Shown here: positions 1 to 64,000 of the stretch, piece after piece
Layout of the letters: the number at the start of each line of letters is the position of its first letter
How positions within the stretch are numbered: position 1 is the first letter of the stretch
Source: Escherichia coli
GTDB lineage: Bacteria > Pseudomonadota > Gammaproteobacteria > Enterobacterales > Enterobacteriaceae
Length of the DNA stretch: 64,000 nucleotides
Strand: one strand, 5' to 3'
NCBI RefSeq assembly: GCF_044324875.1
Contig: NZ_CP172185.1
Position numbers and translations under genes: made by a program
Notes under the pieces: generated by a model
What the model saw: only the letters and a program-made list of their open reading frames with translations
Databases searched by the model: none
Told to the model about the DNA's origin: nothing

Positions 1-845
1 TTTATCGTTTTCGTGGTGCCAGCAATGCACTGTCGCATCCGGCACTGAACGGGGCGGACCGTCTCTGGCTGACGCAAAGTTTTCGTTTTGGTCCTGCCGT
101 GGCCGGGGTGGCCAGCCAGTTACTGAAGCGTGCCGGCGAGAGCCGTGAGGTGACCGGCAGGGGCGGGGATGATGAAGTGCTGACGGCAGGTGAAATGCGT
201 GCGCGCGTGAAGGCAGGGAAGATGACCGGTCACAGGGCGATACTGAGCCGGACGGTGGCCGGTGTGATTGGCACCGCACTGATGGCGGCAATGCGTGGCA
301 GGAAGGTTTACTGGGTGGGGGGCATTGAAGGCTACAGAACGGAGGCACTGGAAGATCTTTACTGGTTTCAGATGGATATGCCGGAGCGGATGCACAGTGA
401 CAGACTGCGGAAGGACTACCGGGGTTTTGACGAGTACCGTCATATTGCGAAGGTGACGAAGGATGTGGAAATGAATCAGTCCATTCGTCTGCTGGAGCTG
501 TGCTTTCCGCTGCCGAAGAAACTCGAACTTCTCAGAAAGCACACCGTCACGAATGAACAGGAGGCGGATATCACGGTCTCAACGGCACACCGCAGTAAGG
601 GACTGGAGTGGTCACTGGTGGTACTCGATGATGATTTTCAGGATATCACCGACCCGCTGATAAGCGAGCAGGAGCGGCGGGATGAAACCAATCTGCTCTA
701 TGTGGCGGTCACCCGGGCGCGCAGAACGCTGGTTCTCAATGAACTCATGCAGCAGCTGACGGAAGCTGCCGGCGATGGTGGTGCACCCGGAAACGCGCCG
801 GTGCAGGGGAAGGAAGACGATGGTGTGGAGGGAGAGGATGTTTAA
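1..845 (+). CDS. Superfamily-1 (UvrD/RecD-like) DNA helicase, C-terminal part; 5' end lies outside the window
   Basis: Frame 3 is open from position 3 to the stop at 843-845. Translation shows SF1 motifs: YRFRGA (motif III-like) at the window edge, TAHRSKGLEW (motif V), YVAVTRAR (motif VI). Confidence 0.6.
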   Translation, partial: YRFRGASNALSHPALNGADRLWLTQSFRFGPAVAGVASQLLKRAGESREVTGRGGDDEVLTAGEMRARVKAGKMTGHRAILSRTVAGVIGTALMAAMRGRKVYWVGGIEGYRTEALEDLYWFQMDMPERMHSDRLRKDYRGFDEYRHIAKVTKDVEMNQSIRLLELCFPLPKKLELLRKHTVTNEQEADITVSTAHRSKGLEWSLVVLDDDFQDITDPLISEQERRDETNLLYVAVTRARRTLVLNELMQQLTEAAGDGGAPGNAPVQGKEDDGVEGEDV

Positions 846-2367
846 GCGGTTCAGACGTATGCTGCCCGGCACAAAGGGCACGGAGCCTGGCGTGGTCGCG
901 CCGGTGATACCGGCAGGGTTTTATGCGCCGCTCACGGCAGAGGCACTGTTATCACCAGAGCACAGGGAGCTGAGGCTCAGGCAGGTCTGGGATAACAATC
1001 CGATGCCCCGTGATGTATACGACAGGATGTGCCTTGAACCACTCAGCCGGCTGCTGCTGAACACCCAGAACGTCCCGGCAACACGGGAAGGACGGTGGTC
1101 CCGTGCCGGTGGATTTGGTGATCTGACGGTACTGTACACCACGTATGCCGTTCGTCTGGCAAGAGGGTACATGTTTCCACCGGATGCGACCCCGGAAGAC
1201 CAGGCGGCTCAGGCCGCAGTCTGGCATGCGGTGATTTTCTGGTCAGCGCTGTTTTACCACCTGCCCCTGCTGGCGCACCTTGAGGGGGAACTGCTGAGTG
1301 GGCGGGGCTGGCAGCCAGGAATTTCTGTGCCTGACGAACCTTTCCGTTTCCGGTTCAGGAAGACGGCGCCGCAGGGTACGGAAGCGCAACAACTTGCGGC
1401 CCTGACTGCCGGCACGCTGTTACCGGACGGCGCAACGGCCTGGCTTGTGACGGCGCCGGGCGCACTGCAGAATCTGGCCGGGGCGCTCTGGCATCAGCAT
1501 CCCGGGATGGCGCTGATTCGTGATGTGCTGCAGGAAGCGGCAAGGCAGACAGAGAGTCCGCTGAATACCTGCGCTGTCACTGCGCCGGTTACTGCGGAGG
1601 CTTCAGCAGACATCCGTCCTGCTGACCCGGTGGTGACCGGCAGCACGGACAGTGTGGTGGCAGTCACTGAGGTGCAGCCGGCAGAGGAGGTGAAGACTGA
1701 GAGCGTGCAGACAGAGACTGAAGGTGGTGGTGAGTCCGCCGGGGCGTCAGAGGTGCCGTCCGCACAGCAGGAACTGACGGTTCAGACAGCGCCAGTGGTG
1801 ACGGCAGATGATGAAGCGGTCAGTGCTGCTCCTGCGGATCAGGACACAGCAATGCTGCTGAGTCTTTTTTCAGCAGATGAGTCCGAAACTGCTGAACCTG
1901 AAAACAGTATTAAATCGTCAGCCGATCGGGACGGCCAAAGTGACGTACCGGCAGTACAGGGAGAACAAACCAGCGTTATTTATCCGGAGGGCGAAGCAGA
2001 TACGGAAGAGGTGGATTTTATTACTTGGCTGAAATCGGGGTTGTCATCGGGGATGATTGAAATAAATACACCTTCCGCGAGAGTGCATTGTATTGCGGGG
2101 TATGTTTTTTTGTGTGTCCCGGATATTTTTTATCTGTATCAGAAAATGACGGGAAGCCGTCGTGACCGCAGGAGTGTTCAGGCGTTGTTTGAACGTTCCC
2201 GTATTCACAAAATCCGGGAAGGTGAGCGTTTTTTCAGCCTGCATCTGTATAGTGTACCTGACAGAACAGGGAGTTATAAAGCTGTAAGCGGATATCTGGT
2301 TAAAAGCCGTTATCTGTGTGGTTATAACGCAGTGCCCGGGGACAGTGAATACATTGCTTTTCCATAA
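775..2367 (+). CDS. Hypothetical island protein (530 aa as maximal ORF) with a central acidic low-complexity linker
   Basis: Long ORF overlapping the helicase stop. Alternative starts at 820 (AGGAAG upstream) or 838. Residues ~265-420 are rich in T/E/A/V/S/D/Q; N- and C-terminal parts look globular. No family recognised from memory. Confidence 0.5.
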   Translation: MVVHPETRRCRGRKTMVWRERMFKRFRRMLPGTKGTEPGVVAPVIPAGFYAPLTAEALLSPEHRELRLRQVWDNNPMPRDVYDRMCLEPLSRLLLNTQNVPATREGRWSRAGGFGDLTVLYTTYAVRLARGYMFPPDATPEDQAAQAAVWHAVIFWSALFYHLPLLAHLEGELLSGRGWQPGISVPDEPFRFRFRKTAPQGTEAQQLAALTAGTLLPDGATAWLVTAPGALQNLAGALWHQHPGMALIRDVLQEAARQTESPLNTCAVTAPVTAEASADIRPADPVVTGSTDSVVAVTEVQPAEEVKTESVQTETEGGGESAGASEVPSAQQELTVQTAPVVTADDEAVSAAPADQDTAMLLSLFSADESETAEPENSIKSSADRDGQSDVPAVQGEQTSVIYPEGEADTEEVDFITWLKSGLSSGMIEINTPSARVHCIAGYVFLCVPDIFYLYQKMTGSRRDRRSVQALFERSRIHKIREGERFFSLHLYSVPDRTGSYKAVSGYLVKSRYLCGYNAVPGDSEYIAFP

Positions 2368-2397
2368 CAGCACCGGGTCATTCATCCGTTCAGGGAG

Positions 2398-3510
2398 ATG
2401 TATTCCCCTATGAAGAAAGATGTCGAAAAAATAACGTGGGAGGAATTACTCTTTGAGTACTTCCTTGAGAAAAATCTTAAACCTGATACTGAACACAGCT
2501 ACCGCAAAGTTGTCCGTCTGTTTGATAAGTTCCTGGGCGGTGATTCCTGGCCCGGCGATGTCACACCGAGAGACATTCAGCGATGGCGACGTCATATGCT
2601 TAAAGATCAGGGGCGTTCAGTAAACACCTGGAATAACAGAGTGTCACATCTCCGACCGCTCCTGGCGCTTGGGATCAAGAAAAAGTGGTTACCACAGACG
2701 GAAAATCCGCTTGATGGCACTTCAGTGCCCGGGGCATCAAAACAGAAAAAAACGCTCACTGATAAAGAGATGGTCAGGATTTACCGTACAGTTCAGGCTT
2801 TTGCTGAAGCTGAGGCCAATAAGATGGTGATCTGTGACAGGCGGCGCAATGCGATGTACCCTGCATGGTACTGGCTGATCGTGCTGGATACGCTGCGCTT
2901 CACGGGGATGCGTTTTAACCAGCTGAAACATATCAGGCTGAAGGATATTCATGAGGATGAGGCGGTGATTACCCTTCAGCTGGAAGGGAGTAAAACCCGA
3001 CGTGAATGGCGTGTGCCGATTGTGGAATCGTTACGACTTTCACTGAAACATCTTATTGAGTGCGCCCGTGTCAATGGTGCGTCGGATAATGACTATCTCT
3101 TTGATGTCTGCCTGTACAGCGAGCATTACAGTCCCGGGAAATACCAGTACTGTGCCAAAAGAGCGCATCAGTCGGTCAAATCTTTTTTCCGCAGACTGAG
3201 CCGTGAATGTGGTTTTTTTGTCTCGTCACACAGATTCAGACACACACTGGCAACAAAGCTGATGGCGGCACCGGAGCGTAATCTGCACATGGTCAAATCC
3301 ATTCTGGGGCACAGGAGTGTTGCCACCACCATGGAGTATATTGATTTTTCGGTGGAAGTTGCTGCTGAGGCACTGGAGGCTGAACTCGGTTTATCCACGG
3401 ATGAGGCGACAAAAAGACGGATTAAAGAGGCGAAAAAACGCCGTGAGGCCAGTACCGGGAAAAAGGAAAAACAGGAAAGTTCTGGAGGGGAACTTTCTGA
3501 CAAGGAATAA
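2398..3510 (+). CDS. int: Tyrosine-type site-specific recombinase / integrase
   Basis: Conserved catalytic signature: TGMR..QL (box I Arg), HRFRHT (HxxR), GHRSVATTMEY (His and Tyr nucleophile). Adjacent to the tRNA 3' end. Start may be the ATG at 2410. Confidence 0.8.
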   Translation: MYSPMKKDVEKITWEELLFEYFLEKNLKPDTEHSYRKVVRLFDKFLGGDSWPGDVTPRDIQRWRRHMLKDQGRSVNTWNNRVSHLRPLLALGIKKKWLPQTENPLDGTSVPGASKQKKTLTDKEMVRIYRTVQAFAEAEANKMVICDRRRNAMYPAWYWLIVLDTLRFTGMRFNQLKHIRLKDIHEDEAVITLQLEGSKTRREWRVPIVESLRLSLKHLIECARVNGASDNDYLFDVCLYSEHYSPGKYQYCAKRAHQSVKSFFRRLSRECGFFVSSHRFRHTLATKLMAAPERNLHMVKSILGHRSVATTMEYIDFSVEVAAEALEAELGLSTDEATKRRIKEAKKRREASTGKKEKQESSGGELSDKE

Positions 3511-3713
3511 ACATGCTTGACATCGGACCAGAATGGTGTAAGCATTTTTGCGTATGCGAGAGCGTGACACCTGTTACCAGCAGGTGCCACGCTTGAGGAT
3601 ACGATACTGAAACCACAGTGTAACCAGACTTACACGGAGATTTCGTTATGACCGGATCCTGTATTAGACGCCCGTTAAGGATCTCATCCCTTAACCAGCG
3701 TACTTTGATGCGT

Positions 3714-3789
3714 TTGGTGCCCGGAGGCGGAATCGAACCACCGACACGGGGATTTTCAATCCCCTGCTCTACCGACTGAGCTATCCGGG
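3714..3789 (-). tRNA. pheV: tRNA-Phe (GAA anticodon), 76 nt including CCA
   Basis: Reverse complement is GCCCGGATAGCTCAGTCGGTAGAGCAGGGGATTGAAAATCCCCGTGTCGGTGGTTCGATTCCGCCTCCGGGCACCA. Matches E. coli tRNA-Phe except for the T-stem (see findings). Confidence 0.9.
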
Positions 3790-3895
3790 CAACGGGGCGC
3801 ATTAAACCTGATTCGCCTCGTCTCGTCAATCAAATTTCTTCAATTTACTGCAGACTGCACAATCTATCATCACTTTGCCGCTAATGCACGCATTG

Positions 3896-4624
3896 TCAGG
3901 CAAACCAGGCGGTCCAGGCGGCGGAAAGCGGCATTGCCAGAAGGAGTGCTGGAAGCATGTTGACCACCGGGAACATTTTAATGCCACAGATGCGTAATCC
4001 GGTTGCCAGCAGCAATAAACCGCCTACGGCGCTGAAGTCTGCCATCATCGACGGTGTGGTCAGCGGTAATATCAGCGCGGCAGCCCACGCCAGCGTTAAC
4101 TGGATGATCAGTAATGGGATACTAATTACCGACACCGCAATACCCAACGAGCAGGCGAAGATCATCGCCGTAAAGAAATCGAGAAATGACTTGGCGATTA
4201 AAATACTCGGATCGCCGGTCATCCCTTCGTTCATCGCCCCGAAGATCCCGGTGCCGCTGGCGCAAAACAGGACAATAATCGCGACATAATTCTGAATAAA
4301 AGATTCATGCGCTGGCTTCTTACGTGAGTGGCGAAACAGATTTTGTGCTTTGGTGACCGCGGTATTGACGCCTTTTTCCAGCAGACAAATTTCGCCGATT
4401 AATGCACCGAGTAAGGTTGCTAACACCATCGCCGGAAGGTTGGCGCATTTCACCACCAGTAAAATACCAATCCCCAGCGATGCCAGACCAAAAATTGATG
4501 TCATGGAGACGCGGATACGTTCCGGTAAGCGTTGGCTAAGGAGTGCACCGAGAACGCCACCCAGTAATACTGCACTTGCGTTGATAAAAGGACCGATGAC
4601 CACAAGAGTTCCTGTTAGCTGCAT
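3896..4624 (-). CDS. yqgA: Inner-membrane protein YqgA (DUF554 family)
   Basis: Polytopic hydrophobic ORF; sequence and position match K-12 YqgA between pheV and speC. Confidence 0.85.
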   Translation of the reverse strand: MQLTGTLVVIGPFINASAVLLGGVLGALLSQRLPERIRVSMTSIFGLASLGIGILLVVKCANLPAMVLATLLGALIGEICLLEKGVNTAVTKAQNLFRHSRKKPAHESFIQNYVAIIVLFCASGTGIFGAMNEGMTGDPSILIAKSFLDFFTAMIFACSLGIAVSVISIPLLIIQLTLAWAAALILPLTTPSMMADFSAVGGLLLLATGLRICGIKMFPVVNMLPALLLAMPLSAAWTAWFA

Positions 4625-4995
4625 TGTCTGATTTTCTTATTATGAACGTTTGGCTCCTTCGATGGCTTGTTTGTTCGCAAAGTCCTGGCTTGCACGCTCT
4701 GCTGAAAGGTGCCATGATTGCGCGAATTTTCTCCTCTCTGTACGGAGTTTGCCCGATGCACGCCATCTCCTTACATTCTCTCGCTTATCGCCGTTTCGCG
4801 CGAAACTCCTCGCCTTTTCTGCTCATGCGGTGAAGTTAACGCACGCTCACTGCAGGACAACAGTAAAATCAGAGCGTTTCTGCTTTTACTGATGTCTGGC
4901 GGTCGGAGCTGGTGACCAGTTTGACCCATATCTCGTGGGGCAGGGTTTTTCACCTTGTCCGGTATTCTTACTTCCCCGAAACGGGTTTTGCGCTT

Positions 4996-7131
4996 ATGAA
5001 ATCAATGAATATTGCCGCCAGTAGTGAACTGGTATCCCGACTTTCTACTCATCGCCGCGTGGTGGCGTTGAGAGATACTGATTTTACGGACGTCGCGGCA
5101 GTCGTCATTACCGCTGCGGATAGCCGCAGTGGCATTCTTGCGTTGCTTAAGCGCACCGGTTTTCATCTACCGGTGTTTTTGTATTCCGAACATGTTGTTG
5201 AATTACCTGCGGGCGTTACGGCGGTAATCAACGGCAACGAGCAGCAGTGGCTGGAGCTGGAATCCGCAGCCTGTCAGTATGAAGAGAATTTGCTGCCACC
5301 GTTTTATGACACGCTGACGCAGTACGTTGAGATGGGCAACAGCACTTTTGCTTGCCCTGGACATCAACATGGTGCGTTCTTTAAAAAGCATCCTGCCGGA
5401 CGCCATTTTTACGATTTCTTTGGTGAGAACATCTTTCGCGCCGATATGTGTAACGCTGACGTAAAATTGGGCGATCTGCTTATTCATGAAGGATCGGCGA
5501 AAGATGCGCAGAAATTCGCAGCCAAAGTCTTTCATGCCGATAAAACCTATTTTGTCCTGAACGGCACATCGGCAGCGAATAAAGTGGTGACGAATGCGCT
5601 GTTAACGCGTGGCGATCTGGTGCTCTTCGACCGTAACAACCATAAGTCGAATCATCACGGTGCGCTGATTCAGGCGGGGGCGACGCCGGTTTATCTGGAA
5701 GCTTCACGTAACCCGTTTGGTTTCATTGGCGGTATTGATGCGCACTGTTTTAATGAAGAGTATCTGCGCCAGCAAATTCGCGACGTTGCGCCAGAAAAAG
5801 CTGAGTTGCCGCGCCCGTTTCGCCTGGCGATTATTCAGCTGGGAACCTATGACGGCACTGTCTATAACGCCCGCCAGGTGATCGATACCGTTGGGCATCT
5901 GTGTGATTACATTCTGTTTGATTCCGCGTGGGTCGGTTACGAACAATTTATACCGATGATGGCGGATAGCTCGCCGCTGCTGTTAGAACTTAACGAAAAC
6001 GATCCGGGGATTTTTGTGACCCAGTCGGTGCACAAACAGCAGGCGGGATTCTCACAGACGTCGCAGATCCATAAAAAAGATAACCATATCCGCGGACAGG
6101 CGCGTTTTTGCCCGCATAAGCGGTTGAATAATGCCTTTATGCTCCATGCTTCTACCAGCCCGTTCTATCCGCTGTTTGCTGCACTGGACGTTAACGCCAA
6201 AATTCATGAAGGGGAGAGTGGGCGTCGGCTGTGGGCGGAGTGCGTTGAGATAGGGATTGAAGCGCGCAAGGCTATTCTTGCGCACTGTAAGCTGTTCCGC
6301 CCGTTTATCCCGCCCGTTGTTGATGGCAAATTGTGGCAGGATTATCCGACGTCAGTGTTAGCCAGCGACCGCCGTTTTTTCAGTTTTGAGCCGGGGGCGA
6401 AGTGGCACGGCTTTGAAGGATATGCCGCGGATCAGTATTTTGTTGATCCGTGCAAGCTGTTACTCACTACACCAGGTATTAATGCCGAAACTGGCGAATA
6501 TAGCGACTTTGGCGTTCCGGCGACGATTCTGGCGCACTATCTGCGTGAGAACGGCATTGTGCCGGAGAAGTGCGATCTCAATTCCATTCTGTTCTTATTA
6601 ACGCCGGCGGAAAGCCACGAGAAGCTGGCACAACTGGTGGCGATGCTGGCGCAATTTGAACAGCATATTGAGGATGACTCACCGCTGGCTGAGGTGTTGC
6701 CGAGCGTTTATAACAAATATCCGGTGCGCTATCGCGACTACACCCTGCGCCAGTTGTGTCAGGAGATGCACGATCTGTATGTCAGTTTCGACGTCAAAGA
6801 CCTACAAAAAGCGATGTTCCGCCAGCAGAGTTTCCCGTCAGTGGTGATGAACCCCCAGGATGCGCATAGCGCTTATATTCGCGGTGAAGTGGAGTTGGTG
6901 CGGATTCGTGATGCCGAAGGGCGAATTGCGGCAGAAGGGGCGTTGCCTTATCCACCAGGCGTGCTTTGCGTGGTACCCGGAGAAGTCTGGGGTGGGGCGG
7001 TTCAACGTTATTTCCTTGCGCTGGAAGAAGGGGTGAATTTGTTGCCGGGATTTTCGCCGGAGCTGCAAGGTGTCTATAGCGAAACCGATGCAGATGGCAT
7101 GAAACGATTGTACGGTTATGTGTTGAAGTAA
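4996..7131 (+). CDS. speC: Ornithine decarboxylase, constitutive
   Basis: Translation from MKSMNIAASSELVSRL matches SpeC over its full length; start chosen at the conserved N-terminus inside the longer ORF. Confidence 0.95.
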   Translation: MKSMNIAASSELVSRLSTHRRVVALRDTDFTDVAAVVITAADSRSGILALLKRTGFHLPVFLYSEHVVELPAGVTAVINGNEQQWLELESAACQYEENLLPPFYDTLTQYVEMGNSTFACPGHQHGAFFKKHPAGRHFYDFFGENIFRADMCNADVKLGDLLIHEGSAKDAQKFAAKVFHADKTYFVLNGTSAANKVVTNALLTRGDLVLFDRNNHKSNHHGALIQAGATPVYLEASRNPFGFIGGIDAHCFNEEYLRQQIRDVAPEKAELPRPFRLAIIQLGTYDGTVYNARQVIDTVGHLCDYILFDSAWVGYEQFIPMMADSSPLLLELNENDPGIFVTQSVHKQQAGFSQTSQIHKKDNHIRGQARFCPHKRLNNAFMLHASTSPFYPLFAALDVNAKIHEGESGRRLWAECVEIGIEARKAILAHCKLFRPFIPPVVDGKLWQDYPTSVLASDRRFFSFEPGAKWHGFEGYAADQYFVDPCKLLLTTPGINAETGEYSDFGVPATILAHYLRENGIVPEKCDLNSILFLLTPAESHEKLAQLVAMLAQFEQHIEDDSPLAEVLPSVYNKYPVRYRDYTLRQLCQEMHDLYVSFDVKDLQKAMFRQQSFPSVVMNPQDAHSAYIRGEVELVRIRDAEGRIAAEGALPYPPGVLCVVPGEVWGGAVQRYFLALEEGVNLLPGFSPELQGVYSETDADGMKRLYGYVLK

Positions 7132-7132
7132 G

Positions 7133-7170
7133 AAAAAAACGGGTCACCTTCTGGCGACCCGTTTTTCTTT
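7133..7170. terminator. Bidirectional intrinsic terminator between convergent speC and nupG
   Basis: Hairpin CGGGTCACC/GGCGACCCG flanked by an A-run and a T-run. Confidence 0.5.
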
Positions 7171-7176
7171 GCGTAA

Positions 7177-8433
7177 TTAGTGGCTCATCGTCTGTGTGCC
7201 TGTCGGGACACGAACGTGTTTATATTTGAACATCGCCATGAACGCGAAGGCCAGAACCACGGAGTAACCAGCGAAAATCAACCATACGGTCTGCCAGTCG
7301 GTAATGCCGTTTTGGGTGTACATCTCAACAACTTTACCGCTCACGATGCCGCCAAGGATACAGCCGAAGCCGTTAGTCATCATCAGGAACATCCCCTGCG
7401 CACTGGCGCGAATTGCCGGGCTAACTTCTTTTTCGACAAACACCGAACCAGAGATGTTGAAGAAGTCGAATGCGCAACCGTAAACGATCATCGACAGTAC
7501 CAGCAGCACGGTACCGAACGGAGTCGGGTCGCCGTAAGCAAACAGCGCAAAACGCAGGATCCACGCCACAATACTGATCATCATTACGTTCTTAATACCG
7601 TAGCGGCTTAAGAAGAACGGGATAGTCAGAATGAACAGGGTTTCAGAGATCTGCGAAATCGACATGATGATTGACGCATGCTGCACAATAAAGCTGCTGG
7701 CAAACATCGGATCTTTGTCGAAGCTGTGCAGGAAGGTATTACCGAACATGTTGGTAATCTGCAGTTCCGCGCCCAGCAGCATTGAGAAGATGAAGAAGAT
7801 TGCCATACGCTTGTTTTTAAACAGCGCGAATGCATCGAGGCCCAGCAGGGTTGTCCAGCTCTGATTCGCTTGCTGTTTAGCAACCGGAATATGCGGCAGA
7901 GTCAAGGTAAACAGAACCAGAATGGCGGAAAGTGCTGCGCCAATATACAGCTGCATGTGGCTTAATTCGAAGCCAGACAGGCTCACCACCCACATTGCCA
8001 TGATAAAGCCGATGGTGCCCCAGATACGGATTGGCGGGAAGTCAGTAACGATATCCATCCCGGCATTTTGCAGGCGATAGTAAGAGATGGTGTTGATTAA
8101 CCCAAGCGTTGGCATATAAGCAAACGAGTTAATCAATATCACAAGGAACATCGCCTCCGGCGTCGTGACCTGTGCCGCCATGAACAGCGTGATAGCGCCA
8201 ATGGTGTGGCAAATGGCATATACCCATTTCGCACTTAACCATTTGTCGGCCACAATCCCCAGCAGCGCAGGCATAAAGACCGCGGCGATACCCAGTGAAC
8301 TATAAACTGCGCCAATAGAAGCACCGTCAAACTTCAGGGTAACAAACATATAGGAGCCGAGGGTCGTCAGCCAACTTCCCCACAGACAGAACTGCAGAAA
8401 AGAGAGGATTTTCAGCTGCAGCTTAAGATTCAT
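7177..8433 (-). CDS. nupG: Nucleoside:H+ symporter
   Basis: Translation from MNLKLQLKILSFLQF matches NupG (418 aa). Confidence 0.95.
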   Translation of the reverse strand: MNLKLQLKILSFLQFCLWGSWLTTLGSYMFVTLKFDGASIGAVYSSLGIAAVFMPALLGIVADKWLSAKWVYAICHTIGAITLFMAAQVTTPEAMFLVILINSFAYMPTLGLINTISYYRLQNAGMDIVTDFPPIRIWGTIGFIMAMWVVSLSGFELSHMQLYIGAALSAILVLFTLTLPHIPVAKQQANQSWTTLLGLDAFALFKNKRMAIFFIFSMLLGAELQITNMFGNTFLHSFDKDPMFASSFIVQHASIIMSISQISETLFILTIPFFLSRYGIKNVMMISIVAWILRFALFAYGDPTPFGTVLLVLSMIVYGCAFDFFNISGSVFVEKEVSPAIRASAQGMFLMMTNGFGCILGGIVSGKVVEMYTQNGITDWQTVWLIFAGYSVVLAFAFMAMFKYKHVRVPTGTQTMSH

Positions 8434-8549
8434 GTTAATTTCCTCACATCGTGATGCGGATGAGTGTTTGAAAAAGCACATTTGACCGTGCGAGATGATG
8501 GGATTCTATCAACTTCGCGGACTGTTTTTTTGTTACCTGCGGCAAATAA

Positions 8550-8572
8550 TTGCAAACATTCCCAATTTGCAA
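8550..8572. promoter_or_regulatory. Inverted repeat TTGCAAA-N9-TTTGCAA, candidate CytR-type operator in the nupG promoter region
   Basis: Seen in sequence; nupG is a known CytR/CRP-regulated gene. Assignment is inference. Confidence 0.3.
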
Positions 8573-8576
8573 AACG

Positions 8577-8600
8577 AAATTGTGATGCGGATAACATTTT
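8577..8600. promoter_or_regulatory. Candidate CRP site (TGTGA-N6-TAACA) upstream of nupG
   Basis: aaatTGTGAtgcggaTAACAtttt, about 150 bp upstream of the nupG start. Confidence 0.35.
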
Positions 8601-8634
8601 TGCCCCTGAGCATCGTCAGGGGCGGTTAGTGGAA

Positions 8635-9741
<1,107 letters not shown>

Positions 9742-9778
9742 TTATGCAAGTTGCCGGAGGCGTGCTCCGGCACTGTTT

Positions 9779-10057
<279 letters not shown>

Positions 10058-10081
10058 TCATCCTCTTTATCGACTCACGCG

Positions 10082-11134
10082 CTAAACCGGCGCGCCAGTG
10101 CGTAACTGCTGTAACAAACGCTCCACGGGAGCCGCCAGGCCAACTGACGGCGGTTGCGCTAAGTTATACCAGAGCGCATTGCCTTCATCCATGCAGCCGG
10201 TGAATGACGACACGGGAAGCCACATAGGCACAATATCTAAGTGGAAATGGCTGAAGGTATGCCGAAACGCAGTCAGCTGCGTCAGGTTATCGGCAGAAAT
10301 CTGTCGTTGCGCCAGCCACTGCCGCAAACTTTCTTCATCGGCAAACTGCGGGAAACAGTATAAACCGCCCCACAATCCGCTCGGCGGACGCTGCGCCAGC
10401 AATACTTCATCTTCGTGCTGTAACAGCAAAAAGTAGCCGGTGCGCTCTGGCAGCGTCTGTTTCGGTTTTTTGCCCGGATAAAGCGACCAGCTATTGTTGG
10501 CGGCGGCAATACATCCGTTTTGTAGCGGACAGAGCGAACATTTCGGCTTAGAGCGCGTACAAATCATCGCGCCCAAATCCATCATCGCCTGATTAAACCG
10601 TTCCACGCCAACCGCGGGCGTCACCTGCTCGCTCAAACTCCATAGTTTATTCTCGACCTCTTTTTTCCCAGGCCAGCCGCTTACAGCATAGCAGCGCGCC
10701 AGCACCCGTTTGACGTTACCGTCGAGAATCGGAAAGTGCTTACCCAGAGAAAGCGAGAGAATCGCGCCGGCGGTGGAACGCCCGACGCCCGGTAACGCCG
10801 CGACTTCTTCAAAGGTTTCCGGGAATTTACCGCTGTGTAAGGTGGCCACTTGCTGTGCCGCTTTATGCAGATTGCGCGCGCGGGCGTAATAGCCAAGCCC
10901 GGTCCACAAGTGGAGAACTTCATCCAGCGGTGCATTGGCGAGATCGGTCACCGTCGGGAAGCGCGCCATAAAGCGTTCAAAATAGGGGATAACGGTCGCA
11001 ACCTGAGTTTGTTGCAACATCACTTCTGAGAGCCATACTTTGTAGGGCGTCTTGTCAATTTGCCAGGGCAGAGTTTTTCGCCCGTATTTACCGTACCAGT
11101 CCAGAACCTGGGCTGAAAATTGCGACGCTTGCAT
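10082..11134 (-). CDS. mutY: Adenine DNA glycosylase
   Basis: Translation from [14 protein letters not shown] matches MutY; Cys cluster [17 protein letters not shown] present. Confidence 0.95.
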
Positions 11135-11294
11135 GGTCACCGAATTCACTGTTGTTGGGGGCAAGATTGCAGCACAGCGACGGCAGGGTGTAAACCGGAA
11201 CTTTCCGCAGCCACGGCCTTATCATGCTTGCATCCGGCAACTAACTTTGGATAATGCCCGTTTTCAGAACACTTTCACAAGCGACTAAATCTTT

Positions 11295-12014
11295 ATGAAA
11301 AACGACGTCATCTCACCGGAATTTGATGAAAACGGCCGCCCACTGCGCCGTATCCGTAGTTTTGTGCGCCGCCAGGGGCGACTGACCAAAGGCCAGGAAC
11401 ATGCGCTGGAAAACTACTGGCCGGTGATGGGCGTTGAGTTCAGCGAAGATATGCTGGATTTCCCTGCGCTTTTTGGCCGTGAAGCGCCGGTGACGCTTGA
11501 GATTGGTTTCGGCATGGGGGCGTCGCTGGTGGCAATGGCTAAAGATCGCCCCGAGCAGGACTTCCTCGGCATTGAAGTGCATTCACCGGGCGTTGGTGCG
11601 TGCCTGGCTTCTGCGCATGAAGAGGGCTTAAGCAACCTGCGCGTGATGTGTCACGATGCGGTTGAAGTGCTGCATAAAATGATTCCTGACAATTCATTGC
11701 GCATGGTGCAGCTCTTTTTCCCTGACCCGTGGCACAAAGCGCGCCATAATAAACGCCGTATCGTTCAGGTGCCGTTTGCCGAACTGGTAAAAAGCAAACT
11801 GCAACTGGGGGGCGTATTCCATATGGCGACCGACTGGGAACCTTATGCGGAACATATGCTTGAAGTGATGTCTTCTATTGACGGGTATAAAAACCTGTCA
11901 GAGAGCAATGATTACGTACCGCGTCCGGCATCACGTCCGGTGACGAAATTTGAACAACGTGGTCATCGTCTTGGTCACGGAGTATGGGACTTAATGTTCG
12001 AGAGGGTGAAATAA
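11295..12014 (+). CDS. trmB: tRNA (guanine46-N7)-methyltransferase
   Basis: 239-aa ORF matching TrmB/YggH. Confidence 0.95.
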
Positions 12015-12340
12015 TGGCAAAGAACCGTAGCCGTCGTCTGCGTAAAAAAATGCACATCGACGAATTCCAGGAATTAGGATTTTCGGTGGCATGGCGATTC
12101 CCGGAAGGTACATCGGAAGAACAGATTGATAAAACCGTTGATGACTTTATTAACGAGGTTATCGAACCGAACAAACTGGCCTTTGACGGCAGCGGTTATC
12201 TGGCCTGGGAAGGTCTAATCTGCATGCAGGAAATCGGCAAATGCACCGAAGAACATCAGGCGATTGTGCGTAAGTGGCTGGAAGAGCGCAAACTGGGCGA
12301 GGTACGCACCAGCGAACTTTTCGACGTTTGGTGGGACTAA
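12014..12340 (+). CDS. yggL: DUF469 protein YggL
   Basis: [23 protein letters not shown]; start overlaps the trmB stop (ATAATG). Confidence 0.9.
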   Translation: MAKNRSRRLRKKMHIDEFQELGFSVAWRFPEGTSEEQIDKTVDDFINEVIEPNKLAFDGSGYLAWEGLICMQEIGKCTEEHQAIVRKWLEERKLGEVRTSELFDVWWD

Positions 12341-12371
12341 GAAAGCATACGGGCGATGACAAATGCAAAAC

Positions 12372-12455
<84 letters not shown>

Positions 12456-12523
12456 ATGACATGTACTTTGTTATCAATCTGGGGCCAGCAAATGCTGGCC
12501 TGATTTGTTCTTGAGGGAAGACT

Positions 12524-13243
12524 ATGATGCGCAAAATGCTGCTGGCGGCAGCACTTTCAGTGACGGCGATGACCGCTCACGCCGACTACCAGTGCAGCGT
12601 CACGCCGCGTGACGATGTGATTGTCAGCCCGCAAACCGTGCAGGTGAAGGGCGAAAACGGCAATCTGGTGATCACGCCAGACGGCAACGTGATGTATAAC
12701 GGTAAGCAATATTCCCTGAATGCCGCCCAGCGCGAGCAGGCGAAGGATTATCAGGCTGAACTGCGTAGCACGCTGCCGTGGATTGATGAAGGTGCGAAAA
12801 GCCGCGTCGAGAAAGCCCGTATTGCGCTGGATAAAATTATCGTTCAGGAGATGGGCGAAAGCAGCAAAATGCGCAGCCGTCTGACCAAACTTGATGCGCA
12901 GCTGAAAGAGCAGATGAACCGCATTATCGAAACGCGCAGCGATGGCCTGACGTTTCACTATAAAGCCATTGATCAGGTTCGCGCCGAAGGCCAGCAATTA
13001 GTGAATCAGGCAATGGGCGGAATTTTACAGGACAGCATTAATGAAATGGGCGCGAAAGCGGTGCTGAAAAGCGGCGGTAACCCATTACAGAATGTGCTGG
13101 GAAGCCTGGGCGGTCTGCAATCCTCAATCCAAACCGAATGGAAAAAGCAGGAAAAAGATTTCCAACAGTTTGGCAAAGATGTTTGTAGCCGCGTTGTGAC
13201 TCTGGAAGATAGCCGCAAAGCCCTGGTCGGGAATTTAAAATAA
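12524..13243 (+). CDS. yggN: Periplasmic DUF2884 protein YggN
   Basis: Signal peptide MMRKMLLAAALSVTAMTAHA; matches YggN. Confidence 0.9.
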   Translation: MMRKMLLAAALSVTAMTAHADYQCSVTPRDDVIVSPQTVQVKGENGNLVITPDGNVMYNGKQYSLNAAQREQAKDYQAELRSTLPWIDEGAKSRVEKARIALDKIIVQEMGESSKMRSRLTKLDAQLKEQMNRIIETRSDGLTFHYKAIDQVRAEGQQLVNQAMGGILQDSINEMGAKAVLKSGGNPLQNVLGSLGGLQSSIQTEWKKQEKDFQQFGKDVCSRVVTLEDSRKALVGNLK

Positions 13244-13418
13244 TCCTCTATTTTAAGACGGCATAATACTTTTTTATGCCGTTTAATTCTTCGTTTTGTT
13301 ACCTGCCTCTAACTTTGTAGATCTCCAAAATATATTCACGTTGTAAATTGTTTAACGTCAAATTTCCCATACAAAGCTAAGGGATAATGCGTAGCGTTCA
13401 CGTAACTGGAGGAATGAA

Positions 13419-14465
13419 ATGGAGTTTTTCAAAAAGACGGCACTTGCCGCACTGGTTATGGGTTTTAGTGGTGCAGCATTGGCATTACCCAATATCACCA
13501 TTTTAGCAACCGGCGGGACCATTGCCGGTGGTGGTGACTCCGCAACCAAATCTAACTACACAGCGGGTAAAGTTGGCGTAGAAAATCTGGTTAATGCGGT
13601 GCCGCAACTGAAGGACATTGCGAACGTTAAAGGCGAGCAGGTAGTGAATATCGGCTCCCAGGACATGAACGATAATGTCTGGCTGACACTGGCGAAAAAA
13701 ATTAACACCGACTGCGATAAAACCGACGGCTTCGTCATTACCCACGGTACCGACACGATGGAAGAAACCGCTTACTTCCTCGACCTGACGGTGAAATGCG
13801 ACAAACCGGTGGTGATGGTCGGCGCAATGCGCCCGTCCACGTCCATGAGCGCAGACGGTCCATTCAACCTGTATAACGCGGTAGTGACCGCAGCTGATAA
13901 AGCCTCCGCTAATCGTGGCGTGCTGGTGGTAATGAACGACACCGTACTGGACGGTCGCGATGTCACCAAAACCAATACCACCGACGTAGCGACCTTCAAG
14001 TCTGTTAACTACGGTCCTCTGGGATACATTCACAACGGTAAGATTGACTACCAACGTACCCCGGCACGTAAGCACACCAGCGATACGCCGTTCGATATCT
14101 CTAAGCTGAATGAGCTGCCGAAAGTCGGCATCGTTTATAACTACGCTAACGCATCCGATCTTCCGGCTAAAGCACTGGTAGATGCGGGCTATGATGGCAT
14201 CGTTAGCGCTGGTGTGGGTAATGGTAACCTGTATAAATCCGTGTTCGACACCCTTGCAACCGCCGCGAAAAACGGCACTGCAGTAGTGCGTTCTTCCCGC
14301 GTACCGACGGGCGCTACCACTCAGGATGCCGAAGTGGATGATGCGAAATACGGCTTCGTCGCCTCTGGCACGCTGAACCCGCAAAAAGCGCGCGTCCTGC
14401 TGCAGCTGGCTCTGACGCAAACCAAAGATCCGCAGCAGATCCAGCAGATCTTCAATCAGTACTAA
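13419..14465 (+). CDS. ansB: L-asparaginase II (periplasmic)
   Basis: Full-length match to AnsB (348 aa) including signal peptide and TGGTIAG motif. Confidence 0.95.
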   Translation: MEFFKKTALAALVMGFSGAALALPNITILATGGTIAGGGDSATKSNYTAGKVGVENLVNAVPQLKDIANVKGEQVVNIGSQDMNDNVWLTLAKKINTDCDKTDGFVITHGTDTMEETAYFLDLTVKCDKPVVMVGAMRPSTSMSADGPFNLYNAVVTAADKASANRGVLVVMNDTVLDGRDVTKTNTTDVATFKSVNYGPLGYIHNGKIDYQRTPARKHTSDTPFDISKLNELPKVGIVYNYANASDLPAKALVDAGYDGIVSAGVGNGNLYKSVFDTLATAAKNGTAVVRSSRVPTGATTQDAEVDDAKYGFVASGTLNPQKARVLLQLALTQTKDPQQIQQIFNQY

Positions 14466-14472
14466 TCACCTC

Positions 14473-14499
14473 GCCCCGGTAACGTGCCGGGGCTTTTTC
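14473..14499 (+). terminator. Intrinsic terminator after ansB
   Basis: GCCCCGGTAACGTGCCGGGGC hairpin followed by TTTTT. Confidence 0.6.
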
Positions 14500-14581
14500 A
14501 CTTCAGACTTACGTCCATTGCCAATTTTCATCACCCTAATGATAATCACCAGAATAAATTATTCCGCGCGAGGGTTTTCGG

Positions 14582-15589
14582 GTGAAAAAGCAATGGATTG
14601 TTGGCACGGCGCTGATTATGTTGATGACTGGTAATGTCTGGGCAGATGGCGAACCGCCAACTGAAAATATCTTAAAAGATCAATTCAAAAAGCAGTATCA
14701 CGGCATTCTCAAGCTTGATGCTATCAGCTTAAAAAATCTTGATGCTAAGGGTAATCAGGCCACCTGGTCAGCGGAAGGCGATGTCTCTTCCAGTGACGAT
14801 CTCTATACCTGGGTCGGTCAGTTGGCAGATTACGAACTGCTCGAACAGACCTGGACGAAAGATAAACCGGTAAAATTCTCGGCGATGTTAACCAGTAAAG
14901 GAACGCCCGCGTCTGGCTGGTCGGTGAACTTTTACTCTTTTCAGGCGGCAGCCAGCGATCGTGGGCGGGTGGTCGACGATATCAAAACGAATAATAAATA
15001 TCTGATCGTGAATAGCGAAGATTTCAATTATCGCTTTAGTCAGCTTGAGTCTGCGTTGAATAACCAGAAGAACTCGATTCCTGCGCTGGAAAAGGAAGTG
15101 AAAGCGCTTGATAAGCAAATGGTGGCGGCGCAGAAAGCAGCGGATGCATATTGGGGAAAAGATGCAAACGGTAAGCAAATGACCCGCGAAGACGCCTTTA
15201 AAAAAATTCACCAACAGCGTGATGAGTTTAATAAACAGAACGATAGCGAGGCGTTCGCGGTTAAATATGACAAAGAGGTTTATCAACCGGCGATTGCGGC
15301 ATGTCATAAACAGAGTGCAGAGTGTTATGAAGTGCCGATTCAGCAGAAGCGAGATTTCGATATCAACGAACAACGGCGACAGACTTTTCTGCAATCACAA
15401 AAACTTAGCCGTAAATTGCAGGATGACTGGATAACGCTCGAAAAAGGGCAATATCCGTTAACGATGAAAGTTTCAGAAATAAACAGTAAAAAAGTCGCTA
15501 TTTTGATGAAAATTGATGATATCAACCAGGCTAATGAACGCTGGAAAAAAGATACCGAACAACTGCGGCGCAATGGAGTGATTAAGTAA
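14582..15589 (+). CDS. yggM: Periplasmic DUF1202 protein YggM
   Basis: GTG start; signal peptide; matches YggM. Confidence 0.85.
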   Translation: MKKQWIVGTALIMLMTGNVWADGEPPTENILKDQFKKQYHGILKLDAISLKNLDAKGNQATWSAEGDVSSSDDLYTWVGQLADYELLEQTWTKDKPVKFSAMLTSKGTPASGWSVNFYSFQAAASDRGRVVDDIKTNNKYLIVNSEDFNYRFSQLESALNNQKNSIPALEKEVKALDKQMVAAQKAADAYWGKDANGKQMTREDAFKKIHQQRDEFNKQNDSEAFAVKYDKEVYQPAIAACHKQSAECYEVPIQQKRDFDINEQRRQTFLQSQKLSRKLQDDWITLEKGQYPLTMKVSEINSKKVAILMKIDDINQANERWKKDTEQLRRNGVIK

Positions 15590-15607
15590 CTCATGTTAAG
15601 TACCTTT

Positions 15608-15646
15608 GCCGGATAATATAAAAAGTTATCCGGCAAATTATTTTTT
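15608..15646 (+). terminator. Intrinsic terminator after yggM
   Basis: GCCGGATAA/TTATCCGGC hairpin followed by a T-rich run. Confidence 0.55.
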
Positions 15647-16946
15647 ACATTAGCCCTAGTAGCTGTGGAATGAACAAGGATATTTGCGGGATGTAAGTGA
15701 TCATCATCAACGCGATTAACAATGCGGCATAAAATGGCAGCAATGGTTTGATCAAATGTTGAATCTTCACACCTGAAATAGAACAACCAACAAATAGCGC
15801 ACTACCCACCGGCGGTGTTAACAGCCCAATACAAAGGTTAGCCACCATCATAATACCGAAATGTACCGGATCCATTCCCAGCTCTTGTGCAATCGGCAAG
15901 AAGATTGGTGTGAAGATTAGTACAGCCGGTGTCATGTCCATAAAGATGCCGACAATTAATAAGACGATATTAATCAGCAGCAATATGATCAGTGGGTTAT
16001 CAGAAATCCCCATCAACGCGTCGCTGATCATATAAGGAATATCAGCATTGGTCATTGACCAGGACATGCCCACGGAAAAACCGATCAACAGTAATACAAT
16101 CGAAGTGGTAACAACCGATTCCAGAATCAGTTTGGGTAAATCGCGCCATTTTACTTCCCGGTAAATCAGCACCGAGAGAATAAATGTGTAGACAACGGCA
16201 ATCGCAGACGCTTCAGTTGCGGTAAAAATGCCGCCCAGAATGCCGCCCATTACAATGAACACCAGAAGCAAACTTGGTAAGGCATCCAGAAACGCTTTAC
16301 AGGCCTGAGCAAAGGTTGCTCTTTCTGAAAGTGGGTAGCCACGGCGTTTAGCAATAATGCCGCAGACTATCATTACCGCAAGACCCATTAAGATCCCTGG
16401 CAAATATCCCGCCATAAATAACGATGCTACAGAAACGCCGCCAGCTGTCAGGGAAAACACAATTAACACGTTTGAGGGCGGTATCAGTAATCCAGTAATA
16501 CAGGATGAGACGTTTACAGCGGTAGAAAATGCCGGATCATAACCTTCTTTGGTCTGAATGGGATTCAGTGTGCCACCAACGGCAGCAGCTGCCGCAACGG
16601 CTGAACCAGAAATGGAACCAAACATCATATTCGCCAGGACGTTCACATGACCAAGCGAACCAGGAACGCGGCCAACCATTACCTGGGCGAGGTTAATCAA
16701 ACGTATCGCAATACCGCCGCTGTTCATCAGCGTTCCGGCAAAGATGAAAAAGGGGATTGCCAACAGGGCAAAGTTATCCAGTCCATTAGCCAGTCGCTGC
16801 GAAACAGTGATTGCCGCGATATCCCAGGGAAACATCAAAAGCATTGAAGCTACAGTGGCAATACCGATTGAGAACGAAATGGGCACACCAATAAAGACCA
16901 GCACAAAAAAACAGCCAAACAGTGTAAGCGCGATATAACTATCCAT
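15645..16946 (-). CDS. TRAP transporter large permease subunit (DctM family)
   Basis: 433-aa polytopic membrane protein with DctM-like sequence; start overlaps the upstream dctQ-like stop (TAATG). Confidence 0.85.
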   Translation of the reverse strand: MDSYIALTLFGCFFVLVFIGVPISFSIGIATVASMLLMFPWDIAAITVSQRLANGLDNFALLAIPFFIFAGTLMNSGGIAIRLINLAQVMVGRVPGSLGHVNVLANMMFGSISGSAVAAAAAVGGTLNPIQTKEGYDPAFSTAVNVSSCITGLLIPPSNVLIVFSLTAGGVSVASLFMAGYLPGILMGLAVMIVCGIIAKRRGYPLSERATFAQACKAFLDALPSLLLVFIVMGGILGGIFTATEASAIAVVYTFILSVLIYREVKWRDLPKLILESVVTTSIVLLLIGFSVGMSWSMTNADIPYMISDALMGISDNPLIILLLINIVLLIVGIFMDMTPAVLIFTPIFLPIAQELGMDPVHFGIMMVANLCIGLLTPPVGSALFVGCSISGVKIQHLIKPLLPFYAALLIALMMITYIPQISLFIPQLLGLM

Positions 16947-17458
16947 TAACTGGCCTCCTGCGCAGGTTGTTTCAGTTGTTGAATGCTTTGATTAATAAAA
17001 CACAAGGCATAAAACATCATCACCAATCCACTTAATGGCAGAATGATATATACGTATCCCATCGGTATTTGCATCGCGGCAGATACCTGTGATGTTGCCA
17101 GTGTTTTATCAATTAATTTCAGGCCACCAGTCACAATGACCGAACCGGCAAAACCTAAAATAAGAACGTTAATGACTATACTAAGAAGTAATTGCTTGCG
17201 CTTATTCAGGGCGAGAGCAAATAAATCGATAGAGAGATGTCTCTGCGCGCCGACGGTATATGCAGCACCTAATAATCCTACCCAGATCATCAAAAAGCGT
17301 GCTAGCTCATCGGTTAATGTACTTGGCTGGTTAAGTACGTAGCGGCTAAATACTTGCCAGACTACGCATACAACCAGAGCAAGCATTACGGCGACAGAAA
17401 ACGCGGCAATGACGCGGTCTACCGCAAGTTTCAGGCGGTTAAATATCATTGTAAGCAT
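16946..17458 (-). CDS. TRAP transporter small permease subunit (DctQ family)
   Basis: 170-aa four-helix membrane protein lying between the SBP and large permease genes. Confidence 0.8.
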   Translation of the reverse strand: MLTMIFNRLKLAVDRVIAAFSVAVMLALVVCVVWQVFSRYVLNQPSTLTDELARFLMIWVGLLGAAYTVGAQRHLSIDLFALALNKRKQLLLSIVINVLILGFAGSVIVTGGLKLIDKTLATSQVSAAMQIPMGYVYIILPLSGLVMMFYALCFINQSIQQLKQPAQEAS

Positions 17459-17493
17459 CCTGGAAAATCAGGGCCAGAGACTGGCCCGGAATA

Positions 17494-18480
17494 TTATTGA
17501 GCAGCGTTGTCGAATTTCTCTAACAAAGCAGCTTGTTTTGGATCTTTTTTGAAGTCGTCAAACAGAGGCTGAACTGCGGCACGGAATGGGGCTTTATCAA
17601 CCTTAACGATTTCACCACCCATGGCTTTCGCCTGAGCACGTGTGTCAGCGTCAATTTTTTCCCACAATTTTTGTTGATAAGCTTCGGATTTCTTCGCCGC
17701 TGTTTCGAGGATTTGTTGCTGTTCTGGGGTTAATTTATTCCATGTTTTGGTGGAGATAACCAAAAAGTCAGGAATTGAGGCATGTTCATCTTCAGAAAAG
17801 ACTTTGGCAATTTCGATATGTCGAGTCTGCACCCAAGAAGGCACGTTATTTTCTGCGCCGTCTACTACACCTTGCTGCATCGCAGTATAAACTTCGCCAA
17901 ATGAAATTGGAGTGGGTGAGCCCCCCATCAGTTCAATCATTTTGATGGTGGTCGGGCTTGGCTGAACACGAATTTTCAGCCCTTTAAGATCTTCTGGCTT
18001 AGTAATCGGTTTTTTCGCATAGAAACTGCGTGTACCCGCTACATAAGCTGATAAAGCAAAAAAGCCTTTATCTTTTGTTGAATCCATAATTTCTTTACCA
18101 ACTTCACCAAAAACCACTTTGTTGAAGTGCGCCTGATCTTTAAATAAGAACGGCAAATTATAGATAGCATAAATATTATCAAAAGACTCCAGATCACTGG
18201 CGGAACCTTTGGTCATATCCAGTGCACCATTTTGCAACAACTCCATAGTTTCTCGCGCATTACCCATCTGGCTGCTGGGGTAAATACGGATCACCATATT
18301 ACCTTTTGACAGCTGTTTTACTTCTTTCGCCAGCTCTTCAAAACTCTGATGTACAACATGACTTCTTTCCAGGTTGTGTGCTAACTTTAACGTCACTTTT
18401 TCTGCGGCGTTTACGCCAGTGCTAACCAGAGCCAGCAAGGATGCGCAGACTAATGAGCGGGTAAATGACCTCATTTTCAT
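17494..18480 (-). CDS. TRAP transporter periplasmic solute-binding protein (DctP family)
   Basis: Signal peptide plus DctP-like sequence (GTRSFYAKKPI, QGVVDGAEN). Confidence 0.85.
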   Translation of the reverse strand: MKMRSFTRSLVCASLLALVSTGVNAAEKVTLKLAHNLERSHVVHQSFEELAKEVKQLSKGNMVIRIYPSSQMGNARETMELLQNGALDMTKGSASDLESFDNIYAIYNLPFLFKDQAHFNKVVFGEVGKEIMDSTKDKGFFALSAYVAGTRSFYAKKPITKPEDLKGLKIRVQPSPTTIKMIELMGGSPTPISFGEVYTAMQQGVVDGAENNVPSWVQTRHIEIAKVFSEDEHASIPDFLVISTKTWNKLTPEQQQILETAAKKSEAYQQKLWEKIDADTRAQAKAMGGEIVKVDKAPFRAAVQPLFDDFKKDPKQAALLEKFDNAAQ

Positions 18481-18795
18481 AAAAAAACTCCCTGTTGAAG
18501 AATGGAAATTGGTTGATATCTAATTGTGATTATCAGTGCTTTGTGCGACAAATTGGTTAACCTGTCTGACAACTTGTCTATGTTTATCACAACTTGAAAT
18601 AAAGTCAGAAATTAAATATTAATTTTGTGCGCCAGGTTGTACATGTTTATAATCAATAAATGATGAGTAAGTATTCACTAAATATATATAATAAATGTCG
18701 TCGATATTTATTCAGTAAGGAAATATATTTTTGCCGAAGTAAATTAACGCGGGGGATAAAAGAAGTGATTAATGCGCCCGCAGGCGCATTAATGA

Positions 18796-19932
18796 TTACT
18801 CAGCGAGGAATAATTCAAGAAGTGAGTTTAAGAATAATTTACCATGCTCGGTTATCTGCCAGTAATCTGCACATTCTGTGAGATAACCCTGAGCGATAGC
18901 CTCGTCTAACTGAGGGCGAATAACTTCTTCAGAAAGGCCAGTATACTGGCTAAACTCCACGCGCGGCGCGGCTTCCAGCAGACGGAAGCGATTCATAAAG
19001 AACTCAAACGGCTTATCTGCAGCTTCGACATCACGCTGGCTTTCCAGATACCTTCCTTGCATAAAACCACGCGGATGACGCGTTTTGGTGGTACGCAGAA
19101 TGCGCCCATCCGGGAAGGTCACTTTGCCGTGCGCGCCGCAGCCAATACCAATGTAGTCGCCAAATCGCCAGTAGTTGAGATTGTGCTGGCACTGATAACC
19201 GGGTTTGGCGTAAGCGGATGTTTCATACTGCTGATAGCCCGCTGCGGTTAATAACTGATGCCCCTGTTCGAAAATATCCCACAGCGCGTCATCGTCCGGC
19301 AGTACAGGAGGGCGCGAGCCAAACAGCGTATTAGGTTCGATGGTCAGTTGATACCAGGAAAGATGTGGCGGATTCAGTTCAATAGCCTGGCGCAGATCGC
19401 CTAGCGCCTCTTCCAGTGATTGATCCGGCAGCCCATGCATCAAATCAAGGTTAAAACTACGTAACCCTAAACCGCTCGCCAGCTTCGCCGCTCGTTTCGC
19501 TTCTTGCGGGCCATGAATGCGCCCAAGTCGTTTCAGCTTTTCTTCGCTAAAACTCTGCACACCAATAGAGATGCGGTTCACACCAGCACGCTGATAATCG
19601 ACAAAGCGATCGGCTTCAACCGTACCAGGGTTCGCTTCCATAGTAATTTCTGCATCCGCTGCCAGCGGCAAACGCGCACGCACGCCGTCCAGCAGCGTTT
19701 GCATCGCCGGGCCGGAAAACAGGCTCGGCGTACCACCGCCAATAAAGATTGTCTGCACTTCACGGCCCTGAGCGTAAGCCACGTCGTTGTCCAGATCGCA
19801 AAGCAGATGCTGAACATAATCGTCGTGCGGCACTTCTCCTTTCAACGCGTGAGAGTTGAAATCGCAGTACGGGCATTTCTGCACGCACCACGGGATGTGA
19901 ATGTAGAGACTCAGCGGCGGTAATTTAACCAT
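18796..19932 (-). CDS. hemW: Radical-SAM heme chaperone HemW (YggW)
   Basis: CxxxCxxC radical-SAM motif (CVQKCPYC); matches HemW. Confidence 0.95.
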
Positions 19933-20518
19933 TACGTAAAGCGTCCAGCAGCAGTTTCAATGCCTGACCACGGTGGGAAATGGCGCTCTTTTCTTCGCGG
20001 GTCAGTTCGGCAGCGGTTTTCCCTTCGGAAGGTACGAAGAAGATTGGATCATAACCAAAGCCGCCAGTGCCCGCTGGTTCACGAGTAATCACACCCGGCC
20101 AGCTGCCGTGGCACACCAGCGGAGTGGGATCTTCCGCGTGACGCAGATATACCAGCACGCAGTGGAAACGTGCCTGACGTTGGTCGTCCGGTACGTCTTT
20201 CATTGTTTCCAGCAGTTTTTGCAGGTTCTTTTGATCGGTCGCGTCTTCACCGGAATAACGCGCGGAGTAAATACCCGGCGCGCCACCCAGCGCATCTACC
20301 GCCAGACCGGAGTCGTCGGCAATTGCCGGTAAACCGGTCACTTTTGCCGCATGGCGCGCTTTCAGAATCGCGTTTTCGATAAAGGTCAGGCCGGTTTCTT
20401 CAGCGGAATCTACGCCGAGGTCTGTTTGGGCCACGATATCAAGACCGAAGTCGCTAAGCAGCGACGCCAGCTCACGCACTTTACCGGCATTGCCGGTTGC
20501 GAGGACAACTTTTTGCAT
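19925..20518 (-). CDS. rdgB: dITP/XTP pyrophosphatase
   Basis: [16 protein letters not shown]; matches RdgB (197 aa). Confidence 0.95.
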
Positions 20519-20525
20519 AGGATAC

Positions 20526-20828
20526 CTAATTAATTAACGCCGCGATTTCTGGCGGGATTTGTTGCGGATTAATGATTTTAATTTGTTTGTGGCGGCCAAG
20601 TTCGCCTTTTTCAATCACCACCTGGCTTTTGGCAACCCGGAATTGCTTACCGAGAAACTTCACCAGATGGCTGTTGGCCTGGCCGTCAACCGGCGGCGCG
20701 GTAATGGCGACTTTTACCTCGTCGCCATGTAAACCGACAATAGAATCACGGCTGGCTTTCGGCTGAATATAGAGCCGTAAAACCAGACCGTCATCATTAA
20801 TTGTTACGGCACTCATAACGCCATCCAC
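20526..20828 (-). CDS. yggU: DUF167 protein YggU
   Basis: 100-aa ORF in the conserved yggS-yggT-yggU-rdgB-hemW cluster. Confidence 0.85.
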
Positions 20829-21379
20829 AGCCCCGGCAGCAGCATGTTTCCGGTTGCCTGTAATACTTCTGCGACACCCATATTGATGACATACAGCAGC
20901 AGAACGAGGATCATCGGCGAGAAATCAATCCCACCCATTGCCGGTAGCAGGCGGCGAATCGGGCGCAGCAGCGGATCGGCCAGCTGAATCAGCACGTATT
21001 CAATCGGACTACGACCCTGGCTTACCCAGCTCATAATCGCCATCACCAGCAGGACCCAGAAAATCAGCAGGCCGATGGTTTTCAGCAGAATCAGTAAACC
21101 GGCAATCCAGATGATTGGCAGGAAGGTCACCACTTTAAACAGCACGATGGCTTTGATAAAACTGAGAATATAGGCAACCAGCAGCGAGGCGCTGTCAATG
21201 GGTCCCATTGCCGGAATAACGCGGCGCAGTGGCCCGATAATTGGCTGCGTTACCTTCACTACAAACTGTGAGAAGGGGTTGTAAAAATCACAATGAGCCC
21301 ACTGCATCCAGATGCGTAATAACAGCACCATGGTATACAGCTCAATGACCGTTGAAAGCAGGAAAGTCAACGTATTCAT
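20813..21379 (-). CDS. yggT: YggT-family membrane protein
   Basis: 188-aa membrane protein overlapping the yggU start. Confidence 0.85.
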
Positions 21380-21396
21380 GGCGTTCCTTTAATTCC

Positions 21397-33342: not shown

Positions 33343-34074
33343 ATGAAAAAAGGGAAAGTACGTAGCGCGTTGATAGCATTAGCCGTGCTGCTGGCCGGTT
33401 GTTCCAGTAATGCGCAGTATAATAGCAGTGCATCGGGCAATGTCGGCACCGCCTGGGGTGGGGATGTGCACTCATCGGTTCAGGGCGTATCTGCTGAGCG
33501 AGCCTGGCGCGATCCGGCAGAGATGATCGTTATTAGTTATTCGACTAATGTTCCTTCCGGCTATGACCGCGTTTATAGCATTCGTATTAACGAACTGGAA
33601 TATGCTATTCGCGATGGTAATTTTAATTCTCTACCTATTACGCGTTTTTATGATTCATCCAATAATGAACCACGCTATATTGTCCATGCCAGAGTCGGAA
33701 TGAATTATCAATTATATGTCCGTAATTACAGTCGTAACACCAACTACGAGATCGTTGCTACGGTTGATGGCCTGGATGTGCTGAACGGCAAGCAAGGTTC
33801 GCTGAATAACAACGGCTATATTGTGAATGCCGGAGATTCATTAGCGATTAAAGGATTCCGCAAAGATAAACATACCGAAGCGGCTTTTCAGTTCGCCAAC
33901 GTTGCTGATTCCTACGCAGCCAATTCGGCGCAAGGCGATGTGCGTAATACCGGGGTAATCGGCTTTGCCGCCTTTGAATTACAAGGTCCGACGCAAAACG
34001 CGCTGCCGCCGTGCTCTGGACAAGCCTTTCCGGCAGATAACAATGGCTATGCGCCGCCACCGTGTCGGAAATAG
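33343..34074 (+). CDS. Lipoprotein of unknown function (243 aa)
   Basis: Signal peptide with LAGC lipobox; RBS GAGGGA; lies in the speA–speB spacer where, as I recall, K-12 has no gene. Confidence 0.75.
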   Translation: MKKGKVRSALIALAVLLAGCSSNAQYNSSASGNVGTAWGGDVHSSVQGVSAERAWRDPAEMIVISYSTNVPSGYDRVYSIRINELEYAIRDGNFNSLPITRFYDSSNNEPRYIVHARVGMNYQLYVRNYSRNTNYEIVATVDGLDVLNGKQGSLNNNGYIVNAGDSLAIKGFRKDKHTEAAFQFANVADSYAANSAQGDVRNTGVIGFAAFELQGPTQNALPPCSGQAFPADNNGYAPPPCRK

Positions 34075-34141
34075 CAACCTCGCTTGATGCCTCGTCCATT
34101 TAAGGCGATAATTAGCACAAACTTGTGTTTCGCAAATCCAA

Positions 34142-34182
34142 CCCTTCCTCGTCGGGCCTAACGACGCGGAAGGGTTTTTTTA
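34142..34182 (+). terminator. Intrinsic terminator after the lipoprotein gene, upstream of speB
   Basis: CCCTTCCTCGTCG...CGACGCGGAAGGG hairpin followed by TTTTTTT. Confidence 0.6.
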
Positions 34183-34209
34183 TATCGACTTTGTAATAGG
34201 AGTCCATCC

Positions 34210-35130
34210 ATGAGCACCTTAGGTCATCAATACGATAACTCACTGGTTTCCAACGCCTTTGGTTTTTTACGCCTGCCGATGAACTTCCAGCCATATGACA
34301 GCGATGCTGACTGGGTGATTACTGGCGTGCCGTTCGATATGGCCACTTCTGGTCGTGCGGGGGGACGCCACGGTCCGGCAGCGATCCGTCAGGTTTCGAC
34401 GAATCTGGCCTGGGAACACAATCGCTTCCCGTGGAATTTCGACATGCGTGAACGCCTGAACGTCGTGGACTGCGGCGATCTGGTATATGCCTTCGGAGAT
34501 GCCCGTGAGATGAGCGAGAAGCTGCAGGCGCACGCCGAGAAGCTGCTGGCTGCCGGTAAGCGTATGCTCTCTTTCGGTGGTGACCACTTTGTTACGCTGC
34601 CGCTGCTGCGTGCTCATGCTAAGCATTTCGGCAAAATGGCGCTGGTACACTTTGACGCCCACACCGATACCTACGCGAACGGTTGTGAATTTGACCACGG
34701 CACCATGTTCTATACCGCGCCGAAAGAAGGTCTGATCGACCCGAATCATTCCGTGCAGATTGGTATTCGTACTGAGTTCGATAAAGACAACGGCTTTACC
34801 GTTCTGGACGCCTGCCAGGTGAACGATCGCAGCGTGGATGACGTTATCGCCCAGGTGAAACAGATTGTGGGTGATATGCCGGTTTACCTGACCTTTGATA
34901 TCGACTGCCTGGATCCTGCATTTGCGCCGGGAACCGGTACGCCGGTGATTGGCGGCCTGACCTCCGATCGCGCTATTAAACTGGTACGCGGCCTGAAAGA
35001 TCTCAACATCGTTGGGATGGACGTAGTGGAAGTGGCTCCGGCATACGATCAGTCGGAAATCACCGCTCTGGCTGCGGCGACGCTGGCGCTGGAGATGCTG
35101 TATATTCAGGCAGCGAAAAAGGGCGAGTAA
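34210..35130 (+). CDS. speB: Agmatinase
   Basis: Full-length match to SpeB (306 aa). Confidence 0.97.
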
Positions 35131-35167
35131 GCGCCGGATAAGATGCGTTATGCGTCAAATCCGGCGT
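35131..35167. repeat. REP-like palindrome between convergent speB and loiP
   Basis: GCGCCGGAT...ATCCGGCG stem. Confidence 0.4.
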
Positions 35168-35177
35168 AATAAAATGC

Positions 35178-35936
35178 TTACTTAACTCCATCCGCGCTCA
35201 TACGATCGCGAATATGCTGGGCGCGTTCGGCGGATGCTGGATGGTCGTCAAACATTGAGCTTTGACGGCCTTCTTCCAGCTTCGCCAGTTTTTCAAAGCT
35301 GGTGGCAAGACCTGCCGGGCTGATGCCGCGTTGGCGCAGAAGATCGTAAGAATAATCATCGGCTTCTGCTTCCTGGCGCTGGGAGAATTGCGAATTAACT
35401 AATTTCTCGCCCAGATCACCGAGTTGTGATTGAGATAAACTGCCGACAATCCCGCCCGCAGAGGCTGCAGCTACTCGCACGGCATTTGTACCAAGTGCCA
35501 CCTGCATCCCTTTCTTCACATGGCCTAACGCCACGTGCCCCATCTCGTGACCGATCACCGCTTCGACTTCGTTATCCGTCATCATATCCATCAGCCCGCT
35601 ATAGACGCGGATACAGCCGTTAGCCATTGCAAAGGCGTTCACATCCTTCGCCATATACACTTTGTAATTCACCGGCTGACCGTTGATATTGTTGCCTAGC
35701 GCATTGGCAATAGTTGTCAGACGTTTAGCGTATTCGCTATTGGCTGGCGCAATCGTCGCCTTGCTATCCATCTCCTGACATGCCTGATCGCTCAGGGTTT
35801 TCACCTGCGCATCACTCAAACTGTAAGCCTGAAAAGCTTCCGCTCCTGATGAGAGCAGTCCGTTGGAGTCCATATTCTGGCAACCGGTCAGTACCGTTGC
35901 CACGCTCATTGCTACCAATAAGGCGCGAATTTTCAT
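35178..35936 (-). CDS. loiP: Outer-membrane metalloprotease LoiP (YggG), M48 family
   Basis: Lipoprotein signal (MKIRALLVAMSVATVLTGC) and HEMGH zinc motif. Confidence 0.9.
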   Translation of the reverse strand: MKIRALLVAMSVATVLTGCQNMDSNGLLSSGAEAFQAYSLSDAQVKTLSDQACQEMDSKATIAPANSEYAKRLTTIANALGNNINGQPVNYKVYMAKDVNAFAMANGCIRVYSGLMDMMTDNEVEAVIGHEMGHVALGHVKKGMQVALGTNAVRVAAASAGGIVGSLSQSQLGDLGEKLVNSQFSQRQEAEADDYSYDLLRQRGISPAGLATSFEKLAKLEEGRQSSMFDDHPASAERAQHIRDRMSADGVK

Positions 35937-36213
35937 GTTTTCTCTTCCGCACAAGGTCAGGATTATTCTAAAAATGCGCCGTTTGCAGGTGAATCGACGC
36001 TCAGTCTCAGTATAAGGAAAAGCGCAGCGGACGGGCGAGCAGATTGCGCAACATGCGAGCATGATCCAGAGATTTCTGAAGCGGCAAAAGGATGTTCCAT
36101 GTACATGACGCGCGGCTTGCGGTAAATTGTTGGCAAATTTTCCGGCGTAGCCCAAAACGCGCTGTCGTCAAGTCGTTAAGGGCGTGCCCTTCATCATCCG
36201 ATCTGGAGTCAAA

Positions 36214-38205
36214 ATGTCCTCACGTAAAGAGCTTGCCAATGCTATTCGTGCGCTGAGCATGGACGCAGTACAGAAAGCCAAATCCGGTCACCCGGGTGCC
36301 CCTATGGGTATGGCTGACATTGCCGAAGTCCTGTGGCGTGATTTCCTGAAACACAACCCGCAGAATCCGTCCTGGGCTGACCGTGACCGCTTCGTGCTGT
36401 CCAACGGCCACGGCTCCATGCTGATCTACAGCCTGCTGCACCTCACCGGTTACGATCTGCCGATGGAAGAACTGAAAAACTTCCGTCAGCTGCACTCTAA
36501 AACTCCGGGTCACCCGGAAGTGGGTTACACCGCTGGTGTGGAAACCACCACTGGTCCGCTGGGTCAGGGTATTGCCAACGCAGTCGGTATGGCGATTGCA
36601 GAAAAAACGCTGGCGGCGCAGTTTAACCGTCCGGGCCACGACATTGTCGACCACTACACCTACGCCTTCATGGGTGACGGCTGCATGATGGAAGGCATCT
36701 CCCACGAAGTTTGCTCTCTGGCGGGTACGCTGAAGCTGGGTAAACTGATTGCGTTCTACGATGACAACGGTATCTCTATCGATGGTCACGTTGAAGGCTG
36801 GTTCACCGACGACACCGCAATGCGTTTCGAAGCTTACGGCTGGCACGTTATTCGCGGCATCGACGGTCATGACGCGGCATCCATCAAACGCGCAGTAGAA
36901 GAAGCGCGCGCAGTGACTGACAAACCGTCCCTGCTGATGTGCAAAACCATCATCGGTTTCGGTTCACCGAACAAAGCCGGTACGCACGACTCCCACGGTG
37001 CGCCGCTGGGCGACGCTGAAATCGCCCTGACCCGCGAACAGCTGGGCTGGAAATATGCACCGTTCGAAATCCCGTCTGAAATCTATGCTCAGTGGGATGC
37101 GAAAGAAGCAGGCCAGGCGAAAGAATCCGCATGGAACGAGAAATTCGCTGCTTACGCGAAAGCTTATCCGCAGGAAGCCGCTGAATTTACCCGCCGTATG
37201 AAAGGCGAAATGCCGTCTGACTTCGACGCCAAAGCGAAAGAGTTCATCGCTAAACTGCAGGCTAATCCAGCGAAAATCGCCAGCCGTAAAGCGTCTCAGA
37301 ATGCGATTGAAGCGTTCGGTCCGCTGTTGCCGGAATTCCTCGGCGGCTCTGCTGACCTGGCACCGTCTAACCTGACCCTGTGGTCTGGTTCTAAAGCAAT
37401 CAACGAAGATGCTGCGGGTAACTACATCCACTACGGTGTTCGCGAGTTCGGTATGACCGCGATTGCCAACGGTATCTCCCTGCACGGTGGTTTCCTGCCG
37501 TACACCTCTACCTTCCTGATGTTCGTGGAATACGCACGTAACGCCGTACGTATGGCTGCGTTGATGAAACAGCGTCAGGTTATGGTTTACACCCATGACT
37601 CCATCGGTCTGGGCGAAGATGGCCCGACTCACCAGCCGGTAGAGCAGGTTGCTTCTCTGCGCGTGACCCCGAACATGTCTACATGGCGTCCATGTGACCA
37701 GGTTGAATCTGCAGTGGCATGGAAATACGGTGTTGAGCGTCAGGACGGCCCGACCGCGCTGATCCTCTCCCGTCAGAACCTGGCGCAGCAGGAGCGTACT
37801 GAAGAGCAGCTGGCAAACATCGCGCGCGGTGGTTATGTGCTGAAAGACTGCGCCGGTCAGCCAGAACTGATTTTCATCGCGACCGGTTCGGAAGTTGAAC
37901 TGGCGGTTGCTGCCTACGAAAAACTGACTGCTGAAGGCGTGAAAGCGCGCGTGGTTTCCATGCCGTCTACCGACGCATTCGACAAGCAGGACGCGGCTTA
38001 CCGTGAATCCGTACTGCCGAAAGCGGTTACCGCTCGTGTTGCGGTAGAAGCGGGTATTGCTGACTACTGGTACAAGTATGTTGGCCTGAACGGCGCTATC
38101 GTCGGCATGACCACCTTCGGTGAATCTGCTCCGGCAGAGCAACTGTTTGAAGAGTTCGGCTTCACCGTTGACAACGTTGTTGCGAAAGCAAAAGAACTGC
38201 TGTAA
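36214..38205 (+). CDS. tktA: Transketolase 1
   Basis: Translation from [17 protein letters not shown] matches TktA (663 aa). Confidence 0.97.
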
Positions 38206-38214
38206 TCGGTAAGA

Positions 38215-38243
38215 TGCAGGGCCGCGAAAGCGGCCCTTTTTTT
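38215..38243. terminator. Intrinsic terminator after tktA
   Basis: GGGCCGC gaaa GCGGCCC hairpin followed by TTTTTTT. Confidence 0.6.
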
Positions 38244-39150
38244 ACTTAGTAGAGATAAACGGAACTGTACTGCCGGGGATCATGGTATCGGGCAGCTTAC
38301 CGTCCCAACGCTCTGCAGTGGTTAGGGCAACAAGTCCGGGATTATCCCGCAGAGCTTCACCGCGCAGGCGGATAGCTTCTGCTTCAGCCGCACTTTTTAA
38401 ACGAATAGTTTCAGCCTCTGCCGCGCCTCTTACGCGAATAGTCTCAGCTTCTGCTTTGGCTGCCGCCAGTTTACTGTCTGCTTCTGCCTGGGCCTGAGTT
38501 ACCGCTATTTGCGCCTGGATTTTCTCTGTTTCCAGATTTTGCTTACGTGTGGCAATGGCGACTTCTGCTTTCATTCGGTCTTCAATCGACTTTTCATAAG
38601 CGTCAGAAAAATCAATATTTTCAATCTGAACACCATCAATCACCACCGGGCCAACGACGGCTTTACGCATTGCATTTTGCAGATCCTGAACGAGTTTTGT
38701 ACGATCCTGTACGGCGCTGATGGCGGTATATTGGCCGAAAACGTTCTCCAGTTGAGTTGGCAACTGACGGACAATCAGACGATCTTTTAATGCTTCAATG
38801 GTGTTGTAGGTGGTATAAACCGCGCCTGCTTCTGAAGGTTTAATGTGGAAGCTGACTGATACTGTCATTTGTGCCGGTTGCTGGTCGCGGCTGTAGGCCT
38901 GTAATCCCTGATAAACCACAGCCTGATTACGCGTGGAAATTTTCTCCACGCTTTCCATAAAAGGGATCTTAAAACCCAGCCCCGGCTCGGCAACTTTCAC
39001 GATTTTTCCGTAGCGCAGCAAAATGCCGCGTTCACCTTCATTAACGGTGTAATACGAGAGAAATGGCAGCACAACCACGGCAAGCACGCCAATGACGATA
39101 GCAATAGATTTTTGTGGGCGAAATGAGGTTATTGAAACAGGTGCTTTCAT
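38242..39150 (-). CDS. SPFH/band-7 (prohibitin/stomatin-like) membrane protein, about 302 aa
   Basis: N-terminal TM helix, SPFH core, C-terminal Ala/Glu-rich coiled coil (AEAETIRVRGAAEAETIRLKSAAEAEAIRLRGE); start at 39150 has an AAGGAAG RBS. Not in the K-12 gene order I recall. Confidence 0.75.
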   Translation of the reverse strand: MKAPVSITSFRPQKSIAIVIGVLAVVVLPFLSYYTVNEGERGILLRYGKIVKVAEPGLGFKIPFMESVEKISTRNQAVVYQGLQAYSRDQQPAQMTVSVSFHIKPSEAGAVYTTYNTIEALKDRLIVRQLPTQLENVFGQYTAISAVQDRTKLVQDLQNAMRKAVVGPVVIDGVQIENIDFSDAYEKSIEDRMKAEVAIATRKQNLETEKIQAQIAVTQAQAEADSKLAAAKAEAETIRVRGAAEAETIRLKSAAEAEAIRLRGEALRDNPGLVALTTAERWDGKLPDTMIPGSTVPFISTK

Positions 39151-39526
39151 ATGAATCTTCCTTGAGTAAAGTGGGGAATATGTCACATGAGGTGAGGAGA
39201 AAATAGCCGACAGGTGAGAATTCAGAATCTATAAAGGGGTATAGCGAAAAAACATTGCATTAAAAAAGTATGTTTTCGGACATTCAATAAATAAATGGCG
39301 ATATGCAGCACAAATACAACAACAATCAAAATGTTGATTTTGTGATAAACATAGCAAATACAAAGTTGACTTTAAAAATATCAATTTCATGTTGTTGTTA
39401 TTTAAAGTTTTATTATTTTTACTCATGGGGTTTTTCTTCTCGCGTACCCAATTGCTTTCATTAAACCGCACGAGTATTTTATTTTTACCGCCGGACGGTA
39501 CCCTAAAAATAAAATAAGGATAATTT

Positions 39527-39970
39527 ATGCGGTTTATTGATTATTTTCCAGAATCATCAATCTCAGTTATACATTCAGCAAAAGATTGGCAGGAAGCTAT
39601 CGATTTCTCGATGGCATCATTGCTGGATAAAAACTATATCAACGAGAATTACATTCAGGCAATTAAAGATTCCACCATTAACAATGGCCCTTATTATATT
39701 CTCGCGTCAGGTGTGGCAATGCCTCATGCTCGACCGGAATGTGGGGCGCTTAAAACCGGGATGTCTTTAACGTTACTTAAACAAGGTGTTTATTTTCCGG
39801 GGAATGACGAACCGATAAAATTACTCATCGGCCTTTCTGCTGCCGATGCCGATTCGCACATTGGCGCTATTCAGGCGTTAAGTGAATTATTGTGTGAAGA
39901 AGAAATACTCAACCAATTATTAACAGCAGCATCAGAAAAACAATTAGCGGACATTATCAGCCGCGGATAA
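39527..39970 (+). CDS. cmtB: PTS mannitol-family EIIA (cryptic)
   Basis: 147-aa ORF with conserved His region (VAMPHAR); matches CmtB. Confidence 0.9.
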   Translation: MRFIDYFPESSISVIHSAKDWQEAIDFSMASLLDKNYINENYIQAIKDSTINNGPYYILASGVAMPHARPECGALKTGMSLTLLKQGVYFPGNDEPIKLLIGLSAADADSHIGAIQALSELLCEEEILNQLLTAASEKQLADIISRG

Positions 39971-39997
39971 TTACTCTCTCCTCTACAGGATAATATT

Positions 39998-41386
39998 ATG
40001 GAAAACAAGTCTGCTCGTGCAAAGGTCCAGGCTTTTGGGGGTTTTTTGACGGCAATGGTCATCCCCAATATCGGTGCTTTTATTGCCTGGGGCTTTATAA
40101 CTGCGTTATTTATTCCCACCGGTTGGCTGCCGAATGAACATTTCGCCAAAATTGTCGGCCCGATGATTACCTATTTATTGCCCGTGATGATTGGTTCTAC
40201 CGGTGGTCACCTGGTCGGCGGTAAACGCGGCGCGGTCATGGGCGGAATTGGTACGATTGGTGTGATCGTCGGCGCTGAAATCCCGATGTTCCTTGGCTCG
40301 ATGATTATGGGGCCGCTCGGTGGTCTGGTGATTAAATATATCGACAAGGCGCTGGAAAAACGCATACCTGCCGGTTTTGAGATGGTTATCAATAACTTCT
40401 CATTAGGTATCGCGGGGATGCTCCTTTGTCTGCTGGGTTTTGAAGTGATCGGCCCTGCGGTGTTAATTGCCAATACTTTCGTCAAAGAGTGTATTGAGGC
40501 GCTGGTACATGCGGGTTATCTGCCTTTGCTGTCAGTCATCAATGAACCGGCGAAAGTGCTTTTCCTTAATAATGCGATCGATCAGGGCGTCTATTATCCG
40601 CTGGGAATGCAACAGGCATCAGTTAACGGCAAATCCATCTTCTTTATGGTGGCATCCAATCCAGGGCCTGGCCTGGGGCTGCTGCTGGCGTTTACCTTGT
40701 TTGGTAAAGGGATGAGTAAGCGTTCTGCGCCTGGCGCGATGATTATTCACTTCCTCGGTGGGATCCACGAACTGTATTTCCCATATGTGCTGATGAAGCC
40801 ACTGACCATTATTGCCATGATTGCGGGCGGTATGTCTGGCACCTGGATGTTTAACTTACTTGATGGCGGTTTGGTGGCTGGCCCAAGCCCTGGCTCTATT
40901 TTTGCTTACCTGGCACTGACGCCGAAAGGCTCGTTCCTGGCGACAATTGCCGGTGTTACGGTAGGTACCCTGGTGTCCTTTGCTATCACTTCGCTGATAC
41001 TGAAGATGGAAAAAACGGTGGAAACGGAGAGCGAAGATGAGTTTGCTCAGTCAGCCAATGCGGTTAAGGCGATGAAACAAGAGGGTGCATTCTCGTTAAG
41101 CAGGGTTAAGCGTATCGCCTTTGTTTGCGATGCGGGGATGGGCTCCAGCGCGATGGGCGCAACCACCTTCCGTAAACGTCTGGAAAAAGCGGGGCTGGCA
41201 ATTGAAGTAAAACATTACGCGATAGAAAACGTGCCTGCGGATGCGGATATCGTTGTTACTCATGCCAGTCTGGAAGGGCGCGTGAAACGTGTGACGGATA
41301 AACCGCTGATACTGATTAATAACTATATTGGCGATCCAAAACTCGACACTTTATTTAATCAATTAACCGCCGAACATAAAAACTGA
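39998..41386 (+). CDS. cmtA: PTS mannitol-family EIICB (cryptic)
   Basis: 462-aa polytopic ORF with C-terminal EIIB Cys region (FVCDAGMGSS). Confidence 0.9.
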   Translation: MENKSARAKVQAFGGFLTAMVIPNIGAFIAWGFITALFIPTGWLPNEHFAKIVGPMITYLLPVMIGSTGGHLVGGKRGAVMGGIGTIGVIVGAEIPMFLGSMIMGPLGGLVIKYIDKALEKRIPAGFEMVINNFSLGIAGMLLCLLGFEVIGPAVLIANTFVKECIEALVHAGYLPLLSVINEPAKVLFLNNAIDQGVYYPLGMQQASVNGKSIFFMVASNPGPGLGLLLAFTLFGKGMSKRSAPGAMIIHFLGGIHELYFPYVLMKPLTIIAMIAGGMSGTWMFNLLDGGLVAGPSPGSIFAYLALTPKGSFLATIAGVTVGTLVSFAITSLILKMEKTVETESEDEFAQSANAVKAMKQEGAFSLSRVKRIAFVCDAGMGSSAMGATTFRKRLEKAGLAIEVKHYAIENVPADADIVVTHASLEGRVKRVTDKPLILINNYIGDPKLDTLFNQLTAEHKN

Positions 41387-41400
41387 TTGCCGAGGTAAAA

Positions 41401-42678
41401 ATGAAAACCAAAGTTGCTGCTATTTATGGCAAGCGGGATGTCCGTCTGCGCGAATTTGAACTGCCAGAAATTACCGATAATGAACTGTTAGTGAGTGTAA
41501 TTTCTGACAGCGTCTGTTTATCGACCTGGAAAGCGGCGTTACTCGGTAGTGAACATAAACGCGTACCCGACGATTTAGAAAATCATCCGGTCATTACCGG
41601 GCATGAATGTGCCGGGGTTATTGTTGAAGTGGGTAAAAATCTCACCGGCAAATATAAAAAAGGCCAGCGTTTTGTATTGCAACCGGCGATGGGGTTACCA
41701 AGCGGATATTCAGCGGGCTACAGCTACGAATATTTTGGCGGTAACGCCACCTATATGATTATTCCCGAGATCGCCATTAACCTGGGCTGCGTATTACCGT
41801 ACCACGGCTCTTATTTTGCTGCGGCGTCGCTGGCAGAGCCTATGTGCTGCATTATTGGCGCTTATCATGCCAATTATCACACCACGCAATATGTTTATGA
41901 GCATCGCATGGGCGTTAAACCTGGCGGCAATATTGCGCTGCTGGCGTGTGCAGGTCCGATGGGCATTGGCGCTATCGATTATGCTATTAACGGCGGCATA
42001 CAACCGTCGCGGGTGGTGGTGGTCGATATCGACGACAAACGCCTGGCGCAGGTACAAAAGCTGCTGCCGGTGGAACTGGCGGCCAGTAAAGGCATTGAGC
42101 TGGTGTATGTGAATACCAAAGGGATGAGCGATCCGGTCCAGACGCTGCGGGCGCTGACGGATGATGCCGGATTTGATGACGTATTTGTCTATGCAGCGGT
42201 GCCTTCAGTCGTCGAGATGGCTGATGAATTACTGGCGGAAGATGGCTGCCTGAACTTCTTTGCCGGGCCGACGGATAAAAACTTCAAAGTGCCGTTTAAT
42301 TTCTACAACGTCCATTACAACAGCACGCATGTCGTCGGTACGTCCGGCGGTTCAACGGACGACATGAAAGAGGCGATTGCGCTTAGCGCCACGGGGCAGT
42401 TACAGCCGTCGTTTATGGTGACCCATATCGGTGGCCTGGATGCAGTGCCAGAAACCGTGCTCAATCTGCCGGATATCCCCGGAGGTAAAAAACTCATTTA
42501 TAACGGCGTGACCATGCCGCTGACTGCCATTGCCGATTTTGCCGAAAAAGGCAAAACCGATCCGCTGTTTAAAGAACTGGCGCGGCTGGTTGAGGAAACG
42601 CACGGTATCTGGAATGAACAGGCCGAGAAATATCTGCTGGCGCAATTTGGCGTTGATATTGGGGAGGCCGCGCAATGA
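41401..42678 (+). CDS. yggP: Zinc-type polyol/sugar-phosphate dehydrogenase YggP
   Basis: 425-aa ORF matching YggP. Confidence 0.9.
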   Translation: MKTKVAAIYGKRDVRLREFELPEITDNELLVSVISDSVCLSTWKAALLGSEHKRVPDDLENHPVITGHECAGVIVEVGKNLTGKYKKGQRFVLQPAMGLPSGYSAGYSYEYFGGNATYMIIPEIAINLGCVLPYHGSYFAAASLAEPMCCIIGAYHANYHTTQYVYEHRMGVKPGGNIALLACAGPMGIGAIDYAINGGIQPSRVVVVDIDDKRLAQVQKLLPVELAASKGIELVYVNTKGMSDPVQTLRALTDDAGFDDVFVYAAVPSVVEMADELLAEDGCLNFFAGPTDKNFKVPFNFYNVHYNSTHVVGTSGGSTDDMKEAIALSATGQLQPSFMVTHIGGLDAVPETVLNLPDIPGGKKLIYNGVTMPLTAIADFAEKGKTDPLFKELARLVEETHGIWNEQAEKYLLAQFGVDIGEAAQ

Positions 42679-43640
42679 TGTCCCTGGCGTGGCCATTATT
42701 TCGCGTTACGGAACAGGCAGCGTTGGCTGCCTGGCCGCAAACCGGATGTGGCGACAAAAATAAAATTGATGGCCTGGCGGTCACCGCGATGCGCCAGGCA
42801 TTAAACGACGTCGCTTTTCGTGGGCGAGTGGTTATCGGCGAGGGAGAGATTGACCATGCGCCGATGCTGTGGATTGGCGAAGAGGTGGGCAAAGGCGATG
42901 GGCCAGAAGTCGATATCGCGGTTGATCCCATTGAAGGTACGCGGATGGTGGCGATGGGGCAGAGCAATGCGCTGGCGGTCATGGCTTTCGCACCTCGGGA
43001 TAGCCTGTTACATGCGCCCGATATGTATATGAAAAAGCTGGTTGTTAATCGACAGGCTGCCGGGGCGATTGATCTGTCTTTGCCTCTGGCGGACAACTTG
43101 CGAAACGTGGCGAAAGCGTTAGGCAAACCGCTGGACAAACTGCGCATGGTTACGCTGGATAAACCGCGCCTGAGTACCGCAATTGAGGAAGCAACACAGC
43201 TGGGCGTGAAGGTTTTTGCCCTGCCGGATGGCGATGTCGCCGCCAGCGTGCTGACCTGCTGGCAGGATAATCCTTACGATGTGATGTACACCATCGGCGG
43301 TGCGCCGGAGGGCGTGATTTCTGCCTGTGCCGTTAAAGCATTAGGCGGGGATATGCAGGCCGAGCTGATTGACTTTTGTCAGGCTAAAGGGGATTACACG
43401 GAAAATCGGCAGATTGCAGAGCAGGAGCGCAAGCGTTGCAAGGAAATGGGCGTTGACGTTAACCGTGTGTACTCGCTCGATGAACTGGTGAGGGGGAACG
43501 ATATCCTCTTTAGCGCTACGGGCGTGACGGGCGGCGAGTTGGTGAACGGTATCCAACAGACGGCGAATGGGGTGCGGACGCAGACATTACTGATCGGCGG
43601 CGCGGACCAAACGTGTAATATAATAGACTCCCTGCATTGA
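42675..43640 (+). CDS. yggF: Fructose-1,6-bisphosphatase class II paralogue (GlpX-like)
   Basis: 321-aa ORF matching YggF. Confidence 0.9.
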   Translation: MMSLAWPLFRVTEQAALAAWPQTGCGDKNKIDGLAVTAMRQALNDVAFRGRVVIGEGEIDHAPMLWIGEEVGKGDGPEVDIAVDPIEGTRMVAMGQSNALAVMAFAPRDSLLHAPDMYMKKLVVNRQAAGAIDLSLPLADNLRNVAKALGKPLDKLRMVTLDKPRLSTAIEEATQLGVKVFALPDGDVAASVLTCWQDNPYDVMYTIGGAPEGVISACAVKALGGDMQAELIDFCQAKGDYTENRQIAEQERKRCKEMGVDVNRVYSLDELVRGNDILFSATGVTGGELVNGIQQTANGVRTQTLLIGGADQTCNIIDSLH

Positions 43641-43661
43641 TGGTGATCTATCGGAAGACCA

Positions 43662-44171
43662 ATGGCGACGCTGACAGAAGATGATGTGCTTGAGCAACTG
43701 GAGGCACAGGACAATTTATTTTCATTTATGAAAACGGCGCATTCTATTTTGCTCCAGGGGATACGCCAGTTTCTACCGTCGCTGTTTGTCGATAACGATG
43801 AAGAGATCGTCGAATATGCAGTGAAGCCGTTACTCGCCCAAAGCGGCCCGCTTGACGATATTGATGTTGCACTGCGTTTGATTTATGCGCTGGGGAAAAT
43901 GGATAAATGGCTGTACGCCGATATCACGCACTTTTCCCAGTTCTGGCATTACCTGAACGAACAGAATGAAATGCCCGGATTTGCCGATGATATGACCTGG
44001 GATTTTATCAGCAACGTCAATAGCATAACCCGCAATGCGACGCTCTATGACGCGTTGAAAGCGATGAAGTTCGCCGATTTCGCCGTCTGGTCAGAGGCGC
44101 GTTTTAGCGGGATGGTCAAAACGGCGCTGACGCTGGCAGTAACGACCACCTTAAAGGAATTAACGCCGTGA
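43662..44171 (+). CDS. yggD: MtlR-like regulator YggD
   Basis: 169-aa ORF matching YggD. Confidence 0.9.
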   Translation: MATLTEDDVLEQLEAQDNLFSFMKTAHSILLQGIRQFLPSLFVDNDEEIVEYAVKPLLAQSGPLDDIDVALRLIYALGKMDKWLYADITHFSQFWHYLNEQNEMPGFADDMTWDFISNVNSITRNATLYDALKAMKFADFAVWSEARFSGMVKTALTLAVTTTLKELTP

Positions 44172-44881
44172 AAATTGAATTAACGGTGAATGGTCTGAAG
44201 GTACAAGCACAGTACCATGTTGATGAGATAGAAAATGTACATAAACCGTTGCTGCGCATGTTGGCGGCCTTACAGACGGTAAATCCGCAGCGGCGTACGG
44301 TGGTTTTTCTTTGCGCTCCGCCGGGGACGGGTAAATCTACCCTAACCACCTTCTGGGAATATCTCGCGCAACAAGACCCGGAACTACCCGCTATACAGAC
44401 GCTGCCGATGGATGGTTTTCACCATTACAATAGCTGGCTGGATGCGCATCAATTGCGCCCCTTCAAAGGCGCACCAGAGACATTCAATGTAGCGAAACTG
44501 GCGGAAAACCTGCGCCAGGTCGTGGAAGGGGATTGTACGTGGCCACAGTACGATCGACAAAAGCATGATCCTGTTGAAGATGCGTTGCACGTTACCGCAC
44601 CACTCGTCATCGTCGAAGGAAACTGGTTGTTACTGGATGATGAAAAGTGGCAGGAGTTGGCATCTTTCTGCGATTTTTCTATTTTTATTCATGCACCTGC
44701 TCAAATTCTGCGGGAGCGCTTGATTAGTCGTAAAATTGCGGGAGGATTATCGCGGCAAGAAGCCGAAGCTTTTTATGCCCGAACCGATGGTCCCAATGTC
44801 GAGCGTGTGCTGGTGAATAGTCGTCAGGCCAATCTGATAGTAGAGATGACCGAAGAAGGCAGATATCACTTCAAAAGCTGA
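44168..44881 (+). CDS. yggC: P-loop kinase-like protein YggC
   Basis: GTG start; Walker A PPGTGKST; matches YggC. Confidence 0.9.
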   Translation: MKIELTVNGLKVQAQYHVDEIENVHKPLLRMLAALQTVNPQRRTVVFLCAPPGTGKSTLTTFWEYLAQQDPELPAIQTLPMDGFHHYNSWLDAHQLRPFKGAPETFNVAKLAENLRQVVEGDCTWPQYDRQKHDPVEDALHVTAPLVIVEGNWLLLDDEKWQELASFCDFSIFIHAPAQILRERLISRKIAGGLSRQEAEAFYARTDGPNVERVLVNSRQANLIVEMTEEGRYHFKS

Positions 44882-45165
44882 CAATTTATTCCAGTTATTG
44901 CAGGGGTATTATTACGCCAGCCTGGAATAAAGCCCCCTACAAAAGGGGATAAAAGTGTGATGTAAGTCAGATAAATGTCTTCTTCGGCTGGACAATCATT
45001 CCTTTTATTCCACGTTTCGCTTATCCTAGCTGAAGCGTTTCAGTCGATTAAATGTTCGACAATTAACCAATCAGTCGCAGTTTGCGACAGGTAAGGTTTC
45101 CCCGGACGATTTGCTGGATTACTCTGTCTGGCAAATTTGCTCAGGGAAAACCTTGCAGGAGATCT

Positions 45166-46185
45166 ATGACCGTACGCGTAGCGATAAATGGCTTCGGTCG
45201 CATCGGGCGTAATGTGGTTCGTGCCTTGTATGAATCCGGACGCCGGGCGGAAATTACCGTGGTGGCAATCAACGAACTGGCGGATGCTGCGGGCATGGCG
45301 CATTTGTTGAAATATGACACCAGCCATGGCCGTTTTGCATGGGAAGTACGACAGGAACGCGATCAACTTTTTGTTGGTGATGACGCCATCCGCGTATTGC
45401 ATGAACGTTCACTGCAATCGCTCCCCTGGCGTGAACTTGGCGTTGATGTAGTCCTCGACTGCACCGGCGTATATGGCTCCCGCGAGCATGGCGAAGCGCA
45501 TATTGCCGCCGGGGCCAAAAAAGTGCTCTTTTCACATCCTGGCAGTAACGATCTCGACGCGACCGTTGTTTACGGCGTCAATCAGGATCAACTTCGTGCG
45601 GAACACCGCATCGTTTCTAACGCTTCCTGTACCACGAATTGCATAATTCCCGTCATCAAATTGTTAGATGATGCGTACGGTATTGAGTCCGGCACTGTGA
45701 CCACAATTCACTCCGCCATGCACGATCAACAGGTTATTGATGCATACCATCCTGACCTGCGTCGCACTCGGGCAGCCAGCCAGTCGATCATTCCGGTCGA
45801 TACTAAACTGGCCGCCGGTATCACACGATTTTTTCCGCAATTTAACGATCGCTTTGAAGCGATTGCGGTACGTGTGCCAACCATAAATGTGACGGCAATC
45901 GATTTAAGCGTGACGGTGAAGAAACCTGTAAAAGCCAATGAAGTCAACCTGTTGCTGCAAAAAGCAGCACAAGGTGCATTTCATGGTATAGTTGACTATA
46001 CGGAATTGCCGTTGGTCTCTGTAGATTTTAACCACGATCCGCACAGTGCCATTGTCGATGGCACCCAAACCCGGGTCAGTGGCGCACACCTGATCAAAAC
46101 GTTGGTCTGGTGCGATAACGAATGGGGCTTTGCTAACCGAATGCTCGACACGACGTTAGCTATGGCTACTGTTGCTTTCAGGTAA
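45166..46185 (+). CDS. epd: Erythrose-4-phosphate dehydrogenase
   Basis: Translation from [15 protein letters not shown] matches Epd (339 aa). Confidence 0.95.
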
Positions 46186-46234
46186 GACGCAAGCAGCGTC
46201 TGCAAAACTTTTAGAATCAACGAGAGGATTCACC

Positions 46235-47398
46235 ATGTCTGTAATTAAGATGACCGATCTGGATCTTGCTGGGAAACGTGTATTTATCCGTGCGGATCTG
46301 AACGTACCAGTAAAAGACGGGAAAGTAACCAGCGACGCGCGTATCCGTGCTTCTCTGCCGACCATCGAACTGGCCCTGAAACAAGGCGCAAAAGTGATGG
46401 TAACTTCCCACCTGGGTCGTCCTACCGAAGGCGAGTACAACGAAGAATTCTCTCTGCTGCCGGTTGTTAACTATCTGAAAGACAAACTGTCTAACCCGGT
46501 TCGTCTGGTTAAAGATTACCTCGACGGCGTTGACGTTGCTGAAGGTGAACTGGTTGTTCTGGAAAACGTTCGCTTCAACAAAGGCGAGAAGAAAGACGAC
46601 GAAACCCTGTCCAAAAAATACGCTGCACTGTGTGACGTGTTCGTAATGGACGCATTCGGTACTGCTCACCGCGCGCAGGCTTCTACTCACGGTATCGGTA
46701 AATTCGCTGACGTTGCGTGCGCAGGCCCGCTGCTGGCAGCTGAACTGGACGCGCTGGGTAAAGCACTGAAAGAACCTGCTCGCCCGATGGTGGCTATCGT
46801 TGGTGGTTCTAAAGTATCTACCAAACTGACCGTTCTGGACTCCCTGTCTAAAATCGCTGACCAGCTGATTGTTGGTGGTGGTATCGCTAACACCTTTATC
46901 GCGGCACAAGGCCACGATGTGGGTAAATCCCTGTACGAAGCTGACCTGGTTGACGAAGCTAAACGTCTGCTGACCACCTGCAACATCCCGGTTCCGTCTG
47001 ATGTTCGCGTAGCAACCGAGTTCTCTGAAACTGCACCGGCTACCCTGAAATCTGTTAACGATGTGAAAGCTGACGAGCAGATCCTGGATATCGGTGATGC
47101 TTCCGCTCAGGAACTGGCTGAAATCCTGAAGAATGCGAAAACCATTCTGTGGAACGGTCCGGTTGGCGTGTTCGAATTCCCGAACTTCCGCAAAGGTACT
47201 GAAATCGTGGCTAACGCTATCGCAGACAGCGAAGCGTTCTCCATCGCTGGCGGCGGCGACACTCTGGCAGCAATCGACCTGTTCGGCATTGCTGACAAAA
47301 TCTCCTACATCTCCACTGGCGGCGGTGCATTCCTCGAATTCGTGGAAGGTAAAGTACTGCCTGCAGTAGCGATGCTCGAAGAGCGCGCTAAGAAGTAA
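46235..47398 (+). CDS. pgk: Phosphoglycerate kinase
   Basis: Translation from [15 protein letters not shown] matches Pgk (387 aa). Confidence 0.97.
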
Positions 47399-47461
47399 AA
47401 AAATCACAGGGCAGGGAAACCTGCCCTTGTTGCAGCGCGCTTTTAAAGCACGCACTTTTTC

Positions 47462-47586
47462 ATACTCTAAATAATTCGAGTTGCAGGAAGGCGACAAGAG
47501 AGTGAATCCCATGAGCTTACATAAGTAAGTGACTGAGGTGAGCGAACGCAGACGCAGCACATGCAACTTGAAGTATGACGAGTATA
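47462..47586 (+). repeat. ERIC (IRU) repetitive element, copy 1, pgk–fbaA spacer
   Basis: Contains the ERIC core GTGAATCCC..GAGCTTACATAAGTAAGTGACTG.GGTGAGCG; near-identical to the inverted copy at 60520-60648. Confidence 0.7.
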
Positions 47587-47612
47587 AGGCCCGACGATAC
47601 AGGACAAGAGAC

Positions 47613-48692
47613 ATGTCTAAGATTTTTGATTTCGTAAAACCTGGCGTAATCACTGGTGATGACGTACAGAAAGTTTTCCAGGTAGCAAAAGAAAACAACT
47701 TCGCACTGCCAGCAGTAAACTGCGTCGGTACTGACTCCATCAACGCCGTGCTGGAAACCGCTGCTAAAGTTAAAGCGCCGGTTATCGTTCAGTTCTCCAA
47801 CGGTGGTGCTTCCTTTATCGCTGGTAAAGGCGTGAAATCTGACGTTCCGCAGGGTGCTGCTATCCTGGGCGCGATCTCTGGTGCGCATCACGTTCACCAG
47901 ATGGCTGAACATTATGGTGTTCCGGTTATCCTGCACACCGACCACTGCGCGAAGAAACTGCTGCCGTGGATCGACGGTCTGCTGGACGCGGGTGAAAAAC
48001 ACTTCGCTGCTACCGGTAAGCCGCTGTTCTCTTCTCACATGATCGACCTGTCTGAAGAATCTCTGCAAGAGAACATCGAAATCTGCTCTAAATACCTGGA
48101 GCGCATGTCCAAAATCGGCATGACTCTGGAAATCGAACTGGGTTGCACCGGTGGTGAAGAAGACGGCGTGGACAACAGCCACATGGACGCTTCTGCACTG
48201 TACACCCAGCCGGAAGACGTTGATTATGCGTATACCGAGCTGAGCAAAATCAGCCCGCGTTTCACCATCGCTGCCTCCTTCGGTAACGTACACGGTGTTT
48301 ACAAGCCGGGTAACGTTGTTCTGACTCCGACCATCCTGCGCGACTCTCAGGAATATGTTTCTAAGAAACACAACCTGCCGCACAACAGCCTGAACTTCGT
48401 ATTCCACGGTGGTTCCGGTTCTACTGCTCAGGAAATCAAAGACTCCGTAAGCTACGGCGTAGTGAAAATGAACATCGATACCGATACCCAATGGGCAACC
48501 TGGGAAGGCGTTCTGAACTACTACAAAGCAAACGAAGCTTATCTGCAGGGTCAGCTGGGTAACCCGAAAGGCGAAGATCAGCCGAACAAGAAATATTACG
48601 ATCCGCGCGTATGGCTGCGTGCCGGTCAGACTTCGATGATCGCTCGTCTGGAAAAAGCATTCCAGGAACTGAACGCGATCGACGTTCTGTAA
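47613..48692 (+). CDS. fbaA: Fructose-bisphosphate aldolase class II
   Basis: Translation from MSKIFDFVKPGVITGDD matches FbaA (359 aa). Confidence 0.97.
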   Translation: MSKIFDFVKPGVITGDDVQKVFQVAKENNFALPAVNCVGTDSINAVLETAAKVKAPVIVQFSNGGASFIAGKGVKSDVPQGAAILGAISGAHHVHQMAEHYGVPVILHTDHCAKKLLPWIDGLLDAGEKHFAATGKPLFSSHMIDLSEESLQENIEICSKYLERMSKIGMTLEIELGCTGGEEDGVDNSHMDASALYTQPEDVDYAYTELSKISPRFTIAASFGNVHGVYKPGNVVLTPTILRDSQEYVSKKHNLPHNSLNFVFHGGSGSTAQEIKDSVSYGVVKMNIDTDTQWATWEGVLNYYKANEAYLQGQLGNPKGEDQPNKKYYDPRVWLRAGQTSMIARLEKAFQELNAIDVL

Positions 48693-48715
48693 GATATTCC
48701 TTTCTGCTTATCTCA

Positions 48716-48742
48716 AGGCCCGCTCTGCGGGTCTTTTTTTTG
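48716..48742 (+). terminator. Intrinsic terminator after fbaA
   Basis: CCCGCtctgCGGG hairpin followed by TTTTTTTT. Confidence 0.6.
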
Positions 48743-48756
48743 CTAAAAGAAAAATT

Positions 48757-48857
48757 GCCTGATGCGCTACGCTTATCAGGCCTACACGTATCCTGCAATA
48801 TATTGAATTCGCAGGTTTTTGTAGGCCGGATAAGGCGTTCACGCCGCATCCGGCATG
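48757..48857. repeat. REP/BIME cluster
   Basis: GCCTGATGCGCTACGCTTATCAGGCCTACA and GTAGGCCGGATAAGGCGTTCACGCCGCATCCGGCA units. Confidence 0.6.
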
Positions 48858-48883
48858 ACAAAGCGCACATTGATATCTGTCTG

Positions 48884-48908
48884 AGCCCCGCTCTGCGGGG
48901 ATTTTTTC
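48884..48908 (+). terminator. Second terminator-like hairpin (CCCCGCtctgCGGGG plus T-run)
   Basis: Near-duplicate of the hairpin at 48716-48742, on the other side of the BIME. Confidence 0.5.
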
Positions 48909-49049
48909 GCCAAAAGCAAGGTGATGCAGATGAGAAATCTGTGATCTATTTGGCAAAATTATGCTTTATTGTTTACCCTTGTCAGACTGCCCGTCATAAG
49001 GCGGCGGAGTGTATTTCTCCATTTTGAGTCAGTTGAAAAGGAATATTGA

Positions 49050-49925
<876 letters not shown>

Positions 49926-49966
49926 TCATGTAAAGCGCCCATGAAGTTCATGGGCGCACTACCAAT

Positions 49967-51010
49967 TTAACGCATTGTTTCATCGAGTATATTGGCAACT
50001 TTTTGCATGACTTCCCCGGCTTTCTCCACGCCTTCCTTATTTTGCTTTTCTACCCACTGTGCTTGTTCTTGCTGATAACCGATCGCTTTCTGCCAGGCGT
50101 CCAGCCCTGATTTTTTCAGATAGCGAACCTGTGCACCTTCCTGCTCAAGCGTTTTTACCATGCTGATCAGGTTGTTATCTAATGCCTTGCCCAGTGCTTT
50201 CTCGGTTGTAATGGCAGCTCGTTGAATAGCCTCACGATCTCTGTTATCAAGGTTTTCCCACGATTGTTTATTCATTACCAACAGATAAACATGACCAAGC
50301 CAGAGAGAAGGTGAGAGCAACACATTCGGCGCAGCACGTTCAGCATGGATGTCATATCCGCTATCGAGATTGACCATTAAACCATCCAGTTTTCCATCCA
50401 TGAGTGCTTTAGTTATTTGATCATTCCACGGTAAAGTTACGGTTTTTGCCCCCGTATGAGTTAAATAAGCCCGATGCCAGAAACTGGCTGTTCGCCAGGT
50501 GGTTCCCTGAAGCGCAGTCAATTTATCAATGGGCCTGGTAGAGAAAAAGCCTACCGGGTAGCCAAGGAAAAACTGTAAATTCACGATATTGTTACGCTCA
50601 AGTTCAGCGTTAAATTCGGGAATTTCCGCATATACGCGACGAAAGAATTCTACCTGACTGGCTCCATGATCCGGGCCAATAGCAAAGCTCTTGAAGATTT
50701 GATGAAGCGGCAATTGTTTCGCGGTGTATTCCGGCACCACTATACCCATATCAGCTTTGCTGCCATCGCTTATTGTCGTCAGAGCGTCATAGCTGATGGC
50801 GGTTTCACCGTTCCAGTGTGGTTCGATTTTCAAACGCCCCTGCGACTCTTTTTCAATTTCTGCAAAAAATATCTCTTTAATTATTTGTGTACGCATTCCC
50901 CCGTAGGGTTCATGGTCTGTATAACGAAGAATTTTTTCAGCAGCAAAAATCGAGGGAGATAACAGAAGAAATCCTGATAAAAGAAAGGGGAGTAATTGTC
51001 GGTAGTGCAT
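49967..51010 (-). CDS. Orphan periplasmic solute-binding protein, DctP (TRAP) family, 347 aa
   Basis: Signal peptide; aligns by eye with the dctP-like protein at 17494-18480 (WRTAS vs GTRSF, LMDGKLDG vs QQGVVDG, LVMNKQSWENL vs LVISTKTWNKL). No permease genes adjacent. Confidence 0.7.
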   Translation of the reverse strand: MHYRQLLPFLLSGFLLLSPSIFAAEKILRYTDHEPYGGMRTQIIKEIFFAEIEKESQGRLKIEPHWNGETAISYDALTTISDGSKADMGIVVPEYTAKQLPLHQIFKSFAIGPDHGASQVEFFRRVYAEIPEFNAELERNNIVNLQFFLGYPVGFFSTRPIDKLTALQGTTWRTASFWHRAYLTHTGAKTVTLPWNDQITKALMDGKLDGLMVNLDSGYDIHAERAAPNVLLSPSLWLGHVYLLVMNKQSWENLDNRDREAIQRAAITTEKALGKALDNNLISMVKTLEQEGAQVRYLKKSGLDAWQKAIGYQQEQAQWVEKQNKEGVEKAGEVMQKVANILDETMR

Positions 51011-51125
51011 ATCTGTTCCTTCAGTTTATTAATTCAACTTATACTATATTAATTTTATCAATTATCCCTAATGTTATTCCTGCGCTATAGTCTGCGCATC
51101 AGATAATTAGCCCGGAATTAATTAC

Positions 51126-51760
51126 GTGATATCTTATTACTTTCAAGGTCTTGCACTTGGGGCGGCTATGATCCTACCGCTCGGTCCACAAAATGCTTTT
51201 GTGATGAATCAGGGCATACGTCGTCAGTACCACATTATGATTGCCTTACTTTGTGCTATCAGCGATTTGGTCCTGATTTGCGCCGGGATTTTTGGTGGCA
51301 GTGCGTTATTGATGCAGTCGCCGTGGTTGCTGGCGCTGGTCACCTGGGGCGGCGTAGCCTTCTTGCTGTGGTATGGTTTTGGCGCTTTTAAAACAGCATG
51401 AGCAGTAATATTGAGTTAGCCAGCGCCGAAGTCATGAAGCAAGGCAGATGGAAAATTATCGCCACCATGTTGGCAGTGACCTGGCTGAATCCGCATGTTT
51501 ACCTCGATACTTTTGTTGTTCTGGGCAGCCTTGGCGGGCAACTTGATGTGGAACCAAAACGTTGGTTTGCGCTCGGGACAATTAGCGCTTCTTTCCTGTG
51601 GTTCTTTGGTCTGGCTCTTCTCGCTGCCTGGCTGGCACCGCGTCTGCGCACGGCAAAAGCACAGCGCATTATCAATCTGGTTGTGGGATGTGTTATGTGG
51701 TTTATTGCCTTGCAGCTGGCGAGAGACGGTATTGCTCATGCACAAGCCTTGTTCAGTTAG
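51126..51760 (+). pseudogene. argO: Arginine exporter ArgO (LysE family), disrupted by a 1-bp frameshift at about 51397
   Basis: Two overlapping ORFs (91 aa ending ..GFGAFKTA, then [12 protein letters not shown].. of 120 aa) together reconstitute 211-aa ArgO; junction reads GCATGAGC where GCAATGAGC would keep the frame. Confidence 0.7.
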
Positions 51761-51852
51761 GCGCTATCTGATGGAAAAATAAAACAGAGGCGCTAAGCTT
51801 GCCTCCAGAGGTCCTGAATTTTAGGCAAGTCAATTAACACGGAGAGACTAAC

Positions 51853-52593
51853 GTGAAGTTCAAAGTTATCGCCCTGGCGGCATTAATGGGTATTAGCGGG
51901 ATGGCAGCGCAGGCTAACGAATTGCCGGATGGACCGCATATTGTCACCTCCGGTACGGCAAGCGTGGATGCGGTGCCAGACATTGCCACTCTTGCGATTG
52001 AAGTCAACGTGGCCGCGAAGGATGCCGCTACTGCCAAGAAACAGGCGGATGAGCGCGTCGCACAATACATTTCCTTCCTTGAACTCAATCAGATCGCGAA
52101 AAAAGATATCAGCTCAGCGAACTTACGCACCCAGCCAGATTATGATTATCAGGATGGTAAAAGTATCCTGAAAGGCTACCGTGCTGTGAGAACGGTGGAA
52201 GTCACGCTCCGTCAGTTAGACAAACTGAATTCCTTGCTGGACGGCGCGCTGAAGGCGGGTCTTAACGAAATTCGTTCTGTGTCGCTGGGCGTGGCGCAGC
52301 CGGATGCCTATAAAGACAAAGCGCGTAAGGCAGCGATTGATAACGCGATTCATCAGGCGCAGGAACTGGCGAACGGCTTTCATCGTAAACTGGGGCCGGT
52401 ATATAGCGTGCGCTACCATGTTTCCAACTATCAGCCCAGCCCAATGGTGCGGATGATGAAAGCCGATGCCGCGCCGGTGTCCGCCCAGGAAACTTACGAG
52501 CAGGCCGCTATTCAGTTTGATGATCAGGTCGATGTGGTCTTCCAGTTAGAACCTGTGGATCAACAACCCGCTAAAACACCTGCCGCACAATAA
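51853..52593 (+). CDS. yggE: Periplasmic SIMPL/DUF541 protein YggE
   Basis: 246-aa ORF with signal peptide; matches YggE. Confidence 0.9.
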   Translation: MKFKVIALAALMGISGMAAQANELPDGPHIVTSGTASVDAVPDIATLAIEVNVAAKDAATAKKQADERVAQYISFLELNQIAKKDISSANLRTQPDYDYQDGKSILKGYRAVRTVEVTLRQLDKLNSLLDGALKAGLNEIRSVSLGVAQPDAYKDKARKAAIDNAIHQAQELANGFHRKLGPVYSVRYHVSNYQPSPMVRMMKADAAPVSAQETYEQAAIQFDDQVDVVFQLEPVDQQPAKTPAAQ

Positions 52594-52760
52594 TACTTGT
52601 AGCCCGACGTATTGGTCGGGCTAATGCCTTTACCCGATATTGCCTCCTTTTTCTGTAATTTTCTGTAAAACCATGACGTAATCACCTATCTTTGCTCGCG
52701 GTTTCATCAAGGATAGGCTGACTGAAACGGTTAAGCGGACAAGGATGCGGGGGAGCGGGG

Positions 52761-53657
52761 ATGGACATTTTTATTTCGAAAAAGATGCGCAATTTCATTT
52801 TATTAGCGCAAACCAATAATATTGCCCGGGCGGCAGAAAAAATCCATATGACGGCTTCGCCATTTGGCAAAAGCATTGCCGCGCTGGAAGAACAAATTGG
52901 CTATACGCTATTTACCCGCAAAGATAATAATATCAGCCTCAATAAAGCCGGGCAGGAACTGTATCAAAAACTGTTCCCGGTTTATCAACGACTTTCTGCG
53001 ATTGATAATGAAATCCATAACTCAGGACGTCGTTCACGAGAAATTGTGATAGGCATAGATAATACTTATCCGACCATTATTTTTGATCAGTTGATTAGTC
53101 TCGGAGATAAGTACGAAGGCGTGACCGCCCAGCCAGTTGAGTTCAGCGAAAACGGCGTTATCGATAATCTTTTTGACCGTCAGTTAGATTTTATTATCTC
53201 CCCACAGCATGTATCTGCACGAGTTCAGGAACTGGAAAATCTGACTATCAGTGAACTACCACCGCTGCGATTGGGCTTTCTCGTTTCTCGCCGTTATGAA
53301 GAGCGTCAAGAGCAAGAGCTGCTTCAGGAGCTGCCCTGGCTACAAATGCGCTTTCAGAACCGGGCCAACTTCGAAGCAATGATTGATGCGAATATGCGAC
53401 CTTGTGGGATCAATCCAACCATTATTTATCGTCCCTACAGTTTTATGGCCAAAATCAGCGCCGTGGAGCGCGGACATTTTCTGACGGTGATCCCGCATTT
53501 TGCCTGGCGACTGGTGAATCCGGCAACGCTGAAATATTTTGATGCACCGCACAGGCCGATGTATATGCAGGAATATCTTTATTCAATCAGAAATCATCGT
53601 TATACCGCCACGATGCTTCAGCATATTGCTGAAGATCGTGACGGGACGAGTCATTAA
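52761..53657 (+). CDS. ygfI: LysR-family transcriptional regulator YgfI
   Basis: 298-aa ORF with N-terminal HTH (NNIARAAEKIHMTASPFGKSI). Confidence 0.9.
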   Translation: MDIFISKKMRNFILLAQTNNIARAAEKIHMTASPFGKSIAALEEQIGYTLFTRKDNNISLNKAGQELYQKLFPVYQRLSAIDNEIHNSGRRSREIVIGIDNTYPTIIFDQLISLGDKYEGVTAQPVEFSENGVIDNLFDRQLDFIISPQHVSARVQELENLTISELPPLRLGFLVSRRYEERQEQELLQELPWLQMRFQNRANFEAMIDANMRPCGINPTIIYRPYSFMAKISAVERGHFLTVIPHFAWRLVNPATLKYFDAPHRPMYMQEYLYSIRNHRYTATMLQHIAEDRDGTSH

Positions 53658-55132
53658 CCCAGCATCGAGCCGGTTGCAATTAAATTACGGTGTAAATCGA
53701 AGACGTGGCTAAGATCGTGGTGAATATGTCCGCCGGGCGCATTTTCCAGATAGCGATGCAGATAATCCCGATACATAGGATGTGCACAATTATCAATGAT
53801 AGTGCGGGCGCGTTGAAGCGGGGAAAGACCACGCAGATCGGCGATCCCTTGTTCGGTGATGATCACTTTGACGCTGTGTTCGCTGTGATCAACATGGCTG
53901 CACATTGGCACGACGGTTGAGATCTTGCCTTCTTTAGCAATCGACGGGGCCATAAAGATCGACAGATACGCGTTGCGTTCAAAATCGCCGCTGCCACCGA
54001 TGCCGTTCATCAGATCGACCCCGGCTACGTGCGTTGAGTTGGCATGCCCGTAAATATCAAACTCCAGGCCGACGTTCAGAGCGATGACGCCCAGACGACG
54101 GATGATTTCCGGGTTATTGGAAATCTCCTGCGGACGCAACACAATGCGGCTGGCAAAGTAATCCATATTGTCGTAAATCTTGCGCAGGGAATCGGCCGAG
54201 ATAGTCAGGCTGGAGGCGCTGGCCCCGCTGATTTTGCCCGTTTCCAGTAAATGCACCACCGATTCCTGTAGCACTTCCGAATACATCATAAACGGAGGAA
54301 TTTCCGGATTTTCCCCCAGACGCGCCATTACCGCATTATTGATGTTGCCCACGCCACTTTGCAGCGGCAGAAATTCCGGCGGAATACGCCCATGCGCCAT
54401 TTCCTGCAACAAGAACGTGACCACGTTATCGGCAATCTGCTGGCACATGGGATTTTGCTTATCCAGCATATTACCGGCGTCGGGCAAGTTGGTTTCCACG
54501 ACGGCGACAATCTTTTTCGGATCGATTTGCACATAGCGGGTACCGACGCGATCCATTGCATGGAAGATCGACACGCTATTGCGCCGCGGTGGCGCGCCAG
54601 GAATCACAATATCTGCCAGTTCTGCAACGCGCGGATCGTGATAGTGATTGAGTTCAATGATCACTTTCTTCGCCCGCAGCAGCCAGGTCGGCGCATTACC
54701 GATCCCGCTGGTTAACCAGACTCGACCATCCGGTGCCAGTGCCGATGCTTCAATGACGGCAACATCAATTTCGCCGAAGAAACCGTAATTGACCATTTGC
54801 GCCACTTCGCTCAAATGCAGGTCAACGAAACTCACCGCGCCCTGATTGATCTTTTTACGTAAACCGGACGATGTTTGATATGGCGCACGCTAGGAAACAG
54901 CATCGGCGTCAGAAAGTACATCGTCAGCGGCGGCGCTGATTGACGCCCCCGTCAGCAGGCGAATTTGATACGGCTTTTTGGCCTCATGCTGTTCGTTAGC
55001 TCTGCGGGCAATCGCGGTGGGTAAGGCTTTCGGCGAACCCGCTGGGGTAAAGCCGCTAAATGCCACCATGTCGTTATGCTGGATAATTTCTGCCGCTTCA
55101 TCGGCGGTCATCCTTGTCCACTGAGTTTCCAT
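53654..55132 (-). pseudogene. scpC: Propionyl-CoA:succinate CoA-transferase ScpC (YgfH), interrupted by an in-frame TAG at 54890-54892
   Basis: 80 codons (METQWTRMTADEAAEII...DADAVS), then TAG, then the same frame continues RAPYQTSSGLRKKINQGAVSFVDLHL... for another 411 codons to the natural stop. Confidence 0.7.
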
Positions 55133-55155
55133 TTTAACTCCTTCGTTCGCAGGGA

Positions 55156-55941
55156 TTAATGACCAACGAAATTAGGTTTACGTTTTTCGAGGAAAGCGTT
55201 CATCCCTTCCTGGTAATCTTCGCTGTCATAAACCGCGCGGCGCATCCCCTGAATACGTTCAAATTCATCGGAGTTCATGGTGTGTGCTTCGCCCAGTACA
55301 CGCAGCTCTTCTTTGATAACGGCAATGGCTAACGGCGCTTTCTCAGAGATGTGGTGCGCCATTTGTAAGGTGAAATCTTCCAGTTCTTCCACTTCCACAA
55401 CATGGTTGAGGATGCCGACAGCCAGCGCGCGCTGGGCGGTGATTGGCGAAGCGGTAAAAATCAGCTCTTTGACAATGTGGAAGCCCGCGTCGCGGGTCAG
55501 GTTGTGAATGCCGACCAGGTTATACGGGACGCCGAGGTTTACAGGTGTCATTGAGAAGGTTGAGGTACTGGCGGCGATGATCAGATCGGAACTCATGATC
55601 ATTTCAAATGCGCCACCCCAGACACTACCTTCCACCATCGAAATGATCGGTTTCGGGAATTTTTGGATCATGCGGGTGATTTGACGCAATGGATCATCAT
55701 AGGAGAGCGGATCGCGACCGCCAGACGGCAGTTCGTGAATATCGTGACCTGCGGAGAAGACTTTGGATCCACTCGGCGCGCGCAAAATGATACAGCGAAT
55801 TTCCGGCCGGTTGAGATCGCTTAACGCCTGCATAAGATCATCAATAAAGACTTTACTTAAGGCATTAAGTTTTCGGCCATAGTTAAACTCAATGACCGCC
55901 ACTTTGTTGATAGTGACAACGTTCACATACTGATAAGACAT
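55156..55941 (-). CDS. scpB: Methylmalonyl-CoA decarboxylase
   Basis: Translation from MSYQYVNVVTINKVAVIEFN matches ScpB/YgfG (261 aa). Confidence 0.9.
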   Translation of the reverse strand: MSYQYVNVVTINKVAVIEFNYGRKLNALSKVFIDDLMQALSDLNRPEIRCIILRAPSGSKVFSAGHDIHELPSGGRDPLSYDDPLRQITRMIQKFPKPIISMVEGSVWGGAFEMIMSSDLIIAASTSTFSMTPVNLGVPYNLVGIHNLTRDAGFHIVKELIFTASPITAQRALAVGILNHVVEVEELEDFTLQMAHHISEKAPLAIAVIKEELRVLGEAHTMNSDEFERIQGMRRAVYDSEDYQEGMNAFLEKRKPNFVGH

Positions 55942-55951
55942 AAAAATTCCT

Positions 55952-56947
55952 TTAATCAAAATATTGCGTCTGGATAAATTCACTGAGCTGCCGCAGGCCG
56001 GTGCGCGGTGAGAGCGTATTGTTTTTGACCGCTAAAAGCGTCTGGCGGTAATAGCGATCGAAATCTTCATTCGCGAACAGGTGATTCAGTACTTCTTCTT
56101 CGGTTTGTTTACGCAGCCATTCCACCGATTGTTGTTGCCGCACTTGTTGTAATCGACCACTGGCAGTTAGCGCGGTTTTGAAGTCGATGATGGCGTGCCA
56201 GATCTCATCGATTCCACGTTTTTCCAGTGCGCTACAAGTCAGAACCCGTGGCTGCCATTCGTCGTATTTACGTCGCAGAATATGCAGGGCACTCTCGTAC
56301 ATATGCCGGGCAATGGCGATATTGGTATGGTTATCGCCATCGTCTTTGTTGATAACGATCAGATCTGCCACTTCCATCAGCCCCTTTTTAATGCCCTGCA
56401 GATCATCGCCGCCACCGGCAATTTGCAACGAGATAAAACAGTCCACCATGCGGGCGACTTCCGTTTCTGACTGCCCGACGCCAACCGTTTCGACAATCAC
56501 TACGTCATAACCCGCCGCTTCGCATAACAGCATTAATTCCCGCGCTCGCTGACTGGCACCGCCCAGATGGCCGGAGGAGGGTACCGGGCGAATAAACGCC
56601 GCCTCGGCACGCGCCAGGTCATTCATGCGGGTTTTATCCCCGAGGATGCTACCGCCAGTGACCGGGCTGCTAGGATCGACCGCAATAACCGCAACCTTTA
56701 ATCCATCACGAATCAACAACATGCCAAAGGCTTCAAGAAAGGTACTTTTCCCCGCGCCGGGTGTGCCGGTAACGCCCAGTCGCAGGGCGTTACCACAGAA
56801 CGGCATAATGGCATCAAGCAGCTGCGTACTTAGCGCCTGATGACGCGGGTGACGGCTTTCTACCAGCGTCATGGCCTGGGCGAGCGTGGCACGCTCACCC
56901 TGACGTAAGCGGCGAATACTTTCTGCCAGCGTGGCTTCATTAATCAT
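55952..56947 (-). CDS. argK: Methylmalonyl-CoA mutase-associated GTPase (MeaB-like)
   Basis: P-loop GTPGAGKST; matches ArgK/YgfD (331 aa). Confidence 0.9.
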
Positions 56948-59084
56948 GATGCTGGCTTATCAGATTCAGTACGTCGCGCACGCTGTCGAGCATAGGTGTA
57001 CCTGGACCATAAATCGCCGCCACGCCGCGCTCTTGCAGGAAGGCGTAATCCTGCGGCGGAATGACGCCACCCGCGACCACGCAGATATCTTCGCGTCCCC
57101 ATTTTTTCAGCGCTTCGACCAGTTCCGGGATCAGCGTTTTATGACCGGCAGCCAGTGAAGATGCGCCCACTACGTGAACGTCGTTTTCTACTGCCAGGCG
57201 GGCGATCTCTTCAGGTGTAGAGAACATCGGGCTTAAATCTACGTCGAAACCGAGATCGGAATAGGCGCTGGCGATCACTTTTGCGCCGCGATCGTGCCCA
57301 TCCTGGCCCATTTTGGCGATCAGAATGCGCGGGCGACGACCATTGTCGGCAAGGAACTGCTCCGTTTGCGCAACAATGGCATCGAACTCGGTGGCCGATT
57401 TCTCAGACTGATGATAGCTTTGCGCAATCACGCCGGTAACACACTGGCTTGGCACCAGATAACGGTCAAATGCCGCTTCCAGCGCATCGGAAATTTCACC
57501 AAGCGTTGCGCGAACGCGAGCGGCATTAACAGCGGCAGCCAGCAGGTTTTCGTTATGCTGTGCGGCGTGAGTCAGGGCGTTCAACGCGGCGGTTACGGCG
57601 GCATCATCACGGGTGGCGCGAATGCGTTCCAGCGAAGCAATTTGCTCGTTACGCACCATCACGTTGTCGATCTCAAGTACATCGGTTTCGTCTTCGTGAT
57701 CCAGTTTGTACTTGTTGACACCAACGATGACACGCTTGCCCTGGTCGATCAACGACTGTTCGCGCGCGGAAGCCTCTTCGATCATTCGTTTTGGCAGACC
57801 TGCTTCGATCGCTTTCGCCATGCCACCGGCTTCGTCGATCTGTTGGATAATGGCTCTGGCTTGTTTGACGATTTGATCGGTCAGCGATTCAACGTAATAG
57901 GATCCGGCCAGTGGATCGACGGTGCGGCAGAGTTCTGATTCTTCCTGAATGATGATCTGGGTGTTGCGGGCAATGCGTGCTGAGAAATCGGTAGGCAAAC
58001 CAAGCGCTTCATCAAAGGCGTTGGTATGCAGTGACTGAGTACCGCCCAGCGTTGCAGCCAGTGCTTCAATGGTGGTGCGGATAACGTTGTTATACGGATC
58101 CTGTTCAGTCAGGCTCCAGCCTGAGGTCTGGCAGTGGGTACGCAGCGCCAGTGATTTCGGATCCTGTGCGCCAAATCCACTGACCGCTTCGCTCCATAAA
58201 TAACGTGCCGCACGCAACATGGCGACGTTCATAAACAGATCCATGCCAATGCCGAAGAAGAACGACAGGCGAGGAGCGAAGTCATCAATTTTCAGCCCGG
58301 CGGAGATTGCTGCTTTGATGTACTCAATCCCATCAGCGAGCGTAAATGCTACCTGCTGCACGCAGTTGGCACCCGCTTCACCCATATGGTAACCGCTGAT
58401 ACTGATGGTATTAAATCGCGGCATGTTGCCGGAACACCAGGCGATGATGTCTGCGATAATACGCATTGACGGTTTTGGCGGGTAAATATAGGTGTTGCGG
58501 CAAAGATACTCTTTGAGGATATCGTTTTGAATGGTGCCGGTCAGTTTATCGGGTGTAACACCTTGCTCTTCTGCGGCGACAATATAAAACGCCAGTACTG
58601 GTAGTACTGCGCCATTCATGGTCATCGAAACCGACATTTTATCCAGCGGGATCTGGTCGAACAGGACTTTCATATCTTCCACGGTGTCGATAGCAACGCC
58701 CGCTTTGCCGACGTCGCCCGCCACGCGCGGGTTATCGGAGTCGTAGCCTCGGTGGGTGGCAAGGTCAAACGCAACGGAAAGACCTTTTTGCCCGGCGGCC
58801 AGGTTACGGCGATAAAAAGCGTTGGACTCTTTTGCTGTTGAAAAACCAGCATACTGACGGATGGTCCACGGTTGGGCGGTATACATAGTGGCACGCGGGC
58901 CACGAACGTAGGGCGGCAAACCAGGAAGGGTACCTGTCACCTCCAGATTATCGAGATCGGCTTCGGTATACAGCGGCTTGATGGCGATCCCTTCCGCGGT
59001 TTGCTGAACCAGCGAGTCGACAGTTTTCTCCCGACGGCTCAATTCCTTGTTGGCAAGCTGTTGCCACTCCTGCACCTTAGACAT
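56940..59084 (-). CDS. scpA: Methylmalonyl-CoA mutase
   Basis: Translation from [16 protein letters not shown] matches ScpA/Sbm (about 714 aa). Confidence 0.95.
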
Positions 59085-59286
59085 TATTTGCTCCGTAAAA
59101 CGCAATCAAAATGAGGGTATTTGCGCTTACGGTGAGCTTTTTACGTGGGTTTGTCGCCAGCAAAAAAATGCATTCAGACGTCGTTTTTTGCCGCCTGAGA
59201 TTTGTCTATTTTGTGATGTGATTCAAGGAATACAAAAAGAAGTGAGGATAACGCCTGATATGTGCTATCAGGCATTATTTGATGGA

Positions 59287-60180
59287 TTAATCCTGACGAA
59301 GGACTTTGTGACCATAATCGAGCAACGCATCAGTGACTTTACGCATCATGCGGCTTTCAGGAGCAAAGCGGTGCCAGTAGAGCATCCGGCGTTGAAATAG
59401 CCCTGGCGTTAAGTCAATCAGTTCACCGCTGGCCAGTTCTTTCTCGATTTGCAGGTGCGGGATCATACAGCAGGTGGTGCCCTGGCGAGCAAGTTGCACG
59501 AACGCTTCTGAAGAATTAACGATATGGCACGGTACGCTGCCTGGGGGCAGATCGAAGTTTTGCTGCAAAAAGGCCTGGTGCATATCGTCAAGATGGTCAA
59601 AGGCGACCACAGGTGCTTTCAGTAATGCCGAACGCGTTACGCCGTTAGGGAAATATTTTTCGGCAAACGGTTTTGAGCTGACGAACAGATAGTCGAGCGC
59701 ACCGAGCTTATCGACAAGACAGCTCGGCAGCGCCTGATGTTGAATACTCACCGCGCCGACCACTTCGCCGCGGCGCAGGCGTTCCTGAGTGCGGGTTTCA
59801 TCTTCTACCTGCAAGTTGAGGCGGATAGGCGAATCAGCCAATACAGGAGCCAGCGCCGGAAGCAACCACGTCGCCAGACTGTCGGCGTTGACCGCCAGTG
59901 AAAGCAGCAGCGGAGTCGAACCGGTTTGTTCATCGCCCAGCCACTCTTCTTCCAGCAACTCCACCTGGCGCAGCAGTGCCAGCAGTTTTTGCCCTTGTTC
60001 TGTCGGGCGCGGTGGTACGGTACGCACCAACAGCGGCTGCCCGAACATATTTTCCAGTTGCTTAATGCGTTGTGAGACGGCTGATTGTGTAATGCACAGC
60101 TTTTGTGCCGCGCGCTCAAATCCTCGTTCACGTATCACCGCATCCAGTGCCTGTAATGTTCTGTAGTCCGGGCGTTTCAT
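59287..60180 (-). CDS. argP: LysR-family regulator ArgP (IciA)
   Basis: Translation from [28 protein letters not shown] matches ArgP (297 aa). Confidence 0.9.
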
Positions 60181-60519
60181 TGCTGTTGTCTGCTCCTGGT
60201 AAATGCTTTTTCCTGCACTATGACACAATTTTGTGTCAGGTTGCATATACCGAAGCCGTCGGTGGGTAACATTTGTATCAATGGTTAAACGCGCAGCTTA
60301 AAAGATCAGGGATTTGCGCTATTGCATTTCGCTTAGCGACTTCGCGCCCTGGTTATGTTGAATGGCGTGGCGTTATTGCCTCTGATCGCACCGTGGAGCG
60401 GCATACCCAGACCGTTATATGCTTTATTTGCCGGGCGAAAGGGGATGCCTGCCATTGCGCGATATTTTATGGATGAGTTAACCACGCGGCTTGCCAACGG
60501 GGTCTGAATCGCTTTTTTG

Positions 60520-60648
60520 TATATACTCGTCATACTTCAAGTTGCATGTGCTGCGTCTGCGTTCGCTCACCCCAGTCACTTACTTCTGTAAGCTCCTGGG
60601 GATTCACTCTCTTGTCGCCTTCCTGCAACTCGAATTATTTAGAGTATA
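60520..60648 (-). repeat. ERIC (IRU) repetitive element, copy 2, inverted relative to copy 1
   Basis: Reverse complement is near-identical to 47462-47586; lies immediately upstream of rpiA. Confidence 0.7.
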
Positions 60649-60684
60649 ATGCGTGTGAAATTTCATACCACAGGCGAAACGATC

Positions 60685-61344
60685 ATGACGCAGGATGAAT
60701 TGAAAAAAGCAGTAGGATGGGCGGCACTTCAGTATGTTCAGCCCGGCACCATTGTTGGTGTAGGTACAGGTTCCACCGCCGCACACTTTATTGACGCGCT
60801 CGGCACGATGAAAGGCCAGATTGAAGGGGCCGTTTCCAGTTCAGATGCTTCCACTGAAAAACTGAAAAGCCTCGGCATTCACGTTTTTGATCTCAACGAA
60901 GTCGACAGCCTTGGCATCTACGTTGATGGCGCAGATGAAATCAACGGCCACATGCAAATGATTAAAGGCGGCGGCGCGGCGCTGACCCGTGAAAAAATCA
61001 TTGCTTCGGTTGCAGAAAAATTTATCTGTATTGCCGACGCCTCCAAGCAGGTTGATATTCTGGGCAAATTCCCGCTGCCAGTAGAAGTTATCCCGATGGC
61101 ACGTAGTGCAGTGGCGCGCCAGCTGGTGAAACTGGGCGGTCGTCCGGAATACCGCCAGGGCGTGGTGACCGATAACGGCAACGTGATCCTCGACGTCCAC
61201 GGCATGGAAATCCTTGACCCGATAGCGATGGAAAACGCCATAAATGCGATTCCTGGCGTGGTGACTGTTGGCTTGTTTGCTAACCGTGGCGCGGACGTTG
61301 CGCTGATTGGCACACCTGACGGTGTCAAAACCATTGTGAAATGA
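60685..61344 (+). CDS. rpiA: Ribose-5-phosphate isomerase A
   Basis: Translation from [18 protein letters not shown] matches RpiA (219 aa). Confidence 0.95.
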
Positions 61345-61599
61345 TCTGACGGGGGAACCTCCCCCGTTAAAAAAATTCTCTTCATTAAATTTGGTGACAT
61401 GTGTCACGTTTTTACCTGGCTATTGTCGATTGCTCTAAATAAATCTTCTAAACCAGCATATTCATCCAAGAAATACCTTTGCGTGATATTTCCTCAACAT
61501 CGCGACGCAAACGTTCATATTGCCGCAATATTATTTTTTGATATGTTGAAAGGCGGATGCAAATCCGCACACAACATTTCAAAAGACAGGATTGGGTAA

Positions 61600-62832
61600 A
61601 TGGCAAAGGTATCGCTGGAGAAAGACAAGATTAAGTTTCTGCTGGTTGAAGGCGTGCACCAAAAGGCGCTTGAAAGCCTTCGTGCAGCGGGTTACACCAA
61701 CATCGAATTTCACAAAGGCGCGCTGGATGATGAACAATTAAAAGAATCCATCCGCGATGCCCACTTCATCGGCCTGCGATCCCGTACCCATCTGACTGAA
61801 GACGTGATCAACGCCGCAGAAAAACTGGTCGCTATTGGCTGTTTCTGTATCGGAACAAACCAGGTTGATCTGGATGCGGCGGCAAAACGCGGGATCCCGG
61901 TATTTAACGCACCGTTCTCAAATACGCGCTCTGTTGCGGAGCTGGTGATTGGCGAACTGCTGCTGCTATTGCGCGGCGTGCCGGAAGCCAATGCTAAAGC
62001 GCACCGTGGCGTGTGGAACAAACTGGCGGCGGGTTCTTTTGAAGCGCGCGGCAAAAAGCTGGGTATCATCGGCTACGGTCATATTGGTACGCAATTGGGC
62101 ATTCTGGCTGAATCGCTGGGAATGTATGTTTACTTTTATGATATTGAAAACAAACTGCCGCTGGGCAACGCCACTCAGGTACAGCATCTTTCTGACCTGC
62201 TGAATATGAGCGATGTGGTGAGTCTGCATGTACCAGAGAATCCGTCCACCAAAAATATGATGGGCGCGAAAGAGATTTCACTAATGAAGCCCGGCTCGCT
62301 GCTGATTAATGCTTCGCGCGGTACTGTGGTGGATATTCCGGCGCTGTGTGACGCGCTGGCGAGCAAACATCTGGCGGGGGCGGCAATCGACGTATTCCCG
62401 ACGGAACCGGCGACCAACAGCGATCCATTTACCTCTCCGCTGTGTGAATTCGACAACGTCCTTCTGACGCCACACATCGGCGGTTCGACTCAGGAAGCGC
62501 AGGAGAATATCGGCCTGGAAGTTGCAGGTAAATTGATCAAGTATTCTGACAATGGCTCAACGCTCTCTGCAGTGAACTTCCCGGAAGTCTCGCTGCCACT
62601 GCACGGTGGGCGTCGTCTGATGCACATCCACGAAAACCGTCCGGGCGTGCTAACTGCGCTGAACAAAATCTTCGCCGAGCAGGGCGTCAACATCGCTGCC
62701 CAGTATCTGCAAACCTCTGCGCAAATGGGTTACGTAGTTATTGATATTGAAGCTGATGAAGACGTTGCCGAAAAGGCGCTGCAGGCAATGAAAGCTATTC
62801 CGGGTACCATTCGCGCCCGTCTGCTGTACTAA
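61600..62832 (+). CDS. serA: D-3-phosphoglycerate dehydrogenase
   Basis: Translation from MAKVSLEKDKIKFLLVEG matches SerA (410 aa). Confidence 0.97.
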   Translation: MAKVSLEKDKIKFLLVEGVHQKALESLRAAGYTNIEFHKGALDDEQLKESIRDAHFIGLRSRTHLTEDVINAAEKLVAIGCFCIGTNQVDLDAAAKRGIPVFNAPFSNTRSVAELVIGELLLLLRGVPEANAKAHRGVWNKLAAGSFEARGKKLGIIGYGHIGTQLGILAESLGMYVYFYDIENKLPLGNATQVQHLSDLLNMSDVVSLHVPENPSTKNMMGAKEISLMKPGSLLINASRGTVVDIPALCDALASKHLAGAAIDVFPTEPATNSDPFTSPLCEFDNVLLTPHIGGSTQEAQENIGLEVAGKLIKYSDNGSTLSAVNFPEVSLPLHGGRRLMHIHENRPGVLTALNKIFAEQGVNIAAQYLQTSAQMGYVVIDIEADEDVAEKALQAMKAIPGTIRARLLY

Positions 62833-62851
62833 TTCCCCTTCTCTGAAAATC

Positions 62852-62885
62852 AACGGGCAGGTCACTGACTTGCCCGTTTTTTTAT
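62852..62885 (+). terminator. Intrinsic terminator after serA
   Basis: AACGGGCAGGTCA/TGACTTGCCCGTT stem followed by TTTTTTT. Confidence 0.6.
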
Positions 62886-62989
62886 CGCTTCTCCACACCG
62901 TTGCCGCGTTGTGCATTCGGCTTTGCGAGTCTGCTCCAGAAAATAAATCAAAGTCAGATCAATGCGTTGTGTTTATTTAATGGGGATTT

Positions 62990-63140
62990 ACGATGGCAGG
63001 GCAGCATGGTGCTGTAACGGTAAAGCCCTCACCGAAGCGAGGGCTTGAAGGAGAAGGGTTATGATGCGACTTGTCATCATACTGATTGTACTGTTACTCA
63101 TAAGTTTCCCAGCTTATTAACAGTCAGTCTCAGGGGAGGA
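62990..63140 (-). ncRNA. sibC: Antisense antitoxin sRNA SibC (approximate boundaries)
   Basis: Inferred from the ibsC position and the known antisense arrangement; ends not determinable by eye. Confidence 0.35.
63061..63120 (+). CDS. ibsC: Type I toxin small hydrophobic peptide IbsC (19 aa)
   Basis: MMRLVIILIVLLLISFPAY with RBS GGAG upstream, in the serA–ygfA spacer where the sibC/ibsC locus lies in E. coli. Confidence 0.6.
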   Translation: MMRLVIILIVLLLISFPAY

Positions 63141-63220
63141 GTCATCCTCCCTTACCCTTACTCACTAAATTAGGTTAAAGAATCAACGATGTCAATCAGG
63201 GCGATGCAGGTGTGTCGCCC

Positions 63221-63769
63221 TTACCACTCCCAGACTTTCGACGGTGTAACCACCGCAGGAAGTGGGATATCCCACTCTTCAACGGGGAGTTTTTCCACCA
63301 ACTGACAATCATGCGCATAACCCACCGGTTGCATTTGATAGCGCTGCCAGTTTTGTAAGGTCCGATCATAAAAACCACCGCCCATTCCCAGGCGCTGACC
63401 GTACTCATCAAAGGCGACCAGCGGTGTGATCAACACGTCTAATCGGGAAAGGGGTAGCACGTCACGCACATCCAGTTTTGGCTCATGGATCTTCAACCTG
63501 TTCATCACCAGTTCGCTTTGCGGATGGTAATTCAGGAACAGCAAATTACCGGCACTAAAGGGATGCAAAACTGGAAGATATACGCGCTTACCGGCGCGCC
63601 AGAGTTGTTCTATGAGTGGCTGGGTGTCGAGTTCGCCATCAAAAGAGAGGAATACAGCGACCGTATGTGCCATCACCACTGGGGGATAAGTCATCATCCG
63701 GGTAGCAGCTTGTTGACCCATTTCCTGCTGTTGTTCCGGCGTTAACGCACGACGACGTTGCCGAATCAT
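63221..63769 (-). CDS. ygfA: 5-formyltetrahydrofolate cyclo-ligase
   Basis: Translation from MIRQRRRALTPEQQQEMGQQ matches YgfA (182 aa); the longer ORF upstream overlaps ssrS. Confidence 0.9.
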   Translation of the reverse strand: MIRQRRRALTPEQQQEMGQQAATRMMTYPPVVMAHTVAVFLSFDGELDTQPLIEQLWRAGKRVYLPVLHPFSAGNLLFLNYHPQSELVMNRLKIHEPKLDVRDVLPLSRLDVLITPLVAFDEYGQRLGMGGGFYDRTLQNWQRYQMQPVGYAHDCQLVEKLPVEEWDIPLPAVVTPSKVWEW

Positions 63770-63841
63770 TTTGCGGATTTCTTGTCGGGATAATGTCAGT
63801 GGGAGTTCTGGTAGTTGCGTCATGGCTGGTGCCAGATAAGA

Positions 63842-64000
63842 AGGGAATCTCCGAGATGCCGCCGCAGGCTGTAACCCTTGAACCCTTGGTTCAAGGTGAA
63901 TGTGTCGTCGCAGTTTTAAGGCTTCTCGGACGGACCGAGCATGCTCACCAACCGCGGAGCGCCACATTCTTGTGGTATGAAATATCGGCTCAGGGGACTG
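63842..64000 (-). ncRNA. ssrS: 6S RNA, 3' 159 nt (5' end beyond the window)
   Basis: Reverse complement matches the 6S RNA sequence ...CAGUCCCCUGAGCCGAUAUUUCAUACCACAAGAAUGUGGCGCUCCGCGGUUGGUGAGCAUGCUCGG...GGAGAUUCCCU; directly upstream of ygfA as in E. coli. Confidence 0.8.

Follow-up and report, generated by a model that had tools for sequence, protein, structure and literature searches.

An element end at pheV in Escherichia coli, very probably that of an ICEEc2-like ICE

The window analysed here is a stretch of 64,000 nucleotides of Escherichia coli, and its first 3.8 kb contain three genes on the plus strand that lead up to a tRNA gene on the minus strand. The first is the 3' part of a UvrD-like SF1 helicase gene (1-845, +), recognised from its open reading frame, RefSeq annotation and Pfam. 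The gene runs off the window start, leaving its last 281 codons, and has a full length of 502 codons in identical copies. As an example, the 100% identical copy in the genome of TUM1886 is annotated as WP_073268020.1 in RefSeq. The full-length protein matches the Pfam families UvrD_C, UvrD_C_2, UvrD-helicase and AAA_19, and has weak NCBIfam matches to Rep, PcrA, UvrD and helicase IV. Its stop codon overlaps the start of the next gene, traI, by 8 nt. In related loci a UvrD-like helicase is found upstream of traI in only 15 of 80 cases; traI itself lies upstream of a related integrase gene in 68 of the 80, and the layout of traI, int and tRNA-Phe recurs across Enterobacterales.

The second gene, traI (838-2367, +; longest ORF from 775), encodes a relaxase-family protein of the MOBH3 clade of 509 amino acids, or 530 if the longest ORF is used. 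The initial annotation had called the 530-residue product an unknown protein, which does not hold: it is the TraI of PFGI-1/SPI-7-type ICEs, scoring 193 bits against the NCBIfam model TIGR03760 (ICE_TraI_Pfluor), above the curated cut-off of 161.4, and 74.5 bits against MobH. According to Pfam and the composition of its linker, it consists of an N-terminal TraI_2 domain, an acidic linker rich in Ala, Glu, Val and Ser, and a C-terminal TraI_2_C domain. The last of these matches a solved structure, PDB 2ipq, which is STY4665 from SPI-7 of Salmonella (E 7.7e-19).

The third gene, int (2410-3510, +; alternative ATG at 2398), encodes a Xer-like or "simple" tyrosine recombinase of 366 or 370 amino acids, depending on the start codon. 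Its NCBIfam matches are of the XerA, XerC and XerD type, every one of them under the equivalog cut-off, and Pfam finds a Phage_integrase domain together with SAM-like N-terminal domains. The closest solved structures are those of XerA (5hxy, 4a8e). There was no P4-type family or domain match in the NCBIfam and Pfam searches, which bears out the earlier impression that the integrase is not P4-like. E. coli has at least four alleles of this integrase, 47-78% identical to each other, and the catalytic residues R168, K195, H274, R277, H301 and Y310 are invariant across four alleles. Integrases from other genera are 38-56% identical to that of the window. The predicted target is tRNA-Phe, as a tRNA-Phe gene lies 200-400 bp downstream of related integrases in 35 of 60 loci scanned, and any other tRNA in none of the 60. 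The integrases of ICEEc2 and PAPI-1 count among the simple tyrosine recombinases of the IntKX subgroup (PMC8138268); given this placement and the Xer-like matches, the window integrase is putatively assigned, by analogy, to the IntKX type.

Between int and the tRNA gene lies a short region that contains a putative promoter and hairpins. The promoter-like site (3517-3545, +), recognised by reading the sequence and by its conservation, would face outward across the attachment site. It has TTGACA at 3517-3522, a 17-nt spacer with TGT at its end, and AAGCAT at 3540-3545; a consensus scanner missed it because the -10 hexamer matches at only 3 of 6 positions. The -35 hexamer and the pattern TG.AA..AT are kept in four diverged E. 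coli alleles, and also in many genera of Enterobacterales where the integrases are just 40-55% identical. It is followed by a terminator-like hairpin, hairpin 1 (3561-3593), identified by fold energy and covariation, with a 13-position stem of 12 Watson-Crick pairs and one A·C mismatch (G·U on the minus strand) and a loop of 7 nt. Fold energies are -23.8 kcal/mol on the plus strand and -23.3 kcal/mol on the minus strand (z around -5). All 37 relatives compared have a counterpart with a differing stem sequence, with two-sided changes at 6 of 6 consensus pairs, and in these relatives an A-tract stands in front and a pyrimidine- or T-tract behind. Hairpin 3 (3674-3695; GTTAAGG, an 8-nt loop, CCTTAAC), seen in alignments and by folding, lies about 20 nt from the 3' end of the tRNA and is conserved with partial covariation. 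Taken as a candidate promoter-hairpin cassette, this end of the element is conserved across Enterobacterales. PAPI-1 offers a functional precedent: when it circularises, soj is brought next to a promoter from its integrase end (PMC2654960).

The stop codon of the recombinase gene lies 204 bp from the 3' end of tRNA-Phe(GAA) (3715-3790, -), in line with the distance of about 200 bp given initially. This is the sole tRNA called in the window by ARAGORN, and Rfam agrees. Downstream of it follow yqgA, speC and nupG, the neighbourhood of pheV. In K-12 MG1655 yghD comes directly after pheV, and helicase, traI and int are all missing between them, so the two genes upstream of the recombinase gene do lack a K-12 counterpart, as had been stated initially. 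Compared with K-12 pheV, the tRNA gene is a chimera: the 5' part is chromosomal, and the T-arm and the 3' strand of the acceptor stem are derived from the element. In the T-stem, pair 49-65 has changed from C-G to G-C and pair 50-64 from U-A to G-C, so that pairing is preserved, and the chimeric tRNA is still scored as intact (69 bits; ARAGORN, Rfam).

A direct repeat of the tRNA-Phe 3' end, which had been proposed as the marker of the far boundary, does mark it in genomes with the same element end. The integrase-side copy of this 50-nt att repeat (3715-3764), delimited by aligning it to K-12 pheV and to the TUM1886 far end, makes up the 3' two-thirds of the tRNA gene. The far-end copy in TUM1886 differs from it by 4 mismatches, at 3726, 3727, 3741 and 3742, and has the pheV 3' end and terminator in their native form, the same as in K-12. 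In six further genomes that share the integrase allele, a query made from this far end gives a match that begins at the repeat. Since the element-type T-stem is on the integrase side and the native T-stem and pheV terminator are at the far end, strand exchange can be placed in the 22-nt block that is identical in both copies (3743-3764), from the anticodon arm to the variable loop.

RefSeq genomes already contain the exact end sequence in annotated form, and the element is of a known kind. Positions 1-3800 of the window are 100% identical to TUM1886, APEC E19035 and GF43, and in five further genomes the identity is 99.7-99.8%; all eight are annotated with a UvrD-helicase, a TraI domain protein, a tyrosine recombinase and tRNA-Phe in this place. 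The hosts are chicken isolates for the most part. Seven copies with the window integrase allele could be sized, at 70.9-86.1 kb. In TUM1886 the element measures 84.8 kb from ParA to the tRNA. It encodes dnaB-PI (annotated as "SPI-7-type island replicative DNA helicase"), ParB, proteins of the STY4528 and STY4534 families, topoisomerase III, Ssb and TraD, more than ten ICE proteins of the TIGR037xx series, a conjugative ATPase, a pilL-V type IVb pilus and a shufflon. The initial annotation had taken the locus for the integrase-proximal end of an island in a tRNA-Phe 3' end, with the cargo beyond the window edge; this is borne out by the copies of 99.8-100% identity, which here end complete elements of 71-86 kb. 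It had also allowed for a conserved E. coli locus, whereas the integrase allele (at least 99% identity) is found in only 8 of 5,426 complete genomes.

From this, the 3.8 kb at the window start are, with high confidence, the integrase end of an ICEEc2-like ICE of the pKLC102/PAPI-1/SPI-7 family in the 3' part of pheV. Together, the genes for the UvrD-like helicase, the MOBH3 TraI and the Xer-like integrase form the DNA-mobility module of the element. Among the features of this kind of element, the window itself holds the Xer-like recombinase beside a tRNA 3' end and a PFGI-1-class TraI adjoining the integrase. The MPF_G secretion system, TraD, the type IVb pilus and the block of ParA, DnaB, ParB, TopB and Ssb are seen in the TUM1886 copy and would here lie upstream of the window. 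Hot spots for ICEEc2-like ICEs have been documented at both phe tRNA genes, pheV and pheU (PMC11537424, PMC13127887), and ICEEc2 is treated as a phe tRNA-associated ICE of the pKLC102/PAGI-2 family in PMC11537424, PMC6761156 and PMC4458695.

It is conceivable, if quite improbable, that only the integrase end survives here, as a decayed remnant of a fixed island whose upstream conjugation genes have been deleted or disrupted. The visible element does stop at window position 1, after only 3.7 kb, and related elements decay: the TUM1886 copy includes frameshifted cargo genes and IS fragments, the integrase has no tRNA behind it in 25 of 60 related loci, and Xenorhabdus loci match the N-terminus of TraI only. 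However, none of the three genes in view is damaged, each is identical to its counterpart in full-length elements, and every sized copy with this integrase allele is of the length given above. The window has no differences from TUM1886 over 1-3909, and 255 mismatches over the remaining 21 kb (about 12 per kb, or about 1.2%); the best chromosomal match to the window among the genomes compared is 98.9%. An element free of differences next to a chromosome with about 12 per kb indicates that the element probably arrived by recent horizontal transfer, and such a very recent arrival argues against decay.

A further reading, which we regard as very unlikely, is that of a new defence or cargo island that uses a borrowed ICE-type integration module, with a novel system upstream of the window. 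Cargo regions are variable, as reflected in the size range of the same-allele copies, and TUM1886 carries restriction-modification genes, an HNH/methyltransferase pair, ccdAB and ardA. Yet no part of a novel system lies within the window, the backbone is a complete ICE rather than a minimal integration module, and the cargo of the identical-ended TUM1886 copy (those genes and iha) consists of annotated, ordinary gene types, which leaves the earlier suggestion of a novel system upstream unsupported. Least credible of all is a classical GI-pheV genomic or pathogenicity island with a P4-family integrase that is not self-transmissible: such islands are familiar at pheV, where about every second complete E. 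coli genome has one (PMC11537424), and AR_0089 and E24377A have a P4-type island in tandem with the ICE, but the definition requires intP4 adjoining pheV (PMC11537424), which is missing here, the integrase has Xer-type matches only, traI and the helicase gene precede it, and identical copies have a full conjugation apparatus. For the visible part, a P4-type island was rejected on the family searches.

The ICE in pheV appears to be a composite at its integrase end. In blastn comparisons, left of 1897 the window matches the commoner element of the AR_0089 type at 99.8% identity; to the right it diverges, with integrases of 47% amino-acid identity. G+C falls at the same place, from 0.59-0.65 across 1-1900 to 0.44-0.51 from about 2000, the flank being at about 0.50. 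Among four E. coli types, the identity of the TraI C-terminal domain tracks that of the integrase in 6 of 6 pairs, and that of the TraI N-terminal domain does not. Judging from these breakpoints and protein identities, the TraI C-terminal domain, the integrase and the att arm have been exchanged together as a single module (1897-3714). The co-inheritance of the C-terminal domain with the integrase could be explained by physical adjacency alone.

The role of TraI deserves some caution. The only MOBH relaxase studied biochemically is that of the gonococcal genetic island, where the alternative 3H and HD motifs are essential for nicking (PMC6736028). These motifs (3H being HHH) were looked for in the TraI_2 domain of the window TraI and were not found; in the alignment this protein has GRW, DL and YH (within LFYHLPL) where ICEHin1056, pBJ86 and pVS127 have HHH, DH and HD..GK. 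None of 64 neighbouring TraI homologues checked keeps the full canonical set. The window TraI thus fits the motif-less MOBH3 clade and not the canonical MOBH1 or MOBH2 relaxases. An alternative function has been proposed earlier for MOBH3, and how these motif-less proteins process DNA is a previously raised question that is relevant to this element (PMC6736028). For the element described here, a nickase role of TraI is assumed. That TraI is not a nickase in the widespread tRNA-Phe ICEs of this kind is a reading suggested by a clade lacking both metal-binding motifs and by a C-terminal domain co-inherited with the integrase and att arm; we consider it unlikely.

By analogy with the family, the integrase would recombine the two 50-nt repeats, releasing a circle and restoring pheV. 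TraI and the helicase would process the DNA at an origin of transfer, and the ICE-type (MPF_G) secretion system and type IVb pilus encoded upstream would move one strand into a recipient. There the integrase would insert the element into one or the other of the phe tRNA genes, whose 3' end the element would replace with a functional one. Once the element is circular, the conserved putative outward promoter after int would face parA, as with soj in PAPI-1.

ICEs at pheV and pheU transfer, and they can also mobilise the chromosome, driving Hfr-like transfer of large chromosome segments that has been linked to hybrid pandemic clones (PMC13127887). ICEs of this kind spread among poultry-associated and human E. 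coli, with cargo that includes adhesin, iron-uptake and restriction-modification genes. Three observations go slightly past routine annotation, namely the compensated tRNA-Phe chimera, the exchange, as one module, of the TraI C-terminal domain together with the integrase and the att arm, and the conserved candidate promoter-hairpin cassette.

Among known systems, ICEEc2, compared by description only, has in common with the window element that it is an E. coli ICE downstream of a phe tRNA gene with a type IV pilus and poultry hosts. Roche et al. (2010, J Bacteriol 192:5026) reportedly found it in the avian E. coli strain BEN374 at pheU, whereas the window copy is at pheV; it is said to carry, besides the type IV pilus genes, just three genes for DNA mobility (helicase, traI and int), and to occur mostly in poultry-associated strains. 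Insertion in tRNA-Phe is also shared by SPI-7 of Salmonella Typhi, CTnscr94, YAPI, HAI2, ICEPan and ICEKp2. This group has dnaB-PI, the STY4528 and STY4534 families and the pil operon in common with the full copy in TUM1886, but its cargo is different and the integrases of other genera diverge to the extent given above. ICEKp2 and ICEEc2 have no cargo in common (PMC6761156). PAPI-1 and pKLC102 of Pseudomonas aeruginosa, compared by plan, are alike in having soj/parA at one end and a Xer-like integrase beside a tRNA at the other, as well as a type IVb pilus and an ICE-type secretion system, and the integrase-end promoter of PAPI-1 (PMC2654960) matches the putative outward promoter of the window. 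They target tRNA-Lys (PMC6761156), in contrast to tRNA-Phe here. The MOBH TraI of the gonococcal genetic island, like that of ICEHin1056 and the SXT-type MobH, follows the same plan of TraI_2, disordered linker and TraI_2_C (PMC6736028); the gonococcal protein has the alternative 3H and HD motifs where the window TraI has GRW and YH. Finally, GI-pheV islands share the insertion site and the direct repeat of the tRNA 3' end, and can stand in tandem with such an ICE, but they have a different integrase family and are without conjugation genes. About 52% of complete genomes contain a GI-pheV (PMC11537424), as against 100 of 5,426 genomes for the ParA end of the ICE family (at least 80% coverage).

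The first 3.8 kb of the window hold the integrase end of an integrative conjugative element (ICE) inserted in pheV. Three open reading frames on the plus strand, all pointing toward the tRNA, make up this end: a helicase gene fragment that enters from the window edge (1-845), traI (838 or 775 to 2367, 509 or 530 amino acids) and the tyrosine recombinase gene int (2410 or 2398 to 3510, 366 or 370 amino acids). The int stop codon lies 204 bp from the 3' end of tRNA-Phe(GAA), the sole tRNA in the window, which ARAGORN and Rfam both place on the minus strand at 3715-3790. Past the tRNA comes the pheV neighbourhood, with yqgA, speC, nupG, mltC, mutY and other genes. In K-12 MG1655, yghD directly follows pheV, and helicase, traI and int are therefore extra DNA. 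The G+C content is 0.59-0.65 across 1-1900 and 0.44-0.51 beyond about 2000. The island end is thus real, and the initial annotation was correct in placing it at tRNA-Phe, with an integrase about 200 bp away and two upstream genes lacking a K-12 counterpart. A far att site inside the window is impossible since the element runs off position 1. A P4-type integrase, or GI-pheV, is ruled out by family and domain searches, which gave Xer-type matches exclusively, in agreement with the earlier impression that the integrase is not P4-like. A conserved E. coli chromosomal locus is ruled out both by the position of yghD in K-12 and by the distribution of the int allele, which at ≥99% identity is found in 8 of 5,426 complete genomes (a 79% allele is found in 13).

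The type of ICE is already known, and identical annotated copies are present in public genomes. Three RefSeq E. coli chromosomes (TUM1886, APEC E19035 and GF43) match window 1-3800 at 100% identity, and five others match it at 99.7-99.8%; most of these strains come from chickens. In TUM1886, the DNA upstream of the matching end is a complete ICE. It carries ParA, ParB and dnaB-PI ('SPI-7-type island replicative DNA helicase'), replication proteins of the STY4528 and STY4534 families, topoisomerase III, Ssb, TraD, a long run of TIGR037xx 'integrating conjugative element' proteins, a conjugative ATPase, and a type IVb pilus operon from pilL to pilV with a shufflon. Its cargo includes iha, a type III restriction-modification system, ccdAB, ardA and an EcoRI-family methyltransferase with an HNH endonuclease. 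The element is an ICEEc2-like member of the pKLC102/PAGI-2/PAPI-1/SPI-7 family, either a copy of ICEEc2 or a sister allele; ICEEc2 itself was reportedly presented by Roche and colleagues in 2010 as the E. coli representative of that family. Two papers describe ICEEc2 as a PAPI-like ICE integrated in tRNA-Phe (PMC6761156, PMC4458695), a third names pheV and pheU as hot spots for its insertion (PMC11537424), and according to a fourth the IntKX subgroup of simple tyrosine recombinases is defined by the ICEEc2 integrase type (PMC8138268). The cluster names of the integrase and TraI are generic, with no ICEEc2 label.

In seven genomes with the int allele of the window, the element measures 70.9-86.1 kb. 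Other parts are found in more records: the helicase-traI part at ≥99% in about 35, the ParA end (≥80% coverage) in 100 genomes, and the exact integrase and TraI proteins each on at least 1,000 contigs. Compared with TUM1886, there are no differences over 1-3909 and 255 mismatches in the next 21 kb, or about 12 per kb; one and the same element end is thus carried by different chromosomes. Chromosomal DNA in the window (3800-64000) reaches 98.3-98.9% identity with the closest complete E. coli genomes of the collection, and the ICE end is 100% identical. At the sequence level, this is evidence of recent horizontal transfer of the element. The chromosomal part also has a 1.1-kb segment between mscS and argO (49903-51047) that is absent from TUM1886; its minus-strand ORF (49967-51010, 347 amino acids) has a signal-peptide-like start and looks like a solute-binding protein. 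Gathering-level Rfam matches to ES036 (CssrF) sRNA (48778-48820), Sib antitoxin RNA (63045-63195) and 6S RNA (63844-64000, cut by the window end) are ordinary core-genome RNAs.

The far end of the element can be seen in TUM1886, 84.8 kb away and 47 bp before parA. Here a 50-nt copy of the tRNA 3' part is followed by the native pheV terminator, base-for-base as in K-12. The direct repeat that had been proposed as a check thus exists in an identical copy of the element, at a site beyond the reach of the window. A search of the TUM1886 locus with the tRNA end of the window at ≤3 mismatches found no far copy, because that copy differs from the near one (3715-3764) at four positions (3726, 3727, 3741 and 3742); it was then found by reading the sequence. 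The four differences turn T-stem pairs 49-65 (C-G) and 50-64 (U-A) into G-C pairs, giving an element-derived GGUGG/CCGCC in the window vs CUUGG/CCGAG in native E. coli pheV. Read in this way, the tRNA-Phe at 3715-3790 is a chimera with an element-supplied 3' part and two compensated base pairs, and it is still called intact by ARAGORN and Rfam. The three ICE variants in which tRNA-Phe comes directly after int (the window, AR_0089 and S19-651) all supply the same T-stem. Since it is the integrase side that has the element-type bases, strand exchange took place inside the 22-nt identical block 3743-3764, which covers the anticodon arm to the variable loop. It is worth adding that RefSeq labels the far-end att remnant as 'tRNA-Ser' in elements of the AR_0089 type (L088 409-486, and many poultry strains). 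This is probably an annotation artefact, because ARAGORN finds no tRNA at that remnant in AR_0089 and the site is a 3' fragment of tRNA-Phe. The remnant in AR_0089 is closely followed by a tyrosine recombinase gene that belongs to another island, in a tandem arrangement.

The element end is a mosaic. Up to 1897, the window shares 99.8% identity with the commoner, poultry-type element represented by AR_0089; to the right of this, identity falls to 41% in the TraI C-terminal domain and 47% in the integrase, and the att arms differ. Sequence comparison thereby places a recombination breakpoint at 1897, inside the TraI linker, where the G+C content also drops. Among the six pairs of four E. coli types, identities of the TraI C-terminal domain and integrase are 41/47, 76/78, 57/60, 46/46, 43/49 and 55/64, and those of the TraI N-terminal domain are 100, 68, 65, 68, 65 and 63; the C-terminal domain tracks the integrase and the N-terminal domain does not. 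In the circular form, the C-terminal domain, integrase and att arm are one contiguous segment through attP, and adjacency alone may explain their co-inheritance. A comparison of window 3593-3737 with E24377A (L006 3001-3148) and 23 further genomes gave 83-86% nucleotide identity between types for the terminal 120-145 bp of the element, vs 66% for the adjoining integrase gene. What follows the ICE end in E24377A is a degenerate tRNA fragment and a yee/cbtA-type island, not an intact tRNA.

The integrase matches the XerA, XerC and XerD models, all below equivalog cut-offs, has Phage_integrase and SAM-like N-terminal Pfam domains, and is closest in solved structure to archaeal XerA proteins. Its catalytic R, K, H, R, H and Y are unchanged in four alleles. 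Scanning one genome per species with an alignment of the integrase gave 80 loci at 38-56% identity, all in Enterobacterales (Pectobacterium, Xenorhabdus, Serratia, Pantoea, Erwinia, Enterobacter, Citrobacter, Klebsiella, Yersinia, Morganella and others). tRNA-Phe lies 200-400 bp downstream on the opposite strand in 35 of 60 loci scanned, and none of the 60 has another tRNA after the integrase. Directly upstream of the integrase, traI is found in 68/80 loci; a UvrD-like helicase is upstream in 15/80. In identical copies the helicase is complete, with 502 amino acids and UvrD-type N- and C-terminal domains.

The 530-amino-acid protein, at first described as unknown, is TraI: it scores 193 bits against NCBIfam TIGR03760 ('integrating conjugative element relaxase, PFGI-1 class'; curated cut-off 161.4) and 74.5 bits against the MobH model. 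Its Pfam domains, TraI_2 and TraI_2_C, are separated by an acidic Ala/Glu/Val/Ser-rich linker, and the C-terminal domain resembles PDB 2ipq (Salmonella 'hypothetical protein STY4665', E 7.7e-19). Its N-terminal domain (window 838-1600) was aligned with canonical MobH relaxases of ICEHin1056 and of two plasmids, one from P. aeruginosa and one from Vibrio. Where these have the alternative 3H motif (SE.HHH), TraI has TREGRW; DL stands in place of the DH that follows, and FYHLPL in place of the HD..GK motif. The complete HHH/HD motif set is kept in none of 64 TraI homologues adjoining integrases of the same clade. This pattern fits membership of the motif-less MOBH3 clade; Heilers et al. describe MOBH3 members without either motif, assign 2IPQ and 3KQ5 to MOBH3, and note that an alternative function has been suggested for it (PMC6736028). 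Gonococcal TraI needs both motifs for cleavage (PMC6736028) and here they are absent, so 'relaxase' is a family label and at most a putative activity. The function of MOBH3 is a question already known in the literature that bears on the present element, and together with the cargo of the present strain, beyond the window, it makes up the remaining leads.

The last 200 bp of the element contain a promoter-like site directly after the int stop codon, read from the sequence as a perfect TTGACA (3517-3522) separated from AAGCAT (3540-3545) by 17 nt that end in TGT; it faces the tRNA and out of the element. Four diverged E. coli alleles keep the pattern TTGACA-N17/18-TG.AA..AT, as do many genera, including cases with the int stop 150 nt further off. 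A consensus promoter scanner gave no sites over 3300-3900, because the -10 element matches 3/6 positions and the rule is 4/6; it is therefore conservation alone that argues for a promoter at 3517-3545. About 15 nt downstream is a hairpin (3561-3593) identified by folding and covariation. All 37 relatives have a hairpin at this place with unrelated stem sequences, each consensus pair having two-sided changes, and in the relatives it is preceded by an A-tract (CGAGAAAAG) and followed by a pyrimidine- or T-tract. With these tracts it resembles a two-way intrinsic terminator. By energies and G·U counts over the 37 loci, the minus strand is better in 21 and the plus strand in 14, with no clear preference for either. 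If used on the minus strand, the hairpin could replace the pheV terminator that integration displaces to the far end. The terminal 150 nt fold much better than shuffles on both strands (z -5.3 and -5.5). Rfam at a permissive threshold over 3300-3900 returns the tRNA alone, the hairpins matching no described RNA family. The cassette at 3517-3695 (loci L004-L071), comprising the promoter-like site, the covarying hairpin and two more hairpins, is conserved across Enterobacterales ICEs with integrases 40-55% identical. One idea is that the end hairpins are a candidate origin of transfer; a MOBH oriT requires an inverted repeat adjoining nic (PMC6736028), and the literature searched gave no oriT position for this ICE family.

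From family knowledge, recombination at the 50-nt repeats by the integrase would release the element, the helicase and TraI would prepare single-stranded DNA, and its transfer would rely on TraD, the type IVb pilus and the ICE-type secretion system; PMC4458695 cites a role of the pilus in ICEEc2 mating. In the recipient the element would integrate into pheV or pheU, and once integrated it may promote Hfr-like chromosome transfer (PMC13127887). In PAPI-1, a promoter at the integrase end is joined to soj on circularisation, according to a paper citing Qiu 2006 (PMC2654960). A similar switch is plausible here, because parA in TUM1886 starts 47 bp beyond the far att copy and has the same orientation; circularisation would then bring the outward promoter-like site to face parA.

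Follow-up and report, generated by a model that had tools for sequence, protein, structure and literature searches.

In the MOBF fusions (TraI of F and R1, TrwC of R388) a relaxase and an SF1 helicase are produced together for conjugative DNA processing, the motor of F TraI being an SF1B helicase that moves 5'-3'. PcrA unwinds DNA from the nick for rolling-circle plasmids, as does Rep for phiX174 with its initiator gpA. Both, like UvrD, are host housekeeping members of the SF1A UvrD family, 670-725 aa long with a full-size 2B subdomain (about 170 aa in UvrD). MOBH relaxases, which are of the HD/alternative-3H type, are the enzymes behind the transfer of SXT-like elements, of SPI-7 and PAPI-1, and of the resistance plasmids of the IncC group. 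They have no helicase domain of their own (PMC6736028). ICEBs1, whose relaxase is NicK, requires PcrA plus HelP (PMC5812530). FBH1, a further SF1A helicase, takes RAD51 filaments apart and is able to reverse forks (PMC12946210).

The helicase gene and the island that carries it

The window, by which we mean the whole 64,000-nucleotide stretch of Escherichia coli DNA that was analysed, begins inside a helicase gene. On the + strand, frame 3 stays open between position 3 and a TAA at 843-845 and encodes the C-terminal 56% of an intact, stand-alone SF1A helicase of 502 aa (see the table). The fragment matches E. coli TUM1886 (NZ_CP128970.1) at 100% identity and corresponds there to the 3' part of the CDS for WP_073268020.1. 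The full-length protein was taken from that identical genome; its first 222 codons precede the window, at L001:19337-20002. RefSeq names the product only as a "UvrD-helicase domain-containing protein". A sequence-only reading of the fragment had pointed to YRFRGA, TAHRSKGLEW and YVAVTRAR as helicase motifs, and all three are indeed read in this frame. In the full-length protein motifs I to VI are all present with intact catalytic residues, and an alignment of 30 family sequences has GTGKT (K30), DEAQD (D192/E193), Q220/R226, R250, H418/K421/G422 and R460 as invariant. Pfam returned UvrD_C, UvrD_C_2 and UvrD-helicase at E 1e-8 to 2e-10, together with AAA_19, and the scan of all 502 residues found helicase domains alone, with no relaxase, nuclease, extra ATPase or F-box. 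These Pfam matches, the 4324 homologues of the protein and its match to a solved FBH1 chain (E 1.9e-57) exclude a chance origin of the reading frame. The exact sequence occurs on 228 contigs, and some genomes carry shortened forms of 432 aa (P0074).

Table. Features at the start of the window, with positions, strand and the basis of each assignment.
Feature	Position	Strand	Basis
Helicase, C-terminal part (280 codons + stop)	3..845	+	Translation; 100% identity to annotated CDS
Motif III, YRFRGA (residues 223-228)	3..20	+	Q220, R226, G227 (nearly) invariant in 30-sequence family alignment
Motif V, TAHRSKGLEW (residues 416-425)	582..611	+	H418, K421, G422 invariant in 30-sequence alignment
Motif VI, YVAVTRAR (residues 455-462)	699..722	+	Y455, V456, R460 invariant in 30-sequence alignment
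traI, 509-aa MOBH relaxase (TraI_2, low-complexity linker, TraI_2_C)	838..2367	+	TIGR03760; Pfam
Tyrosine recombinase/integrase, 366 aa	2410..3510	+	RefSeq; XerC/XerD-type profile matches under equivalog cut-offs
tRNA-Phe (GAA), pheV; 3' end towards island	3715..3790	-	ARAGORN; Rfam tRNA 69 bits
attR, 50-nt direct repeat of tRNA 3' part	3715..3764	.	Pattern search and alignment
yqgA, first chromosomal core gene past island	3896..4603	-	RefSeq

[quoted passage not shown] The element combines a MOBH relaxase with an MPF_G secretion system and a type IVb pilus, and its genes run in the order ParA, dnaB-PI, ParB, STY4528/STY4534-family proteins, TopB, ssb, TIGR037xx ICE proteins, traD, a VirB4-like ATPase, traG and the pil operon, followed by the helicase, traI, int and tRNA-Phe. 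The MPF_G and SPI-7-type genes (TIGR03745-03759, traD, the conjugative ATPase, traG, PFL_4669, STY4528/STY4534 and dnaB-PI) lie outside the window and were called from the RefSeq annotation of the identical genome. With a PFGI-1-class relaxase, MPF_G genes, an integrase next to a tRNA gene and direct att repeats at both of its ends, the island has the make-up of such an ICE. The attL copy lies outside the window, about 84.9 kb upstream (NZ_CP128970.1 903971-904020), and is identical to attR at 46 of 50 positions, the four differences being compensatory in the T stem. On the chromosomal side the yqgA flank is found in 5425 of 5426 E. coli genomes.

[quoted passage not shown] This means that the helicase gene is not the island cargo that it had been taken for. 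It belongs to the backbone, it had been annotated before, the conjugative islands that carry it are of a known family, and it is neither a new defence gene nor an odd passenger. Frameshifts affect several island genes, including those of a type III restriction enzyme and of an inner integrase, and bear on whether the island can still excise and transfer itself. Restriction-modification genes are present elsewhere on the island, which also encodes a DnaB-type replicative helicase.

The ATG of traI lies inside the final helicase codons, producing an overlap of 8 nt, and is preceded by GGAGG. The TraI protein scores 193.1 bits against the NCBIfam model TIGR03760 ("ICE relaxase, PFGI-1 class"; cut-off 161.4), and Pfam finds TraI_2 and TraI_2_C in it. 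The same kind of overlap occurs at other loci, measuring 7-8 nt in L093, L099 and L105 and 53 nt in L004, and it is retained at 63% identity in Yersinia, at 59% in the L004 lineage and at 71% on an E. coli plasmid; APEC strains have it as well. Furthermore, of 36 E. coli genomes, 28 keep the helicase together with the relaxase domain of TraI while the C-terminus of TraI and the integrase have been exchanged; the breakpoint of this exchange lies within traI at about position 1898 of the window, where the GC content drops from 58-64% to 48%. A search for an origin of transfer in the 527 bp that precede the helicase gene turned up short inverted repeats and imperfect repeats of 28 nt, none of them diagnostic, and a promoter scan of the same region gave fewer matches than shuffled sequences did.

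A compact SF1A core with likeness to FBH1

By its motifs and its predicted fold the protein is an SF1A (UvrD-like) helicase, and by analogy with other members of that class it would be expected to move 3'-5' on single-stranded DNA. Of the "UvrD/RecD-like" character first proposed for the fragment, only the UvrD half has stood: in the helicase profile search the UvrD/PcrA/Rep models match at E 1e-11, whereas the RecD2 model reaches only E 0.0016 (16.7 bits against a cut-off of 500), RecD-type chains are missing from the top fold matches, and a Dda-like PHROG gives 30 bits at most. The protein is likewise not an orthologue of UvrD, Rep, PcrA or helicase IV, since it scores 31-44 bits where the equivalog cut-offs are 543-1168. 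Its likeness to PcrA, Rep and UvrD is at the level of motifs, with 27-29 bits to solved chains and 42-43 bits to family profiles.

The sequence-only reading was right that the core is compact, having put the distance from motif III to motif V at about 200 residues; it measures 193 (Y223 to T416), and the stretch that separates motif block II-IV from motif block V-VI is about 137 aa long here versus 186-255 aa in 12 canonical UvrD-like ORFs. It went too far in having the large 2B insertion missing altogether. The AF2 model (pLDDT 92.5) has all four subdomains, 1A, 1B, 2A and 2B, with 1B and 2B shortened, and 2B is predicted to be reduced to an insert made of helices only, spanning residues 329-405 or so and about half as long as that of UvrD.

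A fold search with this model returned FBH1, UvrD, Rep, PcrA and AdnB all at probability 1.00, but the TM-scores separate them: 0.80 for human FBH1, which at 29% identity is the closest solved structure, 0.62 for UvrD (about 0.6 for the canonical UvrD type) and 0.36 for GajB. A sequence search of the PDB agrees, in that residues 5-480 of the query align to residues 370-873 of the FBH1 chain with 198 bits, as against 27-29 bits for canonical UvrD-type chains. The helicase therefore belongs to a wider family with an FBH1-like compact core. The entire helicase core can be aligned with that of FBH1 (FBXO18; PDB 9xzj, 9xzm), both are compact SF1A proteins with small 1B and 2B subdomains, and in both a basic patch follows the invariant Gly of 1B; of 30 sequences, 17 have K/R at position 82 and 29 have it at position 87. 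The bacterial helicase lacks three parts of FBH1, namely the F-box, the N-terminal helical domain and the zinc ribbon, and unlike FBH1 it is encoded by a mobile element, next to a relaxase. A 502-aa protein without an N-terminal F-box is not an FBH1 orthologue.

Relatives of the helicase

Comparison of gene neighbourhoods, together with the domain content of the full ORF, decides for conjugation, which was one of the two contexts considered for the fragment at the outset, the other being anti-phage defence. Relatives at 37-72% identity were found in conjugation or plasmid-backbone modules in all 14 contexts inspected, including IncC, IncT and pUM505; eight of 12 typed plasmids inspected are MOBH, and of the 1894 plasmids bearing a homologue 1234 are typed as conjugative, while some others are typed as non-mobilizable. 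In IncC-like elements the relative adjoins traF-traH-traG, in pUM505 it sits between traD and type IV secretion genes, and on a Citrobacter plasmid and in IncT it lies 1.7-4.6 kb from mobH. Still other relatives stand beside SLT and TraL genes or within a Dot/Icm cluster. The nearest described counterparts are the gene named "uvrD" or "R55_170 DNA helicase" in the IncC backbone (51% identical) and the pUM505/PAPI-1-type orthologue (42%); both align over 93-94% of the length, fall in the same clade, and belong to the transfer regions of MOBH elements, but in neither is the helicase gene placed in front of traI. In the literature searched no functional study of the helicase was found, and the IncC papers name it merely "uvrD" or "DNA helicase". 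The "helP" of PAPI-1, named in one preprint, is a DEAD-box protein and thus not the counterpart.

In a neighbour-joining tree the helicases from conjugation contexts form a clade of their own, with 51 leaves and a bootstrap of 92/100. The F-box-containing FBH1 orthologues lie outside that clade (97/100), where they group with other short family members, and the canonical UvrD-like outgroup splits off in 100/100. The wider family reaches further, to 253 phage records at up to 44% identity (PHROG 1967 was matched); members occur in lytic phages and beside Par, H-NS, Ter or STY4534 maintenance genes with no relaxase involved. One plasmid homologue has a C-terminal RecX_HTH3 repeat and another family member has a HIRAN domain. 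On an Acinetobacter chromosome, a relative with 31% identity overlaps a PtuA-like ATPase gene in a two-gene insert. A scan of genome contigs with patterns back-translated from the family alignment, which are generic helicase motifs, gave 8 true members (L010-L017) among the 79 loci listed. A phmmer comparison of 23 ICE and plasmid reference proteins with 12 loci (the same eight plus L005, L091, L092 and L097, two of the 12 also being scanned with NCBIfam) matched no more than the helicase itself and, weakly, a TraA-like protein in L097, an outcome of little weight given the divergence.

Possible roles of the helicase

We propose that the element encodes this protein as its own 3'-5' helicase, which would unwind the DNA of the island starting at the relaxase nick, a reading to which we give a probability of about one half. 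After excision of the island, TraI would nick the origin of transfer, and since MOBH relaxases have no helicase domain the element would bring its own SF1A motor. The helicase would load at the nick and move 3'-5' along the non-transferred strand, thereby peeling off the transfer strand, driving rolling-circle replication of the excised circle, or both. It may be needed in transfer, and would free the element from host UvrD or Rep. The proposed job is that of PcrA in serving ICEBs1, and the protein is of the same SF1A family; unlike the host enzymes, however, it is element-encoded, about 220 aa shorter and reduced in 2B, and no HelP-like gene was noticed here. It also resembles the MOBF systems in the joint production of relaxase and helicase. 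The fusion itself, one of the possibilities that the sequence-only reading named for compact SF1 helicases, did not survive recovery of the full-length protein, which has helicase domains only. Here the two activities are on separate polypeptides encoded by overlapping genes, the relaxase is MOBH rather than HUH, and the helicase is SF1A with an expected 3'-5' polarity rather than SF1B, RecD-like and 5'-3'.

Several observations speak against unwinding from the nick. The gene is not adjacent to traI in IncC and pUM505, the search upstream of the helicase gene identified no origin of transfer, a DnaB-type replicative helicase is already available on the island, and FBH1 remodels forks and strips RAD51 but serves no nickase. 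The occurrence of the wider family in phages and on non-mobilizable plasmids implies that its ancestral role was in general DNA metabolism and not in relaxosome work. Seth-Smith in 2012 and Carter in 2010 reportedly described transposon or transfer phenotypes for ICESb1 and PAPI-1. In a core-gene table that cites the transfer-phenotype papers on these two elements, traI and int appear as required for transfer and no UvrD-like helicase is listed.

The helicase may instead be an anti-recombinase or fork remodeller in the manner of FBH1, Srs2 or UvrD, which we regard as somewhat doubtful but as the main alternative. Translocating along single-stranded island DNA, whether inside the donor or on the strand that arrives in the recipient, it would strip RecA and so lessen SOS induction and unwanted recombination, or it would rescue stalled replication of the excised circle. 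The activities of FBH1, the nearest characterised protein in both sequence and fold, would fit such a role, as would the partial retention of its junction-binding basic patch in 1B, the family members in lytic phages and beside maintenance genes without a relaxase, and the RecX_HTH3 and HIRAN fusions, RecX being a protein that caps RecA filaments. These fusions, however, are single cases among 31, and the position of the F-box FBH1 orthologues outside the conjugation clade means that the function of FBH1 is not simply transferable to this helicase. Moreover, joint action with the relaxase is the simpler account of the conserved start/stop overlap and of the co-inheritance with the relaxase domain. 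RecA clearing and unwinding from the relaxase nick are not mutually exclusive.

Anti-phage defence, with the gene as island cargo akin to Gabija GajB, is very improbable at this locus. GajB is likewise a UvrD-like helicase of about 500 aa on mobile islands, the PADLOC GajB profiles match the helicase with up to 67.6 bits, and the island has restriction-modification genes elsewhere; but the profile matches are fragmentary, consisting of two or three short stretches over common helicase motifs, and the TM-score to GajB (8sm3_B) is less than half that to FBH1. The neighbours are the pil operon and traI and include neither GajA nor any other nuclease or ATPase partner, PADLOC found no match in the downstream TraI protein, and the relatives at 37-72% identity keep to conjugation and plasmid-backbone modules. 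It is only in the wider family that a defence context finds support, from the Acinetobacter pairing with a PtuA-like ATPase. Even less credible is the view that this is one of the usual housekeeping helicases of the chromosome, with conserved synteny, or else an inert passenger gene in decay. The generic annotation and the truncated 432-aa forms could suggest as much, yet the module is present in just 36-55 of 5426 complete E. coli genomes and always inside the island, the GC content of the gene is 58% compared with about 50% in the core genome, and the scores fall far under the UvrD, Rep, PcrA and helicase IV cut-offs. The intact ORF, the conserved catalytic residues and the many exact copies also tell against decay.

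The clade of this helicase, which is MOBH-linked in most of the inspected contexts, is an obvious candidate source of unwinding for MOBH relaxases. It is possible, and we suggest it only tentatively, that a clade of compact FBH1-like SF1A helicases is dedicated to MOBH elements (SPI-7/PAPI-1-type ICEs and plasmids such as IncC, IncT and their kin) and is the unrecognised unwinding partner of their helicase-less relaxases, forming a split counterpart of F TraI with opposite polarity, and that the eukaryotic FBH1 core arose from within this prokaryotic family rich in mobile elements. If so, the bacterial proteins would serve as simple models for the unusual pin-less mechanism of FBH1. The likeness to the human protein could provide small, soluble bacterial relatives for a non-canonical SF1A mechanism and a lead on the origin of FBH1. 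One metagenomic member of the family (P0227) does have an F-box.

The helicase protein

In frame 3 of the plus strand an open reading frame runs from window position 3 up to the TAA stop at 843-845, and its translation contains all three motifs (YRFRGA, TAHRSKGLEW and YVAVTRAR) that the sequence-only reading had reported. Over its first 4 kb the window matches the E. coli TUM1886 chromosome (NZ_CP128970.1) at 100% identity, and the fragment there forms the 3' end of a 1509-nt gene; the window thus encodes residues 223-502 of the 502-aa product WP_073268020.1, annotated as a "UvrD-helicase domain-containing protein". That reading had advised recovering the full ORF and searching its N-terminus with profiles; in the full-length protein Pfam recognised helicase domains only (AAA_19, UvrD-helicase, UvrD_C and UvrD_C_2), with no relaxase, nuclease or other extra domain at either end. 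The NCBIfam models for helicase IV, PcrA, UvrD, Rep and RecB matched at the motif level with 31-44 bits, below their cut-offs of 543-1168 bits, and orthology to a housekeeping helicase was rejected on these scores. Since the RecD2 model was far weaker still (E 0.0016), the helicase is, as judged from these profiles, an SF1A, UvrD-type enzyme; a RecD-like identity was rejected, leaving only the first half of the earlier label "UvrD/RecD-like". Residues K30, D192/E193, Q220, R250, H418/K421/G422 and R460 (motifs I-VI) are invariant in a 30-sequence family alignment, and the gene looks functional.

Motif III lies 193 residues from motif V, and the motif II-IV block is separated from the motif V-VI block by ~137 aa, as against 186-255 aa in 12 canonical UvrD-like ORFs, relative to which the 1B region is also ~25 aa shorter. 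Since the confident AlphaFold model (pLDDT 92.5, with disorder confined to the final 23 residues) places an all-helical insert (residues ~329-405) at the 2B position, 2B is predicted to be about half-size and present. The short spacing behind the earlier description, compact and without the large 2B insertion, is thus borne out, but the absence of 2B is not.

Among all PDB sequences the sole strong match was the human F-box DNA helicase FBH1 (198 bits, E 1.9e-57; query 5-480 to chain 370-873, the whole helicase core), with UvrD, PcrA and Rep at only 27-29 bits. Foldseek likewise gave FBH1 a TM-score of 0.80 (E 6e-38) and UvrD/Rep/PcrA ~0.6 (E ~1e-18). FBH1, the structure of which was published in 2026, is a non-canonical SF1A helicase: its 2B has diverged and does not grip the duplex, it has no separation pin, and its 1B is small and bears a basic motif that binds junctions (PMC12946210). 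The compact 1B and 2B are common to FBH1 and the bacterial family, in which the basic patch is partly present. A search of 1.84 billion representatives with the E. coli protein placed F-box-bearing FBH1 orthologues among its 150 best matches; in these long proteins, P0227 (Pfam F-box, E 5e-8) and P0255 among them, an F-box is joined to the helicase. In a rough NJ tree, with leaves lacking confirmed taxonomy, these orthologues nest among short family members and outside the conjugation clade (97/100), and short members (470-530 aa, source organisms unconfirmed) reach 310 bits against human FBH1 370-873. From sequence comparison, the FBH1 helicase core seems to belong to this prokaryotic, mobile-element-rich family.

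Linkage to traI in the pheV island and among relatives

The traI ATG, preceded by GGAGG, overlaps the helicase stop codon, and TraI scores 193 bits against TIGR03760 ("integrating conjugative element relaxase, PFGI-1 class"; cut-off 161), which identifies it by profile as a MOBH relaxase. Upstream, the identical genome encodes a complete type IVb pil operon with shufflon, restriction-modification genes, ccdAB, ardA and the cargo gene iha, then traG, a VirB4-like ATPase, TIGR03745-03759 "ICE" proteins, traD, ssb, topoisomerase III, STY4534- and STY4528-family replication proteins, ParB, the "SPI-7-type island replicative DNA helicase" (dnaB-PI) and ParA. The island is a classic ICE of the SPI-7/PAPI-1/PFGI-1 type, inserted at pheV, and its helicase gene, 2.9 kb away from attR, belongs to the backbone. 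The sequence-only reading, which had proposed island cargo and either a relaxase-helicase fusion of a conjugative element or an anti-phage system, was therefore right as to the island and the conjugative element, but not as to cargo, fusion (the genes are separate and the helicase has helicase domains only) or RecD likeness.

Features in the window
Feature	Position	Strand	Remark
YRFRGA motif	3-20	+	translation
TAHRSKGLEW motif	582-611	+	translation
YVAVTRAR motif	699-722	+	translation
traI	838-2367	+	509 aa; TraI_2 and TraI_2_C domains
Tyrosine integrase	2410-3510		begins 42 nt past traI
tRNA-Phe (pheV)	3715-3790	minus	beyond integrase
yqgA			core gene beyond tRNA-Phe
ES036 sRNA match	48778-48820
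SIB RNA with ibsC	63045-63195
6S RNA, 3' part	63844-64000

Of 5426 complete E. coli genomes, 36 have the helicase-traI pair at ≥80% coverage (55 with any match); it always lies on the chromosome, and poultry is the source of many strains listed. This rarity, together with scores below the equivalog cut-offs, leaves a housekeeping role poorly supported; a chromosomal helicase of conserved synteny, named earlier as the finding that would count against an island gene, was not what we found. In 28 of the 36 genomes similarity ends at query position 2561 (window ~1898), within the low-complexity linker of TraI, and GC content falls from 58-64% across window 1-1800 to 48-49% across 1801-3600. APEC 102026 has the same helicase, relaxase domain and pheV site with a different TraI C-terminus and integrase. 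These three observations indicate that the helicase and relaxase domain form one inherited block and the TraI C-terminus and integrase another.

The family is large (4324 matches in a word-indexed search; 2907 clusters at 50% identity, E≤1e-30), with most members 460-530 aa long. The overlapping order helicase, TraI_2, integrase recurs in Yersinia (63% identity) and the L004 lineage (59%), and an overlapping helicase-TraI pair lies on an E. coli IncF plasmid (71%) with no integrase annotated beside it. A homologue is encoded by 1894 of 72,556 plasmids, 1234 of them typed conjugative. When homologue neighbourhoods were compared, as the sequence-only reading had recommended, relatives lay in transfer regions of other, for the most part MOBH, elements, the MOBH association being based on 12 plasmids of known type plus a few loci; exceptions are three plasmids, from Cupriavidus (MOBP), Vogesella and Piscirickettsia, and the Acinetobacter geminorum insert described below.

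Contexts of helicase relatives
Element or lineage	Type	Context
IncC	MOBH / MPF_F	directly upstream of traF-traH-traG
Two metagenomic/other lineages, 43-44% identity	not typed	upstream of traF-traH-traG
pUM505 (PAPI-1/pKLC102-like)	MOBH / MPF_G	flanked by traD/TIGR03747 and T4SS genes
IncT	MOBH	4.6 kb from mobH
Citrobacter 292-kb plasmid	MOBH	1.7 kb from mobH-traD
Proteus and Azotobacter plasmids	MOBH / MPF_F	plasmid backbone
37%-identity relative	not typed	adjoins SLT and TraL genes
Acinetobacter plasmid	typed non-mobilizable	within Dot/Icm cluster
Janthinobacterium	not typed	flanked by STY4534-family gene and parAB

In an NJ tree (171 sequences, Poisson distances, 100 bootstraps) all conjugation-context helicases fell in one 51-leaf clade (92/100), and canonical UvrD-like proteins lay outside the family (100/100). 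Family members are also encoded by 253 phage records (≤44% identity; Escherichia, Acinetobacter and Pseudomonas phages), and the family matches PHROG 1967 (E 5e-90). The top-scoring record of the phage collection, AB571791.1 (Salmonella Typhimurium, 127,710 bp; 51.2% identity), equals the IncC plasmid matches in both identity and score and is probably a misfiled plasmid. On the Acinetobacter geminorum chromosome a 31%-identity relative shares 4 nt with a gene whose product is a PtuA-like ATPase (143.6 bits, under the cut-off) in a two-gene insert between hisIE and mrp antiporter genes (L014:9935-12846), and the two genes resemble a defence-type system that uses a helicase of this family. A 620-aa member from Piscirickettsia salmonis pPSA1-3 (L102:4501-6363) carries a C-terminal RecX_HTH3 repeat (E 3e-8), and single other members in the family alignment have a HIRAN or HTH_40 domain; the fusions hint that family members may act on RecA filaments or fork 3' ends.

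Possible role of the helicase

The gene was already annotated and the island type known; the only leads worth pursuing are its kinship with FBH1 and a possible role as the helicase that MOBH relaxases lack. The element encodes an intact SF1A motor, translationally linked to and inherited together with a relaxase domain lacking its own helicase. Nick-initiated processes recruit SF1A helicases; rolling-circle plasmids use PcrA and phiX174 uses Rep. The nick-initiated process of ICEBs1 also uses PcrA (PMC5812530), and the MOBH relaxase domain is without a helicase (PMC6736028). The linked motor, the relatives in transfer regions and these precedents together point to a model in which the helicase would load at the TraI nick and move 3'-5' on the retained strand, displacing the transferred strand and/or driving rolling-circle replication of the excised island. 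We give this model about an even chance (probability near 0.5). In a core-gene table that cites transposon-phenotype studies of ICESb1 and PAPI-1, traI and int appear and a UvrD-like helicase does not.

The main rival, held to be less likely, is an FBH1- or UvrD-like role in RecA clearing or fork remodelling on island DNA; it draws on the FBH1 kinship, the single RecX_HTH3 and HIRAN fusions, and the presence of the family in phages and beside maintenance genes; it could coexist with loading at the nick. Anti-phage defence is poorly supported, as the Gabija helicase GajB reached a TM-score of only 0.36 (E 5e-9) against 0.80 for FBH1.

Island ends and flanking chromosome

A second copy of the 3'-terminal 50 nt of the tRNA (window 3715-3764) lies 84.9 kb upstream (NZ_CP128970.1 903971-904020; L098:23972-24021), adjoining parA just beyond the kps capsule locus. 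The two copies differ at four positions, all compensatory and in the T stem: the functional tRNA-Phe has GGUGG/CCGCC in place of the native CUUGG/CCGAG, two pairs being changed. Since the native stem survives in the 50-nt remnant at the far end, the integrating island brought the tRNA 3' part, and the functional tRNA-Phe beside it is a hybrid.

A search of the region upstream of the helicase gene found no oriT. Immediately before the window starts, a divergent 527-bp intergenic region (L001:18811-19336) separates the helicase from a DUF1187 gene; it contains an imperfect 28-nt direct repeat in three copies along with several short inverted repeats, and is a candidate for a regulatory region or an oriT. 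Several genes of the island interior, outside the window, are frameshifted or partial (type III restriction endonuclease, inner integrase, RelE/HigA genes and IS fragments; L001:1-8100 and L009:44369-47283), and this copy of the island may no longer be fully mobile. Window 3896-64000 is ordinary E. coli core chromosome (yqgA, speC, nupG, mutY, ansB, metK, speAB, tkt, pgk, fbaA, scp operon and serA).

Follow-up and report, generated by a model that had tools for sequence, protein, structure and literature searches.

The left end of the window, i.e. the whole stretch of 64,000 nucleotides that was analysed, harbors the terminal genes of an ICEEc2/SPI-7-type integrative conjugative element (ICE) of ~85 kb, which is inserted at pheV of E. 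coli. The gene order at this end of the ICE is UvrD-like helicase, traI, integrase and tRNA-Phe, with a type IVb pil operon located upstream. The features are as follows:

1–845, plus strand: 3' part of a UvrD/Rep/PcrA-like SF1 helicase gene (open reading frame, weak C-terminal matches, RefSeq annotation)
826–836, plus strand: Shine-Dalgarno-like GGAGGGAGAGG within the 3' end of the helicase gene, upstream of the traI start, putative ribosome-binding function
838–2367, plus strand: traI, assigned as a motif-less MOBH3-type protein of the MOBH family, relaxase-like, 509 amino acids (TIGR03760, Pfam, PGAP, homologue N-termini)
898–1572, plus strand: N-terminal TraI_2 domain, residues ~21–245, HD-type helical fold (AlphaFold2, Foldseek, motif columns)
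1564–2013, plus strand: acidic low-complexity disordered linker, residues 243–392 (composition, AlphaFold2 pLDDT)
1843–1869, plus strand: short hydrophobic helix in the linker, D336–F344, DTAMLLSLF, conserved, possible docking motif
2014–2364, plus strand: C-terminal TraI_2_C domain, residues 393–509, winged-helix-like (2IPQ by sequence and fold)
2398–3510, plus strand: tyrosine recombinase (integrase) of the ICE (RefSeq annotation; PGAP start at 2410)
3715–3790, minus strand: tRNA-Phe (pheV), attachment site of the ICE (ARAGORN)

The ICE body lies to the left of the window and encodes parA, dnaB-PI and parB, which are located at the end opposite traI, as well as topoisomerase III, ssb and traD. 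Further ICE genes encode a conjugative ATPase, a TraG N-terminal-domain protein, many TIGR037xx ICE proteins and the type IVb pil operon. The ICE ends are marked by an imperfect direct repeat of ~52 bp, whose attR copy occupies positions 3715–3768 in tRNA-Phe and was aligned with the attL end beside parA; yqgA, speC and nupG are located to the right of pheV. With traD and the conjugative ATPase, both parts of the conjugative context of a MOBH protein (coupling protein and type IV secretion system) are present. The conjugation genes of the ICE are intact, several cargo genes are frameshifted and IS fragments are present. No second relaxase is annotated elsewhere in the ICE, and its STY4528-family "replication protein" contains no relaxase-like or Rep-like Pfam domain. 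The integrase matches XerA/XerC/XerD-type models, all below the family cutoffs. The order helicase, traI, integrase was also found in Xenorhabdus koppenhoeferi and many Enterobacterales loci. An integrase gene immediately follows traI in 46 of 57 loci whose traI is devoid of the catalytic motifs described below (motif-less loci) and in 8 of 9 loci in which these motifs are kept (canonical loci).

An open reading frame from 775 to 2367 on the plus strand, originally predicted to encode a 530-residue protein, is indeed present, with in-frame ATGs at 775, 820 and 838, but its start has to be revised. In the identical locus in RefSeq, traI begins at 838 according to PGAP, M838 aligns with the N-termini of homologues (52–80% identity), and the Shine-Dalgarno-like GGAGGGAGAGG, read from the sequence, is located 2–12 nt 5' of this ATG; the product is therefore most likely 509 amino acids long, starting at ATG 838, rather than 530. 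The ATG at 838 overlaps the helicase stop codon (TAA, 843–845; ATGTTTAA), so that the two genes share 8 nt, or 71 nt with the start at 775, and the overlap proposed earlier is confirmed with either start. One homology search yielded 335 homologues and another 259 representatives at 50% clustering. The frame is thus conserved and not a chance ORF.

The protein had been described as belonging to no recognised family. Judged from its sequence, however, it is no member of an unknown family but an already catalogued relaxase-like ICE protein of the MOBH family. It scores 193.1 bits against NCBIfam TIGR03760 (ICE relaxase, PFGI-1 class; residues 27–238), which is above the curated cutoff of 161.4, and matches Pfam TraI_2 (PF07514; E 2.2e-16, residues 30–229) and TraI_2_C (PF07515, DUF1528; E 2.1e-15, residues 393–505). 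It is 100% identical to RefSeq WP_070127793.1, annotated as "TraI domain-containing protein". With 74.7 bits it remains below the cutoff of 200 of the MobH equivalog model NF041494. At the family level there is thus the clear match to a characterised conjugation protein that had been named as evidence against the original prediction, and the proposal of TraI as the most likely carrier of an undescribed function is not sustained: the protein is annotated as TraI and its architecture has been published for MOBH relaxases (PMC6736028). It is ordinary except for a known puzzle, namely that it belongs to a branch without any of the catalytic metal-binding residues.

The layout of an N-terminal domain, an acidic linker of about 150 residues and a C-terminal domain was correctly predicted. 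AlphaFold2 models residues 21–245 with a pLDDT above 93 and residues 390–509 mostly above 90, separated by the linker with values of ~40–50. In the Foldseek comparison, which was proposed along with homology searches for the supposedly unknown protein, the N-terminal domain matched 3KQ5 (E 3e-9) and the YhaM HD-domain protein 9H3F (probability 0.97). The C-terminal domain matched 2IPQ by sequence (E 7.7e-19) and by fold (TM 0.90, rmsd 2.2 Å) and, more weakly, 5VFX, the oriT-binding accessory protein of pCW3 (probability 0.93). Of the 150 linker residues, 32 are acidic and 4 are basic (net charge -28), and 81% are T, A, V, E, S, P, Q or G. Across the family the linker comprises 30–232 residues (median 150) with a median net charge of -19.5. 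A poorly conserved, putatively disordered middle region of ~50–300 residues is a published trait of MOBH relaxases (PMC6736028), and the linker of the protein encoded in the window, by its length and pLDDT, is of this kind. The only helix predicted within it covers residues 336–341. In the homologue alignment T337, M339, L340, S342 and F344 are invariant. A DTAMLLSLF-type motif occurs in 14 of the 24 loci with a linked helicase, but also in one helicase-less locus and in 2 of 18 canonical representatives; its distribution thus does not follow that of the helicase cleanly, and a helicase-docking function is only a weak lead.

Catalytic motifs were compared in an alignment of 88 representatives, 26 of them canonical and 55 degenerate like the TraI of the window; gonococcal TraI residue numbers were mapped via the motif pattern and spacing given in the paper rather than via the gonococcal sequence. 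In gonococcal TraI, the motif SExHHH and residues H117, H161, D162, H215 and D267 are needed for Mn2+-dependent cleavage of oriT (PMC6736028). S-E-x-H-H-H, H117, H161-D162-x-x-K165, Y212, H215 and D267 are invariant or nearly so in the 26 canonical representatives. The alternative 3H motif (S103-E104-x-H106-H107-H108) is absent in the TraI of the window, where T82-R83-E84-G85-R86-W87 are found instead. The HD motif and metal ligands (H117, H161, D162, K165, H215, D267) are absent as well, the equivalent positions being L96, Y140-H141, a deleted lysine, A183 and A235, and Y212 corresponds to G180. All 9 canonical loci show the ligand pattern HHDHD, whereas 57 loci have lost it. In the degenerate clade, H117 is replaced by L, V, I or M, H161 by Y, W, H, A or R, H215 by A, V, T, S or G, and D267 by A, R, V or I. 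Scaffold residues are kept by both groups alike (R43, Q77, D95, E120, Q122, W129, W158, R170, R172 and W202). Since all ligands of the dinuclear metal site are replaced, hydrolytic DNA cutting of the HD type is improbable, and the TraI of the window probably does not cut DNA by the mechanism of gonococcal TraI. With the catalytic motifs of characterised MOBH relaxases absent, the label "relaxase" stands for a putative nicking function that is derived from homology and from genetic work on related ICEs.

Absence of the motifs, similarity to the S. Typhi orthologue and the two PDB entries as top fold matches place the protein in the MOBH3-type, motif-less clade. According to the clade definition as quoted in PMC6736028, MOBH3 includes STY4665 (2IPQ) and 3KQ5; its members are without 3H and HD motifs, "suggesting an alternative function" (Heilers et al. 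2019, PMC6736028). The TraI of the window shares with STY4665 of S. Typhi SPI-7 and with 3KQ5 of Coxiella burnetii the three-part architecture and the absence of both motifs, and is ~49–52% identical to the S. Typhi orthologue group. SPI-7 also belongs to the same ICE family, with traI beside the integrase at tRNA-Phe. Unlike STY4665 (551 amino acids), the TraI of the window has 509 amino acids and a shorter linker. The likeness to STY4665 and 3KQ5 is one of sequence, fold and context only. According to its title, a 2015 paper connects ECA0613, a putative relaxase, with the mobilisation of HAI2, an island of P. atrosepticum.

[quoted passage not shown] 2019, PMC6736028). Like the TraI of the window, it combines TraI_2, a disordered linker and TraI_2_C, shares the scaffold residues and has its gene on a genomic island that also carries a type IV secretion system, while SExHHH and all metal ligands are missing from the TraI of the window. 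Canonical TraI proteins of the PFGI-1/ICEclc/PAPI-1 type resemble it in passing the TIGR03760 cutoff, in having the integrase gene after traI at the end of the ICE and in the MPF_G backbone. They differ in that all catalytic residues are kept (9 loci, 26 representatives), in their size of ~600–670 amino acids and in the absence of an upstream UvrD-like helicase, and they are only 23–30% identical to the TraI of the window.

The complete helicase has 502 amino acids, the 5' end of its gene being located to the left of the window, and corresponds in the 100% identical locus to WP_073268020.1, a "UvrD-helicase domain-containing protein". The part encoded in the window shows weak matches to UvrD/Rep/PcrA C-terminal regions, and NCBIfam and PADLOC yielded generic UvrD-type matches only. 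A functional pairing of the helicase with TraI, as originally suggested from the overlap, is plausible. A UvrD-like helicase gene is located directly upstream of full-length motif-less traI in 23 of 30 species-level relatives (kinship ignored), and in 9 relatives' loci the two genes overlap by 7 nt. Within 6 kb of traI, such a gene is found in 25 of 30 full-length motif-less loci versus none of 9 canonical loci, again irrespective of kinship. The scan for related loci, run with a 16-sequence alignment, is biased to motif-less relatives in Enterobacterales; it gave 8 canonical loci, and a separate search added the ninth. The co-occurrence for which a test was proposed earlier is therefore seen with motif-less traI, but the pairing is not obligatory, since the helicase is absent from 5 of the 30 full-length relatives and from all 27 short Xenorhabdus forms; these loci also refute a rule by which motif loss would equal presence of the helicase. 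A promoter scan of positions 1–3900 revealed no sigma-70-like promoter, which is weak negative evidence and compatible with an operon.

In the most probable reading, to which we assign a probability of roughly 0.8, the gene is the traI of the ~85 kb ICEEc2/SPI-7-type ICE and encodes a protein of the MOBH3 branch that takes part in a mobility module in a relaxosome or pilot role. This reading builds on the family assignment, the architecture, the lost motifs, the ICE context and the linkage to a helicase, all of which were observed here. At the attR end, helicase, TraI and integrase would together make up the DNA-mobility module of the ICE, with TraI most likely as relaxosome or pilot protein. 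The oriT of the ICE may be recognised by the retained non-catalytic surface of the N-terminal domain and the winged-helix-like C-terminal domain, and the strand may be unwound by the partner helicase, recruited by TraI. The complex would then be passed to the TraD coupling protein and on to the MPF_G type IV secretion system. Three genes for DNA mobility enzymes and a type IV pilus reportedly took part in the transfer of ICEEc2. In PMC6761156, PMC11537424 and PMC13127887, ICEEc2 of E. coli BEN374 is described as a member of the pKLC102/PAGI-2 (PAPI) family with a phe tRNA site and a type IV pilus. The ICE of the window is likened to ICEEc2 by this description (family, phe tRNA, type IV pilus, backbone), and the cargo varies between ICEEc2-type ICEs.

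A less probable alternative is a fully active oriT nickase with a different catalytic set, either with Y61 as nucleophile together with R43, R106, R170 and R172 or with a metal site rebuilt from D95, E120, H141 and E151. The ICE family transfers, and the element carries no further gene annotated as a relaxase. Mutation of 3H or HD in gonococcal TraI did not abolish DNA secretion in vivo, and the roles of 3H and Y212 are unclear even there (PMC6736028). Position 61 is tyrosine in 22 of 24 helicase-linked loci and in 30 of 30 Xenorhabdus forms, and phenylalanine in 30 of 35 canonical sequences; Y61, R106 and E151 are clade-specific, conserved polar residues of the helicase-linked loci. H141 is invariant in the 16 closest relatives, but found in only 32 of 55 members of the wider clade, and Y29 is not positionally conserved. 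Moreover, the five metal ligands are replaced by varied, non-conserved residues across the clade, and most conserved polar residues are common to canonical members and therefore constitute no new active site.

The loss of the catalytic motifs could also indicate a decaying, non-functional relaxase remnant in a degenerate island, a view to which the frameshifted cargo genes and IS fragments of this ICE copy would lend some weight, as would the related ICEKp2, which excises but for which no self-transfer was found (PMC6761156). This is highly improbable given intact full-length ORFs in many Enterobacterales genera at 25–50% identity, with invariant scaffold residues in both confidently folded domains, the intact conjugation genes and the transfer proficiency of pheV ICEs of the same type (PMC13127887). 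Even less credible, and already largely refuted, is an undescribed function unrelated to conjugation, for example in a helicase-containing defence system. PADLOC detected partial GajB/UvrD-core matches in the helicase (at most 68 bits over stretches of 50–100 residues), and an alternative function of MOBH3 proteins has been considered by Heilers et al. (PMC6736028). The GajB similarity, however, is generic to the UvrD core, no GajA is annotated near helicase and traI, and PADLOC gave no match for TraI or the integrase, so that a Gabija-like system was rejected. The matching family models are conjugation-specific, and the gene, for which a defence island or an ICE backbone had been considered as location, lies in a complete ICE, beside the integrase as in most related loci.

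Since the gene is already annotated for conjugation, belongs to an ICE family that has been described and encodes an acidic linker that is a published trait, the finding as originally posed is of little consequence. The sole relaxase-like protein of these ICEs is nevertheless devoid of the residues needed for cleavage in the one biochemically studied MOBH relaxase, and the co-occurrence with the helicase is a concrete, testable handle on DNA processing by a motif-less "relaxase". ICEs inserted at pheV and pheU are conjugative and bring about Hfr-like chromosomal transfer, from which hybrid E. coli clones arise (PMC13127887). Because such ICEs also spread virulence and resistance genes, the nicking and unwinding of their DNA is of practical relevance.

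A more far-reaching reading, which we regard as tentative and rather unlikely, is that the MOBH "relaxase" of SPI-7/ICEEc2-type elements is a non-HD protein dependent on its own helicase, and that the pair represents a distinct way to initiate conjugative transfer. TraI might be a pseudo-relaxase that binds oriT and acts as helicase loader, the nick being made by a different enzyme, or it might nick by metal-independent Tyr/Arg chemistry. In MOBF TraI/TrwC the helicase is fused in cis, and NicK of ICEBs1 works with PcrA/HelP; both are HUH relaxases with a catalytic tyrosine. As in these systems, a protein processing oriT DNA would be coupled to an SF1 helicase, but here the helicase is encoded by a separate gene overlapping the traI start and the HD-fold domain is without a metal site. 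If this reading holds, the different frequencies of a helicase gene near motif-less and canonical traI (25 of 30 versus 0 of 9) would mark the change to such a helicase-dependent protein at the genome level.

The protein encoded between the UvrD-like helicase gene and the integrase gene is no orphan, but the product of an already known, annotated conjugation gene, traI.

775..2367, + strand: open reading frame of traI, as read in the window

This ORF contains three in-frame ATGs (775, 820 and 838). Window positions 1-3800 are 100% identical to E. coli TUM1886 (RefSeq NZ_CP128970), where traI is annotated to start at the position equal to 838 (WP_070127793.1, 509 aa, 'TraI domain-containing protein'). 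Since the N-termini of homologues with 52-80% identity also all align with M838, and a purine-rich run (GGAGGGAGAGG) is located just 5' of this codon, ATG 838 is favoured on sequence grounds over 775 and 820. The originally predicted ORF is thus present, but with a later start and a product of 509 aa; its overlap with the helicase stop is retained and amounts to 8 nt (ATGTTTAA).

The original prediction recognised no family, which does not hold. TraI scores 193.1 bits against NCBIfam TIGR03760 ('integrating conjugative element relaxase, PFGI-1 class'; curated cutoff 161.4) and matches Pfam TraI_2 (E 2.2e-16) and TraI_2_C (E 2.1e-15). The C-terminal domain resembles PDB 2IPQ, the C-terminal domain of STY4665 from S. 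Typhi SPI-7, both by sequence (E 7.7e-19) and, as a predicted model, by fold (TM 0.90, rmsd 2.2 A). Over the whole predicted model there is also a match to 3KQ5, which is a TraI_2/TraI_2_C protein from Coxiella. Weaker fold matches were found to the HD-domain protein YhaM (N-domain) and to 5VFX, a winged-helix accessory protein of pCW3 that binds oriT (C-domain).

AlphaFold2 (48-sequence alignment) predicted confident domains at residues 21-245 and 390-509; the stretch between them has a pLDDT of about 40-50 and a single short helix (residues 336-341). The Thr/Ala/Val/Glu-rich acidic linker was correctly described: residues 243-392 comprise 32 acidic and 4 basic residues (net charge -28; 81% T/A/V/E/S/P/Q/G). 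Striking as it is, the linker is a known family feature, already described for MOBH relaxases by Heilers et al. (PMC6736028), ranging from 30 to 232 aa (median 150) among 48 relatives and acidic in all of them (median net charge -19.5). Inside the otherwise unconserved linker, a conserved, hydrophobic mini-helix, DTAMLLSLF (window 1843-1869, residues D336-F344), is present in 14/24 helicase-linked relatives versus 2/18 canonical MOBH representatives, canonical meaning that all catalytic residues are kept. It may be a docking motif.

The region to the right of traI contains the following feature.

3715-3790: tRNA-Phe

Next to it are yqgA, speC and nupG, and the site is therefore the E. coli pheV locus. 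Right of pheV, window 3896-8481 is ordinary E. coli core chromosome, in which these three genes were read directly; mltC and mutY follow in the identical TUM1886 record. Left of the traI region, that record contains an element of about 85 kb encoding parA, SPI-7-type dnaB, parB, topoisomerase III, ssb, traD, a conjugative ATPase, about fifteen TIGR037xx 'integrating conjugative element' proteins and a type IVb pil operon with shufflon-type pilV, followed by DUF1187, the UvrD-like helicase, traI, the integrase and tRNA-Phe. At both ends there is an imperfect direct repeat (about 52 bp) that corresponds to the 3' half of tRNA-Phe (longest exact stretch 22 bp, window 3743-3764). The integrase-side pheV 3' half differs from the attL copy (L003:18970-19025) by four nucleotides, grouped in two 2-nt blocks. 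The attL copy has the native tRNA-Phe sequence of E. coli, as would be expected after integration into the tRNA 3' end. The element is an ICE of the pKLC102/PAGI-2/SPI-7 family. Such ICEs were first described in E. coli as ICEEc2, according to citing passages in PMC6761156, PMC11537424 and PMC13127887. Cargo genes (contig stretches L002 and L003; NZ_CP128970 904-965 kb) include iha (siderophore receptor/adhesin), ccdAB, ardA, an HNH endonuclease alongside an EcoRI-family methyltransferase, a type III R-M system with a frameshift, and a paralogue of ribosomal protein L31 type B. The kps capsule cluster adjoins the attL end.

The N-domains of 88 representatives, drawn from an exhaustive profile-free search, were aligned, and the residues that matter in gonococcal TraI, as shown by Heilers et al. 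(PMC6736028), were mapped onto the alignment by motif pattern and spacing. The catalytic residues are invariant or nearly so in 26 canonical representatives and are not kept in the query and 55 relatives.

Catalytic residues of gonococcal TraI and their counterparts in the query
Alternative 3H motif S103, E104, H106-H108: T82, R83, G85, R86, W87
H117: L96
H161-D162: Y140-H141
K165: deleted
Y212: G180
H215: A183
D267: A235

Motif loss in the MOBH3 clade is already published, as Heilers et al. state. Residues common to both groups (R43, Q77, D95, E120, Q122, W129, W158, R170, R172 and W202) argue for a retained fold and probably also for a retained, putative DNA-binding surface. The TraI proteins of a metagenome-assembled Enterobacterales genome (L071), Acerihabitans arboris (L076) and Yersinia similis (L077) are intermediate: the H-D dipeptide is kept, the 3H motif, H117, H215 and D267 are gone, and no helicase is located upstream. 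These forms suggest that the active site degenerated stepwise.

For the helicase survey, one genome per species (79 loci) and three contig look-ups were scanned, TraI was classed by five ligand positions, and the flanks were searched for helicase and integrase.

Helicase genes near traI, at loci with at least 1.5 kb of upstream sequence
Motif-less with TraI_2_C, 30 loci: adjacent 23, within 6 kb 25
Canonical, 9 loci: adjacent 0, within 6 kb 0
Intermediate (HD kept, rest lost), 5 loci: adjacent 0, within 6 kb 0
Short Xenorhabdus forms (TraI_2 only), 27 loci: adjacent 0, within 6 kb 0

The suggested functional pairing is thereby supported as a conserved operon (25/30 motif-less loci), which appears to be specific to the motif-less, full-length branch (25/5 vs 0/9, Fisher's exact test, p = 9e-6, uncorrected for shared ancestry). 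The helicase stop and traI start overlap by 7 nt in nine loci, compared to 8 nt in the window, and some of the remaining loci have a gap of 17-175 nt. A promoter scan of window 1-3900 found no sigma-70-like promoter. An integrase directly 3' of traI is near-universal in motif-less and canonical classes alike. In one 572-aa homologue (P0089), TraI is preceded without a break by ~35 residues of the helicase N-terminus, Walker A motif GTGKT included, as if a deletion had fused both genes. Xenorhabdus spp. (L033-L072) carry several copies per genome of a short, motif-less ORF of 270-375 aa (e.g. L037:7887-8918 and L049:7998-8894) without TraI_2_C or upstream helicase; an integrase nearly always follows. 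Small integrative (mobilisable?) elements or remnants of ICEs are possible explanations.

The product of the sole MOB-type gene of a transfer-competent ICE family has two domains, one of HD fold and devoid of a metal site, the other a winged-helix-like C-domain, plus an acidic tether; the gene usually occurs together with those of an SF1 helicase and the integrase. DNA hydrolysis of the gonococcal TraI type is probably absent. Most likely, TraI is the relaxosome or pilot component, which would recognise oriT, recruit its own helicase for unwinding of the strand to be transferred, and dock to TraD. In MOBF relaxases, relaxase and helicase are arranged in cis, an arrangement that the proposed pair of TraI and helicase would mirror in trans. 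Genetic support for a role in mobilisation is second-hand. A separate paper from 2015 mentions in its title ECA0613, a putative relaxase of HAI2, an island of P. atrosepticum.

It is rather unlikely that TraI is an active nickase using other residues in an alternative chemistry. Y61 is specific to the motif-less clade, parts of which conserve R106, E151 and H141; the substitutes at the lost catalytic positions differ across the clade, and there is therefore no uniform new ligand set at those positions. Alternatively, the nick could be made by another enzyme; in the annotation of the TUM1886 element, no other relaxase is found. A decaying relic was rejected, given intact ORFs, invariant residues in both domains and 25-50% identity across genera (Pantoea, Erwinia, Pectobacterium, Serratia, Klebsiella, Edwardsiella, Morganella and others), besides the intact conjugation genes of the present ICE copy. 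A defence system was likewise rejected: TraI and the integrase have no PADLOC match, and the resemblance of the helicase to GajB models is generic, confined to the UvrD core. The point of interest is that the loss of all catalytic residues is linked, clade-specifically, to a dedicated upstream helicase, which brings an acknowledged question about the MOBH3 clade into sharper focus and lends itself to direct experiments.

Of 5426 complete E. coli genomes, 125 contain DNA-level relatives of traI, every one of them chromosomal; only 8 of the 125 have the full-length window allele. Matches of at least 95% identity occur in 37, many from poultry, and mostly represent a mosaic allele (protein P0002, 541 aa). 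Its first 1060 nt (window 838-1897) are ~99.8% identical to the window, followed by a different linker end and a different C-terminal domain, which points to recombination with a breakpoint within the linker, the TraI_2_C domain being exchanged as a module.

Follow-up and report, generated by a model that had tools for sequence, protein, structure and literature searches.

The tRNA-Phe gene near the left end of the E. coli DNA analysed here, a stretch of 64,000 nucleotides that we refer to as the window, has a T-stem that is not the one expected for this organism. This raises the question of where the 3' part of the gene originated. The original prediction, which was made from the sequence alone, held that an integrating element had supplied its own copy of this part, that the exchanged T-stem bases still pair, and that the crossover took place 5' of the T-arm. 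Our analysis leads to the view that the gene is, with very high probability, the pheV tRNA-Phe gene rebuilt as a hybrid by the integration of an integrative conjugative element of the ICEEc2/SPI-7 type.

ARAGORN made a single tRNA call in the 64-kb window, namely a tRNA-Phe with the anticodon GAA at positions 3715-3790 on the minus strand. The gene had been anticipated at 3714-3789; a tRNA-Phe is indeed located there, but the interval was off by one base and the strand had not been given. With a score of 69.1 bits against a threshold of 29 for the Rfam tRNA model (RF00005) and a GAA cloverleaf, the gene was recognised as a bacterial elongator tRNA-Phe. Its sequence is GCCCGGATAGCTCAGTCGGTAGAGCAGGGGATTGAAAATCCCCGTGTCGGTGGTTCGATTCCGCCTCCGGGCACCA, in which tRNA position n corresponds to window coordinate 3791-n. 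The T-stem reads GGTGG at tRNA positions 49-53 and CCGCC at 61-65, which is GGUGG/CCGCC in the RNA as opposed to CUUGG/CCGAG in the canonical E. coli molecule. The canonical sequence was taken directly from the element-free strain HS-01, and the only mismatches to it were at positions 49, 50, 64 and 65 (CT...AG to GG...CC), the exchanged bases being G49 and G50 at 3742 and 3741, and C64 and C65 at 3727 and 3726, all on the minus strand. The canonical T-stem assumed when the difference was first noticed was the correct one: it is present in the HS-01 gene, and K-12 MG1655 belongs to the records that match the window gene with four mismatches. The possibility that reference E. coli strains share the variant T-stem, which would have removed the basis for the entire idea, was looked at and the references read CUUGG/CCGAG. 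A cloverleaf pair count revealed that pair 49:65 has changed from C:G to G:C and pair 50:64 from U:A to G:C, with both sides altered in each case. All 21 of the 21 cloverleaf pairs of the window gene are standard pairs and, when pairs were counted over six distinct gammaproteobacterial tRNA-Phe sequences, pairing was kept in 100% of the cells. The helix is thus intact, as predicted. Outside the T-stem, the bases relevant for a functional tRNA-Phe (anticodon, A73, D- and T-loop, and the encoded CCA) are identical to those of the canonical gene.

The surroundings of the gene differ between its two sides. At the 5' side, the native chromosomal flank (3791-4624, minus strand) consists of the pheV upstream region at 3791-3895 and yqgA at 3896-4624, and is followed by speC and nupG, which according to open reading frames and annotation identifies the E. 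coli pheV locus. The 5' flank of pheV in the window is identical to that of the element-free HS-01 locus. At the 3' side, a tyrosine recombinase (integrase) gene at 2398-3510 on the plus strand runs towards the tRNA gene and stops 204 bp short of its 3' end, in the place where HS-01 has yghD. An intact tRNA gene is therefore followed by a foreign tyrosine integrase, which is the arrangement of an island-regenerated tRNA gene, and the gene at 3715-3790 represents the attL of the element. The integrase matches Pfam Phage_integrase with 67.9 bits and has N-terminal SAM-like domains; in strain TUM1886 it is also annotated as a tyrosine-type recombinase, with a RefSeq start that corresponds to window position 2410. 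It is preceded on the plus strand by a TraI/MobH-type relaxase gene (775-2367; Pfam TraI_2 and TraI_2_C; RefSeq start in TUM1886 corresponding to window position 838) and by the 3' part of a gene for a UvrD-like helicase (1-845; Pfam UvrD_C and UvrD_C_2), which exceeds the left edge of the window and is annotated at 984414-985922 in the TUM1886 record. The relaxase reached 193 bits with NCBIfam TIGR03760 (ICE relaxase, PFGI-1 class), for which the cut-off is 161.4 bits. Since the integrase, relaxase and helicase end of an integrative conjugative element adjoins the tRNA 3' end, the earlier assignment of this region to an island was correct.

The stretch from the integrase stop codon to the tRNA 3' end (3511-3714) represents one attP arm of the element and is 100% identical to that in TUM1886. 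It includes the motif cgcccgttaaggatctcatcccttaacc at 3669-3696, which is conserved in integrase lineages that are 60-80% identical, forms an imperfect hairpin on the tRNA strand and is still recognisable in Pantoea. We regard this motif as a candidate site for protein binding within the arm. Elsewhere in the window, Rfam matches above the gathering threshold were observed on the minus strand for a Sib antitoxin RNA (63045-63195, 136.5 bits), for the 6S RNA (63844-64000, 104.2 bits, cut by the window end) and for the sRNA ES036 (48778-48820, 42.5 bits).

If an element has supplied a new 3' end, the native 3' fragment should have been displaced to its far end. We found no such fragment within the window, which covers 3.7 kb of the element; the far end lies outside, because the element runs off the left edge. 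The junction could be followed in strain TUM1886, which is 100% identical to the window over positions 1-3909 and in which the element spans about 85 kb, with the helicase, relaxase and integrase genes forming one end. At the other end, beside ParA, the sequence GGGGATTGAAAATCCCCGTGTCCTTGGTTCGATTCCGAGTCCGGGCACCA is followed by the same terminator hairpin as pheV of HS-01. This fragment represents the native 50-nt 3' part of tRNA-Phe with the canonical T-arm (locus L003, 14772-14821). The predicted displaced fragment is therefore present, in direct orientation and with the native pheV terminator flank behind it. When attL was aligned with the far-end fragment and with the empty HS-01 site, a reciprocal pattern emerged: the intact gene is of the host type through the 5' flank and positions 1-48, and of the element type from position 49, and the far-end copy is element DNA up to position 26, common to both in a block from 27 to 48, and host DNA from 49. 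That an integrated element supplies the 3' end, as had been proposed, is evident from this pattern and from strain 2015C-3121. In the latter, a junction was found that consists of the ParA end, 49 nt with the variant T-arm, and an integrase end, so that element DNA is present on both sides of the variant. Therefore, the element itself supplies the variant T-arm. The hybrid structure of the gene, the displacement of the native fragment in the genome with the identical junction, and the element origin of the variant T-arm are thus directly observed.

At pheU, TUM1886 contains a further element of this family, the integrase of which shares only 47% identity with that of the window. Here too, the intact gene has the variant T-arm and the far-end fragment the canonical one. 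The displaced fragment at this locus is directly followed by a 1263-nt gene that is annotated as a tyrosine-type recombinase/integrase (L128 29641-31150), and that we regard from its position as P4-type. From this arrangement, the integrative conjugative element apparently separated the tRNA gene from an island that was there before, and pheU of TUM1886 appears to hold a tandem array in which one tRNA gene is used at two different sublocations. In RefSeq, displaced tRNA-Phe fragments have been labelled 'tRNA-Ser' or 'tRNA-OTHER' (TUM1886 record 5082612-5082689, which is L128 29613-29690, and NCTC8623, L135 31674-31752); ARAGORN made no tRNA call at these fragments of TUM1886 and NCTC8623. The element DNA just 5' of displaced fragments begins with GCCCG... 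or GTCCGGAT..., which resembles the 5' acceptor strand of tRNA-Phe. On account of this likeness, the attP copy may be a decayed whole tRNA gene.

The three-sequence alignment also delimits the site of strand exchange. Positions 1-26 of the tRNA gene (3765-3790, minus strand) are unambiguously the 5' part of the host gene, since they equal pheV of HS-01 and join the native 5' flank without a break, and in the far-end copy of the TUM1886 element unrelated sequence is found where the host gene has these positions. Positions 27-48 (3743-3764, minus strand) form the 22-nt block GGGGATTGAAAATCCCCGTGTC that is identical in the host gene and the element copy, and positions 49-76 (3715-3742, minus strand), four bases of which differ from the canonical gene, were supplied by the element. 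The two T-stem strands move as one unit, which places the crossover 5' of position 49. The proposal of a crossover 5' of the T-arm is therefore upheld and can be made more precise: the crossover occurred within tRNA positions 27-48.

On the mechanistic side, the attP of the element carries its own copy of the 3' part of tRNA-Phe of 49-50 nt (positions 27 or 28 to 76), and the tyrosine recombinase very probably exchanges strands of attP with those of the host gene within the 22 identical nucleotides (27-48). Upon integration, the promoter and positions 1 to about 48 remain host DNA, positions 49-76 with the entire T-arm, the acceptor strand on the 3' side and the terminal CCA are element DNA, and the 3' part of the host gene with its terminator ends up at the far end of the element. 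More specifically, the exchange may involve a 7-nt overlap in the anticodon loop (3753-3759, minus strand), with the GGGGA and TCCCC arms of the 5-bp anticodon stem serving as inverted core sites. We consider this placement in the anticodon loop probable, with some reserve, because attP identity has its left boundary at position 27 or 28 in each of four lineages, because the anticodon-centred class is the commonest in Islander, where islands restore the split tRNA gene from attP (PMC4383910), and because among family members the anticodon arm always matches the host, which is not necessarily the case for the T-arm. Identity between attP and host that starts at the 5' arm of the anticodon stem is characteristic of this crossover class. 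Relatives in Photorhabdus, where the anticodon stem has A28:U42, did not narrow the interval 27-48, as their attP copies match their hosts, and we found no family member with an attP that differs from its host inside positions 28-48; the placement in the anticodon loop is hence made by analogy. Displaced 3' fragments of tRNA-Phe with homology starting at positions 27-32 were also observed in Marinobacter, Xenorhabdus, Photorhabdus, Alcanivorax and Marinobacterium (loci L008, L037, L050, L064, L065, L069, L075, L102, L109, L111 and L123). The occurrence of such fragments in many Gammaproteobacteria indicates that targeting of the anticodon arm of tRNA-Phe by islands is widespread.

We also examined how the variant is distributed over E. 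coli. Of 5429 matching E. coli records (chromosomes and plasmids), 5357 had a best match of 94.7% to the window gene (4 mismatches in 76), and only 72 had a match of at least 99%. About 99% of the complete E. coli genomes have the canonical form only. A variant-specific probe of 36 nt detected 82 copies in 74 of 5426 genomes, with two copies in 8 genomes. The trio of genes for the UvrD helicase, TraI relaxase and integrase adjoined all nine inspected copies of the variant, that of the window included. This association of four changes that occur as one block with the same kind of element in 9 of 9 cases cannot be attributed to chance. At least five integrase lineages of the ICEEc2/SPI-7 family, 46-80% identical to that of the window, were found in E. 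coli, and the variant was also seen beside elements with integrases that are 64-80% identical (S19-651, G1/2 and 2013C-3033) and in strain C5.

The variant T-arm does not mark the element family in every case. Exceptions are strains NCTC8623 and RM11911, whose integrases are 98-99% identical to that of strain C5 and whose attP arm is the same, yet the T-arm beside the integrase is canonical (L129 3669-3744 and L130 3631-3706 compared with L134 3461-3536). In NCTC8623 the T-arm at the far end is canonical as well, which makes the repeats perfect. Since both forms occur within one integrase lineage, the T-arm allele must switch occasionally. Possible routes are gene conversion from another tRNA-Phe copy, or a rare exchange in the identity blocks 3' of the T-arm. 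Such switching leaves the reading of the window unaffected.

With these data, two other explanations for the origin of the T-stem can be weighed. It could be argued that pheV of E. coli acquired the four substitutions through mutation and compensatory evolution, without any mobile element. That both exchanged pairs remain Watson-Crick pairs is what compensatory evolution would give. However, an allele of this origin would not be expected to adjoin the integrase end of an element in each of the nine inspected copies, to appear at pheV or pheU depending on where the element is located, or to occur in the 2015C-3121 junction with element DNA on both sides, and the displaced fragment in TUM1886 should not have kept the canonical T-arm. 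Moreover, none of the 5429 E. coli records had its best match in the band from 95 to 99%, where an intermediate with two mismatches would fall. A native allele is therefore effectively refuted. The other explanation is that strands were exchanged in the T-loop or at the 3' acceptor end, with the T-stem differences having some other origin. There is precedent for this in P4-type GI-pheV islands, which use repeats of 19-23 bp that start in the T-loop (PMC11537424), and the allele switch of NCTC8623 and RM11911 indicates that exchange 3' of the T-arm, or gene conversion, can occur. This explanation is nevertheless very unlikely for the window, as positions 49 and 50 are of the element type in the intact gene and of the host type in the displaced fragment, and as the latter begins at position 27 or 28 and not in the T-loop. 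In addition, a T-loop crossover would be expected to generate a CU/CC chimera, the cloverleaf of which was computed at -25.4 kcal/mol as compared to -32.1 kcal/mol and misfolds; the best match of such a chimera would likewise have fallen in the band from 95 to 99% that is empty in the 5429 records.

A further alternative accepts the hybrid and concerns its performance, in that the tRNA could be crippled or silent and cells could rely on their other, canonical tRNA-Phe gene. Two of the three T-stem pairs that set the affinity for EF-Tu (PMC3239215) are swapped in the hybrid, and with the native terminator displaced no convincing terminator follows the gene: the one weak match is located inside the integrase gene and is no more than shuffled sequences give. 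Against this stands the finding that Xenorhabdus, Alcanivorax and Marinobacterium have these very 76 nt as their native tRNA-Phe. The variant is furthermore present in two copies in 8 genomes, and both standard tRNA-Phe loci of TUM1886, which were the two loci examined in that genome, carry the hybrid, so that the canonical gene is missing from both. The host promoter and 5' flank are intact. As for EF-Tu, the published additive values are -0.4 kcal/mol for the change from CG to GC at 49-65 and 0.0 for the change from UA to GC at 50-64 (PMC3239215, Table 2), and the model thus predicts binding of the hybrid to be tighter by about 0.4 kcal/mol, which is near-neutral and within the error of the model. 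We regard a crippled or silent tRNA as highly improbable. Indeed, judging from its sequence the hybrid tRNA-Phe is almost certainly functional, since the T-stem is its sole difference from the canonical molecule, the host promoter has been retained, the same molecule is native elsewhere, and TUM1886 has the hybrid at both loci. The positions relevant for PheRS are unchanged, because only positions 49, 50, 64 and 65 differ. By computed folding, the cloverleaf of the hybrid is 3.0 kcal/mol and its T-arm hairpin 2.4 kcal/mol more stable than the canonical counterpart.

It is conceivable that the T-arm of the element is under selection and not neutral, for example by protecting the element from RecA-mediated loss, by blocking rival islands from entering the regenerated gene, or by retuning Phe decoding in strains in which both genes have been replaced. 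Besides changing two EF-Tu affinity pairs and stabilising the T-arm, the variant splits the 50-bp repeat into identical stretches of 22, 13 and 11 bases and alters 2 of the 23 bases of the attachment site of P4-type pheV islands. We consider such selection very unlikely.

The comparison with TUM1886 also bears on the history of the element. The end of the element and the first approximately 120 bp of the chromosomal flank are 100% identical to TUM1886. SNPs begin at 3910, and the chromosome to the right of the tRNA gene is about 98.5% identical. Over positions 39001-64000, even the best complete E. coli genome reached only 98.6% identity. The diverged flank and the identical element end together mean that the window has the same element in a diverged background that is absent from the set of complete genomes. 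Complete (100%) identity of the element end between chromosomes that have diverged by 1.5% implies that the element spread horizontally in recent times.

In a scan of one genome per species, the variant 3' half was found to be the ordinary tRNA-Phe in Vibrio, Aliivibrio, Marinobacter, Alcanivorax, Idiomarina, Photorhabdus, Xenorhabdus, Arsenophonus and others, and the full 76-nt sequence was present as an intact gene at 36 loci of other species, several marine Gammaproteobacteria among them. In Xenorhabdus, Alcanivorax and Marinobacterium, where all 76 nt are identical to the window gene, the sequence represents a chromosomal gene with its own flanks, as exemplified by both copies in Xenorhabdus ehlersii; in E. 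coli, in contrast, it exists only as a chimera of host and element. The attP of the element therefore appears to be a remnant from a host that had this T-arm. Integrases that are 41-51% identical to that of the window adjoin tRNA-Phe in Xenorhabdus, Photorhabdus and Pantoea. Beside the 41%-identical integrase of Pantoea stewartii CCUG 26359, the tRNA-Phe gene (L034 1445-1520) has A6 opposite C67, an A.C mismatch in the acceptor stem, which is possibly due to an imperfectly paired hybrid of host and element or to a mutation in this strain.

Judging by its genes and annotation, the element belongs to the ICEEc2/SPI-7/HAI2 (pKLC102-PAGI-2) family of conjugative elements. Within the window, the family is represented by the PFGI-1-class MobH/TraI relaxase. 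Outside it, the TUM1886 element is annotated with a type IVB pilus cluster, TIGR037xx ICE transfer genes, TraD, TopB, Ssb, ParB, a 'SPI-7-type island replicative DNA helicase' and ParA, and thereby has the ParA/DnaB-PI/ParB/TopB/Ssb set, the transfer genes and the pilus that mark the family. ICEEc2 of E. coli BEN374 was reportedly described as a member of the pKLC102/PAGI-2 family by Roche et al. in 2010 (J Bacteriol 192:5026); it is said to be common in avian isolates and to have a helicase-relaxase-integrase trio beside the tRNA gene as well as a type IV pilus cluster. According to its annotation, the TUM1886 element resembles it in both the trio beside the tRNA gene and the pilus cluster. 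Compared by description, it likewise shares with ICEEc2 its place of insertion, which in E. coli is downstream of one of the phe tRNA genes, pheU or pheV; three papers (PMC11537424, PMC6761156, PMC13127887) cite ICEEc2 as a conjugative element at an E. coli phe tRNA gene. The family targets phe-tRNA genes and generates repeats of about 49 bp (PMC4814525, PMC6761156, PMC11537424, PMC13127887), and HAI2/PbN1_GI15 of Pectobacterium and SPI-7 of Salmonella Typhi, which belong to the same family, share as their target either of two phe-tRNA genes. One of these targets is located beside speC, and direct repeats of about 49 bp span the 3' part of the gene (PMC4814525). The Pectobacterium repeats have been described as identical over 49 bp, whereas the two copies of window-type elements differ at four positions, so that the intact gene is visibly chimeric.

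Islands of the P4-integrase type at pheV (GI-pheV) also integrate at the 3' end of this gene and leave a tRNA remnant as attR (PMC11537424), but their integrase belongs to a different family from that of the window element. As their repeats start in the T-loop, the T-stem never has its 5' strand replaced by these islands. Compared with the 23-base P4 attachment sequence, the hybrid gene differs at two positions (TTCGATTCCGCCTCC... as opposed to ...GAGTCC...), and the displaced fragment keeps the canonical 23 bases. The anticodon-centred ('A') class of Islander (Williams 2002), in which a tyrosine recombinase leaves an intact gene restored from attP and a fragment that starts at the 5' arm of the anticodon stem (PMC4383910), shows no difference in kind from the present case, for which the cleavage positions are inferred.

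Accordingly, the phenomenon at pheV is the usual way in which integrating elements regenerate a tRNA gene, here with an element from a described family, and is as such already known. The current understanding is left unchanged by our findings, which are of value mainly as a clean confirmation. Even so, the four-base signature in tRNA-Phe represents a reliable, alignment-free marker for an element of the ICEEc2/SPI-7 type at E. coli pheV or pheU, and it bounds the crossover of the integrase to positions 27-48 without any experiment. In addition, the attP allele can revert to the host type within a lineage of elements. Lastly, some strains apparently run entirely on a 'foreign' tRNA-Phe, the T-stem of which is different at two of the pairs that determine the specificity for EF-Tu, and such strains constitute a natural test of the published additive EF-Tu model.

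Follow-up and report, generated by a model that had tools for sequence, protein, structure and literature searches.

Among the closest described systems is STM3169-STM3171 of Salmonella Typhimurium, a D-glucuronate TRAP transporter (Herman et al. 2020, PMC7660916; Haneda et al. 2010, PMC3022708) whose binding protein, STM3169, has a Kd of 0.17 µM for D-glucuronate (PMC7660916). The system has also been linked to macrophage survival, with a reported role in virulence. Structures are also available for hexuronate-binding TRAP proteins from alpha-/beta-proteobacteria or Firmicutes, namely Bamb_6123 (4N15/4LN5), Xaut (4OVR), Bpro_3107 (4MHF/4MIJ), Apre_1383 (4N91), Rsph17029_2138 (4X8R) and BBta_0128 (4N8Y); glucuronate is bound in 4N91, both glucuronate and galacturonate in 4MHF (PMC7660916), galacturonate in 4N8Y and glucuronate in 4X8R (PMC11668362). 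Furthermore, uncharacterised operons of Aeromonas and Pantoea sp. IMH are linked to galacturonate pathway genes and exuR. In the reference strain Escherichia coli K-12, ExuT is, to our knowledge, the only hexuronate carrier, and YiaMNO, the 2,3-diketo-L-gulonate transporter, the sole TRAP system. ExuT belongs to an unrelated family (MFS, exu regulon) and is a single-component proton symporter without a binding protein.

We characterized a dctPQM operon found in a 64,000-nucleotide stretch of E. coli DNA (the window), and compared it with these systems. The account we favour, and hold to be reasonably likely, is that the operon is functional, takes hexuronates of the Ashwell pathway as its substrate, would be controlled in trans by ExuR, and belongs to an ancestral hemW locus that was lost in K-12.

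A complete TRAP transporter operon between yggM and hemW

The slot between yggM and hemW holds three intact open reading frames, dctP-dctQ-dctM (15645-18480, minus strand), with the following features:

14582-15589, plus strand: yggM (DUF1202), left flank, convergent with dctM (PF06717, E = 6e-195; RefSeq names the matching gene of strain EFF60 yggM)
15605-15637, no strand assigned: terminator-like hairpin in the gap where yggM and dctM converge (13-bp stem, then a T-run on the plus strand)
15645-16946, minus strand: dctM, large TRAP permease (433 aa; TIGR00786 472.5 bits, cut-off 268; PF06808 spans 1-413 of 413)
16946-17449, minus strand: dctQ, small TRAP permease (167 aa, 504 bp from the RefSeq-type start; PF04290 105 bits)
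17471-17487, minus strand: GC-rich hairpin just 3' of the dctP stop
17494-18480, minus strand: dctP, periplasmic substrate-binding protein (328 aa; TIGR00787 285.7 bits, cut-off 175; PF03480 283.8 bits)
18481-18795, minus strand: AT-rich regulatory region of the operon (315 bp)
18768-18793, minus strand: hemW terminator-like hairpin, separating hemW from the TRAP promoter region (11-bp stem and T-rich tail)
18796-19932, minus strand: hemW, right flank, upstream of the operon and on the same strand (TIGR00539 473 bits)

Each subunit exceeds its curated cut-offs by a wide margin (PF03480/TIGR00787, PF04290 and PF06808/TIGR00786), and the N-terminus of DctP is a signal peptide (..VNA/AEK). The locus is a DctP-type TRAP transporter (TC 2.A.56) with binding protein, DctQ and DctM contiguous, and the preliminary description of a complete three-gene operon was correct. 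STM3169-STM3171 is likewise a P-Q-M three-gene operon without linked catabolic genes or regulator, and at this locus, too, we saw no adjacent regulator gene, in agreement with what had been described. An Rfam scan of 15400-19000 gave one chance-level match only.

The longest open reading frame of dctQ is 16946-17458; the RefSeq-style start at 17449 has an AGGA 8 nt ahead of its ATG. The dctQ stop codon shares one base with the dctM start (TAATG), and AGGAGG lies 9 nt upstream; this makes the translational coupling proposed in the preliminary description plausible. The hairpin after dctP is kept at that position in 12 other genera or species while its stem sequences differ, and probably stabilises the mRNA or terminates part of the transcription, increasing the amount of P over that of Q and M. 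Together, this conserved hairpin and the one-base overlap would set the subunit ratio. The operon had also been placed on the strand opposite to its neighbours; this holds for yggM only, since the operon lies directly downstream of the hemW terminator-like hairpin, on the same strand as hemW-rdgB.

Substrate prediction for the binding protein DctP

We predict that the transporter probably takes up D-galacturonate and/or D-glucuronate, based on the nearest solved structures, the residues shared with STM3169, and the uxa/uxu/exuR context of its relatives. Among solved structures, the best sequence matches (E values of 1e-59 to 4e-68) and the best fold matches (Foldseek, TM 0.80-0.82 normalised to the query) were to Bamb_6123, Xaut (4ovr), Bpro_3107, Apre_1383 and Rsph17029_2138. 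The structure-solved hexuronate binders are only 37-39% identical to DctP; however, the equivalents of R151, R171 and N211 are conserved in them. We take 4OVR, 4N15 and 4LN5 to be structures with a hexuronate bound. The DctP fold model pairs with TRAP binding proteins at a TM of about 0.8, and is poor over residues 190-225, the stretch containing N211 and N212.

DctP is 46-47% identical to STM3169 (60% for DctM), the two systems have their nearest PDB relatives in common, and five of the seven modelled glucuronate contacts of STM3169, a set described for STM3169 and Apre_1383 alike, are retained: R150, R170, N210, N35 and D237 correspond to R151, R171, N211, N36 and D238 in DctP, both arginines included. 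R171 is invariant in the alignment, and its counterpart R170 is the conserved arginine that, in TRAP binding proteins, pairs with the substrate carboxylate. The remaining two contacts, Q36 and E74, are replaced by L37 and A75 in DctP and in all orthologues; Glu at the A75 position occurs in 4ovr and 4n15. Furthermore, STM3169 is a paralogue encoded at the plsC-ftsP locus, not in the hemW slot. The TRAP system described in strain BEN2908 was also considered and is a different one, located at ygiQ..ftsP.

The Aeromonas and Pantoea sp. IMH operons, the closest relatives beyond the ortholog group (DctP 60%, DctM 75% identical), are divergent from uxaC-uxaB-uxaA and have exuR on their other side, with NCBIfam models identifying each of these four genes; the E. 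coli operon, in contrast, is unlinked. At lower identity, a 53% representative lies beside a GntR/FCD regulator and uxaA, uxaB and uxaC, and 52% representatives lie beside either a Mannitol_dh gene or a GntR/FCD regulator and uxuA. Linkage to Ashwell-pathway genes (uxaC, uxaB/uxaA, uxuA/uxuB) was seen only in these 52-60% relatives, with none of these genes here or at any hemW-dctPQM locus, and the gene neighbourhoods in Buttiauxella, Edwardsiella and Enterobacillus held no hint of the substrate. Our literature search found no binding or transport measurement for this ortholog group, in line with the preliminary description, and nothing specific to the locus; a hexuronate is a prediction.

Transport of another sugar acid, such as a keto-deoxy or unsaturated uronate, an aldonate (mannonate, altronate or galactonate), fructuronate or tagaturonate, is conceivable but unlikely. 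The two replaced STM3169 contacts (Q to L, E to A), fixed in all orthologues, would be consistent with such a substrate, as would a Mangrovibacter operon, 82% identical, that adjoins a protein with a weak oligoalginate-lyase-like match; membership of the ExuR regulon would also be compatible with pathway intermediates. However, N36, L37 and the lack of the Glu recur in the 60% relatives linked to uxaCBA/exuR, so the changes fit a hexuronate cluster, and all of the nearest solved relatives with ligands confirmed in publications (4N91, 4MHF, 4N8Y and 4X8R) bind glucuronate or galacturonate. The same fixed Gln-to-Leu and Glu-to-Ala changes, with the lyase-like neighbour in one genus, have a further possible reading, which we offer as speculation of low probability: DctP may prefer a different uronate to free glucuronate, either galacturonate and nothing else or an unsaturated or keto-deoxy uronate that comes from the host or the diet. 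Retention of the operon in ST131 (ExPEC) and in O26 and O111 (EHEC) might then reflect a niche advantage comparable to the virulence role reported for STM3169.

Candidate operators in the upstream region

The 315-bp spacer has a GC content of 31.7%, compared with 50.9% for the window, which places it among the lowest 0.55% of 315-bp windows and agrees with its earlier description as AT-rich. Within it we located the following elements:

18506-18523, minus strand: operator-like box 3, TTAGATATCAACCAATTT, 32 bp downstream of box 2; its AGATATnnnACCA is conserved over hemW-dctPQM loci
18538-18554, minus strand: operator-like box 2, AATTTGTCGCACAAAGC, 21 bp downstream of box 1; its ATGTCATACAG block is nearly invariant between genera
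18550-18567, no strand assigned: even-spaced palindrome AAATTGGTTAACCTGTCT, matching 13 of 16 positions of the even-spaced consensus, joint best in the 64-kb window
18559-18575, minus strand: operator-like box 1, AAGTTGTCAGACAGGTT, of GntR/FadR type and ExuR-like; conserved in 30 loci, 16.9 bits
18579-18595, minus strand: TGTGA motif, upstream of box 1 and possibly half of a CRP site; TGTGA occurs in nearly all aligned loci

The three phased boxes, of the form AGaTGTCnnACAa, are conserved between genera, also where the operon has another genomic position, and, within an otherwise diverging spacer, about 30 loci of more than 10 genera retain boxes 1 and 2. A box matrix trained on non-Escherichia boxes only, and used to scan about 102 kb, placed the DNA upstream of K-12 uxaB first (21.4 bits), box 1 of the operon second (16.9) and the K-12 uxaC/exuT spacer third (16.9). 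That a matrix derived from the boxes of other genera picks out K-12 uxaB and uxaC/exuT DNA suggests control in trans by ExuR. Box 3 AGATATnnnACCA and the uxaC-proximal TTATCACACCAATTTCC of K-12 are a single indel apart, and the 13-nt core of the palindrome, GGTTAACCAATTT, recurs unchanged in a palindrome of the K-12 spacer between gntP and uxuA; the even-spaced consensus used for scoring is presumably the ExuR/UxuR motif. Similar GntR-type boxes are present in the uxaC-dctP spacer of the Aeromonas and Pantoea sp. IMH operons. STM3169 is reportedly under ppGpp and SsrB control. GntR/FadR-type operators of different regulators are alike, and sequence by itself does not separate ExuR from UxuR or a further paralogue.

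A sigma-70 consensus scan detected no promoter on the minus strand of the spacer, and the -10-like GATAAT of Klebsiella and Kluyvera is replaced in E. coli. In the arrangement that we propose, the operon would have a promoter to itself, located in the AT-rich spacer downstream of the hemW terminator. ExuR, the repressor of hexuronate genes, would repress it in trans, perhaps with UxuR, via three operators spaced 21 and 32 bp apart; the operon is probably CRP-dependent as well. A further layer of control by H-NS is conceivable.

Distribution in E. coli and evolutionary history

Of 5426 complete E. coli genomes, 1460-1492 (about 27%) carry the operon, without exception in the yggM-hemW slot, and the site is empty in about 72% (3911). 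Carriers include ST131, O26 and O111 strains; K-12 and O157 are without it. In K-12 MG1655, hemW and yggM are adjacent, as the preliminary description had stated of K-12, convergent and 154 bp apart, and REP elements occupy the gap in the genomes without the operon. Partial matches only were found in 32 genomes. In the empty slot of one of these, BS-04, we observed an apparent dctQ pseudogene fragment, in an assembly full of homopolymer artefacts, and we gave it no weight as evidence.

Beyond Escherichia, dctPQM follows hemW in the same orientation in at least seven genera (Salmonella, Citrobacter, Klebsiella, Kluyvera, Pseudocitrobacter, Pluralibacter and Phytobacter). Identities across those genera are 84-94% for DctP and 88-96% for DctM, compared with 87-92% for HemW, values that resemble those of the flanking core genes; among E. 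coli strains, synonymous divergence is alike in the operon and its flanks. Some Salmonella carry the true orthologue at hemW, and the LT2-type species representative gave no match. Taken together, the sequence comparisons indicate that this is an old enterobacterial locus, part of the ancestral hemW neighbourhood of the Enterobacteriaceae, and that K-12 is the deletion variant. The preliminary description had held that presence of the operon in most E. coli, with K-12 as the deletion variant and a known substrate, would overturn its reading; half of this was borne out, in that K-12 is the deletion variant but the operon occurs in about 27% of genomes and the substrate is a prediction.

The AT-rich upstream region had been read as a mark of horizontal acquisition, that is, of a recent genomic islet that entered some E. 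coli lineages and was silenced by H-NS at its promoter. We consider this improbable. It would account for the patchy occurrence in E. coli, for the GC content of the operon (44.6%, against 50.9% for the window and higher values in the flanks) and its spacer, and for the dctP allele of strain TUM10828, whose dS of 0.32 compared with 0.02-0.14 in its flanks suggests some recombination. However, the position of the operon after hemW in at least seven other genera leaves the reading as an acquired island unsupported, and both junctions are intact and identical in 1462-1468 E. coli genomes. No tRNA genes were found within 10000-24000, no integrase, IS or other mobility genes and no extra open reading frames with mobility-gene homology at the locus, and only short, chance-level flanking repeats. 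The spacer also fails as such a mark, being about 300 bp long and AT-rich (31-42% GC) in all of these genera, even in Klebsiella with its flanks of 58-59% GC, and containing the conserved operator boxes. A 14-nt imperfect direct repeat at both borders (family D6) was rejected as a chance match, since it does not line up with the K-12 junction.

A deviant base composition of the operon is seen in every genus examined, its GC content being 3-12 points below that of its own flanks. With this low GC content here, and with synonymous sites that have reached saturation in comparisons of genera, an ancient transfer or a replacement through homologous recombination is conceivable.

Very improbable is the view that the operon is a non-functional, decaying remnant on its way out of E. 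coli, which would fit its loss from about 72% of genomes, the genomes with partial matches only and the fragment in the poor BS-04 assembly; against it, none of the three open reading frames is truncated, here or at the four other E. coli loci examined, the ribosome-binding sites and operators are intact, and a protein identity of 90-95% with Salmonella, alongside saturation at synonymous sites, indicates purifying selection.

Discussion

The locus shares its three-component architecture with YiaMNO, and the family names would match a C4-dicarboxylate (DctPQM-like), 2,3-diketo-L-gulonate (YiaMNO-like) or sialic acid (SiaPQM-like) transporter, with weak NCBIfam matches to YiaM (38 bits) and YiaN (296 bits) and PDB matches to SiaP (E of about 1e-40); such a function is hardly credible, because the YiaM/YiaN equivalog cut-offs of 260/800 bits are far above these scores, SiaP and DctP structures rank well under the hexuronate binders, the genome context of the relatives is uxa/uxu and not dct, yia or nan, and yiaMNO itself has another locus and operon context.

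As a hexuronate transporter, the system would work as expected from its family: DctP would capture the carboxylate sugar in the periplasm, and the DctQ-DctM membrane unit would import it, driven by an ion gradient. The imported hexuronate would then enter the Ashwell pathway through UxaC, followed by UxaB/UxaA or UxuB/UxuA. ExuT of K-12 has the same substrates as those predicted here and the same type of upstream operator, with the uxaC/exuT spacer among the best matches to the TRAP-derived matrix, and the TRAP system would be a high-affinity partner of this carrier.

Overall, this is an ordinary locus of moderate interest. It is, at the same time, a clear case in which absence from K-12 reflects loss and not gain by other strains. 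Hexuronates are known gut carbon sources of E. coli, and if the operon is a high-affinity, ExuR-controlled hexuronate scavenger, about one quarter of sequenced E. coli, including ST131, O26 and O111, would have an uptake capacity that is absent from K-12.

Operon structure

Open reading frames and family searches (Pfam and NCBIfam) confirmed an intact three-gene TRAP operon in the slot between yggM and hemW, with DctP, DctQ and DctM scoring far above the curated cut-offs and a typical signal peptide readable at the N-terminus of the binding protein DctP; the features that define a DctP-type TRAP transporter, as far as they can be tested, are present. The preliminary description had placed the operon on the strand opposite to its neighbors, which holds for yggM (plus versus minus) but not for hemW, with which the operon is co-directional.

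14582-15589, plus strand: yggM, left flank of the operon
15605-15637: hairpin between the convergent yggM and dctM
15645-16946, minus strand: dctM, intact, 433 aa
16946-17449/17458, minus strand: dctQ, intact
17471-17487: GC-rich hairpin directly 3' of dctP
17494-18480, minus strand: dctP, intact, 328 aa
18768-18793: hemW terminator-like hairpin, just upstream of the operon
18796-19932, minus strand: hemW, right flank of the operon

The coupled arrangement claimed for dctQ and dctM was borne out as a 1-base overlap (TAATG) with AGGAGG upstream. A counterpart of the hairpin following dctP, built from a different stem sequence, lies at the matching position in 12 other loci; this would suit a structural element that boosts the binding protein over the membrane subunits. 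The 315-bp spacer 5' of dctP (18481-18795), correctly flagged as AT-rich, has a GC content of 31.7%, within the lowest 0.55% of the window's 315-bp windows. Two more stretches of the window (~28770-29170 and ~39090-39690) are as AT-rich as this leader (315-bp windows at GC <= 0.33, minimum 0.289).

Distribution in E. coli

By megablast, 1492 of 5426 complete E. coli genomes contain the region (identity 95-99.6%), 1460 of them at full length and 32 as partial matches only. An intact junction was seen in 1468 genomes for hemW-dctP and in 1462 for yggM-dctM, indicating that the operon is essentially always in the yggM-hemW slot. Empty sites of the K-12 type, with several variants of the REP filling, were present in 3911 genomes; in K-12 itself, yggM and hemW are adjacent as the preliminary description had it, separated by 154 bp of REP-like sequence. 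The boundaries between presence and absence coincide exactly with the two stop codons. Among the strains sampled, carriers include ZH193 (an ST131 strain), O26 RM10386 and an O111:H11 strain, and the slot is empty in K-12, BL21(DE3), strain 042 and O157:H7 strains.

Strain BS-04 (NZ_CP172819.1; comparison locus L002, 5694-6394) has 207 bp of dctQ, with a pseudogene annotation, in an otherwise empty slot that also has the hemW hairpin typical of operon carriers; this suggests a deletion derivative, in an unreliable assembly riddled with homopolymer runs. Short contigs in genome bins from unrelated phyla, recorded as Collinsella sp., Bacillota bacterium and Alicyclobacillaceae (L006, L007, L047), carry the E. 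coli operon at 99-100% identity, most likely as E. coli contamination of these bins.

Conservation across genera

The horizontal acquisition proposed in the preliminary description is not supported by the synteny after hemW in other genera. Salmonella enterica has a gene between hemW and yggM, with unchanged orientation, whose product shares 90% identity with DctP. A survey of one genome per species gave 44 loci, and tblastn with the window's proteins showed dctP-dctQ-dctM next to hemW, in that order, in Citrobacter amalonaticus, C. braakii, C. sedlakii and six Klebsiella species, as well as in several Kluyvera, Pseudocitrobacter, Pluralibacter, Phytobacter and others; the operon lies elsewhere in the genome in Buttiauxella, Edwardsiella, Mangrovibacter and Enterobacillus. 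At the hemW-linked loci, identity to the window's proteins (DctP 84-94%, DctM 88-96%) is much like that of the flanks (HemW 87-92%, RdgB 84-94%). Synonymous divergence of the operon within E. coli (0.03-0.13) is on par with its flanks, and between genera it is saturated, with proteins still 90-95% identical.

The operon locus showed neither tRNA nor mobility genes and no flanking repeats of note; in this, and in its shared position across genera, it does not look like a mobile island. The operon (44.6% GC) lies below its flanks in all genera, and its low GC therefore need not be a sign of recent arrival in E. coli; the hemW-dctP spacer is ~300 bp with 31-42% GC in every genus, even with flanks of 58-59% GC.

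The simplest reading is that the locus is ancestral and was repeatedly lost, with K-12 a deletion variant. Ancient transfer, or allele replacement via homologous recombination, is possible; for allele replacement there is a hint in the divergent dctP of TUM10828. As for the ancestral reading, the preliminary description had associated a K-12 deletion with presence of the operon in most E. coli; only a minority carry it, but K-12 as the deletion variant holds as the simplest reading.

Within E. coli, hemW (compared with L003, L053 and L001) is unusually polymorphic, with dS of 0.14-0.25 against the window, including pairs in which both carry the operon, versus 0.01-0.09 for most genes nearby. 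yggM evolves very fast (L004, L012, L016, L023, L009-L011), with 63% identity in Salmonella and ~35% in Klebsiella and Kluyvera; in several Citrobacter no yggM match was found and ansB abuts dctM.

Regulatory region

Alignment of 32 upstream regions revealed a mostly diverged spacer with several conserved blocks, also where the operon occupies another genomic position, and a conserved TGTGA upstream of three operator-like boxes.

18559-18575: box 1, AGATGTCnGACAAC, conserved block in the alignment
18538-18554: box 2, ATGTCATACAG, conserved block in the alignment
18506-18523: box 3, AGATATnnnACCA, conserved mainly at hemW-linked loci

The boxes take the form TGT-n3-ACA, that of GntR/FadR-type operators, and their spacing of 21 and 32 bp places them on one helix face. 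Box 3 is one indel apart from a uxaC-proximal K-12 sequence, similar boxes occur in the uxaC-dctP spacers of exuR-linked Aeromonas and Pantoea operons, and the window's AAATTGGTTAACC has a 13-nt core, GGTTAACCAATTT, that is identical to a palindrome upstream of K-12 uxuA.

A weight matrix trained on boxes 1 and 2 of non-Escherichia loci only was scanned over ~102 kb (the window plus four K-12 regions), of which exu regulatory spacers make up ~1.5%. The highest-ranked site lies upstream of K-12 uxaB (21.4 bits), a member of the exu regulon, followed by box 1 of the window (16.9 bits) and then a site in the K-12 uxaC/exuT spacer (16.9 bits). The best site is a near-perfect palindrome, AAGATGTCAGACAACTT (L052, 5902-5918), ~220 bp 5' of uxaB and overlapping the dgcF stop. 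A further sequence, CAGATGTCATACAGGTT (L050, 4582-4598), ~150 bp inside K-12 uxaC, scored 14.5 bits with this TRAP-derived matrix and may be an additional ExuR-type site. ExuT and UxaC are targets of ExuR and UxuR (PMC9369180). We propose that ExuR, perhaps with UxuR, would repress the operon in trans, which would explain the absence of an adjacent regulator. No consensus promoter was found in the operon's upstream region; together with the conserved TGTGA, this hints at possible CRP dependence. The H-NS silencing proposed earlier is reduced to possible, putative H-NS binding at the AT-rich distal part of the spacer.

Predicted substrate

The best solved-structure sequence matches of DctP (4ovr, 4n15/4ln5, 4mhf/4mij, 4x8r, 4n91, 4n8y and 4xfe) are TRAP binding proteins of the Enzyme Function Initiative set, which are also the top fold matches of its AlphaFold model (pLDDT 81.6). 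The ligands include D-glucuronate (4N91) and both glucuronate and galacturonate (4MHF) (PMC7660916), galacturonate (4N8Y) and glucuronate (4X8R) (PMC11668362).

The one characterized enterobacterial relative is Salmonella STM3169, with a Kd of 0.17-0.25 uM for D-glucuronate (PMC7660916). We recovered its sequence from metagenome contigs with a 3'-end query from published primers (PMC3022708), and identified it by residue numbering and the plsC-ftsP neighborhood. Identity between STM3169 and DctP of the window is 46-47%, and between the DctM proteins of the two systems 60%, marking STM3169 as a paralogue at another locus. Five of its seven named contacts are kept (N36, R151, R171, N211, D238), whereas two are replaced in all DctP orthologues (L37 for Gln, A75 for Glu). 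B2 ExPEC strains such as BEN2908 and CFT073 have a further TRAP operon, at ygiQ..ftsP, accompanied by a regulator resembling FadR and by dehydrogenases resembling UxuB, YjjN and AllD (PMC12928451). In position and gene sizes it corresponds to the Salmonella STM3169-71 locus (L056), and some E. coli may thus have three TRAP systems.

The nearest proteins beyond the ortholog group, from Aeromonas and Pantoea sp. IMH (60% identical), have the Leu in common with the window's DctP and likewise lack the Glu; their operons are divergent from uxaC, uxaB and uxaA and have exuR behind them, with uxaC, uxaB and exuR above NCBIfam cut-offs. Among the nearest 50%-cluster representatives, a 53% relative lies in a cluster of a GntR/FCD regulator, dctPQM, uxaA, uxaB and uxaC; at 52% identity, one representative shares an overlap with a Mannitol_dh gene, and behind another come genes for a GntR/FCD regulator and uxuA. 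Overall sequence, fold and most contact residues align the operon with the hexuronate-binding clade, but local gene linkage does not. The predicted substrate is most likely a hexuronate, and galacturonate is no less likely than glucuronate.

In Mangrovibacter yixingensis (L037, 5529-7619), an 82%-identical TRAP operon adjoins genes for a 696-aa protein that weakly matches oligoalginate lyase and for a sodium:solute symporter-like protein, neighbors that may point to uronates freed from polysaccharides. Mobilicoccus massiliensis (L048, 2191-5057 and 8094-10862) has two divergent TRAP operons in opposite orientation within 9 kb, with binding proteins 34% and 42% identical.

Ancestral synteny, the E. 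coli counts, paralogy with STM3169 and predicted ExuR control are newly added here. The locus matters mainly because a predicted route of hexuronate uptake, retained by many lineages both pathogenic and commensal, is missing from the reference strain.

Follow-up and report, generated by a model that had tools for sequence, protein, structure and literature searches.

Genes and features of the locus

The window is the whole stretch of Escherichia coli DNA that was analyzed. It contains 64,000 nucleotides, and its closest match was E. coli VCSW7, with 99.9% identity over 801 bp. The plus strand encodes yggM. The minus strand then encodes dctM, dctQ, and dctP, the genes of a DctPQM-type TRAP transporter, followed by hemW, rdgB, yggU, yggT, and yggS. 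hemW and the TRAP operon are co-directional and lie 315 bp apart. In the RefSeq annotation of the 99.9% identical strain VCSW7, hemW is the last gene of the co-directional yggS-yggT-yggU-rdgB-hemW run. A palindrome lies between hemW and the TRAP operon. Both of its flanking genes are read from the minus strand, and transcription therefore reaches it in the hemW sense only. A literature search on a TRAP operon next to hemW or yggM retrieved nothing relevant. The features of the junction are as follows.

15645 to 18480, minus strand: TRAP transporter operon, with dctP at 17494 to 18480 (TIGR00787), dctQ at 16946 to 17458, and dctM at 15645 to 16946 (TIGR00786)
18748 to 18767, minus strand: pyrimidine-rich, G-poor tail, RNA sense CACUUCUUUUAUCCCCCGCG, with a displaced imperfect U-tract and a C-run at 18751 to 18755
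18768 to 18793, minus strand: stem-loop with perfect 11-bp arms (18768 to 18778 and 18783 to 18793) and a 4-nt loop (18779 to 18782)
18796 to 19932, minus strand: hemW coding sequence, an open reading frame matching NCBIfam TIGR00539 (HemW, E = 5.5e-142), with its TAA stop codon at 18798 to 18796

Structure of the palindrome

The sequence-only reading described a perfect 11-bp inverted repeat with a CGCA spacer at 18768 to 18793, directly 3' of hemW, and the letters agree. The plus strand reads ATTAATGCGCC (18768 to 18778), the CGCA loop, and GGCGCATTAAT (18783 to 18793). The side facing the TRAP operon is AT rich, as was also described. The spacer to the hemW stop codon had been given as 3 bp and is in fact 2 nt (18795 to 18794).

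The hemW-sense RNA of the palindrome is AUUAAUGCGCC-UGCG-GGCGCAUUAAU. It contains 5 G-C pairs at the top of the stem and 6 A-U pairs at the base. The predicted fold has an energy of -17.2 kcal/mol (z = -4.0), a stability matched by 1 of 200 shuffles. As in a terminator, this is a stable GC-rich stem-loop, with an 11-bp stem and a 4-nt loop. It also lies past the end of the gene and operon on the transcribed (minus) strand, with 2 nt between the hemW stop and the stem.

The 64-kb window contains three perfect inverted repeats (arms of at least 11 bp, loops of 3 to 10 nt), each located at a gene end; 100 dinucleotide-preserving shuffles gave a mean of 0.15. No second copy of the hemW palindrome was found within the window. 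An Rfam scan of positions 18300 to 19000 at a permissive E-value gave STnc130 as the best hit, with 23.9 bits against a gathering score of 55 (E = 0.34). When viral contigs were scanned for the exact arms of the palindrome around a free loop, there were 0 matches.

Of the other two repeats, the first, at 15605 to 15637, has perfect 12-bp arms (TTTGCCGGATAA-N9-TTATCCGGCAAA), and TTATTTTTT comes after it. The yggM and dctM stop codons converge on it, and it marks the other end of the segment that varies among E. coli strains. It has the look of a terminator shared by the two genes, with arms similar to half of a REP unit (GCCGGATAA). The second, at 7135 to 7166 (AAAAACGGGTC...GACCCGTTTTT), has the classic form of a bidirectional terminator.

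Conservation of a hairpin across genera

A stem-loop follows the hemW stop codon in 22 of 22 enterobacterial hemW-TRAP loci examined. It starts 2 to 13 nt past the stop. The exception is Citrobacter amalonaticus, in which the hairpin lies ~86 nt past the stop, behind an extra segment. This segment (locus L014, ~2474 to 2560) contains ~75 nt, is MITE-like, and carries the inverted repeats GGGTGATG...CATCACCC at its ends. The intergenic region there is 527 bp, versus ~310 bp elsewhere.

We folded 55-nt segments from the window and from 20 junctions of other enterobacterial species. For the first 55 nt past the stop, the mean minimum free energy of the 21 junctions was -16.4 kcal/mol and the mean z was -4.5, with z at or below -3 in 16 of 21. 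Four other 55-nt segments of the intergenic region had mean z values of -0.3 to 0.0, with at most one locus at or below -3. The arms differ between genera, as in the following examples.

Kluyvera: ATATATTTCGCCATTA...TAATGGCGAAATATAT
Klebsiella: TTATCCCGTTAT...ATAACGGGATAA
K. pneumoniae: TTGTCCTTCCC...GGGAAGGACAA
Citrobacter sp. 18056: ATGATGCCTGT...ACAGGCATCAT

The hairpin is conserved as a structure and a position, not as a sequence, and turnover is complete between genera. Two compensatory double changes were found in the stems within homologous groups. One is a C-G to U-A change in Kluyvera intermedia relative to Pseudocitrobacter and Kluyvera genomosp. 3 (TTCGCCATTA/TAATGGCGAA versus TTCGCTATTA/TAATAGCGAA). 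The other is a U-A to C-G change that sets Klebsiella indica and Phytobacter apart from other Klebsiella (CCCGT/ACGGG versus CCCGC/GCGGG).

The core of the E. coli hairpin is homologous to hairpins in Citrobacter. GCGCC-TGNN-GGCGC is common to On2M, C. braakii, and C. amalonaticus, and in these it is followed by T-tracts.

Citrobacter On2M: TAATCACCG-ATGCGCC-TGCG-GGCGCAT-ATTTATTT
C. braakii: TGCGCC-TGTC-GGCGCA-TTTTCTTCT
C. amalonaticus: ATGCGTC-TGC-GGCGCAT-ATTTT (tail also given as ATATTTT)

Judged by their letters, the Citrobacter homologues are canonical predicted terminators with a stem and a T-tract. In E. coli, the flanks of the core appear to have become ATTAAT on both sides. This would have lengthened the stem from 7 to 11 bp and eroded the T-tract.

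The hairpins were also compared in sense and antisense folding energy. The split among 24 hairpins was 9 versus 15 (p = 0.46), which is no strand preference. This is because most of the hairpins are perfect palindromes. Non-Watson-Crick pairs in the main stems were G.U in 3 to 5 cases and A.C in 1, so very few cases bear on the strand. Sense-only wobbles were found only in the B1-type allele of E. coli, in K. oxytoca, in a MAG, and in C. amalonaticus, the last of which was read by hand.

Distribution and alleles within E. coli

The hemW-TRAP junction was matched end to end in 1,468 of 5,426 complete E. coli genomes. The palindrome itself was retrieved from ~1,484 of the 5,426 with a 76-nt probe centered on it. 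The median was 1 copy per genome, located at the hemW 3' end in every hit listed. The highest copy number was 1 with a 44-nt probe and 2 with the 76-nt probe, the latter in the IS1-split strain AREA_492. In this strain (L010, ~395 to 470), IS1B is inserted in the left arm of the palindrome and leaves ...CGCCCGCAGGCGCATTAAT next to hemW. One of the ~1,484 matches sits on a plasmid-typed record rather than on a chromosome.

The 44-nt probe recovered the perfect allele in 928 genomes. A GGCGC>GACGC allele was present in 504, and another single difference was present in ~50. The GACGC allele was retrieved from O26, O111, O121, and O45-type strains. With it, the hemW-sense RNA still pairs through a U.G wobble, but the opposite strand would have a C.A mismatch. 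This sense-only pairing lends mild support to a function in the hemW transcript.

The palindrome could be neutral, having arisen by chance or being the decayed remains of a terminator. Compared with Citrobacter, the U-tract has decayed, and one strain tolerates an IS1 in the left arm, as a structure without function would allow. The 44-nt core argues the other way. In ~1,480 genomes it is present almost only as the two main alleles, and both pair in hemW-sense RNA, while the adjacent C-run and flanks vary freely. A hairpin is also kept at the hemW 3' end in every genus examined despite the complete sequence turnover. We regard a neutral palindrome as improbable.

Strains without the TRAP operon carry a different hemW 3' end. 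In the TRAP-less genomes listed, the BLAST match ends at or just inside the hemW stop codon. Four of these genomes were read, one of them K-12-like. Their yggM-hemW intergenic region is 64 to 154 bp and contains 1 to 3 REP units. A REP hairpin begins ~11 nt after the hemW stop, and there is no trace of the palindrome. Two partial-coverage genomes (H68 and H69) were suspected of carrying the palindrome without TRAP, and both still have the operon. The sequence-only reading held that the same palindrome at the hemW end of TRAP-less strains would mark it as an ordinary terminator. When the yggM-hemW junctions were compared, it was absent there. Despite this absence, the palindrome is nothing unusual: it remains an ordinary gene-end hairpin, and a REP hairpin takes its place in TRAP-less strains.

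Promoter boxes of the TRAP operon

Seventeen intergenic regions, from as many genera or species, were aligned. Blocks conserved in sequence are present in the dctP-proximal half only (GCGCACAAAA, TGTGA, GATGTCnGACAAC, and ATGTCATACAG). The conserved boxes are also given as TGTCnGACAAC and TGTCATACAG. In the window they lie at 18539 to 18633, which is 59 to 143 bp from the dctP ATG.

18623 to 18633, dctP sense: TRAP promoter box, GGCGCACAAAA
18575 to 18592, dctP sense: TRAP promoter box, TTGTGATAAACATAGACA, containing the invariant TGTGA
18563 to 18572, dctP sense: TRAP promoter box, TTGTCAGACA
18539 to 18551, dctP sense: TRAP promoter box, TTGTCGCACAAAG

The boxes resemble TGT-N-ACA-type operator sites, together with what may be a CRP half-site, and there is no adjacent regulator gene.

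In Buttiauxella, Edwardsiella, Mangrovibacter, and Enterobacillus, the TRAP operon lies away from hemW. The same boxes still precede dctP in all four genera, and the palindrome was not found in the 200 bp upstream of dctP there. The regulatory module of the TRAP operon thus appears to move with the operon, and the hairpin appears to stay with hemW.

These regions bear on the proposal that the palindrome is an operator, which would bind a dimeric regulator of the TRAP operon or of hemW. It has the form of one: a perfect 11-bp inverted repeat with a 4-bp spacer, intergenic, and upstream of the TRAP operon. An operator would be conserved across orthologous regions and lie near the promoter. The palindrome sequence is unconserved in the orthologous intergenic regions in which the boxes are conserved, and it lies 288 bp from the dctP start. 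One of its arms is mutated in 504 genomes. Its half-site is not enriched in the window, with 5 matches at no more than 1 mismatch versus 2.1 expected, and 9 of 100 shuffles were equal. The palindrome does not travel with the operon, and the operator role suggested by the sequence-only reading is highly unlikely.

Origin of the hemW-TRAP arrangement

A DctP protein scan with one genome per species recovered 44 loci. hemW is directly upstream of dctP on the same strand in 23 full-length loci, usually with an intergenic region of 293 to 315 bp. The hemW-TRAP loci include Citrobacter (6 species), Kluyvera (7), Klebsiella (7), Pseudocitrobacter, Phytobacter, and an Escherichia species. Amino-acid identity between E. 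coli and C. amalonaticus was 94% for DctP and 92% for HemW, which is about equal divergence. The synteny common to several genera and the equal divergence of the two proteins indicate that the TRAP operon is ancestral. The TRAP-less arrangement of K-12 is, on this comparison, the derived one and appears to be a REP-filled deletion; the TRAP operon would not be an insertion.

Three records outside the Enterobacteria were retrieved in the same scan: MAGs of a Collinsella sp. and a Bacillota bacterium and an Alicyclobacillaceae isolate (L011, L012, and L052). Their DctP is 99 to 100% identical to that of E. coli, and two carry a flanking hemW or yggM. These records are almost certainly E. coli contamination.

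The two E. coli haplotypes are 98% identical up to the yggM stop codon and then sharply different. The last ~200 nt of hemW (18796 to 19000) are 72 to 90% identical between the TRAP-positive and TRAP-less haplotypes in 50-nt windows, rising to 96 to 100%. The rest of the gene is ~96.5% identical. The HemW C-terminal residues shown are identical in both haplotypes, so the differences at the hemW 3' end are synonymous. GC3 is 0.46 versus 0.60. Neither haplotype of the hemW 3' end is nearer to the outgroups, and both are 70 to 80% identical to other genera. This divergence points to an old, deep polymorphism or to an indel-linked import. It reaches ~200 nt into hemW, so the palindrome lies inside the variable segment and not at its edge.

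The palindrome had also been proposed as the boundary of a TRAP insertion. As such it could be the end of a mobile element, an attachment site, or the scar of a recombination event. BLAST alignments of TRAP-positive against TRAP-less strains do stop exactly at the hemW stop, with the palindrome just within the variable segment. A 9-bp direct repeat, AGTGATTAA, is also present near both ends of the segment, at 15577 to 15585 (end of yggM) and at 18764 to 18772 (overlapping the left arm of the palindrome). The premise of an insertion is wrong, since hemW followed by TRAP with an intergenic region of ~300 bp is common to several genera and the TRAP-less K-12 type is derived. The 3.2-kb segment contains the three TRAP genes only, with no integrase or transposase. 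The haplotype divergence runs past the palindrome into hemW. Chance alone would give about 20 such 9-mer pairs in 3.3 kb. An empty site formed from this repeat would delete the yggM stop codon, and the TRAP-less junctions differ from it.

The AGTGATTAA pair was considered as a target duplication. It was the sole flanking direct repeat found and was judged to be chance, incompatible with the TRAP-less junctions. A mobile-element junction would show a segment absent from the ancestral arrangement, terminal repeats or a target duplication, and mobility genes. Here the synteny is ancestral, the segment is free of mobility genes, and one 9-bp repeat at chance level is present. That the palindrome marks an insertion boundary is extremely unlikely.

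Tail and C-run downstream of the stem

The tail after the E. coli stem is CACUUCUUUUAUCCCCC, also written CACUUCUUUUAUC. CAC makes up the first 3 nt past the full stem. The U-tract, CACUUCUUUU, is weak, interrupted, and displaced by 3 nt. A lenient consensus scan (at least 5 T in 8 bases, from 2 nt past the stem) flags the hairpin as terminator-like, and the tail contains 6 T in 8 nt from +3. The d'Aubenton-Carafa-type decay-weighted tail score was -0.73 with the full stem and -1.3 to -1.4 with the GC core alone as the stem. The tails of the Citrobacter homologues scored -2.1 to -3.4. By tail scoring, the U-tract is absent in most other genera too.

There is nearly an even chance that the hairpin is a leaky Rho-independent terminator of the yggS-yggT-yggU-rdgB-hemW transcript and releases polymerase by itself. 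Counting against this version are the poor U-tract with its CAC and its score of -0.73, the weaker tail of B1-type strains, the lack of a U-tract in most genera, and the energy test without a strand preference.

The main rival is a Rho-dependent end with a protective hairpin. In this version the hairpin would not release polymerase. Rho would load on the untranslated C-rich RNA that follows it and terminate diffusely in the intergenic region, and exonucleases would trim the transcript back to the stem-loop, which would set the stable 3' end. We consider this a real possibility, if on balance a doubtful one. A proper U-tract is lacking here and in most genera. In E. coli, C outnumbers G by 9 to 2 in the 20 nt past the stem, and a C11-14 run is present in many strains. 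Between +45 and +125 past the hemW stop, 22 of 22 loci have more C than G (360 C versus 154 G); the remaining intergenic region of the same loci contains 758 C and 679 G. Dar and Sorek (2018, PMC6061677) reported that Rho-dependent transcripts of E. coli end just past stable stem-loops, with reduced uridine and a mild downstream enrichment of C over G, and that such stem-loops shield the RNA against PNPase and RNase II. The weak tail and the excess of C over G downstream of the hemW hairpin fit this description of Rho-dependent ends (PMC6061677). Against it, the Citrobacter homologues carry canonical T-tracts, and the tail in the window keeps its 6 T in 8 nt. Past the first 20 nt, the E. coli sequence is also AT rich with a C/G ratio of only ~1.2, so the C enrichment lies mainly in those 20 nt.

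The C-run at 18751 to 18755 (a G-run on the plus strand) lies 8 to 12 nt downstream of the hairpin. It is hypervariable, with lengths from 3 to 14 among 11 E. coli sequences. The lengths seen were 3, 5, 5, 6, 7, 11, 11, 12, 13, and 14, plus one interrupted run of 7+6. Long C-runs replace part of the T-tract. The tail of B1-type strains is CACUUCUUC and then C11-14, and it is weaker still. The hairpin and C-run together might form a tunable gate for read-through. Slippage would alter Rho loading or the residual U-tract and hence the leak from the hemW operon into the TRAP operon. We think this very unlikely. If true, a nutrient-uptake operon would be insulated from a housekeeping operon by a phase-variable element.

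A further motif was observed in this region. At 18729 to 18740, the window contains ACTTCGGCAAAA. CTCG-N6-CCGA or TTCCGAA(T)AAT-like motifs are present in 1 to 2 copies just downstream of the hairpin in most genera (alignment columns 75 to 115).

Interpretation of the hairpin

The palindrome is very probably an RNA-level transcript-end hairpin of hemW, taking the leaky intrinsic and the Rho-only versions together. Of the possibilities raised by the sequence-only reading, the hemW terminator stem is the one that held up. It is favored by the hairpin in all 22 loci, the sequence turnover, the compensatory changes, and the canonical homologues in Citrobacter.

In the proposed mechanism, polymerase would pass the hemW stop codon and the RNA would fold into the 11-bp stem with its GC-rich top, followed by the weak, displaced U-tract. 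A terminating ribosome covers the nucleotides just past the stop codon. Only 2 nt separate the stop from the stem, so this ribosome would cover the 5' arm, and the hairpin would presumably fold only after it leaves. The hairpin may then act as a leaky Rho-independent terminator. Once finished, it would block 3'-to-5' exonucleases and so fix and stabilize the transcript end. Rho would probably load on the C-rich, G-poor RNA just downstream, which is untranslated, and stop the polymerases that read through. In this way the separately regulated TRAP operon would be insulated from the upstream housekeeping operon.

In the ~27% of E. coli genomes with the ancestral TRAP operon, the hairpin would mark where the yggS-hemW operon ends at its 3' side. 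It has little import beyond annotation. It is a previously unannotated, unremarkable instance of a well-known kind of element. It does provide a clean example of a gene-end hairpin that is held in position and structure while its sequence turns over between genera. The decayed U-tract of E. coli may also be a small test case for intrinsic and Rho-assisted termination replacing each other.

Comparison with known systems

Operators of dimeric factors resemble the palindrome in being perfect inverted repeats in intergenic DNA. Unlike them, it shows no sequence conservation, lies far from the promoter-proximal boxes, and does not move with TRAP.

REP and BIME elements are many dispersed copies with a common consensus. 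The palindrome is single copy and has no visible resemblance to the REP units of the K-12-type junction. It is like them in place, since 1 to 3 REP units occupy the same site in TRAP-less E. coli, with a hairpin ~11 nt past the hemW stop. REP hairpins stabilize upstream mRNA and attenuate transcription.

The protective stem-loops at Rho-dependent ends (PMC6061677) are closer. The hemW hairpin is likewise stable, lacks a proper U-tract, is followed by more C than G, and lies in untranslated RNA right past the stop codon. It differs in that its downstream C enrichment in E. coli is mainly in the first 20 nt.

The intrinsic terminators of Enterobacteria differ from the hemW hairpin in their U-tract, which here is displaced by 3 nt, interrupted, and weak in score. 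The lower 6 bp of the hemW stem are also all A-U (ATTAAT on both sides). The resemblance lies in a GC-topped stem-loop that comes right past the last stop codon of the operon on the transcribed strand and leads into a T-rich stretch. The hairpin is also homologous to the Citrobacter hairpins that carry a stem and a T-tract at the same site.
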